Positions 1 to 64,000 of a DNA stretch of 64,000 nucleotides are shown here, piece by piece. The DNA is taken from contig JBJKRI010000005.1 in NCBI GenBank assembly GCA_046704725.1, forward strand, positions 1 through 64,000, given 5' to 3'. Every line of letters starts with the position of its first letter. Positions within the stretch are counted from its first letter, which is position 1. Origin of the DNA: Candidatus Woesearchaeota archaeon. GTDB lineage: Archaea; Nanobdellota; Nanobdellia; Woesearchaeales; SKIA01. The notes below the pieces were generated by a model. It saw only the letters and a program-made list of their open reading frames with translations, was not told the origin of the DNA and did not search any database. The translations under genes and the position numbers were made by a program.

Positions 1-535
1 CGACGACCATCAAGAAATACGCGAGGAGGTTGACGAGCTTGTGCCCGCTGATGAGAAAAGCGATCCGGCGCGGCAAGAAATGGAAGTAATTCACCACCGC
101 CGTGAACAACCCGAACGCGCCGAGCAAGCACACGAGCACGACGATGAACGTCTTGCCCCCGAACGGTCCTTGCGTGAACACATCGACGAGCACGCGCCAG
201 AACACGACGAAAGGCGAGGAGTACGCCACGTAGAGCACGCGCAAGAGCTCCGTCGCGATGAACACCATCACGATGCTGTTCGCAAGCGCCGCGCCCCACC
301 CGAGGTCCTCGCCCTGGTGGCGCTCGAAATACAACTCGAAGAGCACGAAGGTGAGGATGAGGTGCACCAAGAGCCACCACATGTCCGGATAGAGGAATGG
401 CGCGGCGATGAAGATGAACAATCGCCGCAGCAGCTCGGGGATCAGCACGGTGAAGACGACCGCCAAGGCCTGGCCGACGGTTGGCGAGGCCACGTGGCTT
501 GTGGCGTTCACGGTGGCGTTGGTCGCGTTGAGCAC
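1..535 (-). CDS. Multi-pass membrane protein, hypothetical (runs off the window's left edge)
   Basis: Not in the ORF track. The reverse-strand frame from GTG 535 reads VLNATNATV...LFIFIAAPFLYPDMWWLLVHLILTFVLFELYFERHQGEDLGWGAALANSIVMVFI with several hydrophobic segments. A TATA-like element lies at about 557-565. Confidence 0.7.
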   Translation of the reverse strand, partial: MLNATNATVNATSHVASPTVGQALAVVFTVLIPELLRRLFIFIAAPFLYPDMWWLLVHLILTFVLFELYFERHQGEDLGWGAALANSIVMVFIATELLRVLYVAYSSPFVVFWRVLVDVFTQGPFGGKTFIVVLVCLLGAFGLFTAVVNYFHFLPRRIAFLISGHKLVNLLAYFLMVV

Positions 536-643
536 GCCCCGCTATCCCCCTCTCCATTTATATATCATGCACAACGGATTTATAGCCACTCTATAGTGGT
601 CAATTTTCGAACGATTTATATATGAGAAAGCACTCTCAGCACC

Positions 644-1831
644 ATGAACAGAGCCTGGGATGCGACGAAGGACGGCCTGTCGAAGCTCACCGATATCGTC
701 GACAGCGGCATCAAGCGAGCAGAGCCCCTGGTCGGCACCGCTCTCGGGCTGGCCGCGTTGAACGGCGGAGCGCTCTGGGCGATCGCCCAAACATCCGACT
801 TGCACGCGTCCGGCGCGTCGCGCGCCGTTGCGGCGAGCGCTCTCACTCTTGTCACCACAGCCGCGGACCGCCTCCTGTTGCGGAGATGGAACGGGAGAAG
901 GATCCTCCCGACGATCAACGAGGGGATCAACAATCGCCCCCTCGCGTACTTCCGCGACGCCGTGATGCTCGGCCTCGCCTATCTCGGAGTCAATGCGGCG
1001 GTCGCGCCCGCGAAAGACGTCATCCATGACGTGAGGCGCGCCGTCGCGGCGCCGACCTACGTCGAGCAGACTGTGGTCGTCACACCGCCAACGCCTTCGC
1101 CCGCAGTCGCCGCCAGGGACTACCACCAGAAGCCGGAGGCGCTCAAGGGCCTGCACTACACCCCAATCGTCACATGGGACTTCAGCGGCGTGCAGCTCGC
1201 GCCAGCGGGCAGCGTCATCGGGATGATCCAGCGCGTCGAGCGATACCGGCGTGAAGCGACGCTCGTCGGGAAGCGCTACGGCATCCCGCCCGACATCCTG
1301 CTCGCCATGGGCATGCAGGAGAGCGGCGGCGACCCCCTCATGGAGAACAGCGAGCACGACGGAGGGCTCGGACTCCTCAACATCCAAGGCACGACCGCGC
1401 AGGACTACGGACTCAACACCGTAAGCCAGTCGGACAAGGATAACGACCCTGTCCTCGGCGAGCGCATACACGAGATGCTCGAGAAGTGCAACTACGAGAT
1501 CCCTTGCACCAGCGAATATGACGACCGCACCATCCCGCTCGTCGACCTCGACGCTGCCGCCCGCATCATGCGGAATGCCATGGGGGACTCCAAAGACATC
1601 TCCATCGGTGTCCAGGCGTTCCGCGGGGGGGACAGAACGACGCAGGAGGCGTACTTGCGCGCCGTCCAGAAGTGGTACCAGGTCCTCAAGGACAGCACCA
1701 CGCAAGCGCGCGCAGCGGAGGCCTTCAGGGAAAGCAACGGACACTCCCTGCAGCGGTATTTCAGGAGGATCCGCGAGATGGAAGAGATGGATTGGGGATT
1801 CAGTCCGGAAGCGTACCTCCAGGGGCGCTGA
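644..1831 (+). CDS. Membrane-anchored lytic transglycosylase (SLT / lysozyme-like) domain protein
   Basis: YGIPPDILLAMGMQESGGDP carries the SLT catalytic Glu-Ser motif and GGLGLLNI is a GLMQ-like motif. N-terminal hydrophobic segments and a Pro/Thr linker precede the domain. TTTATATA lies about 29 nt upstream. Confidence 0.75.
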   Translation: MNRAWDATKDGLSKLTDIVDSGIKRAEPLVGTALGLAALNGGALWAIAQTSDLHASGASRAVAASALTLVTTAADRLLLRRWNGRRILPTINEGINNRPLAYFRDAVMLGLAYLGVNAAVAPAKDVIHDVRRAVAAPTYVEQTVVVTPPTPSPAVAARDYHQKPEALKGLHYTPIVTWDFSGVQLAPAGSVIGMIQRVERYRREATLVGKRYGIPPDILLAMGMQESGGDPLMENSEHDGGLGLLNIQGTTAQDYGLNTVSQSDKDNDPVLGERIHEMLEKCNYEIPCTSEYDDRTIPLVDLDAAARIMRNAMGDSKDISIGVQAFRGGDRTTQEAYLRAVQKWYQVLKDSTTQARAAEAFRESNGHSLQRYFRRIREMEEMDWGFSPEAYLQGR

Positions 1832-1914
1832 CCAGGCCCTCCTCTCCCCATCAGCACGGCTTTTATAACGGCACGGTGCGGAACCCATAAGAACCACTCC
1901 GGAATCTAACCGTC

Positions 1915-3090
1915 GTGACGGGGGAACCCACGGACGAGTGCGAGGCGTACGAGGCCATCGCGCGGCGGGACGCGCACGGGCTGAAGGGCCACTGCTATCC
2001 CGCGCAGGAGATCCGCGAGAAGTGGGAGGCCGGCGAGATCAGCGGCCCGGTCGACGAGGAGCGCATCCGGACCGCGTCCTGGGAGCCGACGCTCGCGACG
2101 GAGGGCTATTGGATCCGCATGGACACGACCGGCGGTTTCCGTCCCAAGAAGGGCGTGTCCGTGAAGGAGAGCATCGAGGCGCTCCCTGTGCGTGAACGAC
2201 GGGCGATCGACCTGCGCACGCCGTACGTCCTGCACCCTGGACAGACCTACCTGTTCCGCTTCGAGCAGACCGTCATGCTCCATCATGACGAGCACGTCAA
2301 GGCGAGCCCCAAGAGCAGCCTCGGACGCTGCTTCGTGTACGTGCGGCTCATCGCGGACCGGCACGGGAGCTTCGACGACATCCACGGCGCGCTCAGCGAC
2401 GGCAAGCCCGTCGCGCTCTGGGTGCTCGTCCAGCCGTTGACGTACCACGTCATCCTCACCCCCGGGCTCGACCTGCTGCAGCTGCGGTTCTTCAAGGGGT
2501 ACGACGCGCGGCTCACCGACGCGGAGATCGCGTCTTGCTGGGAGAACGGCCTGCCGCTCCTCGATGTCACAGAGCCCATCGTGATGGAGGGGCTGCTCCT
2601 GCGGCTCGACCTTCGCGGGAAGGAATCCGGAGGCGTCGTCGGGCTGCGGGCGAGACCGAATCCCGATCCCATCGACCTCGCGAAGAAGGGGCAGCTCGAC
2701 CCGTTCGACTACTACGACCCGATACGGCCGACGAACGGACGACTGGTGCTGCGTCGCGGAGAGCATTGCCTGTTCGTCACGCGCGAACGCCTCCAATGCC
2801 CGAGCTTCCTGTCCATGGAATTGTCCGCGCACTGGGGCGGGGGCTTCGCCGGCCCCAAGCACTTCGCGGGCTTCGTGGACAACGGTTTTTCCCGCAACCT
2901 CGTGCTCGAGGTGCGCAGCGACGAGATCGACGATGTCGAGCTCGTGGACGGCATGCCCATCGGCAAGCTCGACGCGTACTGGACGGGCATGACGGACAAG
3001 CCCTACGGCGAGGCGAAGAGCAACTACCACGCGCAGGTCGGGCCGCAACCCGCCAAGTACTTCCGCCCAGTGGACTGGAAGGCGCAATAG
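1915..3090 (+). CDS. dcd: dCTP deaminase, two-domain DCD type (trimeric dUTPase-fold superfamily)
   Basis: Motifs ASPKSSLGR.FVYVRLI, LLQLRF, HFAGFVDNGF..NLVLEVR and SNYHAQ match the long DCD family. Confidence 0.8.
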   Translation: MTGEPTDECEAYEAIARRDAHGLKGHCYPAQEIREKWEAGEISGPVDEERIRTASWEPTLATEGYWIRMDTTGGFRPKKGVSVKESIEALPVRERRAIDLRTPYVLHPGQTYLFRFEQTVMLHHDEHVKASPKSSLGRCFVYVRLIADRHGSFDDIHGALSDGKPVALWVLVQPLTYHVILTPGLDLLQLRFFKGYDARLTDAEIASCWENGLPLLDVTEPIVMEGLLLRLDLRGKESGGVVGLRARPNPDPIDLAKKGQLDPFDYYDPIRPTNGRLVLRRGEHCLFVTRERLQCPSFLSMELSAHWGGGFAGPKHFAGFVDNGFSRNLVLEVRSDEIDDVELVDGMPIGKLDAYWTGMTDKPYGEAKSNYHAQVGPQPAKYFRPVDWKAQ

Positions 3091-3978
3091 TCAGGGGTAC
3101 GCGCGCCTGCCGCGCCCGGTCCCTTCGCCGATCTTCACGTACTTGCGGTACTCGCACAGGCAGTTCTGGATGTCCGACAAGGAGAGCGGTTCTGGGCTTC
3201 CGTCCCCTTTGAACGGGAACTTCCTCGGGACGAGGAGCTTGACCTGCATGTCGCGCAACGCCTTCATGATATCGAGCTCGTCGGCGGTCTTCGCGTCGGG
3301 GACGAGGATGCGGATGCCCCGCTTGGCGCCGGGACCCGCCTTCGCCCAGGACTCTGGGTCGATATCGAGCAATCGCTTCCCATCGACGTCGTAGGTGGCG
3401 TCCACCAACACCTGGTAGGCGAGGAAGTCGCCGAAGCCCGGGATGGAACGCAGCACGCCGAACGCGTCTTCCATCGTGCGCGCGGAGAGCAGGCGCTCGG
3501 AGATGCGCGGCATGATTCGCTGGATGTCCGCGAACAATCGCGCGACGTTCTCGGGCTTGTCCGCGCCTCCCATCTGGGCGTAGCCCGACACCATATAGGC
3601 TCCGGTGAATGGCGCGTCACCGCGCTCGGCGATGGCGCGCAGCGTCTCCATGAGGTGCTCGGGGCTGAAGCTCGCGACCTGCTGGAAACCGAGCGCCGCA
3701 TGCGTCTCCTTCTTGCCGATGAGGCGGTAGAGCAAGAGGTTGAACAGCCTGTCCTGCCGCGAGGCAGGAGTCTTGATGATGGACTCAGCGTAGACCGTGC
3801 CAGGGTCGAGCCGGCGATAGACGTTCGTGAAGCGGTTCTTCCCGATGATGGGATCGTCGGTCCACGGAGGCTTTTCCTTGAGCGCGAAGCGGCGGTGCCA
3901 GACGTTCTGGCGTTCCGTGACGAAATCCCAGAACCGAGAGAGACGGCCAGCATCGAAACGCGATGAGTCGAACGCCAC
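3091..3978 (-). CDS. Alpha-glutamyl/putrescinyl-thymine pyrophosphorylase clade 1 (aGPT-Pplase1; HhH-glycosylase-fold DNA hypermodification transferase-like)
   Basis: FVTERQNVWHRR..KPPWTDDPII..NRFTNVYRRLD, IPGFGDFLAYQVLVD (HhH), AGPGAKRGI and DIQNCLCEYRKY are characteristic of this family. Confidence 0.8.
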   Translation of the reverse strand: MAFDSSRFDAGRLSRFWDFVTERQNVWHRRFALKEKPPWTDDPIIGKNRFTNVYRRLDPGTVYAESIIKTPASRQDRLFNLLLYRLIGKKETHAALGFQQVASFSPEHLMETLRAIAERGDAPFTGAYMVSGYAQMGGADKPENVARLFADIQRIMPRISERLLSARTMEDAFGVLRSIPGFGDFLAYQVLVDATYDVDGKRLLDIDPESWAKAGPGAKRGIRILVPDAKTADELDIMKALRDMQVKLLVPRKFPFKGDGSPEPLSLSDIQNCLCEYRKYVKIGEGTGRGRRAYP

Positions 3979-4070
3979 ACCAGAAACGACTATGTTCTCC
4001 TATATATAGGTTGTAGGGGTTACGTTCGTCGATGCATGAGCTTATAACGGAGCGCGATGCACAAGGCCCG

Positions 4071-4325
4071 ATGGACAGGAATCCACGTCGTGCATCCATT
4101 GACGACTCGCTCACCGAGGTCCCCGACGGCCGCAGGGCAGTCATCGGTCTTCCCGGCCGGGCCATCGATCTCACGGCACCAGCGTCGCTGGGGATGCTCA
4201 ATGAGACCCAACCGGACCTGTACGGACAGACGTCGGCCGTCATCACCCGTTCCACGCGAGGACGCCAGCAGCACGTCGAACGCTTCGGCGAACCGGACCA
4301 GCAGAACGCTGACTACTCGCTCTGA
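4071..4325 (+). CDS. Small hypothetical protein
   Basis: ATG 4071 lies about 29 nt after the start of TTATAA (4042). The ORF fills the gap and its stop abuts the sufB stop. Confidence 0.45.
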   Translation: MDRNPRRASIDDSLTEVPDGRRAVIGLPGRAIDLTAPASLGMLNETQPDLYGQTSAVITRSTRGRQQHVERFGEPDQQNADYSL

Positions 4326-5732
4326 CTATCCGACGCTGCCTTCCATCTCGAGCTCGATGAGCTTGTTCATCTCGAGCGCGTACTCGATGGGCAGCTCCTT
4401 GGTGATCGGCTCCATGAAGCCGGTCACGAGCATCTTGACAGCCTCGTCCTCGGGGATGCCCCTCGATGTCAGGTAGAAGACCTGCTCGTCCGAGATGCGG
4501 CCGACGGTCGCCTCGTGGCCGACGTCCACGTCGGCCTCGTTGATGTCGATGGAGGGATAGGTGTCCGAGCGCGAGACGTTGTCGATCATGAGGGCGTCGC
4601 ACTCGACGTTGCTCTTCGAACCGCGCGCTCCCTTGTTGATGCGCAGCAATCCGCGGTAGGCGGTGATCCCGCCCTGGATGGCGATGGACTTGGAGACGAT
4701 GCGCGATGTGGTGCGGGGAGCGAGATGGAAGACCTTGGCGCCCGTGTCCTGATGCTGGCCTTTCGTCGCGAAAGCGATGGCCAGGTGCTCCGCGCGCGAG
4801 CCCTCGCCGATGAGCATGCTGCACGGATAGAGCATCGTTGTTCGCGAGCCCATGTTGCCGCCGACCCATTCCATGGTCGCGTCCTTGTAGACGTTCGCGC
4901 GCTTGGTGTTGAGGTTGTAGGTGTTCATGCTCCAGTTCTCGACGGAGCTGTAGCGGAAGCGCGCGCCTTCCTTCACGATGACCTCGACGCAGCCCGCGTG
5001 CAAGGAGTTGTCGTCGTACTTCGGCGAGCTGCAGCCCTCCACGTAGTGTCCTTGCGCGCCCTCCTCTGCGATGATGAGGGTGTGCTCGAACTGCCCCGCG
5101 CGTATCGAGTTCATGCGGAAGTAGGCCTGCAACGGCATGTCCACGTGCACGCCCTTGGGGATGTAGAGGAAGGTGCCGCCGCTCCAGACGGCGTAGTGCA
5201 GTGACGCGAAGGTGTGGTCGCTGGTCGGCACGACGGTCGAGAAGTACTGCTTGACGAGGTCGGGATACTGCCTTAGGGCCTCGTCCATGTCGAGGAAGAT
5301 GACGCCTTTCTCCTCCCACATCGCCTTGAGGTTGTGGTAGGCCATGCGCGATTCCATCTGGGCGCCCACGCCCGCCAGTGCTTTGCGCTCTGCCTCTGGG
5401 ATGCCGAGGCGCTCGAAGGTCTCCTTGACCTCGCTTGGCACTTCTTCCCAGGTCTTGCTGTTCTGGGGGGCGTCGGGGTCGCTGTAGTAGGTGATGGTGG
5501 AGAGGTCGAGCGCGGACAGGTCCGGGCCCCAGGTCGGCGTCTTGGCCTTCTTGAATCGCTCGAACGCTTCAAGGCGTAGGGCGAGCATCCATTCGGGCTC
5601 TTGCTTGTCGGCGCTGATGCGCCGGATGACCTCTTCGGACAGTCCGGGCGGCGCTTGGTAGCGGTACTTCACGGGCGACGGATTGTCGTAGAGTGAACGG
5701 TCGATCGCGACGATGTCGGGCTTCATCTTCAC
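4326..5732 (-). CDS. sufB: Fe-S cluster assembly scaffold SufB
   Basis: GQFEHTLII, HYVEGCSSP, SLHAGCVE, YNLNTKRA, MEWVGGNMGS, QHQDTGAK, HEATVG and ELPIEYALEMNKLIELEMEGSVG. Confidence 0.95.
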   Translation of the reverse strand: MKMKPDIVAIDRSLYDNPSPVKYRYQAPPGLSEEVIRRISADKQEPEWMLALRLEAFERFKKAKTPTWGPDLSALDLSTITYYSDPDAPQNSKTWEEVPSEVKETFERLGIPEAERKALAGVGAQMESRMAYHNLKAMWEEKGVIFLDMDEALRQYPDLVKQYFSTVVPTSDHTFASLHYAVWSGGTFLYIPKGVHVDMPLQAYFRMNSIRAGQFEHTLIIAEEGAQGHYVEGCSSPKYDDNSLHAGCVEVIVKEGARFRYSSVENWSMNTYNLNTKRANVYKDATMEWVGGNMGSRTTMLYPCSMLIGEGSRAEHLAIAFATKGQHQDTGAKVFHLAPRTTSRIVSKSIAIQGGITAYRGLLRINKGARGSKSNVECDALMIDNVSRSDTYPSIDINEADVDVGHEATVGRISDEQVFYLTSRGIPEDEAVKMLVTGFMEPITKELPIEYALEMNKLIELEMEGSVG

Positions 5733-5855
5733 GATTGTGAATGCACTGTGGTTTATGTTCGTTGCGTGTATTAAATTCTATATAGAAATAACAGACATCG
5801 CGAAAGGTTGGATGTGCAGCGACACGCTTAAGTCTCTCCGTCACATCCCCCCGTC

Positions 5856-6209
5856 ATGGAACTGCTCGCCGAGGTCGAGGTCTGGTACGCCTTGCCGGCG
5901 ATACGCGCCAAGCTCGCGGCGGCGCTGAAGAAGCGCGGGATCCCCCAGAAAGAGATCGCGCAGAGGCTCTCCATCGCGGAATCGGCGGTCAGCCAATACC
6001 TGTCAGGAAAGCGCGGTGGCTCCGAACTGCCGAAATCCATGGACGCGGAGTTCGACGTATCGGCGAAGCGCATCGCGGACGGCGACAATCTCGTCATGAT
6101 CCACGAGGTGATGCGCCTCTCGGAACTCCTCAAGAATTCGCGGGCGATCTGCGCGGTGCACAAGCAGCACAGCGACGTCCCGAGCGACTGCTCGACGTGC
6201 TTCGACTAG
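5856..6209 (+). CDS. Archaeal XRE-type HTH transcriptional regulator with C-terminal Cys/His motif (COG2522-like)
   Basis: HTH LPAIRAKLA..L...GIPQKEIAQRLSIAESAVSQYLSGKRG; C-terminal CAVH...CSTC; divergent from sufB. Confidence 0.85.
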   Translation: MELLAEVEVWYALPAIRAKLAAALKKRGIPQKEIAQRLSIAESAVSQYLSGKRGGSELPKSMDAEFDVSAKRIADGDNLVMIHEVMRLSELLKNSRAICAVHKQHSDVPSDCSTCFD

Positions 6210-6214
6210 CCGCA

Positions 6215-7165
6215 CTAGATGACTTTCTCGTTGTACAGCAGGATGGTGGGCGCATTCTCGCCGACCGCCGCTCGCAGCTGTTCGCATGCGTCCTTGACGC
6301 CGAGCGGTCCCGCTCTCGCAGCCTTATCGCTGTGCACGAGCACCCCGAGATCGTAGGAATCGTCCGGATCTACCCAGGATATCTCTCCGATGAAGTTGAG
6401 CGTGGGTTCCTGTTCGGGGTACACCTCTTTGTCGTTGAGGAGTGTCTTGCCCTTCCGTATCCTCGTGAAATCCTGCAGCGCATCCTCCGCCCAGTGGGGC
6501 GAGGGGTTCGGGCAGACAGCATCCGCTTGCCCTCTGAAGGTGAAGTAGAACGTATCATCGGTGGGGTCCTTCTTGATCGGCAGACTGACGCGTGACTCGA
6601 TGGTCTTCGCGATCACCGCTTCCAGCCATCCGGTCGTTGGCGTCAGGTCGTACACCAGGACTCGCGATGCTTCACTGTGTTCTCTGTGAATCCTGTTCGC
6701 GAGCGTGAGGCCCGCCAAGAAGCTGGGAGCGTACGTGTCTTTGGTATTGAAAGGCTTGGAGTCGAGGATCGACTCCCGAGGATTGATGCCGAAACTGCTC
6801 CTGTTCGCCAATGAGAGATATCCGAACGCCCGGCTCGCTCCCCATGTGTCGAGGACGTAGGCTTGCGACCGGCCATCGAGCTTGGTCGTGTCGATGAGTC
6901 CGTTCTCGAACAGCAGCTGGAGAAGGTCTTCGGCCTGCTCGTCCTGCGTGCGGCCCTCTCTCGCGATCTCGCTCTCGATCCTGTCCACCAATCGGGAAGG
7001 GATGCTCGGGGATACCGCGTCCTGGATGAGCGGGATGAGACGGACAATCTCGCCGTGCACATTCTCTCCGCTGTCGCGCCTTCTCCTCCGCTCCTCTCCA
7101 CGGAGGAACTCCATCGCGTGCTCGTGCGGGTCGAATTCGTCAGCAGCCACAACCATTGTATTCAC
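6215..7165 (-). CDS. Hypothetical protein
   Basis: 316-aa ORF with natural composition; TATA-like TTTATAACTTATAA lies upstream on the minus strand. No motif recognised. Confidence 0.6.
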   Translation of the reverse strand: MNTMVVAADEFDPHEHAMEFLRGEERRRRRDSGENVHGEIVRLIPLIQDAVSPSIPSRLVDRIESEIAREGRTQDEQAEDLLQLLFENGLIDTTKLDGRSQAYVLDTWGASRAFGYLSLANRSSFGINPRESILDSKPFNTKDTYAPSFLAGLTLANRIHREHSEASRVLVYDLTPTTGWLEAVIAKTIESRVSLPIKKDPTDDTFYFTFRGQADAVCPNPSPHWAEDALQDFTRIRKGKTLLNDKEVYPEQEPTLNFIGEISWVDPDDSYDLGVLVHSDKAARAGPLGVKDACEQLRAAVGENAPTILLYNEKVI

Positions 7166-7254
7166 TTATAAGTTATAAACGTTATGCGCTTATGAATCGG
7201 ACCCCTCGCCGGTACTGACAATCCCTTATAAAGGAAGCCTTTGAAAGAAGGACG

Positions 7255-8712
7255 ATGCGAGCGGACAGCAGGGTGCACTTCCTCCCCCTACAAACACGAA
7301 GAAGGGAAAACGACGTGGTCGTGGGAGACGAGAAGACCGGCAAGTACCTCGCCATGGACGATGGGGGGCTGCGCATCCTGCACCACCTCAAGAAACACAC
7401 CATCGGGGAGACGGAGAAAGCATTCCCCAAGCACGACGTGCGCGGCTTCGTGCAGAAGCTGACGGACAAGGGGCTCGTCCACAGGATCGACCACCGCGTC
7501 CACAACCCCAGGCACGTCGCGAGCATCATCGACATCGAGCCCGAGAAGCTCGCGTGGACGAAGCACCCGCTCGCCAAAGGAAGCCTCATCGCGCTGATTG
7601 TCGTCGGCCTGTACCTGCTCATCACGATACCGCAGCTCGTGCCGATACCGGCGTGGTTCTTCTCCATAGGCCTGCTCGCGGTCATCATCCCGCTCGCCTT
7701 CATCATCTGTTTCATCGTGACGTTCGTGCACGAGCTCGGGCACTATGTGGCGCTGCGGCGCACAGGGCATCCGACGAGCATGACCATCGTGCACCGCTGG
7801 CATCTCATCCTCCCGCACACCGACCTATCAGGCGCAGCGCACCTCACGCCGCGCGAACGAGCGAAAGTCCATCTCGGCGGACTCATGGCAGAGCTCGGAT
7901 TCCTCGGAGCGCTCATCGTCCTGCTCGCTATCGGCGTGTGGCCGGCATTGCTGGAGCTCGCCGCGCTCATTACCTTTGTGGACATCCTGTTCCAGGTGAC
8001 GCCGTTCAACGGGACGGACCTCACCGTGACGGCGGAGCACGCCTTCGGCATCGAAGGGCTTCCAGGAATGATGGCGAAAGGCATCCTGAAAGGATGCTTC
8101 GCGTGCAAGAAACGACCCAGGCACGAGCAAGAGGCCTTCAAGACATTCCTTCCCGCGTTCATCATCGGCCTGCTCATCTTCATCATCCTCGTGATCGTCT
8201 ACGCGCTGCCCATCTTCATCGAGATCATCCGCCAGAGCGTGCTCGCGCTGCTCGTCGGCGGAGCGGCGCACGACGCCGCGCTCTTCACGGACGGCATGCT
8301 CAGCCTCCTGCTGACCACGATATTCTTGAGCTTCGCATCCATCGGCACCATCCGCGAGCACGCGCTGTCAGCCAAGAAATGGTTCACCTGGACGGCCATG
8401 CTCATCTACGTGCTGTTCAGCTTCGTCGCGGTCTATCTGCTCGCAGCGGGACTCGTCTTGTTCGCGCACCCCATCACGACGACCGTGGCATTGTACTTCA
8501 TCGGCGTGGTGTACGGCGTCCTGTTCACCAGATTGCTGGAGAGCGTGCCGCACCTGCGCAAATCCACGCTGCTGCCCGTCGCCGCGGCCGCGACGGCGCT
8601 CATGCTCGTGTTATTGCTGGGCTGGCTTGCGAGCGCCACCGGACTTGCCCACGTCGAGCCCATATACGGTATCGCCTACGCCGTTGGGATGCTGACCTCG
8701 CTCATTGTATAG
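7255..8712 (+). CDS. M50 (site-2 protease family) membrane metalloprotease with N-terminal PqqD/winged-helix-like domain and extra C-terminal TM helices
   Basis: FVHELGH zinc motif within a TM, VHLGGLMAE, and QVTPFNGTD (NxxPxxxxD-like). The N-terminus DEKTGKYLAMDDGGLRILHHL...FVQKLTDKGLV resembles YydH-type proteins. Confidence 0.7.
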   Translation: MRADSRVHFLPLQTRRRENDVVVGDEKTGKYLAMDDGGLRILHHLKKHTIGETEKAFPKHDVRGFVQKLTDKGLVHRIDHRVHNPRHVASIIDIEPEKLAWTKHPLAKGSLIALIVVGLYLLITIPQLVPIPAWFFSIGLLAVIIPLAFIICFIVTFVHELGHYVALRRTGHPTSMTIVHRWHLILPHTDLSGAAHLTPRERAKVHLGGLMAELGFLGALIVLLAIGVWPALLELAALITFVDILFQVTPFNGTDLTVTAEHAFGIEGLPGMMAKGILKGCFACKKRPRHEQEAFKTFLPAFIIGLLIFIILVIVYALPIFIEIIRQSVLALLVGGAAHDAALFTDGMLSLLLTTIFLSFASIGTIREHALSAKKWFTWTAMLIYVLFSFVAVYLLAAGLVLFAHPITTTVALYFIGVVYGVLFTRLLESVPHLRKSTLLPVAAAATALMLVLLLGWLASATGLAHVEPIYGIAYAVGMLTSLIV

Positions 8713-8793
8713 AGAATCCGCCCGGGATATAGATTCGTCACTCCTCGACCTCCAGAACGGATATATAGTGGCTTTTTTCAAGGCCTGAAGGGT

Positions 8794-10917
8794 ATGATAT
8801 TTTCAGGGAGGCATCGGGGGGTTTTCAGGACAGGTAGAACGCCGTTCGACGACCCTACCGTGCACCCGCCCCCGAACGAGCAGCAAGGCCATTTCGCCGG
8901 GATCCTCACGGAGATGGGATACCTGTCCTCGTGGCGCTTATCGGACAAGCTGGAATTCCTCGGGACGAACGGAAAACCGCCAGGGACCGGCAGGAGCGAG
9001 GTCTATCGCTGCTACGACCATGTCGGGGTCGGAGAGATCGTGGCTGTTTCTATAAAAGAGAATGGGGACACATTCGAACGGGACCTGTTCCAGCGCCTCG
9101 CGCTCGATTCCGATCCGCTCCATGCGCATTTCGTGAAGATGTACGGTGAGAGGACTGTGGAACGTGACGGGATACGCTATGCGGTGACACCCAGAGAATG
9201 GATCCCCGGGCGAGTTCTCTCGGATCCCAGGACAGTCATCGGCCGCGCGAAATTCGCCCGTCTCGCGGAGGACCTCGCTCGGTCGCTCGTACTCACCGAA
9301 CGCCTGAGTCGCGCCATCCCAGACCCCCACCCCGGCAACATCCTCTACGACGGGAATCGTCTGGTGTTCATCGACCTTGATGTCGCCACCCCGTACACGC
9401 TCATCAAAGACGGCGAAGAGATCCAGAATTACGTGCGGAGCTATGCGTCGGGCATCACCCCCGAGGTCTTTCTGGAGATGGGCTTACCAGTGAGCGAGAA
9501 GCTCAGCGCGAGCGCGCTCGCCACATCACTTTGGTGGACGGCTGAGCGCATGGGCCTGCACATGAAAGAGCCGTGGTTGCGAGTCGGTCGCTATATCGAC
9601 CGATTCAGGAAGGACCCTCAGAATACGGAGATGAACGCCGAGCGGCTCGCGTACGAGATCGGCAGCTGGCGGCGGACCCGCCGTGCCTTCATCACGACCG
9701 GTGTGGCACTCGCCGCAGGCCTTGTGGCTGACAGGGGGATTGTCCGACTGGTTTCTCGTAACGACAGGTTCTATTCGGAGAGCATTGACAGCCGTGCGAG
9801 TCGCGTGACGCCGGGCACCCCTCCCGCATCGCGTGAGATGATCCAGCACGAACTGGCGGATTCGATGCTGCGTTTCTACGCGGGGCAGTTCATGAACGGG
9901 ACGAATCCGCTGCGGCAGCAACTCGAGGGCGACGTGCCGAGCGTCCCACTCACCGATCCTCCTGGGAGAGGGTTTCCGGGTGTCTCCCCCGACTTCGATG
10001 CCGGACCAGCATATGCATACCTCCTCGCGCGGGCGAGCGCCTTCGATGGTTCGATAACGAAATACTGGGTGAAACTGACCGAGCGCATCCTTGATCTCGG
10101 ACGGTTGCGCGAGCCGCTGCCAGGCCAGGGATGGGGGCTCAACACAATGCCATTGCTGTGCGTGTCGGAGATTGCCGCAGCGACCGGCAAGGAGGGCCTC
10201 GCGCTGGGTATCCTGGAGCACGCTGACACCGTGGCGAAGGCGGTGTTGGACTGGAACGACCCCCTGCTGCCCTACATCCGCTCACTCGAACAGCTCCGTG
10301 CCGGAGTCAGCTACACCTCGGACTCGAGAAGCATCTCCACCCTCGTCGCCGGAGCCATCGCGCAACGTCGCCTTGGGATCGGCGATGGAAAAGACTATGT
10401 GGATGCGTCGTTGGAATACGTCGATGGTCCTTTAGGAAATCTCATCGATATCGATTCGGGAATCGTGTGGCACGACGCTTCGCATTCGGAGATGCGCGCA
10501 ACGGACGCAGGATACCTTGCATTGTCGCTCGCGCAGTTGATGGGTCTCTCGGATTCGCATCGCGTCAGGGAGTATTTCGACACCGCTTCGCGCGCGATAG
10601 AATCACGGAGGGTGCTGCGTTTTCATGGAGACTCGGGGCCGGTGGTCACGGACGCACGCGCTCTGGACTACCTCGCATTGCGGGCTGTCTCCGAGGACGA
10701 CCGGGCGTGGCGCCAACTCTGTCTCTTGCAGCCGTTTTTCCGCGAGGAGCGTCCGGCGGGATTCCTCTGGGCGCACGACACCTCGAACGAGTACAGCCTG
10801 CTCGAAGAAGGTTGCCTCTCGCCAGGGGATCCGAGCATCTGCGGGGTTGGTGTCCCGCAAGCGGATGCCGCTCTCATCGCTGGGTTAGAATCGAAAAAAG
10901 GAAGGGATGCGGCGTGA
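8794..10917 (+). CDS. Protein kinase-like domain, internal RR-hydrophobic segment and large alpha-helical C-terminal domain
   Basis: GTGRSEVY (Gly loop), IVAVSIK, REWIPG, DPHPGNIL (catalytic loop) and IDLD (DFG-like), followed by TRRAFITTGVALAAG. Confidence 0.6.
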   Translation: MIFSGRHRGVFRTGRTPFDDPTVHPPPNEQQGHFAGILTEMGYLSSWRLSDKLEFLGTNGKPPGTGRSEVYRCYDHVGVGEIVAVSIKENGDTFERDLFQRLALDSDPLHAHFVKMYGERTVERDGIRYAVTPREWIPGRVLSDPRTVIGRAKFARLAEDLARSLVLTERLSRAIPDPHPGNILYDGNRLVFIDLDVATPYTLIKDGEEIQNYVRSYASGITPEVFLEMGLPVSEKLSASALATSLWWTAERMGLHMKEPWLRVGRYIDRFRKDPQNTEMNAERLAYEIGSWRRTRRAFITTGVALAAGLVADRGIVRLVSRNDRFYSESIDSRASRVTPGTPPASREMIQHELADSMLRFYAGQFMNGTNPLRQQLEGDVPSVPLTDPPGRGFPGVSPDFDAGPAYAYLLARASAFDGSITKYWVKLTERILDLGRLREPLPGQGWGLNTMPLLCVSEIAAATGKEGLALGILEHADTVAKAVLDWNDPLLPYIRSLEQLRAGVSYTSDSRSISTLVAGAIAQRRLGIGDGKDYVDASLEYVDGPLGNLIDIDSGIVWHDASHSEMRATDAGYLALSLAQLMGLSDSHRVREYFDTASRAIESRRVLRFHGDSGPVVTDARALDYLALRAVSEDDRAWRQLCLLQPFFREERPAGFLWAHDTSNEYSLLEEGCLSPGDPSICGVGVPQADAALIAGLESKKGRDAA

Positions 10918-10921
10918 TCGA

Positions 10922-11110
10922 CTACGAGCACGTCGCATTGATGGTCTGGTTCGTCGTGCACGTGCTCGTGGGGCTCGGTGGTAGCGGTGCCGTCGGGCAA
11001 GGCGGCTCATCCCATCCACCGCACGTGGCGTGCGCGGCCGGCAGGCTGATCGTCACAGCACCGAGCGCGAGCACACCTATCACAAGCAGCGCGAACAATG
11101 TGTTTCGCAT
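10922..11110 (-). CDS. Small secreted Cys/Pro/Thr-rich peptide
   Basis: Sec-type signal MRNTLFALLVIGVLALGAVTISLPAAHA; mature part of about 34 aa with 4 Cys; GAGGTG RBS directly upstream. Confidence 0.6.
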   Translation of the reverse strand: MRNTLFALLVIGVLALGAVTISLPAAHATCGGWDEPPCPTAPLPPSPTSTCTTNQTINATCS

Positions 11111-11176
11111 GCAATCACCTCTTCATCGGAAGCAGGGGCGCCACGCTATGAATGGCGTGGTCACAGGGGGACAACT

Positions 11177-12487
11177 GTGAGCCACGAATTATCCGAGAAG
11201 AAGAATGAAGGCCATGCACGACGCATGATCCGTTGGGTGGCGGACAAGGCCATCCCTGATTGGCTTGTCCATGAACGAACGGATGTGCAGAACCTTCAGG
11301 CGAGGGTCGATGAGATCGGGGCGGATATCATGGGATCCTCTACGCAGGTGTCTTCCGTTCTGTCCGTGGCTCTGGTCTATGCGCTGCGAGAGGAGACTGA
11401 GCGAAGCGAACGCCTGTTTCTGCGCGCGATCCACAACCCGGGTTACGCTGATATCATCCAACAACGCGGCGACAACAAATACGCTGGTGTCCCGGAGGAC
11501 AGTGTGGGTGATAGGATTGCTCTGCTGGCCCTACAGGTGATACAGCGCGACCATCTGCTGGCGTCGGACGATAATCGCATCTCCGTTCTCCTCGAATGCC
11601 TCGCGAACGCGCCGGCGATATACGAGCTGCGCAATCCCGCGGCAGAGGCCCCCGCGTGGATGGCCGCGCTGAAGAGCCTGCGCGAAGCCGGCCTCTCCCC
11701 CGTGGAGAGCGTGCTCATCCATGAGCGCGTGATCGTCGCGCCGCGCTGGCGCAATCTCCTCACGGGCGCGCAGATAGAGGAGAGGTACAGCGCCGAATTC
11801 CCGGACATCATCGATTGGATGGGGGAGGAGAACATCGACGCGACCGTCGCGCTGAACCGGAAGGTGCGGGACTATGCAGTGGTGCAGTACCCGTACGAAC
11901 GCAAGTTCCTGGAAGCCCTCCCCGGACTCTCGGAGAGGGGGCGGGAAGCGGTCCACGCCTGGTCTGAGTATCTCGTCGCCGCCGCCGACACGCCGCAATT
12001 CGACCGTTGCCCGTGGAACACCTGGATGAAGCCGGAGGACGCTGAGGAGGTGCGGCGCTGGCTGAAGGACAAGGAATCGTTCCTGCGGCACATCCATCCC
12101 GCCGATTACGAGACCGGAGCGATACTCAAGACTCCCTACGAGGGACGCGCGGATCTTGACCGCACCTTGCGGGGGACGGATGTGGAGTGGGCCGCAAGAC
12201 GCAAGGAACTGCGTGCACGCTGGCATGCCGCTCTCTCCTCGGAGATGGACTTGCGTAACCACGACCCTCCCCTCGAAGAACTCCATCGGTGGATCCGCCT
12301 GACGTACTCGTTGGGGCATTATGATTTGTTGCGCACACGGATGCTGCACTACGCATCGGACGCTTTCGCTGAATTGGGCATCCCTGCAGAACCGACGACC
12401 GGAGGCCTGGTCCGTGCGATCAACGATGCTGCTGGGGATATCGAGCGCCACGCCAAGGACGCTTTGCGGCGGTTGCACGGTTCATGA
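11177..12487 (+). CDS. Hypothetical alpha-helical protein
   Basis: Long ORF; start moved to GTG 11177 after a GGGGG purine run, since the longer ORF overlaps the divergent peptide gene. Confidence 0.6.
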   Translation: MSHELSEKKNEGHARRMIRWVADKAIPDWLVHERTDVQNLQARVDEIGADIMGSSTQVSSVLSVALVYALREETERSERLFLRAIHNPGYADIIQQRGDNKYAGVPEDSVGDRIALLALQVIQRDHLLASDDNRISVLLECLANAPAIYELRNPAAEAPAWMAALKSLREAGLSPVESVLIHERVIVAPRWRNLLTGAQIEERYSAEFPDIIDWMGEENIDATVALNRKVRDYAVVQYPYERKFLEALPGLSERGREAVHAWSEYLVAAADTPQFDRCPWNTWMKPEDAEEVRRWLKDKESFLRHIHPADYETGAILKTPYEGRADLDRTLRGTDVEWAARRKELRARWHAALSSEMDLRNHDPPLEELHRWIRLTYSLGHYDLLRTRMLHYASDAFAELGIPAEPTTGGLVRAINDAAGDIERHAKDALRRLHGS

Positions 12488-13348
12488 CTGCGCGGATTCG
12501 TGCAGATTGAGGGAGATGAGACTGCCCGTCGTCTGCTGCAGGATGCGAACGACGTTCGCTAGGGGATCGTCATGCGCGCCGAGACGCTTCTCCGCTTTGT
12601 GAAGATCTTCGAGGAGGCGTCCATGCTCTTTCGCGTCGTACGAGTAATACAGCGAGTAGACCTGCTTGAGCAATGCGCGCGTCAGCGACACCGCTTCAGG
12701 ATCGACGTTTTTTCTCGCGAGGTCCCTGTACTCGTCGGCGACCTTCTCGAGGAGCCAGACAATGATGTATTGGAAGATGGCTGACGGATTCCTTCCCCCC
12801 GAGCGGATGATGAGGCGTTCGCAGTAGTTGGTCAACCGGTTGTTGGTCTGCTCGAGACTGATGAGCGCGTCCGCGTTCCCTTGGCGGCCCAGCCCTTCTG
12901 CCAGGGACAGCGTCACAAGGAATGCCCGCCGCGTGAGGATACGGAGCTCTTCGGGGTCGGTGCGCATGACGCTGCGGATGATGGCGACGGAGGCTTGCTG
13001 CTCGACGATCTCGTACCCGATGAGGCTCTCGGTGATGGTCTTGCGTATGAGGGGCAGCTGCGCGTCCTTGCAGGTCATGCGGATCTCGTCGAAACCGCGC
13101 TTGTGCAGGGCGTGGAGGGCGTGGTGCAGGAGTGTGTCCGAATATCCGCTGACGTCGATCTCCGTGGTGGAGACGCGTTCGTGGCTGGCTTCGGGAATGA
13201 TCACGATGCCTTGCTCCGTCTCTTCGAGGACCACCTCGTCCCCGGCCTGGAGACCGTTGAGGCGCAGCCAGTCCGCGGGCATGCTCACCGTGAGCGTCGA
13301 GCTGCCCTGCTTGACGAGTTTCCGACGGGAGGCTGTCGTATATACCAT
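12482..13348 (-). CDS. AbrB-domain / PhoU-domain phosphate uptake regulator (archaeal type)
   Basis: RRKLVKQGSSTLTVSMPADW...GLQAGDEV (AbrB fold), GYEIVEQ, and LLEKVADEY (PhoU helix). Confidence 0.85.
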   Translation of the reverse strand: MVYTTASRRKLVKQGSSTLTVSMPADWLRLNGLQAGDEVVLEETEQGIVIIPEASHERVSTTEIDVSGYSDTLLHHALHALHKRGFDEIRMTCKDAQLPLIRKTITESLIGYEIVEQQASVAIIRSVMRTDPEELRILTRRAFLVTLSLAEGLGRQGNADALISLEQTNNRLTNYCERLIIRSGGRNPSAIFQYIIVWLLEKVADEYRDLARKNVDPEAVSLTRALLKQVYSLYYSYDAKEHGRLLEDLHKAEKRLGAHDDPLANVVRILQQTTGSLISLNLHESAQS

Positions 13349-13440
13349 ATATAGATTATAAGCATAACATATATCGCATATAAACTTGGTGATTGGTTTG
13401 GGATAACCTTCAACGCAGGGGGACACCGGAGGGAAAAACA

Positions 13441-13767
13441 ATGGCGACCATACGCAAACAGGAACTGCACGACGAACGGGTCGTGGCAGAGATCGAGCTC
13501 ACGCGGCACGAAGCGAAGGAATTGCGGGGCGAGATGGCGAACGTGACGCTCTTCACCGAAGAGCGCGCCCACGTGCCCGCACGCATCAGCCTGCGCGGAC
13601 GTAACGAGGCGACGAAATACTTCCTGATCCCTCGTCAGCTCAGAAAGGACCTCAACACGATGGGGAGCGTGAGTTGCCAACGCATCGAACGGCCGGACAA
13701 GGACATCTTCGTGTACGTCGTGTATCGGGACACGAAACGGGAGAGCTTCTTGCCCGCGCCGTCGTGA
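13441..13767 (+). CDS. Conserved hypothetical protein with AbrB-like C-terminal motif, divergent from the PhoU regulator
   Basis: GGAGGG RBS; RGRNEATKYFLIPRQLRK resembles a swapped-hairpin motif. Confidence 0.6.
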   Translation: MATIRKQELHDERVVAEIELTRHEAKELRGEMANVTLFTEERAHVPARISLRGRNEATKYFLIPRQLRKDLNTMGSVSCQRIERPDKDIFVYVVYRDTKRESFLPAPS

Positions 13768-13796
13768 GCGCGAGGCTTAAGTAGCCGGAGAACACT

Positions 13797-14357
13797 ATGG
13801 GGATCATGACGAGATGCTTCGTGGCCGTAGGGTTGCCGGACGGCGTTCGCGCCGCGCTAGCGCACGCGCAACAGGAACTGCGCGAGACGCACACATTCGC
13901 CGGCAACGATGTCGATCCCGCCAGCATGCACATCACGCTCGCATTCCTCGGGGATCTCTCAGACAAGGAGATAGCCGACACGAAGGCGGCGCTGCAGACG
14001 GTGCGGCGAGCGCCCTTCGGGGCCAAGCTCGACGGTCTGGGCGCGTTCGGACATCCGGCACGCATCGTCTGGGCGGGGCTGGAGGAGAACGGCATGCAAC
14101 GGCTCTATGCACAGGTGCATGATGCCCTGGGACCGCGAGCCTTCGACGAGCGTGATTACAGCGCGCACATCACGCTCTCCCGCGTCAAGCGCGTCAAGGA
14201 CGGGCCCGCCCTGCGCGAGGCCCTGAAACGGTGCGCCCCGCCCCCGATAGGATTCACCGTCGGATCATTCACGCTCATGCGCTCGAAACTGGCCCCAGAC
14301 GGTCCGGTCTACGAACTCATCGAGACGTACCCGCTCACCAGCGGCGACGACGCCTGA
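13797..14357 (+). CDS. thpR: RNA 2',3'-cyclic phosphodiesterase (2H phosphoesterase, LigT/ThpR)
   Basis: Two HxT motifs (MHITLAFLG, AHITLSR), RCFVAV N-terminus and GPVYE C-terminus. Confidence 0.92.
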   Translation: MGIMTRCFVAVGLPDGVRAALAHAQQELRETHTFAGNDVDPASMHITLAFLGDLSDKEIADTKAALQTVRRAPFGAKLDGLGAFGHPARIVWAGLEENGMQRLYAQVHDALGPRAFDERDYSAHITLSRVKRVKDGPALREALKRCAPPPIGFTVGSFTLMRSKLAPDGPVYELIETYPLTSGDDA

Positions 14358-15549
14358 CGTCCATCGACGGCAAGTACTGTTCGGGGGACCACTCGGATTT
14401 CGCGCGCCAGTAGATGTACAGCGATCCTGCGCCCGCGATGAAGACGAGCACTCCTGCGGGGACGCCGGCCTGGATGATGATGCCGGCGATGATGGGCGCG
14501 GCGACCCAGGCGAGCGCGCGCAGCGTGAAGAGCCCCTCGAGGATGCTGGGAGCGGCCCGTTCGCTCGATGAGGAGTACACCTCATCCTGCGTGGCGGGAG
14601 CGCGCCACGAAGCGCCGGAACCGGAGATTGCGGAGATTGCGGCGATGATCCCGAGAGGGCCGAAGGGCAGGAGCGTCGCGGCGACGGCGAACACGAGCAG
14701 GCCGAGAGCGAGCACCTTTCCAGGTTTGTTGCGGGAGAGCAGCCGGTGCGCGATGAGCAGCCCGACGATGCCGCCGGCGCCCGCGAGACCGATGACCAGG
14801 CCGACCGCGGCCATGCTATAGCCCCGAGAGAGGATCATGAGAGGCACGGCGAAGTCGCGCAAGGAGAAGTACGCGGCGACGCCGGCCGTGATGATGGCCA
14901 GCGGACGCCAGCGCTTGGTCAGGACGCGGTCGATCCGCGCGGTCAGGTGCAGGGACGCCTTGGCGGGGATGCGCGGGTGCGCGGTACGGGGAAGCAGGTT
15001 GCTCATGAACGCCGCGCCGACGAAGCACGCCGCAGCGAAGATGTACGCATCGCCGAAGGCGCTGGTGGCCAATGTTCCTGCGGCGAGCGCCCCGGCGGCT
15101 GAGCCGGCCGCGGCGGCGATGGCTGCGGCCAGCAGCAACCGGTCCTTGTTCCGCGAGAAATGGAATGTGTCGATGAGGACCTCTTCGAGCAGGAGGGGGA
15201 GCAACGGCAGCAGCAGCACGAAGACGAGCTTGGGGGCGAGGTAGAGCTCGGCGCTGCCGAGCAAGGGCGCCGCGATGGCTGCGCACGCGAGAATCAACGA
15301 CGCCCAGGTGAGGTAGGCGTTCGCGCCGATACGGTCGGCCATGCTGCGCAGGAACGGCGCGAAGACCACGAGCGGTATCGCCGCAAGACCGAGGACGATC
15401 CCGGCGAGCAACGCGCTCGCGCCCACTCCGTGCGTGAGGTATGCGACCTCCACAGTCGCTATCGCCGCGGCTCCGGCGGCGAGCAACGTGCCGATGAGGA
15501 GGGCGGGAAGGTATACTGCAAGGCGTGCCATGCCCTGTGAGCCACGCAC
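14335..15549 (-). CDS. MFS-type transporter
   Basis: About 12 hydrophobic helices; MADRIG motif-A-like loop; two-fold pseudo-repeat. The true start may be ATG 15531. Confidence 0.75.
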   Translation of the reverse strand: MRGSQGMARLAVYLPALLIGTLLAAGAAAIATVEVAYLTHGVGASALLAGIVLGLAAIPLVVFAPFLRSMADRIGANAYLTWASLILACAAIAAPLLGSAELYLAPKLVFVLLLPLLPLLLEEVLIDTFHFSRNKDRLLLAAAIAAAAGSAAGALAAGTLATSAFGDAYIFAAACFVGAAFMSNLLPRTAHPRIPAKASLHLTARIDRVLTKRWRPLAIITAGVAAYFSLRDFAVPLMILSRGYSMAAVGLVIGLAGAGGIVGLLIAHRLLSRNKPGKVLALGLLVFAVAATLLPFGPLGIIAAISAISGSGASWRAPATQDEVYSSSSERAAPSILEGLFTLRALAWVAAPIIAGIIIQAGVPAGVLVFIAGAGSLYIYWRAKSEWSPEQYLPSMDVRRRRRW

Positions 15550-15555
15550 GCTCTT

Positions 15556-15843
15556 TTATGTCTTCGTCCTGATGAGAGCGCAATCGGGCGTGAGCTCGAC
15601 GAATTGCGTGTGGCTGCCGTCGAGGAAGCCGGGGCATTGGTTCTTCTCGAGATTGTCCTGCGGCTGGCGCGGGTTGTGCGCGATGTCGCACACCCAGTGG
15701 GGATCGAGGTTCCCGAGGCATTGGCTGTCGAGGTTCGTGGCGTTCTGGCAACGTTCCTGGCAGGCCGCGATCGCCTGCTGTGCGGTCAGCCCGTAGGGAG
15801 CGCATGCGGCGCAGAGCAAGAGGATGAGGATCGCTGCTCGCAT
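15556..15843 (-). CDS. Small Cys-rich putative lipoprotein
   Basis: Lipobox-like MRAAILILLLLCAAC; WVCDIAHNPR...NQC...FVELTPDC. Confidence 0.7.
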   Translation of the reverse strand: MRAAILILLLCAACAPYGLTAQQAIAACQERCQNATNLDSQCLGNLDPHWVCDIAHNPRQPQDNLEKNQCPGFLDGSHTQFVELTPDCALIRTKT

Positions 15844-16118
15844 GCCTCTGCCACGCAGGCGCTATTGATGTACCTATTGCCTGTTCATAGTAAGAATTAT
15901 ATCTTTTTATGTACGAATTATCATAAGAAAATACTATTTATCTGTATATATATGAATATTGTAGGTGATTGAATTGGGTGATTCTGTCCCTTGACGCCCG
16001 CATCCGGGACGCTCATCGCGCACACCCGATTCCGCCCTCCACGAATTATCTTACAATATACAGTTCATCCTACCATATTCGAAACATTTTAAACATGATT
16101 CGACGGAAATCCGTGCCG

Positions 16119-16610
16119 ATGGACGCGAACCGCCGCCAGACGCTGCTCGACGCATTCTCCGCGCTGGCAGAAGAGCTGCGCGCCCAAGGGGTGCAGGAAG
16201 AAGAGCTGCTGGGCGTCATCCGCGGGCTCGGCGACGGGATACCCGCGACGGCGTTCGCGACCAACCTGACGCCGTTCGAGACAGCGAGCAGATGGTTGCT
16301 CGAGCACGGACGGGACGAAGAGGAGATCGCGCACATCGTTGGGCGCTCTCCGAGCGTCGTGCGAAAGACGCTCGCGAACAGCAACACGAAACATCCAGAG
16401 AGACTGCAAGCGGCGCAGACGGACTACGGCGTGCCAGCGCCGTTGTTCGGGGACAAGCGATACACCTTCTCCGAGCACGTGTGCATGCACCTCAAGCGCC
16501 GCTACGCGCTGACGAACACGCAGATCGCGCGCACCATCGGGCTCGACCCGCGGACGGTCTGGACGGTGCTCCACCGCGCCGAGAAGAAAGGAGGTGAGAA
16601 GCATGCGTAA
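16119..16610 (+). CDS. Tandem HTH (sigma70 region-4-like) regulator, coupled to the adhesin gene
   Basis: Two HTH repeats, EEIAHIVGRSPSVV and LTNTQIARTIGLDPRTVWTVLHRA. TTTTAAA lies about 30 nt upstream and the stop overlaps the next start. Confidence 0.75.
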   Translation: MDANRRQTLLDAFSALAEELRAQGVQEEELLGVIRGLGDGIPATAFATNLTPFETASRWLLEHGRDEEEIAHIVGRSPSVVRKTLANSNTKHPERLQAAQTDYGVPAPLFGDKRYTFSEHVCMHLKRRYALTNTQIARTIGLDPRTVWTVLHRAEKKGGEKHA

Positions 16611-19600
16611 GCCATTCATCCTCCTGGTATTGCTGCTCTTGCCGCTCGCCATGGCATACACACCGAACCCCGGACACAGCGCGAGCGAGATCGGCGGCGG
16701 AACATTCGCCACAGGAAACTTCACCTTCCCGAGCAACGTCGTCGTCAACGGCGAGCTGAACGTGACCACGCTGAACGTGACCTCGCAAATATGCGTCGGC
16801 GGTAGCTGCGGGACGACCTGGTCCGGGAGCGGAGGATCCGGAGGCGGATGGCAGAACACGAGCACGCTCGTGAGCCTTGTCAACAGCGCGAACAACGTGA
16901 GCGCGAACACACTGTTCATCGACAACACGAACGGCTATGTCGGTGTGGGTACGAACAAACCGGCCACCGCGCTCGAGGTGGAAGGCAACACAACAGTGAA
17001 CGGCACGCTCAACGCGACCACATCCATCTGCCTGGCCGGCACGTGCCGGACGAGCTGGCCCGCGACCTCGAACGTCTCGAGCGCGAGCGGTTGGCAGAAC
17101 ACGAGCACGACCATCAGCCTTGCCACCTCCTCGAACAACGTGAACGCCACCACGCTGTACATCGACAACGCGAACGGACGCGTGGGCATCGGATCGTATT
17201 CCCCGTCGTCCACACTGTACATAGCAGGCAACATCACCGCGGAGAACTTCCAGACAACCACCGCGCGGAACACGTACGTCGGCTACGGGTCAGGAACGTC
17301 GAACTCCGGGACCAACGCGACAGGATTGGGAGCGGACTCGCTCCAGAGCAACACAGGGAACAACGTCGTCGCGCTGGGATATCAGGCCGGATATGGGAAC
17401 ACCAAGAACGACATGTTCTTCGTCGAGCAACGGAACGTGAACAGCGTCCCGCTCATCCTCGGCAACTTCAGCAGCGGAGACCTCGGCGTGGGAACGGTCA
17501 ATCCCGTATACAAGCTCGACGTCAATGGCACCGGGCGGTTCACCGGAGCGGTGACAGCGTCCGGCGGACTCACGGTGACGGGTTCTCTCAGCCTGCCGTC
17601 CGGCAGCGTCACCAACAGCGAGCTCGCGAACAACGCGATAACGATCAACAACGCGACAGGGATCGCGGGCGGCGGCTCGGTGAGCCTGGGATCGAGCACG
17701 ACACTCAGCCTCACGAACACGAGCGTCTCGAGCGGCGCCTATGGAAGTGCGTCCAACATCGCCACCTTCACGGTCAACGGGCACGGCCGCTTGACGGCGG
17801 CGAGCAGCGTACCCATCGCCATCGGCGCAGGACAGGTCACGAGCGGGACGCTCGGCGTCGCCCGCGGCGGGACCGGGACAAGCACGCTCTTCACGACGGG
17901 AAGCCTCATCTTCGCGGCAAGCAGCGGCGTGTACAGCCAGGACAACAGCAACCTGTACTGGGACAACTCGAACAAGCGGCTCGGCATCGGGACGAACAGC
18001 CCGAACCAGAAGCTGCAGGTGAACGGCGCGGTCAACGCCACGACCTACTACGGGGACGGGTCGAACCTGACCGGGATCCAGAGCCTCATCAAAGACTTTG
18101 TAGTGGCGAACGGCAGCGTCTCCGCCGGCGATGTGGTGAGCTATCTCAACAACGGATCGGGAATCACGAAAGGCATCGTCTCGAATGGGAGCGTCACTTC
18201 GTTCACGAACGGATCCGCAGTGACGTTCAACTCAGGAAGCTCGCTGTACATCTCGGCGTCGGCGCTCGATGCCACGCATTTCGTCGTCGTGTACGAGGAC
18301 TCGTCGAACAGCGGGTACGGCACCGCCATCATCGGAACGATCAGCGGAACATCCATCTCGTTCGGGTCGGCGTACGTGTTCAACTCTGCTGCGACATATC
18401 ATCTCTCCGTGGCGGCGGTCAACTCCACAGCCTTCGTGGTCGCGTACGAGGACAGCGGGAATGCCAATAATGGAGCGTCCATCGTCGGAACCGTCTCCGG
18501 GACGAACATCAGTTTCGGTTCCGAATCGTTCTTCTACACGCAAGCGGCCGCTACGTACAATTCCGTCACTAAACTGGACTCGACCCATGTGGCGGTGGCC
18601 TGGGAAGGCAACGGGGACTTCGGGCGGACAGAGGTCGGAACGGTGTCCGGCACCTCCGTGTCTTGGACCGCAGAACACGACTTCACGTCCAGCTCCGGAG
18701 TGGCGACGACGTATATCGACGCTTCTGCGCTCAGTTCCTCATCATATGTCGTCTCCTATCTCTTCAATAATTATCTCTACGCCGTGGTCTGCAGCTATTC
18801 CGGGTCGACGCCGACCTGCGGAACGGCTTCGAGCGTAGCGAGCGGCTCGAACGGGATCCAGAACTCTGTCGCCGCCCTCAACTCGACGACATTCGTGCTG
18901 GCCTTCAGAAATCCCTACGCCTCCACGTATAGAGGGACCGCGTTGATCGGTTCGGTGTCCGGAACGACGATCAGTTGGGGAACGCAATACAATTTCACAT
19001 TGAATTCGACCCAGAAGGAATCTGTCATGGCGCTCAACAGCACGCGCTTCATCGTCGCGTACTCCGACACGTCCAATGGCTACGACGGCATGGTCGCTTT
19101 CGGGAACGTCTCCGGGACGGACATCACGTTTGGTCCGGTGAAGGTCATCCACGCCGCGAGCACCGCGAACTCGGCGAACACGTTCTACATACCACCCGTC
19201 GTGCTGGACTCGACGCATATCGCATTATCGTATACAGACACATCCTCGTCAAGCTACGGGACGAGCGTAGTGGTCGTTCCGGGAGGAGTCTCTACCGTCC
19301 AAGAGCAATCGAAGTACATCGGCATCGCAACAGGGTCGGGATCGGCGGGAAGCACGGTGCCCGTGCTCCTCAACGGCGTCACCGATGCATACTCCGGGCT
19401 GACGACCGGCGACATCTATTACACGGACTCGTCAGGGAACCTCACCACGAATGTATCCGAATACAAGGTCGGGGTCGCTCTCTCATCGACGAGTCTGCTC
19501 TTCTCCGGCAGTTTCTCTCCGATAACGAATTACGACGGGAACGTCGGGATCGGGACCAACACGCCCGGTTACAAGCTCTCGGTGAACGGCAGCATCGCCG

Positions 19601-20247
19601 CTACAGGAACGATCAACGCGAACAGCGGCATCGACCTCGCAGAGGCGTTCACGAAGGGAGAGCCGATGGGGGCGGGAGACATCGTCGCCGCGACAGGACC
19701 GAACACCGTGGTGAAGGCCACCCCGAGCATCGCGGAGCAGACCATCGGCGTGGTCTCGACGCATCCGGGCATGACGCTCAACACGAAGGGCATCATCGAC
19801 CCAGTAATGGTCGCTCTCACCGGACGCGTCCCCGTAAAAGTGAAAGGCACGGTGCACATCGGTGATTACATCACGATATCGAACACTCCCGGCGTGGGCA
19901 TCGTCGCGACGAGCCCCGGATTCGTGCTCGGACGCTCATTGCAGAACGGCGCGAACGGCACGGTGACTATCCTCGTCGAGCCGGGCTACTTCAGCCCGCA
20001 AGTGGATAGCAAGAACGACCTGATCGGCGCGAAGAACCACCACATCAGCGGCTTGACCGTCGGGAACGCGCCCACCGTCCAGGCCGCATCCTCGCCGACG
20101 CTCGCCGCGCTCAACGCGACCGTCGCGCAGCTCCAGCAGGAGAACACACAGCTGCGCAACGAGCTGCAGAGCCTGAAGATGTCTGTGGGACTGTCGAACG
20201 GGACGGTGCAGGCAACGGCCACAGGCCTCGTGGTGACGCTCAAATAA
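16603..20247 (+). CDS. Large exported tail-fibre-like adhesin (GIGT repeats, propeller-like repeat block, C-terminal chaperone-like domain and coiled coil)
   Basis: GGAGGTGA RBS, signal peptide and PNPGHSASEI motif. Repeated G(I/V)GT..P..KL.V.G units; about 6 copies of GT(I/V)SGTxI(S/T)(F/W)G; DLAEAF...IGVVST.PG...VALTGRVPVKV; terminal heptads. Rich in N-x-S/T sequons. Confidence 0.8.
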   Translation: MRKPFILLVLLLLPLAMAYTPNPGHSASEIGGGTFATGNFTFPSNVVVNGELNVTTLNVTSQICVGGSCGTTWSGSGGSGGGWQNTSTLVSLVNSANNVSANTLFIDNTNGYVGVGTNKPATALEVEGNTTVNGTLNATTSICLAGTCRTSWPATSNVSSASGWQNTSTTISLATSSNNVNATTLYIDNANGRVGIGSYSPSSTLYIAGNITAENFQTTTARNTYVGYGSGTSNSGTNATGLGADSLQSNTGNNVVALGYQAGYGNTKNDMFFVEQRNVNSVPLILGNFSSGDLGVGTVNPVYKLDVNGTGRFTGAVTASGGLTVTGSLSLPSGSVTNSELANNAITINNATGIAGGGSVSLGSSTTLSLTNTSVSSGAYGSASNIATFTVNGHGRLTAASSVPIAIGAGQVTSGTLGVARGGTGTSTLFTTGSLIFAASSGVYSQDNSNLYWDNSNKRLGIGTNSPNQKLQVNGAVNATTYYGDGSNLTGIQSLIKDFVVANGSVSAGDVVSYLNNGSGITKGIVSNGSVTSFTNGSAVTFNSGSSLYISASALDATHFVVVYEDSSNSGYGTAIIGTISGTSISFGSAYVFNSAATYHLSVAAVNSTAFVVAYEDSGNANNGASIVGTVSGTNISFGSESFFYTQAAATYNSVTKLDSTHVAVAWEGNGDFGRTEVGTVSGTSVSWTAEHDFTSSSGVATTYIDASALSSSSYVVSYLFNNYLYAVVCSYSGSTPTCGTASSVASGSNGIQNSVAALNSTTFVLAFRNPYASTYRGTALIGSVSGTTISWGTQYNFTLNSTQKESVMALNSTRFIVAYSDTSNGYDGMVAFGNVSGTDITFGPVKVIHAASTANSANTFYIPPVVLDSTHIALSYTDTSSSSYGTSVVVVPGGVSTVQEQSKYIGIATGSGSAGSTVPVLLNGVTDAYSGLTTGDIYYTDSSGNLTTNVSEYKVGVALSSTSLLFSGSFSPITNYDGNVGIGTNTPGYKLSVNGSIAATGTINANSGIDLAEAFTKGEPMGAGDIVAATGPNTVVKATPSIAEQTIGVVSTHPGMTLNTKGIIDPVMVALTGRVPVKVKGTVHIGDYITISNTPGVGIVATSPGFVLGRSLQNGANGTVTILVEPGYFSPQVDSKNDLIGAKNHHISGLTVGNAPTVQAASSPTLAALNATVAQLQQENTQLRNELQSLKMSVGLSNGTVQATATGLVVTLK

Positions 20248-20286
20248 TCCCGAAAGCCATTAAAGCGGCATCGGCCTCCCAGCGGT

Positions 20287-20478
20287 ATGGAAGTCTTCGT
20301 GGAGCGGGAGAGACGCACGCTGCAGCGTAGCGAGGGCAGCGTCGCCGAACTGCTCGCGTCGCTGGACATCAACCCCCAGACCGTGCTCGTCGTCAAGAAC
20401 GACGCGCTGGTGACTGAGGACGAGTCCCTCGACCCCGAAGACAGCGTGCGCATCCTCTCCGTGGTGAGCGGCGGATAG
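20287..20478 (+). CDS. Ubiquitin-like sulfur carrier (ThiS/MoaD/SAMP)
   Basis: 63-aa beta-grasp protein ending VSGG; adjacent to the tRNA thiolase. Confidence 0.9.
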   Translation: MEVFVERERRTLQRSEGSVAELLASLDINPQTVLVVKNDALVTEDESLDPEDSVRILSVVSGG

Positions 20479-20514
20479 CGCAACCCTTCTAAAGAGCGGG
20501 ACGTTCCTCTTCCC

Positions 20515-21351
20515 ATGCGATGCTCACTGTGCACGGAGAAAGCCGTCATCGACCACCCCGCACGCTGCGAAAAGCACTTCATCGAAGGGTTCGAGGAGCG
20601 GGTGTGGGAGACGGTCGAGCGCTTCGAACTCATCAAGGAAAACGAGCGTATCTGCGTGGCCGCCTCAGGAGGAAAAGACAGCCTCGCACTGCTGCACGTG
20701 CTCTCGCAGCGCCATCCGATCGAGGCGTTGGCCGTGGACGAAGGCATACCAGGCTATCGCGAGAAGACGCTCGAGGACCTTCGACGCTTCTGCGACGAGC
20801 GCGGCATCCCGCTACGGGTTGTCACGTTCGAGGACTTGGGCGCCAAACCATTGTACGCGCAGGACCTGGAGCGGCCGTGCGCGACGTGCGGCGTCCTGCG
20901 ACGGAAAGCATTGCTGTCGCATAATACAGCGGACCTCATCGCGACCGGGCACAACCTCGACGACGAGTGCCAGAACATCCTCATGAACCTCCTGCGCAAC
21001 AACGAGCACCTCCTCGCGAGGCTCGGACCGCGCACAGCGCCCAACAAGCGCATGGCCGCGCGCATCAAGCCGTTCTACCTCACGCCCGAGCGCGAGGTGC
21101 GCGCCTACTGCCTGCTCAAAGGCATCACCACGAACTTCGTGGAATGCCCGAACGCGGCAGAGAGCTTCCGCTGGCGCGTGAACGAAGCGTTGGCTCGACT
21201 GGAAGCGGAAAAACCCGGGAGCAAGCGACGCATCGTTGAACGCTTCTTGTCGCAGCGCTACGAGGACGGGCGTATAGAAAGAACCTGCGAGCGTTGCGGA
21301 GGACCCGCGAGCGGAAAGCTCTGCAAGGCCTGCACGCTCGTCACGGCGTAA
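20515..21351 (+). CDS. ncsA: tRNA 2-thiolation protein (NcsA/TtuA/Ctu1 family)
   Basis: N-terminal CxxC..C.H zinc finger, SGGKDS PP-loop, CxxCGVLRR, ATGHNLDDE, ECP and C-terminal CxxC..CxxC. Confidence 0.9.
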   Translation: MRCSLCTEKAVIDHPARCEKHFIEGFEERVWETVERFELIKENERICVAASGGKDSLALLHVLSQRHPIEALAVDEGIPGYREKTLEDLRRFCDERGIPLRVVTFEDLGAKPLYAQDLERPCATCGVLRRKALLSHNTADLIATGHNLDDECQNILMNLLRNNEHLLARLGPRTAPNKRMAARIKPFYLTPEREVRAYCLLKGITTNFVECPNAAESFRWRVNEALARLEAEKPGSKRRIVERFLSQRYEDGRIERTCERCGGPASGKLCKACTLVTA

Positions 21352-21383
21352 GCATTTTATGCGATCGGTCTGAAGAAGCGCCT

Positions 21384-22259
21384 ATGGGGCGGTTACGGCG
21401 ATGGACGACCGGAGGGCTCGCGGCAGTATTGCTGCTGGTTCCGACAGCGGAACACGCGGCAATGCGCGTGGGCAATTACTTCCCGCCGCCGATCTCCGCT
21501 CGGGCAGTGCTGCCAGACAAGGGAACGATTCCCTATCCGGATATCCGGCTCATGCCCCGACAGCGCGTCACGGCCGCGTACCTCGCGAAGATGTGCAAGG
21601 CAGCGCTGTTACCCAAGGAGAATCTTGTGCCCGTGATGCGCGGCATGCAACAAGACGATTTCCACGTCGTCATGGAGACCAGGATGCCGTCCGCGCTCAT
21701 CGAGATGTTCAACATCCGCAACGACGGGCAGGCCTCGCACTATCTCGACCCGTGCGCGATCTATCACGAGATCGCGCTCCCGATCGTCGAGGCGACAGAG
21801 AAGGTGAAGCAAGAGAGCTGGCCTGATCTGCGCATAGCTATCATTGACCACGGCCACGGCATGCGGAGCACCGGAGCGGAAAACAGGCGCGTGGGCACGA
21901 ACGAGAACGAATACACGTATTTCCTCATGCTCTCACTCGCTTCACTGCTCAAGGAGAGAGGATTCCATGTCGACACACTTGATTACGCCGGTCCCGCGTG
22001 GAACAAGACAGGACGGCTGAACTATTACAGCGACATGGCCAACCGGCTCGGCAAGCCGTCGAACAGCCTCTACTTCGCGACGCACGTGAACTTCGATCCG
22101 AGCTCGAAACGTCCGGAACCACTGGTAGTATGGACGTACTACCTAGATCTGGCCGAACGCCACACAGAGGAGATCGCCCGCAAGATCGTCCGGGAGACCG
22201 GGCCGATCTACTGTCTCAAGCACCCTGTGTACTGCACCTCGGACGCGGGCGATCCGTGA
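21384..22259 (+). CDS. Exported N-acetylmuramoyl-L-alanine amidase (Amidase_3)-like protein, apparently C-terminally shortened
   Basis: N-terminal hydrophobic anchor; IAIIDHGHG, NENEYT..L...L...GFHV, R....AN and YFATHVN reproduce the H/E/H zinc ligands of Amidase_3. Confidence 0.65.
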   Translation: MGRLRRWTTGGLAAVLLLVPTAEHAAMRVGNYFPPPISARAVLPDKGTIPYPDIRLMPRQRVTAAYLAKMCKAALLPKENLVPVMRGMQQDDFHVVMETRMPSALIEMFNIRNDGQASHYLDPCAIYHEIALPIVEATEKVKQESWPDLRIAIIDHGHGMRSTGAENRRVGTNENEYTYFLMLSLASLLKERGFHVDTLDYAGPAWNKTGRLNYYSDMANRLGKPSNSLYFATHVNFDPSSKRPEPLVVWTYYLDLAERHTEEIARKIVRETGPIYCLKHPVYCTSDAGDP

Positions 22260-22293
22260 CAAGACTTATCAAGCACGCGCGGCTCTTGCAGGC

Positions 22294-22884
22294 ATGCATG
22301 ATATCATCGCCGACACGTCCGCCCTGCGCAAGAGAGCCAAAGAGCTCGGCATCGAGCCGTTGCTGCTTGGAACGGACGTACGCATCGTGCACGAGCCCAA
22401 GGACGTGAACAGGGTCGGAGCGCTGCTCGTCCTCGGGGATTCTGACGCACGGACGCTCATGGAGGCGCCCGTGGACGGCATGGTATCGCTCGAGCAGGAG
22501 CAGAAGCGGGACAAGCTCCATATGCGCCGCGCAGGGCTCGAGCCCGTGGGCGCGCGCATCCTCGCGGAGGGGAGAAAAGCGCTCGTCCTGTCGTACGCGA
22601 GCGTGCGCACGAGCAAGGACCCGGCGCTGGTCATCGGACGCATGCTGCAGAACGTGCGCGTCGCCCGCAAGGCAGGAGTGCCAGTCATATTGGCGAGCAT
22701 GGCAAGGGACGTCGACGAACTGCCGAGCCCGCACGACATGGAAGCCTTCTTCCGGGCCATGGGTGTGCCCGACGATATCACGGTAAAGAACCAACAGACA
22801 TTCTCGTCCTGGCTCGCTCGTGCGCGCACCAGAGCGTCCGACGCGTACGTCGCGGAAGGCGTCACCCGGACAAAAGGTATATAA
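22294..22884 (+). CDS. rnp3: Ribonuclease P protein component 3 (Rpp30-like)
   Basis: RDKLHMRRAGL and GRMLQNVRVARKAGVPVILASMA...LPSPHDMEAF match the archaeal Rpp30 C-terminal half. Confidence 0.75.
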   Translation: MHDIIADTSALRKRAKELGIEPLLLGTDVRIVHEPKDVNRVGALLVLGDSDARTLMEAPVDGMVSLEQEQKRDKLHMRRAGLEPVGARILAEGRKALVLSYASVRTSKDPALVIGRMLQNVRVARKAGVPVILASMARDVDELPSPHDMEAFFRAMGVPDDITVKNQQTFSSWLARARTRASDAYVAEGVTRTKGI

Positions 22885-22908
22885 GGGCGGTTCCGGGGTT
22901 CAACGCCC

Positions 22909-24435
22909 ATGAGAGTAGCGGCAGGAGCACTCGGTATAGCACTCGCTCTGCTGGTGCTCGTTCCGCTTGTCAACGCCCATGTACAGACCGAGCAGCCCAT
23001 CAGCTTCACGGGCGCGACCCTCTCCGGGAGCCAGGAGACCTGCCTTCTCTCCGTGAAGTCGAACAAGGTGACGCCGACCACCTTGATCACGTTGCGCAGC
23101 GATGCATGCGGTGGTCCCAGCATGTACAATACAGGACTGTTCACTTATGGAAAACGCACGGTGACCAGCGCGAGCGCCGGCGTGCCGGTCACCGGAGCCG
23201 GAAGCCAGCCGGGGTTGTGGGCCTACGGCGTCTACTACACCCCGTTAGGACAGATCCTCCCGTACTTCGACAGCGGCACGGCCTATCAGGACGGGACAAT
23301 CCACACATCCTCATACCCGATACAATCGGCGTCGATTTGCGTGCAGAAGATGCAGCTCGATTTCTCGACGAACACCGGCTATCCGGACCTGAGCAGCTCC
23401 TGGGAATATGAGGACCAGCTAAAATCGTTCTCCTCGTGCCAGAGCGCCATCAGCGCGGCCTCGAACATCCCAGCGTTCGAGGGCTATGCAGCGGACGTGA
23501 ACACGCGACGGACGCAGTACCAGTTCCCCATATTCTGCGGTGACATCAATGTCACGCTCGACCACCCAGAATCGTCGGACTGGGCGCCCTTCATGAAGAC
23601 GTACTTGTACTCGAAGGACGCGACGAAAGGATCGATAGCGCCGAGCGCTCCGAACAATGGCAACTACTTCCACTTCGACTTCACCTACGACCAGACGACC
23701 GGAGAGCTGGACGGCTTCACGGTAGGCGTGGACGACGGCTCGGCCGGAGCGGGAGGGTTCCACTACACCGTTACCTGCATGGATCCGATCAGCCCGGACA
23801 GCAGTCAGAGCGTGTGCGCGAAGGTCTCTGGGTATTCGAACCCGTGGGAATCCGCCGGAGCGCCGTACAAGTGCTGCTACGCGCCCCGCCTCGGTCAGAC
23901 GACGTCCGTGAACGGCCAGACGGAATGGTGCACGTCGAACGGCTGGGACTCGGACATTGTGGACAACATCTGCGATCCGCAAAGCGACGGCACCCTCGCA
24001 GGATCCTCGCTCAAGAGCCTGTACGACTCAACGTCCAAGACCTACAAGTTCTGCTGCAAGCCAGGGGACTTCACGCCGATATATCCACCGGATAACACCA
24101 CAGCGTACTTCTGCACCGGAGGAAACCCGCTCATCACTCCCTTCATCAAGCCCATAACGGATTCAACGACCGGCCTGCAATGGGCGTACAACGGCCAGCA
24201 CTGGCTGGAATGCACGCAAGCCACCGACCGACAAGCGGCAGGGTCATACATATGCGACGGCTCGACGCAGCAATGGAACAGCTGCCAGACGGTGAACGGA
24301 AAGTGCTGCGCCAAAGGCGTGTATGACACGCAGATTGTGGCGGCGACGAGCAGCACGCCCGCGCACACGATCGCGTGCTTCAACGGCTACTACGTGGATG
24401 AATCGAAGGGACCGACGGAGGTGACGATACCATGA
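22909..24435 (+). CDS. Secreted Cys-rich surface protein; first gene of the surface/pilin locus
   Basis: Signal peptide, many CC pairs, TATATAA at about 22878; ATGA overlap with the next gene. Confidence 0.8.
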   Translation: MRVAAGALGIALALLVLVPLVNAHVQTEQPISFTGATLSGSQETCLLSVKSNKVTPTTLITLRSDACGGPSMYNTGLFTYGKRTVTSASAGVPVTGAGSQPGLWAYGVYYTPLGQILPYFDSGTAYQDGTIHTSSYPIQSASICVQKMQLDFSTNTGYPDLSSSWEYEDQLKSFSSCQSAISAASNIPAFEGYAADVNTRRTQYQFPIFCGDINVTLDHPESSDWAPFMKTYLYSKDATKGSIAPSAPNNGNYFHFDFTYDQTTGELDGFTVGVDDGSAGAGGFHYTVTCMDPISPDSSQSVCAKVSGYSNPWESAGAPYKCCYAPRLGQTTSVNGQTEWCTSNGWDSDIVDNICDPQSDGTLAGSSLKSLYDSTSKTYKFCCKPGDFTPIYPPDNTTAYFCTGGNPLITPFIKPITDSTTGLQWAYNGQHWLECTQATDRQAAGSYICDGSTQQWNSCQTVNGKCCAKGVYDTQIVAATSSTPAHTIACFNGYYVDESKGPTEVTIP

Positions 24436-26048
24436 AAGCATTGCTCGTCATGCTCCTGCTCGTTCCGCTCGCGGCGGCTGCGGGGACGAACATACCGGTC
24501 ATCGGTTCCGGAGGAAGCGGATCGACGAGCACGACGCCAGTCCTCAACTCCTTCACCGCCACTGCTTCGGCGCCGAGCGTCTCGCCGGGACAGACGGTGA
24601 ACTTCACCCTCACGCTCGATGCGGACACGCCGTACGCGACGATACAGGACTCGTTCTCCACCAACGGTTTCGTCGGCAACAGCACCGCGAACCTCACCTT
24701 CGTGAGCGCCGATATCAACGCCCCGTCAGGAGCCATCGTTAATGGTCTGATGGATAGCGGCGGACTCAACATACAGAACCTGAACGGCGTGCTCGCCGTG
24801 CACATCAAGGCGCTCGCGCACGCAACGTTGAATCCACAGACCGTCGCGGACATCGCGAAGGCATCCGTCGGACAGCTCGCGGGGAGCATCACGGACTCGA
24901 TGACATCCTCCGCGTCCGTGGGTATCAGTGGCAGCTCTACGGCGTCCGGCTCGACGAGCACGGCAGGCATCTCGTCCTCGGGGAAGACGAACGTCATCAC
25001 CACAGGCAGCACCATGTACTTGTGCGGGACGTGGAGCGGAGTGCCGTCGAGCGTCCAGCAAGAAGGGTTCTGCCAAGAGGAGGAGACAAGCATCGGAAAC
25101 TTCACCTGTACGGTCGTCAACGACGGCTTCGCCTGGGCGGCGAACGACCACCTCCCAGTCATCAGCCCGAGCGACACCACAGCATGGAACCTCGTCAAGG
25201 GCATCCCCAGCGTCAGCGCGCTCGGCACGCACAACATCACGTGCTCCAACGGCGTTCCGGTCGTCGCCGTCACCAAGTACAGTCCACCCCCCACACTCCT
25301 GCAAGGACAGTGCGCCGTGAACCAGTGCTTCGACGGCAGCTTCTGCCGAGCGGCGGGATCGATCAGCGGTAATTTCACCTGCGAAGAGCAGACAGGAGAG
25401 ACGCAGGCGTGGTGGACGAGCGACGTGACCACGCTCGCCGACTACTTCATGCAGAACCTCGCCGCGGGCAACGACTACATCCTCAACTGTGGACCCATCA
25501 CCTCAGGCATCAACAACCAGACGACAAGTCCGAACAGCGGCTACTGCGAGCTCGCGTTGCTCGACAGCTCTGACAAACCAACCCAGATCATCCTGGGGAC
25601 CATCCTGCCCAAGAGCACCGACACCGATCAGGGCGCGCTGGACGCCGCGCAAGCGTCCTTCTACAAGCAGGTCGCGCTCACGCACAAGGACTTCGATCCG
25701 AGCACGATCACAAGCACCCAACAACCGTACGCGTACGTGAACTACGACCAGAAAGCGCGCATCCTGTACTTCACGAGCGCGGACAGCCTGCCGACGGGGA
25801 GCACGGGAGGCGTGTGGGGCTGGCTGCTCAACCTGTTCGGCCTTGCGCCGAAAACACCGGTATTGCGCACGCACGCCGGAGAGTACTTCTTCGCCATCAA
25901 GGACGGCTCGTTCACGCAAGGAAAGCAGGCGGCCGTGGAATGGGAAGGAGGGACGACGTGCCCGAGCGGGCGGGTCATCCTCAGGACGGACGGGAACAGC
26001 GAATGCTACACGCCAGGACTCTGGCGGGTGGAGATACAGACGAGATGA
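24432..26048 (+). CDS. Secreted Ser/Thr-rich, Cys-containing surface protein
   Basis: Signal MKALLVMLLLVPLAAAA; ATGA overlaps at both ends. Confidence 0.8.
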   Translation: MKALLVMLLLVPLAAAAGTNIPVIGSGGSGSTSTTPVLNSFTATASAPSVSPGQTVNFTLTLDADTPYATIQDSFSTNGFVGNSTANLTFVSADINAPSGAIVNGLMDSGGLNIQNLNGVLAVHIKALAHATLNPQTVADIAKASVGQLAGSITDSMTSSASVGISGSSTASGSTSTAGISSSGKTNVITTGSTMYLCGTWSGVPSSVQQEGFCQEEETSIGNFTCTVVNDGFAWAANDHLPVISPSDTTAWNLVKGIPSVSALGTHNITCSNGVPVVAVTKYSPPPTLLQGQCAVNQCFDGSFCRAAGSISGNFTCEEQTGETQAWWTSDVTTLADYFMQNLAAGNDYILNCGPITSGINNQTTSPNSGYCELALLDSSDKPTQIILGTILPKSTDTDQGALDAAQASFYKQVALTHKDFDPSTITSTQQPYAYVNYDQKARILYFTSADSLPTGSTGGVWGWLLNLFGLAPKTPVLRTHAGEYFFAIKDGSFTQGKQAAVEWEGGTTCPSGRVILRTDGNSECYTPGLWRVEIQTR

Positions 26049-27175
26049 GGGGACAAGTGACGATATTCATCATATTGGGGCTGGTCATCGTGATCAGCGT
26101 GGTCGTCCTGCTCATGCTCCGTTCGGCAGCAGCGCCCAAAGCCACACCACCAGCGGTTCAATCGGACACGACAGAGGCCAATGTGTGCCTGTCGCGCGTG
26201 ACGCGCGCAGCCGTCAAGGCATTGCAGGACGACGGTATGATCACGAAATCGGAGGGCGGTCCGATTCCCGACGGGACGTATGATTACCTGCTCGCGAACA
26301 CGCACACGGCGAGCGGTTACGGACCGTTCCTGCTCGGGCAGAACAACTACATCGGGCTGTGCGACCCGACAGGGGACAACGCCATCGGAAAGACGCCAGG
26401 GCACTACTTCCCGTGCGGCCCCAGCGCCTACGAGTACTTCGGCAGCCAGAGCATCCAACAACAGCTCGTCTTCACCATCGACCACCAGATGCGCTCGTGC
26501 ATCAACTCGACAGGGAACGCGCACGTCTTCATCGCCGAGCATACCCTGACCGTGACCTGGGACAACCCGAGCATCCAGTACCAGGACCCCGTCTCGCTGC
26601 CGCCCGTCTGGCGCGCCATCGAGGAGACCGTCAGGAGAGACGTGTCGGACAGCACGTTCATCGCCGGAGTCACCAAGCTCACCTGCGCCGGTTGCGAGAA
26701 CGTGAAGGTCACACGGACGCACACGAACCCGAACCACCTCGACTACAGCGTCAATGGGCAGGTCATCGCGGGCATCAACTTCGCTGACCGCGGCATCCTC
26801 ATCCAGGACGGGAATGCCTGGATAGAGCGCGCGCAGCCACCGACGAGCGACTGCACGCTCTCCGGATGCGAGCTGCTCACGCCAGACGAGGAACGGCCGA
26901 GCGTCACCTACGAGCAGGACACATCCACTTGCCATTGGTACGACAAGGCAGGCGAGAAGAAGGGAACACTGAGCTGCTATCCGCAGCTCGCGGGCGTCAA
27001 GCAGGTCGCTCCGTCACCCGACTCGGCTTGGGCATACGAGTGGGCCGTGCAATGGTCCCAAGGATGCTACGCAGCCGTCAAGAACGTTGATATCACCGAC
27101 GGATCCTCGTTCAAGATCCACTTCGACCAGCTCAACATCAAGCCGGAGACGCACGCGGGGTGGCACTGCTCATGA
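26045..27175 (+). CDS. Class III signal peptide (type IV pilin-like) protein
   Basis: MRG|QVTIFIILGLVIVISVVVLLML; ATGA coupling at both ends. Confidence 0.85.
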   Translation: MRGQVTIFIILGLVIVISVVVLLMLRSAAAPKATPPAVQSDTTEANVCLSRVTRAAVKALQDDGMITKSEGGPIPDGTYDYLLANTHTASGYGPFLLGQNNYIGLCDPTGDNAIGKTPGHYFPCGPSAYEYFGSQSIQQQLVFTIDHQMRSCINSTGNAHVFIAEHTLTVTWDNPSIQYQDPVSLPPVWRAIEETVRRDVSDSTFIAGVTKLTCAGCENVKVTRTHTNPNHLDYSVNGQVIAGINFADRGILIQDGNAWIERAQPPTSDCTLSGCELLTPDEERPSVTYEQDTSTCHWYDKAGEKKGTLSCYPQLAGVKQVAPSPDSAWAYEWAVQWSQGCYAAVKNVDITDGSSFKIHFDQLNIKPETHAGWHCS

Positions 27176-30100
27176 AGACCGTCGTTACCGTCGGGATGCT
27201 GCTCTTGGTCGCGCTCGTCGCTGCGGCGGGCGCTTCTGCCGCGACAGTTGCGACACCGGTGTGCGTCGCTGACAACGGTTGTTTCCCAGGAATCACCGTC
27301 ACCCAATGCGCGCAGCTCGCCGGAGGGACGTACTATACGTCGGACCAAATCACGGCGACCATCCAGGCGGAATGCACCACGGGATGCTGCCAATACACCG
27401 ACGTACAAGGTGCGCAGCAGCAGGACCAGACGACCAAGGCGACCTGCGACTATCTCGGAGGCCTCTCGTCGGCGTCATCGACGTTCCAGGCAGGGCAGCA
27501 ATGCAAAGCGAGCACGAACTTCTGCCAGGAAGGACAGACGAACTGCATCTGTGGAGGGGTGCAGATCACGACGGGGACCTACTGCTGCAACAACATCCCC
27601 AACTCGACGGCATGCGCGCCGACGAGCACGACGACCCCGTCAGCGACCAACACTTGCGGGAACCACAAGCTCGACGCGTCCGAACAGTGCGACCCGACGG
27701 TGCAAGCGACCAACTGTCCGACGATACCCGGACAGACGCAGAGCTGCACGAACCAGTGCGACTGCGCGATCAGCCCGTCGGACTATCCGTCGGGCACGAA
27801 CTACTGCGACCCGACGAACACGGCCTGCACGACGCAGAGCACGTGCATCGCCTCTGCTCCCGCGCCCACCTGCGTCTCCGGGAACTGTGTGACGAGCGTG
27901 CCCGGAACGGACAAGGCGCAGGTGAGTTGGGGAATGGACCAGACCTGCAGCAACGTCCTGAGCGGATTCAAGGTCCTCGTCGAAGGAGCGGGAGCGGCCG
28001 TGGAGTATCCCATCACCGGCCTGTTGCCGAACACGACGAGCAGCTCCCAATTCACCGTCACCAACGACACCAACTACAACGTGACCGTCATCGCGGTGTA
28101 CTCGGACGGCACGCAGAAGCCGTCGGACAAGTGGAGCTTCACGAGCGGAGATTCCCAATGCTTCAACGGCGGGAACTCGTTCTGCTCGGATGCGGCCACG
28201 CTCGTCACGTGCGACGCGAACAACAAAGCGAGTCCCACCGACTGCTCTAAGAGCGAGGAGCAGTGCTATCCGACCACGACAGGGACGCCCCCGACTCCAA
28301 GCGCAGCGTGCGAACCGCCCGTCGTGTGCAGCGCGTGCGACCTCGGATACGCGAGCATGGCAGAGTACGAGCTCGGGCTGCCGCAGAACCAGCAAGCGAC
28401 GTTCCAGCTGCAGTCCGGAGGGACGACGCAGAACCTCGCGTGCAGCCAACTGCTCACGCCGTACAGCGTGAACGGGCAGAGCGTCACCTTCTGCTATTAT
28501 GGACAGACCTTCAGCGCGCTCAAGCAGTTCCGCAGCTGCTCGGAGGTATCGTCGTGCAGCAACTACCTCTCACAATCCAGTTGCACGCAAAACGCGTGCC
28601 AGGCGCCGGGGACATGCGAATGGAACCAGAGCGTCGGCGCGTGCACGGCCAAGGAGACGCAGTTCCAGGTGTGCGACCCGTCCATGGACCAGGCGACGTG
28701 CGAAGCGCAGGGCAACAGGTGCGTGTACGACGGCACCCAATGCATCGACCGATCACAGGCCAGCTGTAGCAGCTATCGGACCCAGAGCGCGTGCGTCGGC
28801 ACTACCGGGAGCTTCACCATCGACAAGGCGGACAACCACAACGTCACCGTCAGCGACGACACGTTCGGCTTCGGGAAGTGCGTGTGGGGGACGCCGACCG
28901 GTTCACAGACCGCCGTCTGCTACAAGGACGCGAACAACGACGGAACGCCGGAGCTCGACAATGACTTCACCGACCCCGTCACGACGATCACGACCGACCT
29001 GACGCAGACCTTCCCGCCCAACGTGGTCATCCATTTCCTGCGCTCAGAGGCGGGGACGACGTACGCGAGCCTCACGTCGGGCGCGTGCGGAACGATACAA
29101 CGGCCGACCTCGCAATCGAGCGTGGACCAGAACGCGATGACGATGAACTTCGCGACGCAGACGAGCGGCACGCAACGATATTGCCTGCAGTACTATACCG
29201 AGGACGTTCACTCGAACCTCGAGTACGTCAAGCAATCGACCATCACCGTGAGCAGCGACGCGCTGAGCTTCATGAGCGTGAACGTCACGCCGATCGCCAA
29301 GCAGAACAACGTGAGCGACGTGAACGTGACCTTCGAGGTCAACCGCATGGCGACGTGCAACGCGAGCCTGAGCAATGACACCACGACGTTCTGGCCGCGC
29401 CACACAGACAGCTACGCGCAGGCCTTCGCGCTCTATATCCATGACGTGCCCAACGGCGCGTACACCTTCAATATCCAATGCGCCGCTCAAGGGACAACGA
29501 TCACGAACACGACAGCGCTCGACATCGACGTGGACAACCGCATCGCATATCCGTTCCCGCCCATGGGGAAGTACCTGCCCGGAAAGGTGTCGAGCATCGG
29601 CGTGTACACGCAACAACCGGCGAAATGCACCTACAACAACGGCACAGCCCAGGTCGCGTTCACCGACGCCAGCCAGCCAGTGCCGCTCAACAGCGGACAG
29701 TACTACAGGCACTACGCGACGCCGCAGGACCAGGCGAACGGCTACCATGACTATCCCGTGACCTGCACCTTCAAAGACGGAACGACGCTCCAGGGCAGCG
29801 GGGCGGACACCATCCGCTACGCCATCGACTCCACGCCGCCCGTCGCGTGGGTGCAGTACAACCAGAGCGGGCAGAACATCACGCTGCTCTCCGGGACGCT
29901 CCCCGCGCCGAACGGCGGGCGCACCGTCGACATCCTCTGCAAGGACGCGCTGATCACCGGCTATGGCGGGAACTGGGAGAGCGGTTGCAAGTACCTCCTG
30001 CTCTCCGAACAGGGAGGAGCGTTCACGCAGCACGCGAGCCTGACAGGATACCAGGTCAAGCCAGGGGACCACTTCGCGTACCGCGGCGTGGATGCGCTGG

Positions 30101-30189
30101 GCAACGCGGGACCCGTGCAGACCGTGGACGTGACGAGCTCGGACATCAGCGGCCCCGAACGGCCGACGCTCCAGGTGGTGCCGCAATGA
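27172..30189 (+). CDS. Large secreted Cys-rich protein with FnIII/Ig-like domains (about 1005 aa)
   Basis: Signal peptide; dense Cys modules (CGNHKLDASEQCD; SCSxY.SQSxC repeats); TNYNVTVIAVYSDG (FnIII-like); DSTPP Ig boundaries. Confidence 0.85.
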   Translation: MKTVVTVGMLLLVALVAAAGASAATVATPVCVADNGCFPGITVTQCAQLAGGTYYTSDQITATIQAECTTGCCQYTDVQGAQQQDQTTKATCDYLGGLSSASSTFQAGQQCKASTNFCQEGQTNCICGGVQITTGTYCCNNIPNSTACAPTSTTTPSATNTCGNHKLDASEQCDPTVQATNCPTIPGQTQSCTNQCDCAISPSDYPSGTNYCDPTNTACTTQSTCIASAPAPTCVSGNCVTSVPGTDKAQVSWGMDQTCSNVLSGFKVLVEGAGAAVEYPITGLLPNTTSSSQFTVTNDTNYNVTVIAVYSDGTQKPSDKWSFTSGDSQCFNGGNSFCSDAATLVTCDANNKASPTDCSKSEEQCYPTTTGTPPTPSAACEPPVVCSACDLGYASMAEYELGLPQNQQATFQLQSGGTTQNLACSQLLTPYSVNGQSVTFCYYGQTFSALKQFRSCSEVSSCSNYLSQSSCTQNACQAPGTCEWNQSVGACTAKETQFQVCDPSMDQATCEAQGNRCVYDGTQCIDRSQASCSSYRTQSACVGTTGSFTIDKADNHNVTVSDDTFGFGKCVWGTPTGSQTAVCYKDANNDGTPELDNDFTDPVTTITTDLTQTFPPNVVIHFLRSEAGTTYASLTSGACGTIQRPTSQSSVDQNAMTMNFATQTSGTQRYCLQYYTEDVHSNLEYVKQSTITVSSDALSFMSVNVTPIAKQNNVSDVNVTFEVNRMATCNASLSNDTTTFWPRHTDSYAQAFALYIHDVPNGAYTFNIQCAAQGTTITNTTALDIDVDNRIAYPFPPMGKYLPGKVSSIGVYTQQPAKCTYNNGTAQVAFTDASQPVPLNSGQYYRHYATPQDQANGYHDYPVTCTFKDGTTLQGSGADTIRYAIDSTPPVAWVQYNQSGQNITLLSGTLPAPNGGRTVDILCKDALITGYGGNWESGCKYLLLSEQGGAFTQHASLTGYQVKPGDHFAYRGVDALGNAGPVQTVDVTSSDISGPERPTLQVVPQ

Positions 30190-33100
30190 GACTCTTCATG
30201 TATATCGCGGCGGTGCTCGTGCTCGCGTCGCTGGCGCTCGCCGCGCCGGCGGGCAACGTGAACCTCACAGCGACCTACCAAGAACCCGTACAGACACCGA
30301 CCGCGCAGCTCTGGCCAGGGGTCACGAGCGGCTACCTGTCCTTCAACACGAAGCAGGACGCGAGCCTGCAGGTCACGCGCGGGGCGCTCGGCCTCTCCAG
30401 CGGGACGTACTGGTACCTGCTCGACGCGGCCGATGCGAACCAGAACCGCGCGGCCTACACCTTCCAGGTCCGCACGAAAGGACCATTCGCCATCACGCCC
30501 CTCGCGCCATCGACAGGCGGGATGTCCACGACGACGCGGTTCGAGATCGGCGTGCGGACGAGCGCGACCGCGACATGCGACTGGACATACACCACGCCAA
30601 TCGGTGACGGACCGCGGAACGCGATGCAGAGCTCGGACGGACTGACGCACTTCAGCACGAACTTCTCGGACAACCGCTTCATCGCGGGCGAGAGCGTCCC
30701 CGTCCGCGTGTCATGCCGCTCCACGCAGGGACAGAACGCGAGCATCATCCTGCCCGTGGGATGGGGGACCCCGACAGAACCGCAGCTCTCGCTCAGCATC
30801 ACCCCCACACCAGTCGCCGCACCTGGAGACACGGTCACGGCGACCATCACCGGGAACGCCATGACGAACTGCACGCTCAACGGCGCCACGCTCAGCGCGC
30901 CGAGAAAGAGCAACCTCGGATTGAAGCATGTCTTCTCCGGGCTGCCCGCGGGAGGACAAGGGACAGCATACACCGCAGACTGCACGGACGCCTACGGCAA
31001 CGACCTGCCACAGCTCGAAGGAGTGGTGACGCACAACTACGCGACCGGATCGCTCCAGGTCGTGCTCACGCAGCCGCCGGATGGTATCACAAGGAGCCTT
31101 GCGCCCGTCATCGGCGTTTCGACGAACATGCCAGCGACATGCCAGCAGAACTTCGGGACGCCGAACGCGCTCGGACCGTTGGCAGGAGAGCGAGAGCACC
31201 AGCGCGCGGTCACCCTCACCGAAGGCAGCCACTCAGGAAGCTTCTCGTGCACGACGACCGACGGCGTGAAAGGCGTGCTCACCACGACGATCACAACGGA
31301 CACCACCCCGCCGGACGTGAAGATCGCGCAGCCCCCGGAGGTCTGCGGCAAGGATGTGCTCGTGGACGTGCATGGTACCGACGCGAGCGGTGTTTCCGGC
31401 GTCATCATCAGCGCGAACGGACAGGAGGTCTATCGCGGCTGGCCGTCAGGAGACGCCCACCTGTTCCGACAGGCGGACCTCGGCGTGAAGGCCGGCGACG
31501 CGGTCACCGTGCAGGGCGTGGACGAGGCGGGGAACATCGGCGGAAAGAACAGCGTCGCCGCCGTGCAGAGCACGAACCAGAACTGCGACGTGCAAGGCAT
31601 CACGCAACAGCTCCAACTGGTGAACCCGCAGGACGGGAACGCCCAAGGGACTGACTGGACGCTCGCCGTCCAGAGCGAAGTGCCGAGCACGTGCTCGTGG
31701 CGCGTGCTTCCCAAATCGACATTCACGGACTTCAGCAGCGTGAGCCCGGACAAGACCCTCTTCACAGAGAGTGGCTTTCCAAGCACGGCCGGCATCGTGC
31801 AGGGGAGCTCCAGCACCGTCGAGGTGAAGTGCACCGACGCCGCCGGGCAGGACACTATCCAGCAGTTCCCTATCGCTTGGAACCTCTCTAAACCGACCAT
31901 CACCGCAAAGGCCTCGCCGAACCCCGTCAAGAGCATCGACACGCAGATGAGCACCGTGTCGGTGACGTCCGACCAGCAGGTGCGGTGCGACTACGACGAG
32001 GGACCGTTCACAGACTATAATACGACGCACGCGTTCCCCGTGGCGATGCCCTACGGGACGGGCAGCCGCGTCGTGAACGTCTCGTGCATCAATCGCAACG
32101 GCAAGGAATCGAACCGGAGCGTGACGATCACCGAGGACTATCCGAGCGCATTGAGCATCGTCGTCACGACCCCGCGCTTCATCGGCACGCCGCAAGTGCC
32201 GTTGACCGTGCGAACGAGCATGCTCGCCGACTGCACCGCGACAGGAGCGGGCAAGACGGCGAAACTGTCTACGCTCGATGGCGTGTCGCATACCGGGACG
32301 CTTCAGCTCCCCGACGGGACCACGAACGTCACGTACACGTGTACCGAACGAGACAAGAGCGCGCACCAGACAAGCGTGCAGCAGCCCGTGACGGTGGATA
32401 CGACCGGACCCTCTGTCGTATTGAAGATGCCGGCGTACACCTGCGGATTCAACCAGTTGCTCGTGGCGGGAACCGTGACGGATAATAGCGGTGTTTCGAG
32501 CGTGAACATCTCGTTGTTGGGGAAGACGTACACGACAACGTCACTGCCGTACACCATCAAGAACCTCAATCTCACGGAGAACAAGACCTACACCGTCTCG
32601 GTGACCGCGACAGACAAGGCGGGCAATACCGCACCGGCGAGCACCGCGCAGGTCATGGGCAAGAACGCGTCGGACGGCGCGTGCGACACCACGCCACCCG
32701 TCGTGCGGTTGAACCAGAAGGCCGGCAACGACGGGGTGCGGGTCTGGCTGAACTGCACGGACAACGTCGCGTGCGCCGACGCCTACGCGATGGGGGTCGG
32801 AGCGCCCGACGGCGCATGCACGCTCACTGACGAGAAGTTCTCCGAGAACTATTCCGTGCTGCTCACGAACACGAGCAAGGTCTGTTGGCACGTCGAGGAT
32901 GTGAACGGACAGGTCACCGAAGGGCACAAGGTCGTCGATGTGCAGCAGTATCCCGCGACGTGCACCGACGGCATCAAGGACGCGAACGAGACGGGTCTCG
33001 ACTGCGGCGGGCCGTGCGCTCCATGCGATTCAGGCAACCTCACCTGCAAGACCTCCGCTGACTGCGGCGTCGGCGGCATCTGCAGCTCAGGCACGTGCTA

Positions 33101-34598
33101 CCAAGCGCAGGTCACGTCATGCACGGCGGATGCGGACTGTGGAGCGGGATCGACGTGCGTGCAAGGGGAGTGCCGAGTGCCCGTGACAGGAAAACCGCCG
33201 GTCTGCACCTTCCCGAGCGACTGCAGCGCCAACGCGACGTGCGGGCAGAACGACACCTGCTACGTGCAGGGAGCGTCGAGCTGCTCGACCAGCAGTGATT
33301 GCGGCGCCGGAGAGTACTGTGTCTTCAGCCAGTGCAGCACCGTGACGCCGCCGATATCCGGCTGCACGAACGACAGCGCGTGCCCGCAAGGAGCGATCTG
33401 CAGCCAAGGCACGTGCTGGGCGCCCCATGTCACGAGCTGCGCCGCGGCCACCGACTGCGCCGCGGGAGGGGCATGTATGCAAGGGGCGTGCTACGCGGCA
33501 TCACAAGCCAGCGATACCTGCGTCACAGGGACGGATTGCGTCTCCGGCGTCTGCGACAGCACGACGAACACCTGCACGCAGAGCGGCTGCAACAACGGCA
33601 TCAAGGACGGGCAGGAGACCGCGGTGGACTGCGGCGGACCGTCGTGCGGCGCGTGCGGCGCGGGCAAGTCCTGCCTGGTGAACAGCGATTGCCAGAGCGC
33701 GAACTGCGTGCAGGGCGTCTGCCAAGCGCCGACCTGCACGGACGGCATCAAGAACCAGGACGAGACGGATATCGACTGCGGCGGAACAGTGTGCCAGCCG
33801 TGCAGCGAGGGATCGGCATGCCTGCAGAACAGCGACTGCGCGACGGACATCTGCAGCGGGACGACCTGCACGAACCAGACGCTCCAAGTGGACAACCCGT
33901 CGCAGCTCGGCAACGGATCGTCGTACAACTACCAGACGTCGCCCACATCAGGGCTCTCGTGGTTCGCCATCGTGCTCATCGTGATCGGCGTGCTGCTCAT
34001 GGGAAGCGGCGGCGGGTACATCTACTACGAACGCAACAGGGTGCACGCCCCGAGACGGACGACGGGACCGCCGGTGACCGGAGGCCGCAGCACAGGCGGG
34101 CAATCGAGCACGCTCACCCCCATCACGCCCAAAGAGGACTACGCGACGAGCAAGCTGCGCGAAGAGGCGCGCAAGCGTCGCCGATCCACGCGCGTCGCCG
34201 GACGCAAGGACCTGCTCAGCGCCTTCGACGAGGAGAAGGCAGAATCACAGGCGAAGACCGTGAAGAAGCCATCGAAGCCCGCGGTGAAGACCGCTCCGGA
34301 GAAGCCCGTCAAGAAAGCGGCGATCAAGGACCACACCGCTCCGGAGAAGCCCGTCGTGAAGCGCAAGGAGACGCCCAAAGAAGTCTTCGAGCGGCTCGAC
34401 AGCCTCGGACGGGACGTGCTGAAGAAGCGGTTCTCCGTGGCGAAGACCCCGGCTGCCATCCGGGACCTGGCGCGATCTCTCATGACGGAGGGCAGGGCGA
34501 AGCCGCACGCCGTGGACGCCGCGCTCGCCGACATGCACGCGAGCGGCCTGATGAGCGAGAAGGATCTCAACAAGCTGCGCGAGGACCTCGAGCTCTGA
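30186..34598 (+). CDS. Large type I membrane surface protein (about 1470 aa): Ig-like array, Cys-rich stalk, TM and basic cytoplasmic tail
   Basis: Signal MRLFMYIAAVLVLASLALA; repeated DTT(P/G)P-bounded beta domains; 3 x CxxGIKxxxETxxDCGG; many CxxxxDC modules; TM WFAIVLIVIGVLLMGSGGGYIYY; Lys/Arg-rich tail. Confidence 0.85.
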   Translation: MRLFMYIAAVLVLASLALAAPAGNVNLTATYQEPVQTPTAQLWPGVTSGYLSFNTKQDASLQVTRGALGLSSGTYWYLLDAADANQNRAAYTFQVRTKGPFAITPLAPSTGGMSTTTRFEIGVRTSATATCDWTYTTPIGDGPRNAMQSSDGLTHFSTNFSDNRFIAGESVPVRVSCRSTQGQNASIILPVGWGTPTEPQLSLSITPTPVAAPGDTVTATITGNAMTNCTLNGATLSAPRKSNLGLKHVFSGLPAGGQGTAYTADCTDAYGNDLPQLEGVVTHNYATGSLQVVLTQPPDGITRSLAPVIGVSTNMPATCQQNFGTPNALGPLAGEREHQRAVTLTEGSHSGSFSCTTTDGVKGVLTTTITTDTTPPDVKIAQPPEVCGKDVLVDVHGTDASGVSGVIISANGQEVYRGWPSGDAHLFRQADLGVKAGDAVTVQGVDEAGNIGGKNSVAAVQSTNQNCDVQGITQQLQLVNPQDGNAQGTDWTLAVQSEVPSTCSWRVLPKSTFTDFSSVSPDKTLFTESGFPSTAGIVQGSSSTVEVKCTDAAGQDTIQQFPIAWNLSKPTITAKASPNPVKSIDTQMSTVSVTSDQQVRCDYDEGPFTDYNTTHAFPVAMPYGTGSRVVNVSCINRNGKESNRSVTITEDYPSALSIVVTTPRFIGTPQVPLTVRTSMLADCTATGAGKTAKLSTLDGVSHTGTLQLPDGTTNVTYTCTERDKSAHQTSVQQPVTVDTTGPSVVLKMPAYTCGFNQLLVAGTVTDNSGVSSVNISLLGKTYTTTSLPYTIKNLNLTENKTYTVSVTATDKAGNTAPASTAQVMGKNASDGACDTTPPVVRLNQKAGNDGVRVWLNCTDNVACADAYAMGVGAPDGACTLTDEKFSENYSVLLTNTSKVCWHVEDVNGQVTEGHKVVDVQQYPATCTDGIKDANETGLDCGGPCAPCDSGNLTCKTSADCGVGGICSSGTCYQAQVTSCTADADCGAGSTCVQGECRVPVTGKPPVCTFPSDCSANATCGQNDTCYVQGASSCSTSSDCGAGEYCVFSQCSTVTPPISGCTNDSACPQGAICSQGTCWAPHVTSCAAATDCAAGGACMQGACYAASQASDTCVTGTDCVSGVCDSTTNTCTQSGCNNGIKDGQETAVDCGGPSCGACGAGKSCLVNSDCQSANCVQGVCQAPTCTDGIKNQDETDIDCGGTVCQPCSEGSACLQNSDCATDICSGTTCTNQTLQVDNPSQLGNGSSYNYQTSPTSGLSWFAIVLIVIGVLLMGSGGGYIYYERNRVHAPRRTTGPPVTGGRSTGGQSSTLTPITPKEDYATSKLREEARKRRRSTRVAGRKDLLSAFDEEKAESQAKTVKKPSKPAVKTAPEKPVKKAAIKDHTAPEKPVVKRKETPKEVFERLDSLGRDVLKKRFSVAKTPAAIRDLARSLMTEGRAKPHAVDAALADMHASGLMSEKDLNKLREDLEL

Positions 34599-34635
34599 GG
34601 AAACATTTCTTAAGGAAGGCGTGCAGAATAAGCGC

Positions 34636-35220
34636 ATGGGTCGTTCGCGCGCCGGACAATTGCTTGGTCAGATCGTGATCTTCGTAATCGGGTTGGTCGT
34701 GGTCGCTGCGGTACTGGCATACGGCTACATCGTATGGAACGATATCCTCGCGAAGCGTTGCGTGGTCGTCGGTGCGCAGTTCGGTACCGATCTCGCTCAG
34801 GCCATCGATACGAATCGTCAGTGGGGGACCTCGCATCCGGTGACCTTGTCCGCGCCGTGCCAGAGCGTGGATGTGTGCTTCATCGACCTACCCTTCATCG
34901 ACAGCTGGGCTACCGCCGGGACGCAGAGCGGAACTGCATTCCAGCCCTTCAGTTTCATCGGTGCAGGCGCTGTGCAGCCGACCTCTGCGCAGAGGTCCGT
35001 GATGGAGTCGAGTGTGCGGTCTGGAGACCTGACGAACGTCTTCACAATCCAGCAGGACGGCACCGTGCTGCCCGTGCAGAAATTCAACAGCAATCCAGCC
35101 ACGATCGCCGTCCGTAATCAGAACGATTCTGGAAGGGCTGTGTGCTACCCTGCTGTCGGTGGGCAGTTCACCGTGCGTATGGAAGGGAGGGGAGGGCTCG
35201 TCCAGGTCGGGACGCAGTGA
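34636..35220 (+). CDS. Type IV pilin-like protein, tandem paralog A
   Basis: MGRSRAG|QLLGQIVIFVIGLVVVAAVLAYGY; highly similar to the next gene. Confidence 0.85.
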   Translation: MGRSRAGQLLGQIVIFVIGLVVVAAVLAYGYIVWNDILAKRCVVVGAQFGTDLAQAIDTNRQWGTSHPVTLSAPCQSVDVCFIDLPFIDSWATAGTQSGTAFQPFSFIGAGAVQPTSAQRSVMESSVRSGDLTNVFTIQQDGTVLPVQKFNSNPATIAVRNQNDSGRAVCYPAVGGQFTVRMEGRGGLVQVGTQ

Positions 35221-35286
35221 GAAGGACGGAGAACAGGAGGAACATTATTTAAAGGGCCTTCGCGGGTCAGAAGACAGGTGAGTCGC

Positions 35287-35862
35287 ATGCGCAAGGGGCA
35301 ACTGCTCGGTCATATCGTCGTGTTCGTCATCGGACTGATCGTGGTCGCCGCAGTGCTCTACTTCGGTTATAGCGTCCTGCAGAACATGGGCGTCAAGCGC
35401 TGCGAGGTCGTGCGCGTGCAGTTCGGGACCGATCTCGCGCAGGCCATCGATACGAACCGCGAGTGGGGGACGTCGCATCCGGTGACGCTGTCCGCTCCGT
35501 GCCAGAGCGTCGATATATGCTTCATCGACCGGCCGCTCATCGACGATTGGGCGGCGAACGGCCACAAAGGGGGCTCGGGATTCACGCCGTTCAGCTTCGT
35601 CAGCGAAAAAGCAGTGCAGCCGACGGCGCCGCAGAGGAGCCTGATGGAGACGAGCGTGCAGTCGTTCGACCCGACGAACGTGTTCACCATCCAGCAGGAC
35701 GGCACCGTGCTGCCCGTGGAGAAGTTCAGCGACGTGTCAGCCGCCGTGACCGTGCATAATCCGAGCGATCCAGGGAAGGCGGTCTGCTATGCTGCCGTTG
35801 GAGGGCAGTTCACCGTGCGCATGGAAGGGCAGGGAGGTCTCGTGCAGGTGGGGACACAATGA
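35287..35862 (+). CDS. Type IV pilin-like protein, tandem paralog B
   Basis: MRKG|QLLGHIVVFVIGLIVVAAVLYFGY; own TTTAAA box at about 35248 (alternative start GTG 35278). Confidence 0.85.
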   Translation: MRKGQLLGHIVVFVIGLIVVAAVLYFGYSVLQNMGVKRCEVVRVQFGTDLAQAIDTNREWGTSHPVTLSAPCQSVDICFIDRPLIDDWAANGHKGGSGFTPFSFVSEKAVQPTAPQRSLMETSVQSFDPTNVFTIQQDGTVLPVEKFSDVSAAVTVHNPSDPGKAVCYAAVGGQFTVRMEGQGGLVQVGTQ

Positions 35863-36947
35863 GCAGGAAAGGCATCGGCACATTGTTCGTGTGGATATTC
35901 ATCGTCATCGTGGGCGGGCTAATACTGCTCATGTTCTTCCTCGTCGCGCAAGGCCAAGTGCAGGCGGGCAAGTCCAATCTCGATTTCGAGGCGCTCCAGC
36001 AAGTGACGACGATCATCGCGACGCAACAGACGAGCCCCGACACCTATGCGCAAGTGCCTATCCCGAACGACAAGATCACCTTGCAGTGCGAGCTCATACC
36101 GCCGAAGACGATCCTCTCGCAGATCAATATCGGCGGGCAAGGCCAGGACATGACGCATCTGCTGGTCGCAGGGCGCAATATCACCACCGGGCAGCTGGTA
36201 TTGTTCAACAAGGAGTTATGGTTGCCGTTCAGCGTGGGAAACGTCCTGTTCCTGACCGATGACAAGGAGATGCTCGTATTGCAGGACGCGGCGAACGTGC
36301 ACGACGCGAGCCAGGCGCTCATCGCCTTCAACGAAAGCATCCCGTCGGCCGTGGACCGGCGCGTGGATCCGACAGGTTCGGCCATACCGAACGCCGCGGA
36401 CTACCAGAACACGCGCGTCGTCTTGTTCGACCCGCCGCAGGACGTGAAGACGCTCTCGCAGTTCGACGTGCTCGACGGCGCGAAAGCGCAGCTCATGGTC
36501 GTGCGGCCGAGCACCACGGACTGGCGGCAAGCAGGAACCATCACCTTCTACAAGCCCGACCCGACACCCCCTCCGGGCACGCCCGACGCGGTCCTCCCCG
36601 TGAACCCGCCCATCCCGTACGTGGGAGAGACGATGCTGCTCGCGTTCATCTGGCAAGGCGACAGGGACAGCGCCTCATGCCTGCAAGCCAAGATCGCCGA
36701 TCGCATCTCATTGGAATCCACGCTGCAGATGGAGCGCTACGGCATTCTCTACCAGCAGGCCAAGAACGTGCAGGACACGGCGTGCTACGGCGCGTACACG
36801 ACCGGTGCGCTCAAGAACCTACGTGACGTGGGTGGCGACACCTCGAAATGGGCGGGAGCGAACGGCATAGCGGACGCCGTCAATCTTGTTGCTGCGCAGA
36901 ACCAGAACGTCCTGCGCGGCGGAGGGAGCTGTGCGACGATCTACTAA
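35859..36947 (+). CDS. Class III signal peptide (pilin-like) protein
   Basis: MSRKG|IGTLFVWIFIVIVGGLILLMFF; ATGA overlap. Confidence 0.85.
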   Translation: MSRKGIGTLFVWIFIVIVGGLILLMFFLVAQGQVQAGKSNLDFEALQQVTTIIATQQTSPDTYAQVPIPNDKITLQCELIPPKTILSQINIGGQGQDMTHLLVAGRNITTGQLVLFNKELWLPFSVGNVLFLTDDKEMLVLQDAANVHDASQALIAFNESIPSAVDRRVDPTGSAIPNAADYQNTRVVLFDPPQDVKTLSQFDVLDGAKAQLMVVRPSTTDWRQAGTITFYKPDPTPPPGTPDAVLPVNPPIPYVGETMLLAFIWQGDRDSASCLQAKIADRISLESTLQMERYGILYQQAKNVQDTACYGAYTTGALKNLRDVGGDTSKWAGANGIADAVNLVAAQNQNVLRGGGSCATIY

Positions 36948-37449
36948 GGGGCAGATGCAGGTCCTCGAGACATCGGCGGTCATCCTCGTCTTCGTCGTGC
37001 TCGTGATATTCGCCCTCGCGTGGTTCGCCAAGGCGAACCAGAGCTCATCGAGCTCGCAGCTCGACCAGAGCACAAGACTGGCGTTGCTGGCTACTGCGAA
37101 AGAAGTCATGAACATGCCCGAGCTGCGTTGCAGCATCGCCGGAAAGACGGACAGCACGTGCGTCGATTTGGACCGCGTGAAAGCGTTCCAACGATTGATC
37201 GCCAACGACCCCACGTTCGCCGCGCAGTACCAGGACCGTTTCGCCGGATACAACGTGTACCTACAACTCATCTACCCGCACAGCGAGGCGGTGAGCGGCG
37301 GGGCGACGAGCGTGACCGTCATGTCGTTCGGGCAGAGCACCCAGACCACGCGACGGGTGGCCATACCGGTCATCGCGTACGACCCAGTCACAGGAAAGCA
37401 CATCTTCAGCATGCTCGTGCTCGAGCAGCACACCGGAGGAACCGCATGA
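36931..37449 (+). CDS. Class III signal peptide (pilin-like) protein
   Basis: GTG start after GGAGGGAG; RRSTKG|QMQVLETSAVILVFVVLVIFALAWF; MPELRCS...CVD. Confidence 0.85.
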   Translation: MRRSTKGQMQVLETSAVILVFVVLVIFALAWFAKANQSSSSSQLDQSTRLALLATAKEVMNMPELRCSIAGKTDSTCVDLDRVKAFQRLIANDPTFAAQYQDRFAGYNVYLQLIYPHSEAVSGGATSVTVMSFGQSTQTTRRVAIPVIAYDPVTGKHIFSMLVLEQHTGGTA

Positions 37450-37964
37450 GCAAGGGGCAGTTCGAGATCATGGGCCTCGCGATCGTGGTGGTCATCATCA
37501 GCGTGGGCATCTTCTTCATGCTCTCCGTCTCGCTGCGTCCCCCCTCGGATCCCGTCTCGCAGGGCATCCACCAACAGTTCGCGCAGAACGTGGTGGACGC
37601 ATTGCTCAAGACAGACCTCGATGGCTGCCCGTACACCGTGCAGGACGCGATCGTCTGGAAAGCGACAGACTCCTACCCGTCCGTGCCGGGGAATCCGCGC
37701 TGCGCGACGCCCGCCGGCCTGGACGACATCATGGGCAACCTCACGCAGGCGATCACCATGTACAGCGGGATGACCTATCATATCGAGATCCGTTATCCCG
37801 CGTGCACCAGCGTGGACAGCAGCCAATGCACCGTCATCTATGAGAAGGACAACGGCTGCAACCCCCTCACGCAGCAGGCGGGACGCCCGGGGATACAGCC
37901 CATACCCACCTGGCCGAAGCCTGGACAGGCCCAGCTCGTGGTCTGGTTGTGCGAACCGCAGTAG
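37446..37964 (+). CDS. Class III signal peptide (pilin-like) protein
   Basis: MSKG|QFEIMGLAIVVVIISVGIFFML; GGAGG RBS; ATGA overlap. Confidence 0.88.
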   Translation: MSKGQFEIMGLAIVVVIISVGIFFMLSVSLRPPSDPVSQGIHQQFAQNVVDALLKTDLDGCPYTVQDAIVWKATDSYPSVPGNPRCATPAGLDDIMGNLTQAITMYSGMTYHIEIRYPACTSVDSSQCTVIYEKDNGCNPLTQQAGRPGIQPIPTWPKPGQAQLVVWLCEPQ

Positions 37965-37965
37965 G

Positions 37966-37986
37966 TTTAAATACGCCTTTCGGGAG
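37966..37986 (+). promoter_or_regulatory. TATA box with conserved downstream element (copy 1)
   Basis: TTTAAATACGCCTTTCGGGAG, 30 nt before ATG 37996; one mismatch to 41851-41871. Confidence 0.7.
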
Positions 37987-37995
37987 TGGGAACGC

Positions 37996-38103
37996 ATGGA
38001 CGAGATCGAGACCCGGACGCTCGTGAGCATCGTCTTCGTCATCATCATGATCGTCATCGTCATGGCGGTCCTGTTCGGGAAGCTCAAGGGGTTGCTCGGA
38101 TGA
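37996..38103 (+). CDS. 35-aa single-helix pilin-like peptide
   Basis: MDEIETRTLVSIVFVIIMIVIVMAVLFGKLKGLLG; correctly spaced TATA and ATGA overlap with the next gene. Confidence 0.7.
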   Translation: MDEIETRTLVSIVFVIIMIVIVMAVLFGKLKGLLG

Positions 38104-38963
38104 GACGCGGCCTCGAGCAGGCGACGGCGGTCGCGCTCGTCTTGTTCCTCGTCTTCGCCATCCTCCTCCTCGGCCTCGGGGCGGAGATCTGGAGCGGGCT
38201 GCGGAACGGGCTGGACATCCAATGCGCCCTCAGCTCGAGCCTGCGAAGCCTCGGCGGCAAGATCTCCATGCAGAACGCTTTCTCGCTGTCGTGCCCGCGA
38301 CGCTTCCTCGACGTCGGCAAGGACACCGTCAAGCTCTCGTACTTCGAGTGGGGGAAGGTCAAGGCCGGAGGGACGTACGCCTACCTCTTCACCGCGAAGG
38401 ACACGAAAGGGGATATCCACCTGCAGTCGAAGACGGCGCTCGACTCCAAGAGCTTCGCTACGGACTTCTCGCGCCTGGCGAGCTACGAGATGCAGCAGTG
38501 CTGGAAGGGATTCGGGAGCGGGAAATACGACGTGACCGGGAGCACGTCGATCTTCTCCGGAAACGCGTGCGTCATCTGCTCGGAGATCTACCTCGACAAG
38601 ACCAGCGGAGCGCCCACGACGACCGTGAACCTCCTAAACGACCTCAACACGATGCACGTGCCGTTCGCGGATTCGGCAGGGACGATGGGCGCGCAGACCT
38701 ACATGCAATACCTCTACGACCCATCGAACCCGTCCGACCCGACCACATGCCTGTCCAAGGACGATATCGACAAGCAGATGGGCGCGATACCGATCGCCTC
38801 CGGAAAGGACTACGCCGTCGTCTTGTACCGCAACGGAGGAAAACTGCAGAGCGCGGTAGGCGCGCCCGGCAAGCTCGTCGGTGCCGGCAATCCCTATTGC
38901 CAGGCGGTGGCGACCATCCCGATAGAACAAGTCTTCCAGGACTGCGACGCGGTCCTCAACTGA
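38100..38963 (+). CDS. Class III signal peptide (pilin-like) protein
   Basis: MRRG|LEQATAVALVLFLVFAILLLG; EMQQCWKGFG...CVICS. Confidence 0.85.
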   Translation: MRRGLEQATAVALVLFLVFAILLLGLGAEIWSGLRNGLDIQCALSSSLRSLGGKISMQNAFSLSCPRRFLDVGKDTVKLSYFEWGKVKAGGTYAYLFTAKDTKGDIHLQSKTALDSKSFATDFSRLASYEMQQCWKGFGSGKYDVTGSTSIFSGNACVICSEIYLDKTSGAPTTTVNLLNDLNTMHVPFADSAGTMGAQTYMQYLYDPSNPSDPTTCLSKDDIDKQMGAIPIASGKDYAVVLYRNGGKLQSAVGAPGKLVGAGNPYCQAVATIPIEQVFQDCDAVLN

Positions 38964-38967
38964 TACC

Positions 38968-47093: not shown

Positions 47094-47825
47094 CTAGCGT
47101 ATCCACAAGTCTTGCGGCGGAATCCTTCCAAGGACCAGGAGGTAATAATCCTTGTCCTGGAGCGCGTGCATTATAGTGTCTTCTCCTTCAGTGCGACAAG
47201 CTTCCCTGAAGCTATCGAAGGTGCCGAAAGGGCTTTTCAGGCGCTTGTGGAATTTGGACCGCTGGATCAGTTCGGCCTGGGCGAGAGCTGGTGCGTCACC
47301 GTTGACACTGCATATCCGTAAGGGATACGATCCGCGCTTGAGCGCCCAGGCAAGCGCGCTCTTCACCTCGTTCATCGAATAGCCTTCTGGGAGAGTAGGC
47401 CTGTGTTCGAGGATGTCGCGTGCCAAGTGTGCGATATTCGATGGCAATGCGCCCCCGCGATCCTTCAGGACGCCCATGTAGTACGACAGCTGCACAGGGT
47501 CGGGCGTGAAGCTCACACCTTGGCGTTCAAGATCTTGCAGTGTCACTCTAGCAGCGACCTGAGCGGATACAGGCTTGCCGCCCCATCGCAGGGTGAATGC
47601 GAAGCCTCGTCGCTCCAATGCGGAGATCAGTTCGAGGAATCGCACAATCCTTGGGACCCAGTCGTGATAGGGGTTCTTGGACGGGTCGAGACCGTGGCGC
47701 TTCATGTCTGCAGTGTATTCGTCGCTGTACGCCCTGTGCAGCAATACAGGCGCGACGAGCTGCTGGTACGCTCTTTGTAGGTCTTCGTCATCCATCTCCC
47801 TAGCCTGTTGCGCGAAGGGCACCAT
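47094..47825 (-). CDS. Hypothetical protein (AT-richer than its neighbours)
   Basis: 243-aa ORF, possibly starting at ATG 47795; TATA-like element at about 47826-47833. Confidence 0.55.
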   Translation of the reverse strand: MVPFAQQAREMDDEDLQRAYQQLVAPVLLHRAYSDEYTADMKRHGLDPSKNPYHDWVPRIVRFLELISALERRGFAFTLRWGGKPVSAQVAARVTLQDLERQGVSFTPDPVQLSYYMGVLKDRGGALPSNIAHLARDILEHRPTLPEGYSMNEVKSALAWALKRGSYPLRICSVNGDAPALAQAELIQRSKFHKRLKSPFGTFDSFREACRTEGEDTIMHALQDKDYYLLVLGRIPPQDLWIR

Positions 47826-47854
47826 TTATATATTGCCTTTTCCAGGAAGAGGGC

Positions 47855-48094
47855 GTGGCAGAGCACGTATTCCTCGCGGTCATCCTCATCGCTATCGTCG
47901 CGGTCGTGGCGCTCGCGATCGCCGACACCTCGAACAGCGCGGGACAGGCCTACCAGGGGAACGTCGCCACGCAGCACTGCACGCCCACGCGCATGTGCGC
48001 GGGAAGCAAGCTCGAGATCATCAAGAGCGACTGCTCGGTGGAGGAGGCCTACTGCCAGAGCGGCTGCGACTCGGCGCGCGGCGTCTGCATGTGA
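47855..48094 (+). CDS. Small exported Cys-rich protein
   Basis: Hydrophobic N-terminus, six Cys, CQSGC...GVC end; TTTATA about 29 nt upstream. Confidence 0.7.
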   Translation: MAEHVFLAVILIAIVAVVALAIADTSNSAGQAYQGNVATQHCTPTRMCAGSKLEIIKSDCSVEEAYCQSGCDSARGVCM

Positions 48095-48097
48095 GCG

Positions 48098-48943
48098 GTG
48101 GTCCTCGAACACCTCTTCCCGGAAGACTGGCTCGAGAGGAAACCGAGATACGCGTTCATCCTTGGGGTTGTCTATAGCATCGTCGGCATCCTGGTCGCGC
48201 GGCTCTTGTTCCCCAGCGACCCCGCACTGGTCGCGGTGGCCTTCATCAGCATCCTGCTGCTCCCTGAACTGCGCAAGATATTCGCCATCGAGGAGCGCCA
48301 GGAGCGTCATGACAAGCGCGTGAGCCTCAAACGATTGTGGAGGGACGACCACGACGTCATCGCCGTGTACCTCTGCCTGTTCCTGGGCATCTTCATCGTG
48401 TACGCTCTCGCGACAGTGTGGCTGCCGTCGTTCTCCGTCAACGCGTTGTTCCGGCAGCAGCTCGCGTACCGCGGAGCGGCGTTGGGCAATGCGGCGGGAA
48501 CGGGCGTGTTCTGGAGCATCCTCTCCAACAACATCCTCGTATTGCTCGGCGTCTTCTTGTTCGGATTGCTCGCGGGGGATGGAGCTATCTTCCTGATCGC
48601 GTGGAACGCCTCGGTGTGGGGCACCTTGTTCGCGGCGAGCGCGCGCAGCGCGAGCAGCGTGCTCGGCGGAGCGCCCATCTGGTTGCTCGGATTGGTATTG
48701 CTCATCGTCTTGCCGCACATGCTGCTCGAAGCGACGAGCTACATCATGGCCGCCATCAGCGGCTCGCTCATCAGCAAGGGGGTGGAGAAGGAGACGGGAA
48801 AGGTGCAATCGAAGGTGCTCAACTACAATCTCGTCCTGCTCGGACTGTCGCTGGTGGTACTGCTGGTCGGGGTGCTCGTCGAGACCTGGGTGCTCGGGCA
48901 CGTCACGCTCTACCAGCGCATCATCCAGGCGGGGCTGCACTGA
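48098..48943 (+). CDS. SpoIIM/DUF95-family membrane protein
   Basis: ILSNNILVL, LIAWNASVWG, LPHMLLEATSY and LVET motifs. Confidence 0.85.
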   Translation: MVLEHLFPEDWLERKPRYAFILGVVYSIVGILVARLLFPSDPALVAVAFISILLLPELRKIFAIEERQERHDKRVSLKRLWRDDHDVIAVYLCLFLGIFIVYALATVWLPSFSVNALFRQQLAYRGAALGNAAGTGVFWSILSNNILVLLGVFLFGLLAGDGAIFLIAWNASVWGTLFAASARSASSVLGGAPIWLLGLVLLIVLPHMLLEATSYIMAAISGSLISKGVEKETGKVQSKVLNYNLVLLGLSLVVLLVGVLVETWVLGHVTLYQRIIQAGLH

Positions 48944-49386
48944 TGCGGGGAACGACCCACCTCCTGTTCGGGCTCGTGCTCGCGGCGGTGTTCACGCAGG
49001 TCCATAGCTTTGCGAACCCGTTGCTCGCTGTCGTCCTCATCCTGCTCGGGAGCCTGTTGCCCGACCTCGACGAGCGGCACAGCACGCTCGGACGGAAAGT
49101 GCCGATCGTGGGCTTCCTCATCAAGCATCGCACCTTCTTCCACAGCCTGCTCTTCCTGGTGGCAGTGACCATCCTCTTGTGGGCGGTCGTGCCGGCGTGG
49201 TACGTCATCGCTTTCGCCGCAGCGGTGCTCGGGCACCTGTTCTTGGACGCGCTCACACCGCAAGGGGTGCGGCCGTTCTGGCCGTCGAAGCTGCGCGTGC
49301 GCGGTTTCGTCAGAACGGGAGGGGTGCTCGAGAAGCTCGTCGCCGCGGCCGCCGTGGTGGCGTTCGTCTGGCTGCTCTTGCGCTAG
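48943..49386 (+). CDS. YdjM-like membrane metal-dependent hydrolase
   Basis: MRGTTHLLFG, GSLLPDLD, HRTFFHS, HLFLDALTPQGV.PFWP. Confidence 0.88.
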   Translation: MRGTTHLLFGLVLAAVFTQVHSFANPLLAVVLILLGSLLPDLDERHSTLGRKVPIVGFLIKHRTFFHSLLFLVAVTILLWAVVPAWYVIAFAAAVLGHLFLDALTPQGVRPFWPSKLRVRGFVRTGGVLEKLVAAAAVVAFVWLLLR

Positions 49387-50210
49387 CGCCACTCCTTGTT
49401 GAGCTGGAGGCGGTTCGTGCGGTTATGCGGGGTCTTCTCGACCACGCCCTTGAGTTCGAGGTTGCGCACGACCTTGCTCATCTTGGACTTGGTATAGCCC
49501 GTGCGCGCGATGAGATCCTTCTGGAGGTCGACTCCCTCGCGGAGCAGCCCGAGGACCTCGCTCTCGTTGCTGGAGAGCGTGCGGTGCAATGGTTTCCTCA
49601 CGGCTCTCTTCTGGCGGCGCTGCAAGACGAGGACGACGCCACCGATGATGATGAGCGCTCCGAGAGCGGATAACAGGATGGCCGGCCAGTCGGTGGACGG
49701 CCCTTGGTAAGTGACAGCGAGCTGCAAGGGCGCGGGGCGGTCCCAGGAGAGCATGATGTTCTGCCCGTCCGTCCGCATGGAATCGGGCGGCGGGATGGCT
49801 CCGGCGGTGCGCGCGAGGACGAACTCGCGCGGCAGGGTGACCGTCACGTTCACTGTGTCCGAAGCGGGTTGCAGGTCAAGCCGCAAGGCGTGCTGGGAGC
49901 CGCTCGTGATGACGAGATTGTCGAAGATGAGGCTGAAGGCGACGGTGTTCTTCCCGGCGACGAGAGGATGCTCGAGGACGAGCGTGCCGTTCCGGATGCT
50001 GTACGGATCCTTGGAGATGACGCTCAACGGTTCATTGGAGAGATTCCAACGGACCTCGTTGTAGCTCTGGTTCGCGTCGATATGCAGGACGACGTCCTCG
50101 CGCACGATATCGTTGGGCGTGAGGGTGATGTGGACGACCGTCTGGGCCGCGCTCGCCAACGGGACGAGCAAAAGCACCAGAAGGAGTGCAGGGACGCGTA
50201 TCATCGACAT
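49383..50210 (-). CDS. Membrane-anchored winged-HTH protein (extracellular domain, TM, MarR-like HTH)
   Basis: Signal peptide, beta-rich domain, TM, then LQKDLIARTGYTKSKMSKVVRNLELKGVVEK. Confidence 0.8.
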   Translation of the reverse strand: MSMIRVPALLLVLLLVPLASAAQTVVHITLTPNDIVREDVVLHIDANQSYNEVRWNLSNEPLSVISKDPYSIRNGTLVLEHPLVAGKNTVAFSLIFDNLVITSGSQHALRLDLQPASDTVNVTVTLPREFVLARTAGAIPPPDSMRTDGQNIMLSWDRPAPLQLAVTYQGPSTDWPAILLSALGALIIIGGVVLVLQRRQKRAVRKPLHRTLSSNESEVLGLLREGVDLQKDLIARTGYTKSKMSKVVRNLELKGVVEKTPHNRTNRLQLNKEWR

Positions 50211-50241
50211 TCGGATGCCTCAACGCTATTTATTGTTTGGC

Positions 50242-51783
50242 CTAGTCGTCATGCCCGCGTCCGTTCGAGGAGCGTCCGTGCGCATGCTGGCTGCCCTGAT
50301 CGCCTGCTTCCCTCTCCGTCCCGAACAGGGTCCGAAGACCGTTCTGGGAGTTGCCGTTCCCGTTGACCGAGGCATTCACAGACTTCTTGGCGAGGCCGGG
50401 GGGAATGTGGTCCTCCTGCTCCGTATTGCGTTGACCGCCCGCGCTGTATGCAGCCGCAGAGTGTTCGGGTGGGGTGTGCTGCACTGTGCGCGATTCGGTC
50501 TCCGTATCATTCTGCTCGGTCTGGTTCACGGCGTCGTCCTCCAAGTGCTTCTTGATGAGCGATGCGCCGTGCTCGGTGATGTCCTGCTGCGAGAGCAGGT
50601 CGGCATCCTGCGAAGGAGAGAGATTGTACTGTTGGAACAAGAGTTCCTTGGGCGTCGGCGTGTGGAAGCCGAAGAAGCCGAGGATCTTCTGGAAGATGCC
50701 CGGCGGCGTCCACTGATAATTGATCATGGCGTTGATGCTCTGGTCGCCGAGCTTGCCCGTCTTGATGAGGCGGTTGAGCACGCCCGGATTGAGCTTGTAG
50801 TGCTCGAGGATGTACGCCAGCTGAGCGTCGGTGATGTTTCCCGCTTCGAGCATCTGCGGGAGCTTCTCGAAGCCCGTGGCGAAACGGCTCATGTTCAGCG
50901 TCTCGTTGGTCTGGTTGCTCGTGGCGTTGATCGCCACGCTGAACGCGACGGTCTTGTTGACGGTCTGGTTTCCGCTGGTCGCCCATGCGGTGAGCGTGTG
51001 GCTGCCGTTGGCGAGGCTGAGCGTCGCCGTGTAGCTGCTGCAGTTCGTGCAGACCGCGGCCGCGCTGCCCGTGTCGATCGCGTAGCTGATGTTCGCGGCA
51101 AGATTCGTGCTGATGTCCACCGGGACTGTACCGTTGTACGTGTTGTTGGTCGGTGCGGCGAGCGTGAGGCTCAGGTTTGTCTCGTTCTGCGTCTGGTTCT
51201 GCGTGGAGTTCGCTACAAGCACGCTGAATGCGACGGTCTTGTTGACTGTCTGGTTCCCGCTGGTCGCCCATGCGGTGAATGTATGGCTCCCGTTCGTGAG
51301 GTTGAGGGATGTGCTGTAGTCGCTGCAGTTCGTGCAGGCGACAGTGGCGTTTGCGCCATCAACAGTGTAGCTGATGTGCGCGTCCCTATCAGTCGTGAGG
51401 TTCATGGGCACAGTGCTATTGTACGTGGCGTTCTCCGGCGAGACGATGGTCAGGTTCAGCGGCTCGATAGTAGAGACGGTGAATCCGACGACGACGGTGG
51501 TGTTGTTCGTGTCGGAGGACGCGTAGAGGATGTACTGGCCGTCGCCGAGATCGAGCGTGTCGCTGAGCGTGCTGCAGTTGGCGCAGCTCGCGTTCCTGAT
51601 GGAGATGTTCCCCTCGAAAAGGGTGTAGGAAAGAGCGGTCTCGTTTCCTTGGGCGTGGATCTGCACGGGGACCGTGCCGTTGTAGGTCTCGTTATTGATG
51701 GGTTGCGTGACGCTGAGCGCCGACGCGCTCGCCACGGCGATGCCGAGGATGAGCGCGTACGCGATGATGTGCGTGATTCTCAT
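50242..51783 (-). CDS. Secreted glycoprotein with three Ig-like repeats
   Basis: Signal MRITHIIAYALILGIAVASASA; 3 x P.N.TYN.TVP...CxNCS...L..G; near-identical NGSHT.TAWATSGNQTVNKTVAFSV pair; many N-glycosylation sequons. Confidence 0.8.
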   Translation of the reverse strand: MRITHIIAYALILGIAVASASALSVTQPINNETYNGTVPVQIHAQGNETALSYTLFEGNISIRNASCANCSTLSDTLDLGDGQYILYASSDTNNTTVVVGFTVSTIEPLNLTIVSPENATYNSTVPMNLTTDRDAHISYTVDGANATVACTNCSDYSTSLNLTNGSHTFTAWATSGNQTVNKTVAFSVLVANSTQNQTQNETNLSLTLAAPTNNTYNGTVPVDISTNLAANISYAIDTGSAAAVCTNCSSYTATLSLANGSHTLTAWATSGNQTVNKTVAFSVAINATSNQTNETLNMSRFATGFEKLPQMLEAGNITDAQLAYILEHYKLNPGVLNRLIKTGKLGDQSINAMINYQWTPPGIFQKILGFFGFHTPTPKELLFQQYNLSPSQDADLLSQQDITEHGASLIKKHLEDDAVNQTEQNDTETESRTVQHTPPEHSAAAYSAGGQRNTEQEDHIPPGLAKKSVNASVNGNGNSQNGLRTLFGTEREAGDQGSQHAHGRSSNGRGHDD

Positions 51784-52044
51784 GCCAGGGGTTATGGGGC
51801 GCGGATATATAGAACGTTCCTGGAAACGGTTGCGCAACCATGAGTGTATAGTGTAACATACGCTTTTTCTCATAGGTGTTGGCGGACACGAACGCTTTAA
51901 ATGACGGACGGGTCAACGAGAATCATTCGCGATACGCGGATACCGCATCGGCGACAGCAACCCCCAACATAGCGACTTCTGCCGGTGCCTTTTATCCTTC
52001 TCGCATAAGATTTATAGTGTACCTATCCACTCGTGGGGAATTCC

Positions 52045-52674
52045 ATGGTAGAACGAGATGATTGGAAGGAAAGGGACTCTGAGGCTGTGCAGAGGTATCT
52101 CTCTGGGGAAGCGCGCGCTTTTACCGAACTGCATGATCGGTATCGGGGACCAATGATCAACTTTGCTTACAGGATCGTCAAGGACAAGGAGCGTGCAGAG
52201 GACCTCGTACAGGAGGCATGGATCCGTATGTACCGTCATATGCATCGTTTCGACCAGAGCAGGCGATTCTCTACGTGGGCGTATGCCATCCTCGCGAACC
52301 CGGGCAAGAACGAGTTGCGTGATCAGGGCCGGAATCCTATCGATCTCATTAGCACCATTGAGACTCCGGGTTGGAGACCAATGGAATGGTCGAATACGAA
52401 GCTTTCCACCGAGCGCACGTACGAGGAGCGTCATCTGGAGGAGGTCGTCGATAAGACGATCAGTCTCCTTCCTGACCATTTCCGTGCAGTATTCTATATG
52501 CGGGAACGCCTCGGCATGACCTACGAGGAAATCCAAGAAGTGCTCGATGTCACTATGGGAACTGTGAAGAGTCGTCTGCACCGAGCGCGGGTCAGGTTCT
52601 CTGAGCTGTTCAAGGTAAACCATCCAGAGGAATACGCGCACCAGGTCGGTAGAACGTACGCAGAGGCCGCCTGA
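52045..52674 (+). CDS. Bacterial-type ECF (RpoE-like) sigma-70 factor
   Basis: Region 2: AFTELHDRY...AEDLVQEAWIRMY...FSTWAYAILAN. Region 4: LPDHFRAVFYMRE..GMTYEEIQEVLDVTMGTVKSRLHRAR. TTTATA at 52011. Confidence 0.9.
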   Translation: MVERDDWKERDSEAVQRYLSGEARAFTELHDRYRGPMINFAYRIVKDKERAEDLVQEAWIRMYRHMHRFDQSRRFSTWAYAILANPGKNELRDQGRNPIDLISTIETPGWRPMEWSNTKLSTERTYEERHLEEVVDKTISLLPDHFRAVFYMRERLGMTYEEIQEVLDVTMGTVKSRLHRARVRFSELFKVNHPEEYAHQVGRTYAEAA

Positions 52675-52728
52675 ACCCACTGGACATCCACGGTCCCGTC
52701 GCTTATAAACCGCTTTTCGCATAGCAGC

Positions 52729-52795
52729 TGTGCTTCCATCTGAAACAAGATGCGAACCGCAAGGTCCGGGAAGACCCGGAAGCAAGGAGGCACAT
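52729..52795 (+). promoter_or_regulatory. Candidate structured 5' leader of the small ssDNA-binding-like gene / radA operon
   Basis: Three internal hairpins enclosed by TGTGCTTCC/GGAGGCACA, which covers the SD; TTATAAA at 52703. Confidence 0.5.
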
Positions 52796-53029
52796 ATGCA
52801 ACCCGAGAAGAAGTTCAAGGCCGGCGCCATCACGGCGACCGTCTGGCGCAACGAGACGACAAAGGACGGCGAGACCGTCACCTACCCGACAATCACGTTT
52901 GAACGCACCTACAAGGACAAGGAAGGAGCGTGGCAGACGACCAACAGCCTGCGCTCCGGCGACCTGCCCAAAGCGGCGCTCGTCCTCAACAAGGCCTACG
53001 AGTACCTCTCACTGGAGGCCGAAGCATAG
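52796..53029 (+). CDS. Small conserved protein, possible PC4/SSB-like nucleic-acid-binding fold
   Basis: [19 protein letters not shown]...[20 protein letters not shown]...DLPKA; GGAGG RBS. Confidence 0.7.
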
Positions 53030-53049
53030 ATAAGCACGGAGGAAAACAC

Positions 53050-54009
53050 ATGACACAGACGATGACGATCCAAGAACCCAGCATCAGCGAACTGCCCGGC
53101 GTGGGCCCCGCGACAGCGGAGAAGCTCGCCAGCACGGGCTATGACACTGTGATGAGCATCGCCGTGGCCACGCCCGGAGAGCTCACGGACGCCAGCGGCG
53201 TCTCCGAAGCGGCAGCGAGGAAGATGATCGGCGCTGCGCGCGACATGCTCGACATGGGATTCATGTCGGGCGACGAGATACTCGCCAAGCGACAGGCCGT
53301 CAACAAGATCAGCGTCGGCGCGAAGAGCTTCGATGCGTTGCTCGGAGGCGGCTTCGAGACGGGGAGCATCACCGAATGCTTCGGGGAGTTCGGCTCTGGC
53401 AAGACGCAGATCGGCCACATCCTCGCGGTGAGCATCCAGAAGGAATTCCCCGGCTGCTACGCCGTCTACATCGACACCGAGAACACGTTCCGCCCCGAGC
53501 GCATCATGGAGCTCGCCGAGGGATTCGGCATCGACCCCGAGGACGCGCTCAAGCACATCAAGGTGGCGAAAGCGTACAACAGTGACCACCAGATGCTCTT
53601 GGCGGAGAAGGTCGAGGGCCTCATCAAGGACGGCTTGGACGTCAAGCTCGTCGTCGTGGACTCATTGACATCGCACTTCCGCGCCGAGTTCGTCGGCCGC
53701 GGCACCTTGGCCGAGCGACAGCAGAAGCTCAACAAGCACATGCACGTCCTGTCCAAGCTCGCGGACGTGCACAACCTGTGCGTCTTCGTGACGAACCAGG
53801 TCATGGCCAAGCCCGACCAGTTCTTCGGCGACCCCACGCACGCGATCGGCGGGCACATCGTGGCTCACGCCTCGACGTTCCGCATCTACCTGCGCAAGGG
53901 ACGCAAGAACAGCCGCGTCGCGAAGCTCATCGACGCCCCGAACCTGCCCGACGGCGAATGCGCGTTTTTCGTGCGTTCAGGAGGGCTCGAGGACATAGAG
54001 GTCTCGTAG
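53050..54009 (+). CDS. radA: DNA repair and recombination protein RadA
   Basis: N-terminal Hh[63 protein letters not shown]. Confidence 0.97.
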
Positions 54010-54020
54010 AGGCTCCCTTT

Positions 54021-55214
54021 CTATTTCTTCTTCCTCCTGCGTCGGACGACGACAGCAGCGATCACGATGGCGAGCGCCCACAAGAACCAGTAGTCGATGA
54101 AGACTATCCGGAAGAAGCCCTTCGGGGAGACGGCGAGCGTGACATTCGCGCTATCCTGCAATTGCTTGCCCTGGGCGTCCTCGAAATCGAAGAGCATCTT
54201 CAATCCGTAGGCGCCGGGGACCGCGTTCTTGTCGATATTGACCGTGACGCTGACTGTCGCGGTCTGTCCGGGATCGAGCCGGTCGATGTAGCGCGTGCTC
54301 CCATCAGTGGAGAAAGGGAACTGCGGCTCGAGCGAGGCGCGCACGTGGTACGCGGTGTCCGTCCCCGTGTTCATGACGCGCACCTGCACTGTGCGGGTGT
54401 TCTGGTTCGCGAACAACGCGCCCTGCTGGGTCGTGGTGTTGAACTGCGCGATACGGCTGACATGGAAGGTGAGCGGTAGGTTCGCGGTCCGCTGCGCCAT
54501 CATCTCATCGAGATAGCGCACATGCAAGGTCATGTTGTAGTCCTTCGCGGGAGCGTCCTTGGGGATTTTCACGGAGAAATCCGTTGTCCTTCCCTGCTGC
54601 GTGGCGATGCTGCCCAACGAGGCGTTCTGGCCGGCCCATTCCACCGTCACTGGAGGCGTGGCGGACAGCGAGGCGGTGACAGAGCGCGCAGTGAAGGTCC
54701 CGTCGTTCTGCACGTTCACGGTCACCGTCGCCGTGTCCCCCGGATAGACATCGACCGGGGAGGATCGCGCGACGTTGGCGGCGAGCTGGGGAGTGCCGTT
54801 CACGAAGACGTTGATGGTGCTCGTGGTGGTGTACTCGGCGTACAGGGAGGTCTGGTAGTCGTTGCTCACCGTGATCTGGTAGAAGCCGCCCGTCCCCGAG
54901 GGATCGATACGCATGGGGATGTCCACTGTGGTGCTGTTCGGACCGCAGACGGTGCCGGCGTGCACGGCGGTGACGCCGCGCAGGATGAACGGCGAGCCCG
55001 CCTGCAAGGTCGTGGTGACGTCCTGGGCGCAGGTGTCGTTCTCGGTGTTCGTCAATGTCAAGGACAAGGTGAAATCCTTGCCCACGGTGGCGCTGCCTTG
55101 CGTGATATGGTAGCCGGAGACGACGACGTGCGGCGCGGCCACGGCCTGTGCGAAGCCAGCGGCGAGCAGCAGCGTCAACGACGCCAGCAACAATGCGGTG
55201 ATGTCTTTTCTCAT
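54021..55214 (-). CDS. COG1361 / S-layer-domain (CARDB-like) membrane-anchored protein, partner of the ABC transporter
   Basis: Signal peptide, VYPGDTATVTVNVQNDG repeats, C-terminal TM plus RRRRKKK; GGAGG RBS. Confidence 0.8.
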   Translation of the reverse strand: MRKDITALLLASLTLLLAAGFAQAVAAPHVVVSGYHITQGSATVGKDFTLSLTLTNTENDTCAQDVTTTLQAGSPFILRGVTAVHAGTVCGPNSTTVDIPMRIDPSGTGGFYQITVSNDYQTSLYAEYTTTSTINVFVNGTPQLAANVARSSPVDVYPGDTATVTVNVQNDGTFTARSVTASLSATPPVTVEWAGQNASLGSIATQQGRTTDFSVKIPKDAPAKDYNMTLHVRYLDEMMAQRTANLPLTFHVSRIAQFNTTTQQGALFANQNTRTVQVRVMNTGTDTAYHVRASLEPQFPFSTDGSTRYIDRLDPGQTATVSVTVNIDKNAVPGAYGLKMLFDFEDAQGKQLQDSANVTLAVSPKGFFRIVFIDYWFLWALAIVIAAVVVRRRRKKK

Positions 55215-55228
55215 TGGAAACCTCCGTT

Positions 55229-56797
55229 TCATTCGATATCCCTCTTGAAGACTGCGAACAAGATGATGAGCAATGCGGCAAGAAAGCCGAGCAATATGAG
55301 CATCGGGCCTGTCGTGGGTCCGATGGAGAAGCCCTTGATCATGACGTCGCGCAACGCCTGCGCGGCGTACGTGATGGGTAACGCTGCAGCGGCGGCCTGC
55401 AGGGTCTTGGGCATCGCCTGCAAGGGGAAGAACACGCCCGCGAGGAAGATGGTGGGCACGCTCACGAGCATGGCTATGCCTTGGTACTGGTTCTCTGTTG
55501 ACGCCATGCTCGACAATATCATCCCGATGGAGGTGCAGATCCCTGTGTAGATGATGAGGATGAGCGCGATGAGGAGCAGGCTTCCCGTGATGGCGGTATT
55601 GAAGACGAGGACCGCGATGAGCACGAGCCAAGCGGAACGGAACAATTCGAAGAAGACGTAGAACAGCAAGGTCCCGGTGATGATGGTCGCGTTGGAGGTC
55701 GGTGTGAGGAAGACCCGCGTCAATGACCCTTCGCGCTTCTCGCCGGCGACAGCGCGCCCCATGCCCATGACCGCGCCCTGGAAGATCGTGAGGGCGATGA
55801 TCGCCGGGATGACGAAATCGATCGCGCTCTTGCCCGTGCCGTACGCCGCCTTCTCCTGGTAGACGAGCGGCTGGAGCACGTCGTTGGCGTTGGCCTGCGT
55901 GAAGGTGTCGATGCGGGAGAGGGGCGCGAGGACCTGCGCGCCGTAGGATTGCTTCTCGAGGGCGCCCTGCGCCTGCGCGGCCTTGGCCACTGAGCTCGCC
56001 GCGAGCAACTGTCCGTCGGCGACGCCGAGCAGGGAGGAGGCGCCGCTGATGGTCTGCGCCTGCGCGCTCGTGGACGAGCCGACCGCGGTCCCGCCCAAGA
56101 GGACCTGGTTGGTGTTGCCGCTCGAGAGCACGTAGGCGTGCGGCGGCGGGACGGCGGCGCGCAATTGCTGCGCGTAGGCGCTGATGATATTGTTCGCTGT
56201 CGATAGCGACGTCTGCGCGGCTCCGGCGTGCGAGAGGATGGTGCTGTAGGCGTCGGGCTGCGCCTGGATGTAGCCATAGAGCGACTGCGAAGAGGACGCT
56301 ACCGTCTGCTGGTAGGCGAGGAGGCGCTGCGTCCCGATACGCGTGGCGACCTGATGCACGATGGCCTGGAGCGTCGCTTTTGCCGTGGCGCTGATGGACG
56401 AGTCGGACTCGTCCACGATGACGGTGATGGCCGCCTGGCCGCCGGCGTCGATCGTCTTTCCCAATCCCGGCGGTATCTCGACGATGACCCGGACCTTGCC
56501 GTCGTCGAGGAGCCGACGCGCCTCTCCCTCGGTGTTCACCTTGTAGCCGACGCTGAAGACCTGGCTGTTCGCGACGGCCTGCTGGACCTCCTGCGATAAC
56601 GGCGAGGAGTCATGCACGACCATGGCGGTGCTGATGTGCTTTGGGATGTTCCCGCTCGTGAAACCGAATATCAGCATCATGAAGACTGGGAACATGATGA
56701 GCGGGAGAAGACGCGTCTTGTCCCTGCTGATGACCGTCAGGTTCTTGTGCATGATGGCGAGCATCTTGCGCCAGTCCAGGAGCTTCTCTTGCGCCAT
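55229..56797 (-). CDS. ABC-2 type permease with large extracellular insertion
   Basis: RDKTRLLPLIMFPVFMMLIFG, GEKREGSLTRVFLTP, FLAGVFFPLQAMP, LPITYA. Confidence 0.9.
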   Translation of the reverse strand: MAQEKLLDWRKMLAIMHKNLTVISRDKTRLLPLIMFPVFMMLIFGFTSGNIPKHISTAMVVHDSSPLSQEVQQAVANSQVFSVGYKVNTEGEARRLLDDGKVRVIVEIPPGLGKTIDAGGQAAITVIVDESDSSISATAKATLQAIVHQVATRIGTQRLLAYQQTVASSSQSLYGYIQAQPDAYSTILSHAGAAQTSLSTANNIISAYAQQLRAAVPPPHAYVLSSGNTNQVLLGGTAVGSSTSAQAQTISGASSLLGVADGQLLAASSVAKAAQAQGALEKQSYGAQVLAPLSRIDTFTQANANDVLQPLVYQEKAAYGTGKSAIDFVIPAIIALTIFQGAVMGMGRAVAGEKREGSLTRVFLTPTSNATIITGTLLFYVFFELFRSAWLVLIAVLVFNTAITGSLLLIALILIIYTGICTSIGMILSSMASTENQYQGIAMLVSVPTIFLAGVFFPLQAMPKTLQAAAAALPITYAAQALRDVMIKGFSIGPTTGPMLILLGFLAALLIILFAVFKRDIE

Positions 56798-57723
56798 CAG
56801 TCGCGCACCTCTTTCCTCGTGAGCTGGATGAAGACATCCTCCAAGGACGGGTCGCGGCGCTCGAGGCGGATGATCTTCTGCCTCCTGTCATGGAGGAAAT
56901 GGCTGAGCTTTTGCGGCGAGCCCGAGCCGTGGACGCGCACGGTGTAGTGCTTTCCCTCCTGGTCGACCGAGGATACGTAGGCGAGCTTCCGCAATGCCGC
57001 CAGGATGCTCGTCGAGGGGGCGGCGAGCTCGACGAGGATGATGCGGTCGCTCACGATCTTATCCTTGAGCTCCTGCGCGGTGCCGTCGGCCACGATGTGG
57101 CCGTGGTCCATGATGGTGATGCGGTCGCAGATCTTCTCGGCCTCCTCCATGTCGTGCGTGGTGTAGACGATGGTCATTCCCTGGCCGTTGAGCTGCTCGG
57201 TGAGCTCGCGCATGGCGATGCGGCTCTGCGGGTCGAGGCCCGTCGTGGGCTCGTCCATGAACAATATCTTGGGCGTGGAGAGGATGCTCGCCGCCAATGA
57301 GAGACGCTGCTTCATGCCGCCGGAGAAGACGCCCGCGATGCGGTCCTTGTGCTGCCACAAGGAGACGTCCTTGAGGAGCTTCTTGGAGCGGTCCTTGATG
57401 TATCTCGAGGACAAACCGTAGAGCCTGCCGATGTAATTGAGGTTCTCCTGCGCCGTCAATTCAGGGAAGAGAGCGAAGGACTGGGGGACGACGCCGATGA
57501 CCGCACGGATGGAGACGCCCTCTTTCAATAGGTCGAAGCCCGCGATCTTCGCCGTGCCTTCGGTGGGCTTGATGAGCGTGGTGAGCATGCTGATGGTCGT
57601 GGTCTTTCCCGCGCCGTTCGGGCCGAGGAAGCCGAAGATCTCGCCCTCCCTCACTTGGAGGCGCAGGTTGTCGACGGCGGTGAAATCGCCGAAGCGCTTG
57701 GTGAGCCCCTCCATCTCGATCAT
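56797..57723 (-). CDS. ABC transporter ATP-binding protein (DrrA-like)
   Basis: GPNGAGKTT, FSGGMKQR, MDEPTTGLDP, TTHDMEEA. Confidence 0.95.
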   Translation of the reverse strand: MIEMEGLTKRFGDFTAVDNLRLQVREGEIFGFLGPNGAGKTTTISMLTTLIKPTEGTAKIAGFDLLKEGVSIRAVIGVVPQSFALFPELTAQENLNYIGRLYGLSSRYIKDRSKKLLKDVSLWQHKDRIAGVFSGGMKQRLSLAASILSTPKILFMDEPTTGLDPQSRIAMRELTEQLNGQGMTIVYTTHDMEEAEKICDRITIMDHGHIVADGTAQELKDKIVSDRIILVELAAPSTSILAALRKLAYVSSVDQEGKHYTVRVHGSGSPQKLSHFLHDRRQKIIRLERRDPSLEDVFIQLTRKEVRD

Positions 57724-57844
57724 ATGCTTCACGTCAACGGGCAAGAAAGGCCCCATTTAAGTATTGAGTGGATGAGGACGCCGCATACCGCCCGGATTGA
57801 GGGGCGCTACTTTTATAAACAATCCATGGCTTGCCAGGCTTATC

Positions 57845-58171
57845 GTGAATACCTTCCGACCAACGCAGGCCCCTCCTGTTTCTGAAGGCCAGGAAGTGGA
57901 TGTACACATCGAAGCCATGGGCGACAAGGGCGACGGCGTCGCCAAGGTGAAAGGCTTCGTCATCTTCGTTCCCAGCGTTCAGAAAGGAGACTGGGTACGC
58001 ATCCGCATCAAGAAAGTGCTCGCGAACGTCGCTTTCGCCGACAAACTGCGCGAGGTGCAGCCGCCTCCGCAGGCGGAGCAGCAGAAGCAGCGCGCCGGCC
58101 CGAAGGACGAGTTCGCCGACATCGACCTGGAGAATCTCGGGGAAGGCACCGAGGACTTCGGCGAGGACTAG
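57845..58171 (+). CDS. Single TRAM-domain RNA-binding protein (archaeal)
   Basis: APPVSEGQEVDVHIEAMGDKGDGVAKVKGFVIFVP..KGDWVRIRI; GTG start about 30 nt after TTTATAAA. Confidence 0.9.
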   Translation: MNTFRPTQAPPVSEGQEVDVHIEAMGDKGDGVAKVKGFVIFVPSVQKGDWVRIRIKKVLANVAFADKLREVQPPPQAEQQKQRAGPKDEFADIDLENLGEGTEDFGED

Positions 58172-58572
58172 GCGAGGAACACATCTATCGCTTCGATCGC
58201 TTCTTGCGGCTCCTGATACTCGACCACCGCCACATCCGGAGAACCTTTGATCATGAAGGAGAGCCGTCGCGCGCCGGGACGGAACAAGCAGAGGACAGGG
58301 ATCGACCGCTCGATGGCCCTACCGATCTCATAGCCGACACCGAGACTCGGCACCGTGACTTCCGCGATGATCGCGTCCGCGCTGAACAACCAGCCGCAAT
58401 CGCGGTCATGCACCTCTTTGGGCGTCCGATGCGCGTCCTGATTGACCGCTTTCTCGTTGCCGATGTGCTCTGTGAGGACGTCGTGCGCATTCGCGATGTG
58501 CGCGATGATCTCCTTGTAGCGGTCGGCGTCCTCACGACCCCCGGTGATGGAACCTGCGAAATAGACGCGCAT
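58168..58572 (-). CDS. 2'-deoxynucleoside 5'-phosphate N-hydrolase (DNPH1/Rcl; nucleoside deoxyribosyltransferase family)
   Basis: VYFAGSITGGRED, VLTEHIG, DRDCGWL, AEVTVPSLGVGYEIG, LSFMIKG. Confidence 0.88.
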   Translation of the reverse strand: MRVYFAGSITGGREDADRYKEIIAHIANAHDVLTEHIGNEKAVNQDAHRTPKEVHDRDCGWLFSADAIIAEVTVPSLGVGYEIGRAIERSIPVLCLFRPGARRLSFMIKGSPDVAVVEYQEPQEAIEAIDVFLA

Positions 58573-58658
58573 ACTGCTGCGTTCCGCCGATGGCTTATAT
58601 CATTTGCGCTGAATTCTTTTCCATACCCTCCTTTCAATGGCGGAGGTAAGGGAAACGT

Positions 58659-59018
58659 ATGCATCTGGGAATGCGCACGGTCAGGCTGGGACTCACGCTC
58701 GCGTTGTGGGGTGTGTCGGCGTCGTGGCTCGTGCAGACCGCGAACCCGCCCGCAGTCGCGGTCGTCTCCGGAGTGATCGCCGGCATCCTCGGAGCGATAT
58801 TCGGAATATTGCTGCTCATCGGCTTTTTCGTGCCCATCGCGGCGCTGGGCGCTGCGCTGCTGTTCGTCGCCATGGCGGTCGCGCAAGGCGTGAACGCCAT
58901 GGGAGGAGCCTACGCGGGACTCGCGATCATCTCCGCAGGGACATTGCTCGTCCAGGAAGAGCACATCCCGAGGCGCGAGCGAAGGCTGCTCACGCACATC
59001 TTCGGCGGCAAGCACTGA
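58659..59018 (+). CDS. Small membrane protein (DoxX-like topology)
   Basis: Four hydrophobic segments; GGAGGT RBS. Confidence 0.6.
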   Translation: MHLGMRTVRLGLTLALWGVSASWLVQTANPPAVAVVSGVIAGILGAIFGILLLIGFFVPIAALGAALLFVAMAVAQGVNAMGGAYAGLAIISAGTLLVQEEHIPRRERRLLTHIFGGKH

Positions 59019-59057
59019 GCCGAACACTTTAAGAATGGAGTCGCGTTCCGCCCCTTC

Positions 59058-59148
59058 ATAGCCGAACCGGCGGTGTGCCGCCAACAACCACGTGAGGCGA
59101 TAAAAACCGTGGGGGAAGACGAGTTCTTTCCTCACACGAGGAAAATAC
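59058..59148 (+). promoter_or_regulatory. Candidate structured (pseudoknot-capable) 5' leader of rps2
   Basis: GGCGG/CCGCC hairpin, GCC/GGC stem crossing CCACG/CGTGG, TTTCCTC/GAGGAAA hairpin over the SD; TTTAAG at 59028. Confidence 0.5.
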
Positions 59149-59760
59149 ATGGCAGAAGAAGAAATCACCGAGAACACGCTCGTGCCGCAGGAGACCTACC
59201 TGAAGGCCGGCATCCACATCGGGACCAAGTTCAAGACGAAGTACATGGCGCCGTTCATCTACAAGACGCGGCCGGACGGACTGTCCGTGCTCGACATCGG
59301 CGCCATCGACGCGCGATTGCGCGTGCTCGCGAAGTTCCTCTCGCGGTACGACCCCGAGGATATCCTTGTCGTGAGCCGCCGCGAGAACGGCTGGAAGCCG
59401 ATACGCATGCTCGAGAAAGTCACGGGCATCCGCGCGCACGCCGGACGCTACCCGCCGGGCATGCTCACGAACTCGCAACTGCGCAACTACGAGGAGGCCA
59501 AGGTCATCGTCGTGACCGACGCGTGGCCCGACAGGAACGCGGTGAAGGACGCACTGCTCGTCGGCATCCCCGTCGTGGCGTTGTGCGACTCGAACAACAC
59601 CGCGAACAACGTGGACCTGTGCGTGCCGTGCAACAACAAGGGAAAGAAATCGCTGGGACTCTTGTTCTGGATACTCGCGAACGAGTACCTGCGCGAGAAG
59701 GGACAGCTCAAGGCCGGCGAGACGATCCCGTACACGGCCGACGACTTCACTGAGGACTGA
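59149..59760 (+). CDS. rps2: 30S ribosomal protein S2 (uS2), archaeal type
   Basis: YLKAGIHIGTKFKTKYM..FIYKTRPDGLSVLD, GRYPPGMLTN, GIPVVALCDSNN, PCNNKGKKSL. Confidence 0.97.
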   Translation: MAEEEITENTLVPQETYLKAGIHIGTKFKTKYMAPFIYKTRPDGLSVLDIGAIDARLRVLAKFLSRYDPEDILVVSRRENGWKPIRMLEKVTGIRAHAGRYPPGMLTNSQLRNYEEAKVIVVTDAWPDRNAVKDALLVGIPVVALCDSNNTANNVDLCVPCNNKGKKSLGLLFWILANEYLREKGQLKAGETIPYTADDFTED

Positions 59761-59771
59761 ATCCCTCGATT

Positions 59772-59799
59772 CTTTTTTTTAAATCACCATACTTTTTTA
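59772..59799 (+). terminator. Oligo-T archaeal terminator after rps2 (may overlap the next promoter)
   Basis: Two long T runs directly after the stop codon. Confidence 0.55.
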
Positions 59800-59845
59800 T
59801 ACCTGCCTTGGAGAGGCTTCTTGAAGGGGTGAGTGGGGAAGACAC

Positions 59846-60796
59846 ATGGCAGAACCGCTCGAAAATCTCGCATTCTCGCACCTGAGGCAAATGGAATATC
59901 CCGGACGCATCGTGGCGTTCGTGGGGCACCCGGAGGACCGTAATCTGGCGATCGGAGTGTATGGGGTGACGGGCCGTAGCCCGTCCAGCAAGTTCCGCGA
60001 GCTTCCCTGGGGAAAAGGGGACGTCATTGTGCGCGTGGACCACCCACCGATTGAGACCGAGGAGCAACAGGGGTGGGTCGATGGCGGAAACCCCGCACTC
60101 ATATACTACGACGCGATCGAAAAAATCGCCAATACGCTTGTCGTGACGAACGGTCGCCAGACATCGCTCATCGCCGAATCCGCCTGGTCGAACCACAATC
60201 CCACCATGGTGAAGCTCGAAGATGCGCTCATGCACGAGCACGTGCTCCACGAGGAGGGACACGCTCCGGTCGATGTGGCTTCCTATGAGCCGGACGCTCC
60301 GACCTATACCCCCCGCGTGAGCGGGATCATCGATGGGGATCGCAATTTCGCGCTCATCACCACAAGCAAGTACGATGCAGCGGTGCATGGGGAACAAAAG
60401 ATCTTCGAGCGTCCGGACAGGAACAAACTAACACTGATACGACGTTTCCGCTCGTACGCGACGGACCGGCCGTGGAATGTCCTTGTCGGCGGTCCGCTTC
60501 GCGAGCACAACGGAATGGGCATCATGACCTACGAGGGGCATAATGTCCCTCGAGGGGAGCCGATCCCGAGCTTCGTGGAGCCCTACTTCCCGGTCGATGG
60601 GACCTTCAGGTCAGCGAAGCAGGCGGCGCAGGCGCTCTGGGACGCGCTCGCTCCGCAGGAGGACCCGCGCTTCCTGCCGAAGGGGGCGGATGTCCGTGTC
60701 GGAGTAGCCGCCGTGGTCTACAACATGATTTCCGGAAGAGTGAGGGAGGCAGCGAAGATCGACCATCGCGGCATGGATGCGAAGAGTTTCATCTAG
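59846..60796 (+). CDS. IMP cyclohydrolase-like protein (PurO-like, Ntn-hydrolase fold)
   Basis: YPGRIV, YGVTGRSPSS..R, LIYYDAI, VVTNGRQT, YEPDAPTYTPRVSG. Confidence 0.8.
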   Translation: MAEPLENLAFSHLRQMEYPGRIVAFVGHPEDRNLAIGVYGVTGRSPSSKFRELPWGKGDVIVRVDHPPIETEEQQGWVDGGNPALIYYDAIEKIANTLVVTNGRQTSLIAESAWSNHNPTMVKLEDALMHEHVLHEEGHAPVDVASYEPDAPTYTPRVSGIIDGDRNFALITTSKYDAAVHGEQKIFERPDRNKLTLIRRFRSYATDRPWNVLVGGPLREHNGMGIMTYEGHNVPRGEPIPSFVEPYFPVDGTFRSAKQAAQALWDALAPQEDPRFLPKGADVRVGVAAVVYNMISGRVREAAKIDHRGMDAKSFI

Positions 60797-61443
60797 GCCG
60801 ATTCGTGGATGCCGACGTTGTCGATGAAGAAGCCGCAGCGCTTGTCCGGCGGCAGGAAACGGCTCTTGGTGACGATCGCTGCGCGCCCGTCGTCGTTCTG
60901 CAGCTCGACGAGGCACTTGGAGTAGTACTTGACGATATCGCCGCCGACGACTTTGACGCCGTCTCCTTCCAGGTCGGCATACACTTGAGAGGTCATCAGG
61001 ACGGGGATGTCGTTGTCTGCTGCCACAGCGTGCAGGGTGTTCACCTGCTTCGATAATTCGTTGTTCACGTCCTTGACGTTTCGCGCAAGAGCGGCCCGGT
61101 ATTGCGTGGCGATGCCGTCCACGATCACCAATTCGACGCCTTTCATCATGGCCGGCAATCGCTCGACGACCTGGCACTGCTGCTCGAACGACGAGACCTT
61201 GAGGACGATGATGCGGTCCAATAGCCCTTCCACGCCGGGCGCGAGCTGCGACAGCCGATCCACGGAGAAGCTGCCCTCGGTGTCGATGAAGACCGCTTTT
61301 GTCTCTACTGTCGTCAATGCGAGGAGCATGAGGTTGCTCTTTCCCGAGCCGGCGGGGCCGTAGACCGTTGTGATGATGCCTTTCTCGTAGCCGCCCTGGA
61401 GCAATTCGTCGAAGACGGGGCTTCCGGTGGGACGGCGTTCCAT
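60793..61443 (-). CDS. radB: DNA repair and recombination protein RadB
   Basis: TGSPVFDELLQGGYEKGIITTVYGPAGSGKSN, FIDTEGSFSVDRL, VGGDIVKYYSKCLVEL; no RadA N-domain. Confidence 0.92.
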   Translation of the reverse strand: MERRPTGSPVFDELLQGGYEKGIITTVYGPAGSGKSNLMLLALTTVETKAVFIDTEGSFSVDRLSQLAPGVEGLLDRIIVLKVSSFEQQCQVVERLPAMMKGVELVIVDGIATQYRAALARNVKDVNNELSKQVNTLHAVAADNDIPVLMTSQVYADLEGDGVKVVGGDIVKYYSKCLVELQNDDGRAAIVTKSRFLPPDKRCGFFIDNVGIHESA

Positions 61444-61545
61444 ACATTGCGGGTACTCCTGGCGTTTATGTGTGTTTGGCACCTTTACTTGTTTTCTATA
61501 TAGACAATGCTGTGTCCTTATAAGAAGGAGGCTCTCCACCCCCGC

Positions 61546-62973
61546 ATGCGAAAGAGCGTCGTCATCGCAACGGCAGTCGCCATCGGGCTGGTCATCCGGA
61601 TCATCCTGCTCCTGCAGGCGCCCGGGCTCAGCTACGCGGGATACGACGCGCTCATACAGGTCAAGCACATCCAGGACACCGGACTACCGCTCACGCACTC
61701 ACCAGCGTTCGGAGGCGGCAGCTACGCCCACATGCCATTGTTCTACTACCTGCTCGCCTTCTTCAGCATCCTCATCCCGTCGGGGACAGTGGCGCTCTGG
61801 CTGCCGAACATCCTCATCAGTCTCCTACCGATACCGGTCTACCTGCTCGCCAAAGAACTCACCCCGCACGACAGCGCGGTCGCCGCGGTCACGCTCGCAA
61901 GCCCGTTCGTACCCCTGCTGTACAGCGCGACCGTGATCGACGCGACACCGCTCACACTAGCGATACCATTGCTCCTGCTCACCTACTACTACTTCATCCG
62001 CCTCTCGAAAACGCCGCGCGACCAGACGCACTTCCTCATCGCGGTCATCGCGCTCACATTCACACATCCCATCGCGCTCATCCTCGTGCCAGCCATGGCG
62101 TTCACCGTCCTATTGACGCGCATCCAGCGCACGCGCTTCTCCCACGCGATGGCCGAAGCGGCGATATTCACCGCCTTCCTCACGATCTGGGCGAACGTGA
62201 TCATCTACAAGCAGGCCCTGGGGTACCACGGCCTCGCCACGCTGACCCTCCAGAACAGCGGCTTCGCGAGCGGAGTCAGCGCGGTCGCGGCGGCGCTCGG
62301 GGTCATCCCCCTGCTCGCGGGAAGCTACGCCGCATACCGCTACCTGCGAGAGGAGCGCAGCGGACCGATGCACGCGGCGGTCGCTCTCGCGCTCGTGACC
62401 GCGGCCCTCATACCCCTCCGGCTCATACCCGCGACGACAGGACTGCTCGTGCTCGGAGCGATGCTCATCGTGCTGTGCGCGCCGGCCATCGGAGAACTGT
62501 ACGAGGCGCAGGCGCGTTCGCGCGCCCCAGGGGTCTATACGGCGGTGCTGCTCCTCGGAATCGCGCTGTTCGCGGTGACCAGCGCCGTTCCGGCAGTGGC
62601 GAGCGGCATCACACCCTTCAACAGCACCGTCACGCCGCAAGACCAGGCCATCACACAACGTATCACGCACTCGGTGCCCGGAGCGACCGTGCTCTGGGAC
62701 GAGCAGCATGGGTACTATCTCGAATACAACGGCCTGCACCCGTTGCTCGTGACGGACCAGCGCGCGAGCGCGGACAGCCGGACCGTCCTGTCGCAGGTCA
62801 GCTCTCTACAGCAAGCGAAGAGCGACATCGCAATCCTGCGCGTGCTCCAGCAGTACCACGTCAACGTGCTCGTCCTATCGAGGAACAGCACGCTCCCGCT
62901 CAGCGAGCGCTGCTTCGCCCCGCTGTACAAGAACGAAATGGAGGTGTATCACGTCCAATGCGTGGTCCAGTAA
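61546..62973 (+). CDS. Multi-pass GT-C-type (PMT/STT3-like) membrane protein
   Basis: Loop after TM1 GYDALIQVKHI..TG.P, PLFYYLLA, LTFTHP; C-terminal soluble domain VLWDEQHGYYL...LQQYHVNVLV. Confidence 0.7.
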   Translation: MRKSVVIATAVAIGLVIRIILLLQAPGLSYAGYDALIQVKHIQDTGLPLTHSPAFGGGSYAHMPLFYYLLAFFSILIPSGTVALWLPNILISLLPIPVYLLAKELTPHDSAVAAVTLASPFVPLLYSATVIDATPLTLAIPLLLLTYYYFIRLSKTPRDQTHFLIAVIALTFTHPIALILVPAMAFTVLLTRIQRTRFSHAMAEAAIFTAFLTIWANVIIYKQALGYHGLATLTLQNSGFASGVSAVAAALGVIPLLAGSYAAYRYLREERSGPMHAAVALALVTAALIPLRLIPATTGLLVLGAMLIVLCAPAIGELYEAQARSRAPGVYTAVLLLGIALFAVTSAVPAVASGITPFNSTVTPQDQAITQRITHSVPGATVLWDEQHGYYLEYNGLHPLLVTDQRASADSRTVLSQVSSLQQAKSDIAILRVLQQYHVNVLVLSRNSTLPLSERCFAPLYKNEMEVYHVQCVVQ

Positions 62974-64000
62974 TCCTGCTCGGAGCGGTCGTCGCGCTCT
63001 TCGTCGCGGCAGCACGGGCGATGACACGGCCGTTCTTCGCACCAGAGAGCGTGTACGCCACGCTGCCGGTGACCATCACGCACGCCCAACTCTATGTAGG
63101 CATCCGATTGGCACTGTTCCTGCTCCTCATCGCGACCGTCTACCTCATCTACAGGAAATACGACTTCCCAGACGAAGGGCTGCTCGTCCTCATCGCATCG
63201 CCGGCATTCCTCATCGCACCCATCGGGACGGACCTGGGGCTCGGAGTAGCCCTGCTCGTGGCCGCAGGGGTGCTCGCGTGGGAGAGCAACATCCTGCTCG
63301 TCATCATCGCTGCGCTGCTGGCGCTGATGCACCCCGTCGGTTGGCTGCTCGCCCTGCTCGCGGTCCCCGCACTGTTCCTGCGCAAGGCGTGGCCGCATCT
63401 TCTCGTGCTCGTCCTCGCGCTCGCTGCAGGGGTGTACACGCACGGCGTGACAGTAGCTATCGAGCTCGGGGTCTCGGAGATCGGGGCGCTGGGAGCGCCG
63501 AGCGTCTTCATCAGCCTGCTCGCCATAATGGGCGTGCTGAGCGCTTGGCGCCCACGCACGTATCCGCGGCTGCTCATCGCCAGCGTCGCTGTCGCGGGGG
63601 GGATGCTGATACCCGGCCTGCGGTTGTCCGCGGCCATCGGCGCCGCCATCCTCGCGGGATACGCCGTCCAGGAACTCCGCGAACGGCACTGGCGCCTCGA
63701 AGGCATACGCAACATCAGTCTGCTTTTCGTGGTGCTCGGACTCGTCTTTACGGCCGCGAGCACCGGAGCCCAGGCCGTTCGCAGCGAACCGTCACCAGGG
63801 ATGCTCAGCGCGGCGCAGTTCCTGCGGCAAGCGCCGCCCGGCGCGGTCTTCGCGCTCCCGCAGCACGTGGCGACGCTGCGCTGGTACGGCATCGATGCGA
63901 CCTCAGCGAATCTCGACACCATCCTCGCATCACGCAACCTCGACGTGGTCGGACCGCTCCTGCCGAAGTACGTGCTGCTCGCGCGCAACGACCAGGCGCC
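62958..64000 (+). CDS. Multi-pass membrane protein (runs off the window's right edge), likely paralogous to the preceding gene
   Basis: Not in the ORF track. GAGGTG RBS then ATG 62958 MRGPVILLGAVVALFVAAARAM...; highly hydrophobic; overlaps the previous stop. Confidence 0.7.
   Translation, partial: MRGPVILLGAVVALFVAAARAMTRPFFAPESVYATLPVTITHAQLYVGIRLALFLLLIATVYLIYRKYDFPDEGLLVLIASPAFLIAPIGTDLGLGVALLVAAGVLAWESNILLVIIAALLALMHPVGWLLALLAVPALFLRKAWPHLLVLVLALAAGVYTHGVTVAIELGVSEIGALGAPSVFISLLAIMGVLSAWRPRTYPRLLIASVAVAGGMLIPGLRLSAAIGAAILAGYAVQELRERHWRLEGIRNISLLFVVLGLVFTAASTGAQAVRSEPSPGMLSAAQFLRQAPPGAVFALPQHVATLRWYGIDATSANLDTILASRNLDVVGPLLPKYVLLARNDQA

Follow-up and report, generated by a model that had tools for sequence, protein, structure and literature searches.

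A gene on the chromosome of a Woesearchaeota-type archaeon (52045-52674, plus strand) is confirmed as having a predicted product that is an intact bacterial-type ECF sigma-70 protein. Sequence comparisons support its capture by horizontal transfer from a Gemmatimonadota-like bacterium, and its surroundings indicate that it is a genuine chromosomal xenologue, located in a variable spot that has a ydjM-like gene on one side and the radA operon on the other. Our best guess at its role, offered tentatively and falling a little short of likely, is that the gene is expressed and that its product would be a DNA-binding regulator independent of polymerase. Positions given below are those of the window, the whole 64-kb stretch of DNA that was analyzed, which is the first part of a 273.6-kb contig.

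An intact two-domain ECF sigma factor

The sigma gene is an uninterrupted ORF on the plus strand, running from ATG 52045 to TGA 52672-52674. The gene, its predicted parts and its upstream signals are as follows:

52045..52674 (+), gene of the sigma-70 family, ECF type (group 4), with 209 codons before its TGA stop, supported by Pfam, NCBIfam, PDB and AF2
52132..52332 (+), sigma-2 domain (region 2), aa 30-96, Pfam PF04542
52333..52446 (+), linker between sigma-2 and sigma-4, aa 97-134, the most diverged part according to the family column comparison and pLDDT
52447..52596 (+), sigma-4 domain (region 4.2 helix-turn-helix), aa 135-184, Pfam PF08281 and PF04545
52011..52016 (+), TATA-box-like TTTATA, 34 nt before the ATG, supported by window enrichment and genome-wide spacing
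52033..52035 (+), alternative in-frame GTG start, less likely, from which TTTATA would fall at -22, outside the genome-wide peak

The full region 2 and region 4 motifs that had originally been read from the letters alone were recovered as Pfam domains, both over their cut-offs: Sigma70_r2 (PF04542) with 67.3 bits against 24 (E 1e-18, aa 30-96) and Sigma70_r4_2 (PF08281) with 51 bits against 25.7 (E 1.1e-13, aa 135-184). PF04545 also matched the sigma-4 domain (E 5.8e-7). Both domains that define an ECF factor are therefore present, and with a length of 209 aa, no Pfam match to PF04539 (sigma-3) and no region 1.1, the protein has the two-domain layout of this class. NCBIfam TIGR02937 (sigma70-ECF) scored 97.8 bits against a cut-off of 42.9, and the Sigma70_ECF model of Pfam was barely above threshold (22.6 bits, cut-off 21.1). 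None of the NCBIfam equivalog models (RpoE, SigW, SigM and others) reached its own cut-off on the sigma protein, the RpoE model giving 105.9 bits against 236. Since all of these equivalogs fall far below their cut-offs, the sigma protein is not an orthologue of any named ECF factor.

Among PDB sequences, the protein matched 6in7_B (E 1.6e-26) and E. coli sigma-E, 1or7_A (E 4.4e-23). Its AlphaFold2 model has a mean pLDDT of 79.7, with confident helical domains in blocks 11-90 and 131-190 (pLDDT 79-94), and a short disordered joint between the two domains, where the linker drops below 50 (aa 108-123). The region 2.2-like helix (DLVQEAWIRMYRH) is kept. Neither an N-terminal hydrophobic segment nor an N-x-S/T sequon was found in the sigma protein sequence.

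Putative promoter and start codon

The original prediction had placed an archaeal TATA box, TTTATA, at 52011. The box is present, and the hexamer is enriched in the window, with 15 copies compared to 1.78 expected; 0 of 100 shuffles reached this number. In 463 high-confidence genes of the genome, the favored distance of TATA-like hexamers to the ATG is -31 to -28 (19, 23, 35 and 33 cases), which is the signature of leaderless mRNAs, while 3 cases were counted at -34 and 1 at -22. The TTTATA of the sigma gene lies 3-6 nt farther out than this mode. Measured from the ATG the box falls at -34, and measured from the GTG at -22, which makes ATG 52045 the more probable start; the leader would then be a few nucleotides long. 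It is plausible that TTTATA serves as a host-type promoter of the sigma gene at near-canonical spacing.

The host and its polymerase

The genome comprises 1.18 Mb in 8 contigs, all of 60-62% GC, and is 99.69% complete with 0.6% contamination. The host is a Woesearchaeota-type DPANN archaeon with an archaeal polymerase only. The public sequences most related to its RadA carry Woesearchaeota, Nanoarchaeia or Nanoarchaeota titles, along with some bins titled Methanosarcinales and one Acidobacteriota. TBP is encoded in the genome (the search was for TBP alone). The single Rpb1_1 match is the archaeal A' subunit, which retains an invariant clamp coiled-coil segment, and nothing in the genome scored over the cut-off for the alpha-CTD of bacterial polymerase. 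With its sole Rpb1-type subunit archaeal and no alpha-CTD match over the cut-off, the genome does not provide the bacterial core RNA polymerase that is the partner of an ECF factor. In the passages of PMC7289017 concerned with it, archaeal initiation is described as based on TBP, TFB and TFE.

A second sigma-like gene (273 aa, with region 2 and region 4) is carried by contig C2. It has relatives of 24-31% identity in 14 of 40 related genomes, and its bacterial matches (26-30%) come from many phyla with no preference for any one of them, Gemmatimonadota titles being found in 0 of the best 80 loci.

Chromosomal context and insertion site

The sigma gene is flanked by the following features:

48958..49386 (+), YdjM-family membrane protein gene, conserved left flank, Pfam YdjM E 1.8e-26
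49383..50210 (-), gene encoding 275 aa, namely a signal peptide, a single membrane helix and, at the C-terminus, a winged helix (DUF7343/MarR_2), DUF7343 E 1.6e-9
50242..51873 (-), gene of an N-glycosylation-rich surface protein, 543 aa, divergent from the sigma gene, 38 sequons, GC3 0.835
52678..52709 (+), radA-operon promoter, CACTGGACA..CACGG element plus TTATAAA box, beginning 4 nt past the sigma stop
52787..54009 (+), conserved right flank, an 80-aa ORF (52787-53029) and radA (53050-54009), Rad51 family E 4.8e-83

The archaeal character of the flanks, claimed earlier on the strength of the radA operon and a glycosylated surface protein, was upheld on both sides, by RadA downstream and by the 38-sequon protein upstream. 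RadA is 81-88% identical in four same-genus genomes. The ydjM-like gene adjoins the radA region in G001, G002 and G004, where the gap between the two measures ~0.45-0.86 kb, compared to ~3.3 kb in the window. The extra DNA in the window consists of three genes, those of the 275-aa protein, the 543-aa protein and the sigma factor; other genus members carry different small genes at this spot. The radA promoter element also occurs upstream of radA in G001, G002 and G004, and is common to the four genus members examined. The radA-operon promoter is the right-hand limit of the species-specific DNA, and nucleotide homology with the same-genus genome G004 restarts at 52671, inside the sigma stop codon.

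The 543-aa protein contains 38 N-x-S/T sequons, compared to ~11 expected from its composition, and a signal-peptide-like segment after M31. Its gene probably starts at an internal ATG (51783), which on the minus strand is preceded by TATATA at a distance of 28 nt. Relatives of this protein were found in 5 of 40 related genomes and those of the 275-aa protein (GC3 0.870) in 24 of 40; in G030 the relatives of the two are adjacent too. The 275-aa protein belongs to the archaeal neighbours of the sigma gene and is no anti-sigma factor. The repeats found near the locus are internal 285-nt units of the glycoprotein gene.

A co-transferred island was ruled out, both the 275-aa and the 543-aa genes having host-typical GC3 and archaeal relatives. 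Because both of these minus-strand neighbours are archaeal, the sigma gene is regarded as a single-gene arrival in a variable intergenic site. No tRNA, Rfam family, integrase-like neighbour or flanking direct or inverted repeats were found around the insertion. Presence in related genomes had been suggested as a check on the gene. A search of four same-genus genomes gave no copy. Of 400 other genomes sampled from the phylum, 21 have an ECF-like match, all at 22-35% identity.

The gene had also been described as having visibly more A/T-ending codons than its neighbours. Its GC3 is indeed 0.629 (54.1% GC overall), compared to 0.835-0.897 for radA, the small ORF, the ydjM-like gene and the two minus-strand genes (the four neighbour values being 0.835, 0.870, 0.840 and 0.897). 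A frame-independent measure was used for composition, since the greedy ORF set is partly wrong-stranded and includes an ORF opposite the sigma gene; by this measure, a maximum codon-position GC of 0.63 or less was found in only 53 of 952 ORF regions. Windows of 630 nt as GC-poor as the sigma gene amount to 5.7%. Judged by its composition, the sigma gene looks like a recent and unameliorated arrival.

Origin in a Gemmatimonadota ECF family

The original prediction proposed that the gene was acquired horizontally from a bacterium, noted a likeness to Gemmatimonadota RpoE-like proteins, and suggested that protein searches and a phylogeny be used to find the donor. Both approaches point to one Gemmatimonadota ECF family, and the acquisition and the likeness are each supported. 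The sole 100% match among 5.8 billion proteins was the sigma gene itself. The next 44 proteins, of ~210 aa, are 48-52% identical, the first of them at 51%, and those with names are titled Gemmatimonadetes, Gemmatimonadota or Longimicrobiales; below them identity falls to 35-38%, where the named ones are Zixibacteria. In a profile scan of one genome per species, the best 80 loci were 44-54% identical, with 77 of the 80 titled Gemmatimonadota and the remaining three assigned to a Gammaproteobacteria bin (1) or to 'uncultured bacterium' (2). The similarity to the Gemmatimonadota orthologues spans aa 11-190.

In a 63-row tree, the sigma gene joined 22 Gemmatimonadota-family proteins (SH-aLRT 94), and 19 ECF-like proteins of other archaea in the phylum were placed elsewhere, on long branches. 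It was again found within the Gemmatimonadota grouping in an 88-row tree (SH-aLRT 94), where the quick search drew it as sister to all 81 Gemmatimonadota sequences. A constrained tree, with the sigma gene nested in a Longimicrobiales-rich subclade, was better than the free tree by 17.5 log-likelihood units and is not rejected (p-AU 0.79); the constrained clade of 30 rows holds the most similar relatives and was picked after viewing the tree. We favor neither the sister nor the nested placement. The terminal branch of the sigma gene is long (1.33 in the 63-row tree, compared to 0.03-0.33, and 3.12 in the 88-row tree), several times any Gemmatimonadota branch. As judged from these searches and trees, the donor itself is without a close sampled relative.

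The GC3 of the donor-family genes has a median of 0.84 and a range of 0.42-0.95, with the low values in the Longimicrobiales-rich subclade. No shared ECF-type promoter motif emerged upstream of 80 donor genes, and canonical ECF promoter patterns were present there in only 1-15 loci.

The missing anti-sigma partner

In 61 of 74 Gemmatimonadota loci (those with at least 450 nt of downstream sequence), the sigma gene is followed by an ORF with an HxxxCxxC motif (median 185 aa), the zinc-motif, ZAS-type anti-sigma gene of this family. One donor downstream ORF gave a weak, sub-threshold match to zf-HC2 (E 0.0042). Downstream of the archaeal sigma gene there is nothing but the radA-operon promoter, a conserved element that the stop codon abuts, in agreement with the earlier statement that no anti-sigma gene is adjacent. 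When a profile built from the 61 donor anti-sigma ORFs was run against 15,340 six-frame fragments of the archaeal genome, the best E value was 0.0095, and the HxxxCxxC motif was lacking from the two top matches. Since this profile gave nothing convincing genome-wide, we consider that the archaeal copy is without a cognate anti-sigma factor, and that it arrived or survived alone. At 19 further archaeal ECF-like loci, the downstream genes showed no partner that recurs.

Residue conservation and constraint

Across 81 Gemmatimonadota orthologues 48 columns are invariant, and the archaeal protein retains 41 of them (sigma-2, 23 of 26; sigma-4, 17 of 18; linker, 1 of 4). Of the 86 columns with at least 95% conservation in the donor family, 61 are retained (71%) and 25 changed; within the linker (aa 97-129) the proportion retained is 4 of 11. 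At variable columns, the archaeal protein equals the majority in 23 of 74. In a leave-one-out comparison each Gemmatimonadota sequence retained 90-99% of the columns conserved at 95% or more (median 99%), a family-level range below which the archaeal protein falls with its 71%. By our own judgement, ~15 of the 25 substitutions at highly conserved positions are conservative.

Measured in this way, the domain cores are intact, yet the protein follows the family pattern clearly less strictly than every orthologue sampled, in the linker above all. The loss of 25 of the 86 positions would fit relaxed constraint as well as it would a new function. Given the foreign composition, which speaks for a recent arrival, much or most of the residue conservation may have been acquired in a bacterium before the transfer, and it would then tell little of selection in the archaeal host.

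Possible roles of the sigma protein

As the cell is without a bacterial core polymerase, action as a polymerase-independent regulator seems the most likely role. The sigma gene would be transcribed by the archaeal TBP/TFB machinery, and its product would work on its own as a DNA-binding regulator, at sites close to archaeal promoters. Contact with DNA would be made via the sigma-4 helix-turn-helix, and perhaps via sigma-2 as well, and the regulator would operate free of anti-sigma control. Sigma-4-type HTH signatures occur in archaeal LuxR-type proteins, according to the part of PMC5413776 that treats them. The sigma family also seems to be maintained in these archaea: a second sigma gene is present in this genome, and of 151 genomes sampled from the same order 64 have a Sigma70_r2 match, which in 62 exceeds the cut-off (the tally includes three unpublished genomes, G117, G126 and G137, without which it is 61 of 148).

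A serious possibility, although one we doubt, is that the gene is a recent neutral passenger, a bacterial gene fragment that was taken up from a co-occurring Gemmatimonadota-like bacterium, in which case the AT-rich box would be there by chance, and the gene would have no role and would decay. The gene is a singleton, found neither in the four same-genus genomes nor, above 35% identity, in the 400 genomes of the phylum; its foreign composition (GC3 0.63) places it among the lowest 53 of 952 ORF regions, and the anti-sigma partner is missing. Of the 86 highly conserved positions 25 are lost, the linker having drifted most, and the terminal branch is long (1.33 compared to 0.03-0.33, and 3.12). 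However, the 209-codon ORF is intact and the invariant columns are kept to the extent of 23 of 26 in sigma-2 and 17 of 18 in sigma-4, with about 15 of the 25 substitutions being conservative. A host-type TATA is present at near-canonical spacing, this genome measures just 1.18 Mb, and of the 151 genomes in the order 64 carry sigma genes.

The sigma protein might instead dock on the clamp coiled-coil of archaeal RNA polymerase or on TBP/TFB, and so act as an alternative initiation or specificity factor. The region 2.2-like helix is kept, the clamp coiled-coil segment of A' is invariant, and in one other archaeon (G350, locus L150) an ECF-like gene is followed, 82 nt further on, by a TBP gene. 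We know of no established case of a sigma factor working with the archaeal transcription machinery. In ECF holoenzymes the linker threads into the polymerase, whereas here the linker is the least conserved part of the protein. Archaeal initiation is described as proceeding via TBP, TFB and TFE in the relevant passages of PMC7289017, and we regard docking as quite unlikely. A complex prediction for the sigma protein and residues 1-420 of A' scored 0.00 against a mark of 0.32 (controls not folded), a result that speaks neither for nor against binding.

Delivery of the protein into a Gemmatimonadota-like host, whose polymerase it would redirect free of anti-sigma, was the second option of the original prediction and is very unlikely. 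For the most part, the protein retains the donor-family motifs for core binding and promoter recognition, and the donor group is a single bacterial phylum. Nevertheless, the protein has no N-terminal hydrophobic segment and no sequon, no secretion gene is adjacent, and the second sigma gene of the genome shows 0 of 80 Gemmatimonadota titles among its best 80 loci, and we know of no bacterial host of this lineage; sequence analysis of the sigma gene and its locus gave no pointers to export or to a bacterial partner. In general terms, it is unlikely that the sigma factors of Woesearchaeota are working specificity factors on archaeal polymerase or TBP/TFB, or that this one reprograms the polymerase of a bacterial partner. 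If either were true, there would be a sigma-dependent promoter class in an archaeon, and the textbook split between sigma-based and TBP/TFB-based initiation would be broken.

It is very improbable that the gene is cargo of an integrated virus or mobile element using its own sigma factor. DPANN viruses and a prophage with rpoS-like genes have been reported (PMC12647753, in the passages on such genes), the spot is variable, its content differing among genus members, and the sigma protein matches the PHROGs phage sigma family phrog_1740 (E 5.9e-29). On the other hand, integrase, tRNA and flanking repeats were not found, and the 275-aa and 543-aa genes have no PHROG match, host-typical GC3 and archaeal relatives. 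The best phage match listed is 33.5% identical, all 69 of the 69 matching records being below 60%, and the best IMG/VR match is 33% identical (27 loci); these viral identities are far under the 44-54% to Gemmatimonadota. A viral vector was therefore rejected, with no support in the PHROGs, phage or IMG/VR matches.

An assembly or binning artefact, in which a bacterial read cluster was joined into the archaeal contig, is suggested by the metagenome-style assembly in 8 contigs and is extremely unlikely, given that the gene lies 52 kb inside a 273.6-kb contig, that GC is 0.60-0.62 over all contigs, that contamination is estimated at 0.6%, that no sampled bacterium has a copy of more than 54% identity, and that two chimeric joints within ~0.9 kb would be needed because an archaeal gene starts 262 bp upstream (from ATG 51783, or 172 bp from the annotated ATG 51873) and the radA promoter 4 bp downstream.

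Comparison with known systems

Compared to the Gemmatimonadota ECF family (loci L177-L256 and L008), the archaeal protein has the same two-domain architecture and 44-54% identity over aa 11-190, with an N-terminus ~17 aa shorter and a C-terminus ~15 aa longer. The archaeal copy differs in that it has no anti-sigma gene, that its cell is without a bacterial core polymerase and that an archaeal-type promoter precedes it. With E. coli sigma-E (RpoE; PDB 1or7, 6jbq) and with 6in7_B ('RNA polymerase sigma-H factor') it aligns over the full length, through sigma-2, linker and sigma-4, although the archaeal protein is far from reaching the RpoE equivalog cut-off.

The rpoS-like genes described in the pertinent passages of PMC12647753, on DPANN viruses and one prophage, resemble the present case in tying a sigma-family gene to DPANN archaea. 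They differ in being rpoS-like and borne by a virus or prophage, whereas this gene is an ECF gene without viral neighbours or a close viral relative.

The novelty of a bacterial sigma factor in such a genome was overstated in the original prediction. Sigma-70 family genes in DPANN archaea (fam00359), 'particularly prevalent in Woesearchaeota', were reported by Castelle et al. (2021, Front Microbiol, PMC8204110), and the passages of that paper dealing with them state that mis-binning was ruled out, that anti-sigma factors were not found and that the mechanism is unclear; the 64 matching genomes among 151 of the order point the same way. The role of bacterial sigma factors in archaea without a bacterial polymerase has thus been a question since the 2021 DPANN report, and a full-text literature search found no paper testing the function of archaeal sigma genes. 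The locus described here is a well-documented single-gene inter-domain capture and adds no new principle.

The sigma gene is best placed as an unusually traceable example of this known class, and it may itself belong to fam00359. Most archaeal copies are too diverged for comparison, and the other ECF-like genes sampled in archaea are at most 35% identical to it and lie elsewhere in the tree. This copy keeps a bacterial orthologue family with a partner gene, and because that clear family with its known partner remains, the gene offers a practical test case. As far as the genes are characterized in the relevant passages of Castelle et al. (PMC8204110), they share with it a bacterial-type sigma factor in a Woesearchaeota-type genome that has TBP and no anti-sigma factor; unlike them, the present copy has been traced to one Gemmatimonadota ECF family and to one species-level insertion.

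Translation initiation in G000

Across the whole genome containing the window (G000), TATA-like hexamers form a sharp peak at positions -31 to -28 relative to the start codons, while a Shine-Dalgarno-like motif was found in only 88 of 463 high-confidence genes. Taken together, these two sequence features point to the use of mRNAs that appear to be mostly leaderless.

Genes and sites flanking the ECF sigma gene

The following features were identified in the window on either side of the sigma gene:
50242-51873, minus strand, surface-protein gene (543 aa) with internal repeats of 285 nt and 38 N-x-S/T sequons
52678-52709, conserved element CACTGGACA..CACGG, immediately 5' of the radA operon's TTATAAA box
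52787-53029, plus strand, 80-aa ORF with the ribosome-binding site AAGGAGG, directly 5' of radA

The annotated ATG of the surface-protein gene, at 51873, is probably not the real start; a signal-peptide-like segment comes after the ATG at 51783, and TATATA lies at -28 from it. Relatives of the surface protein and of the 275-aa membrane winged-helix protein encoded next to it were found in adjacent positions (loci L166 and L173) in G030, a distant genome of the same order:
G030:C125:13502-15104, relatives of the 275-aa and 543-aa proteins, adjacent

The match to the 543-aa protein covers its C-terminal half. This shared adjacency in a distant genome suggests that the two genes form a conserved archaeal module.

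On the other side of the sigma gene, the CACTGGACA..CACGG element is shared by the four members of the genus that were compared, although their GC contents are very different. A regulator of the recombinase operon may bind there. The 80-aa ORF is conserved in G004 and G005, and it was not seen 5' of radA in G001 or G002. Searches of Pfam and PHROG gave no match for its product, the nearest Atlas clusters of which are unnamed proteins from Woesearchaeota and viruses (score 0.93).

Other sigma-like genes and low-GC regions

A second sigma-like gene was located elsewhere in G000:
C2:58021-58842 (L002:1390-2211), plus strand, 273-aa protein with Sigma70_r2 (E 1.7e-9) and Sigma70_r4 (E 2.3e-8)

Relatives of this protein were found in 14 of 40 related genomes, with 24-31% identity, and its best bacterial matches (26-30% identity) are scattered across many phyla.

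An ECF-like sigma gene of a different archaeon in this class (L150, G350:C16) is followed, 82 nt 3' and in the same orientation, by the start of a TBP gene.

Clusters of long ORFs with a GC content of 0.42-0.56, compared to the genome mean of 0.61, occur in G000 at C2:21-27 kb, C5:239-258 kb and C6:103-108 kb. Judged by composition, these may be further acquired islands.

Upstream motifs of the donor family

For 80 loci of the Gemmatimonadota donor family (L177-L256), 7-mers were counted in the roughly 260 nt preceding each sigma gene, and no ECF-type autoregulatory motif was seen. The most widespread 7-mers include GGCACGG (15 of the 80 loci) and TGGCACG (10), which are similar to the -24 element known from sigma-54 promoters.
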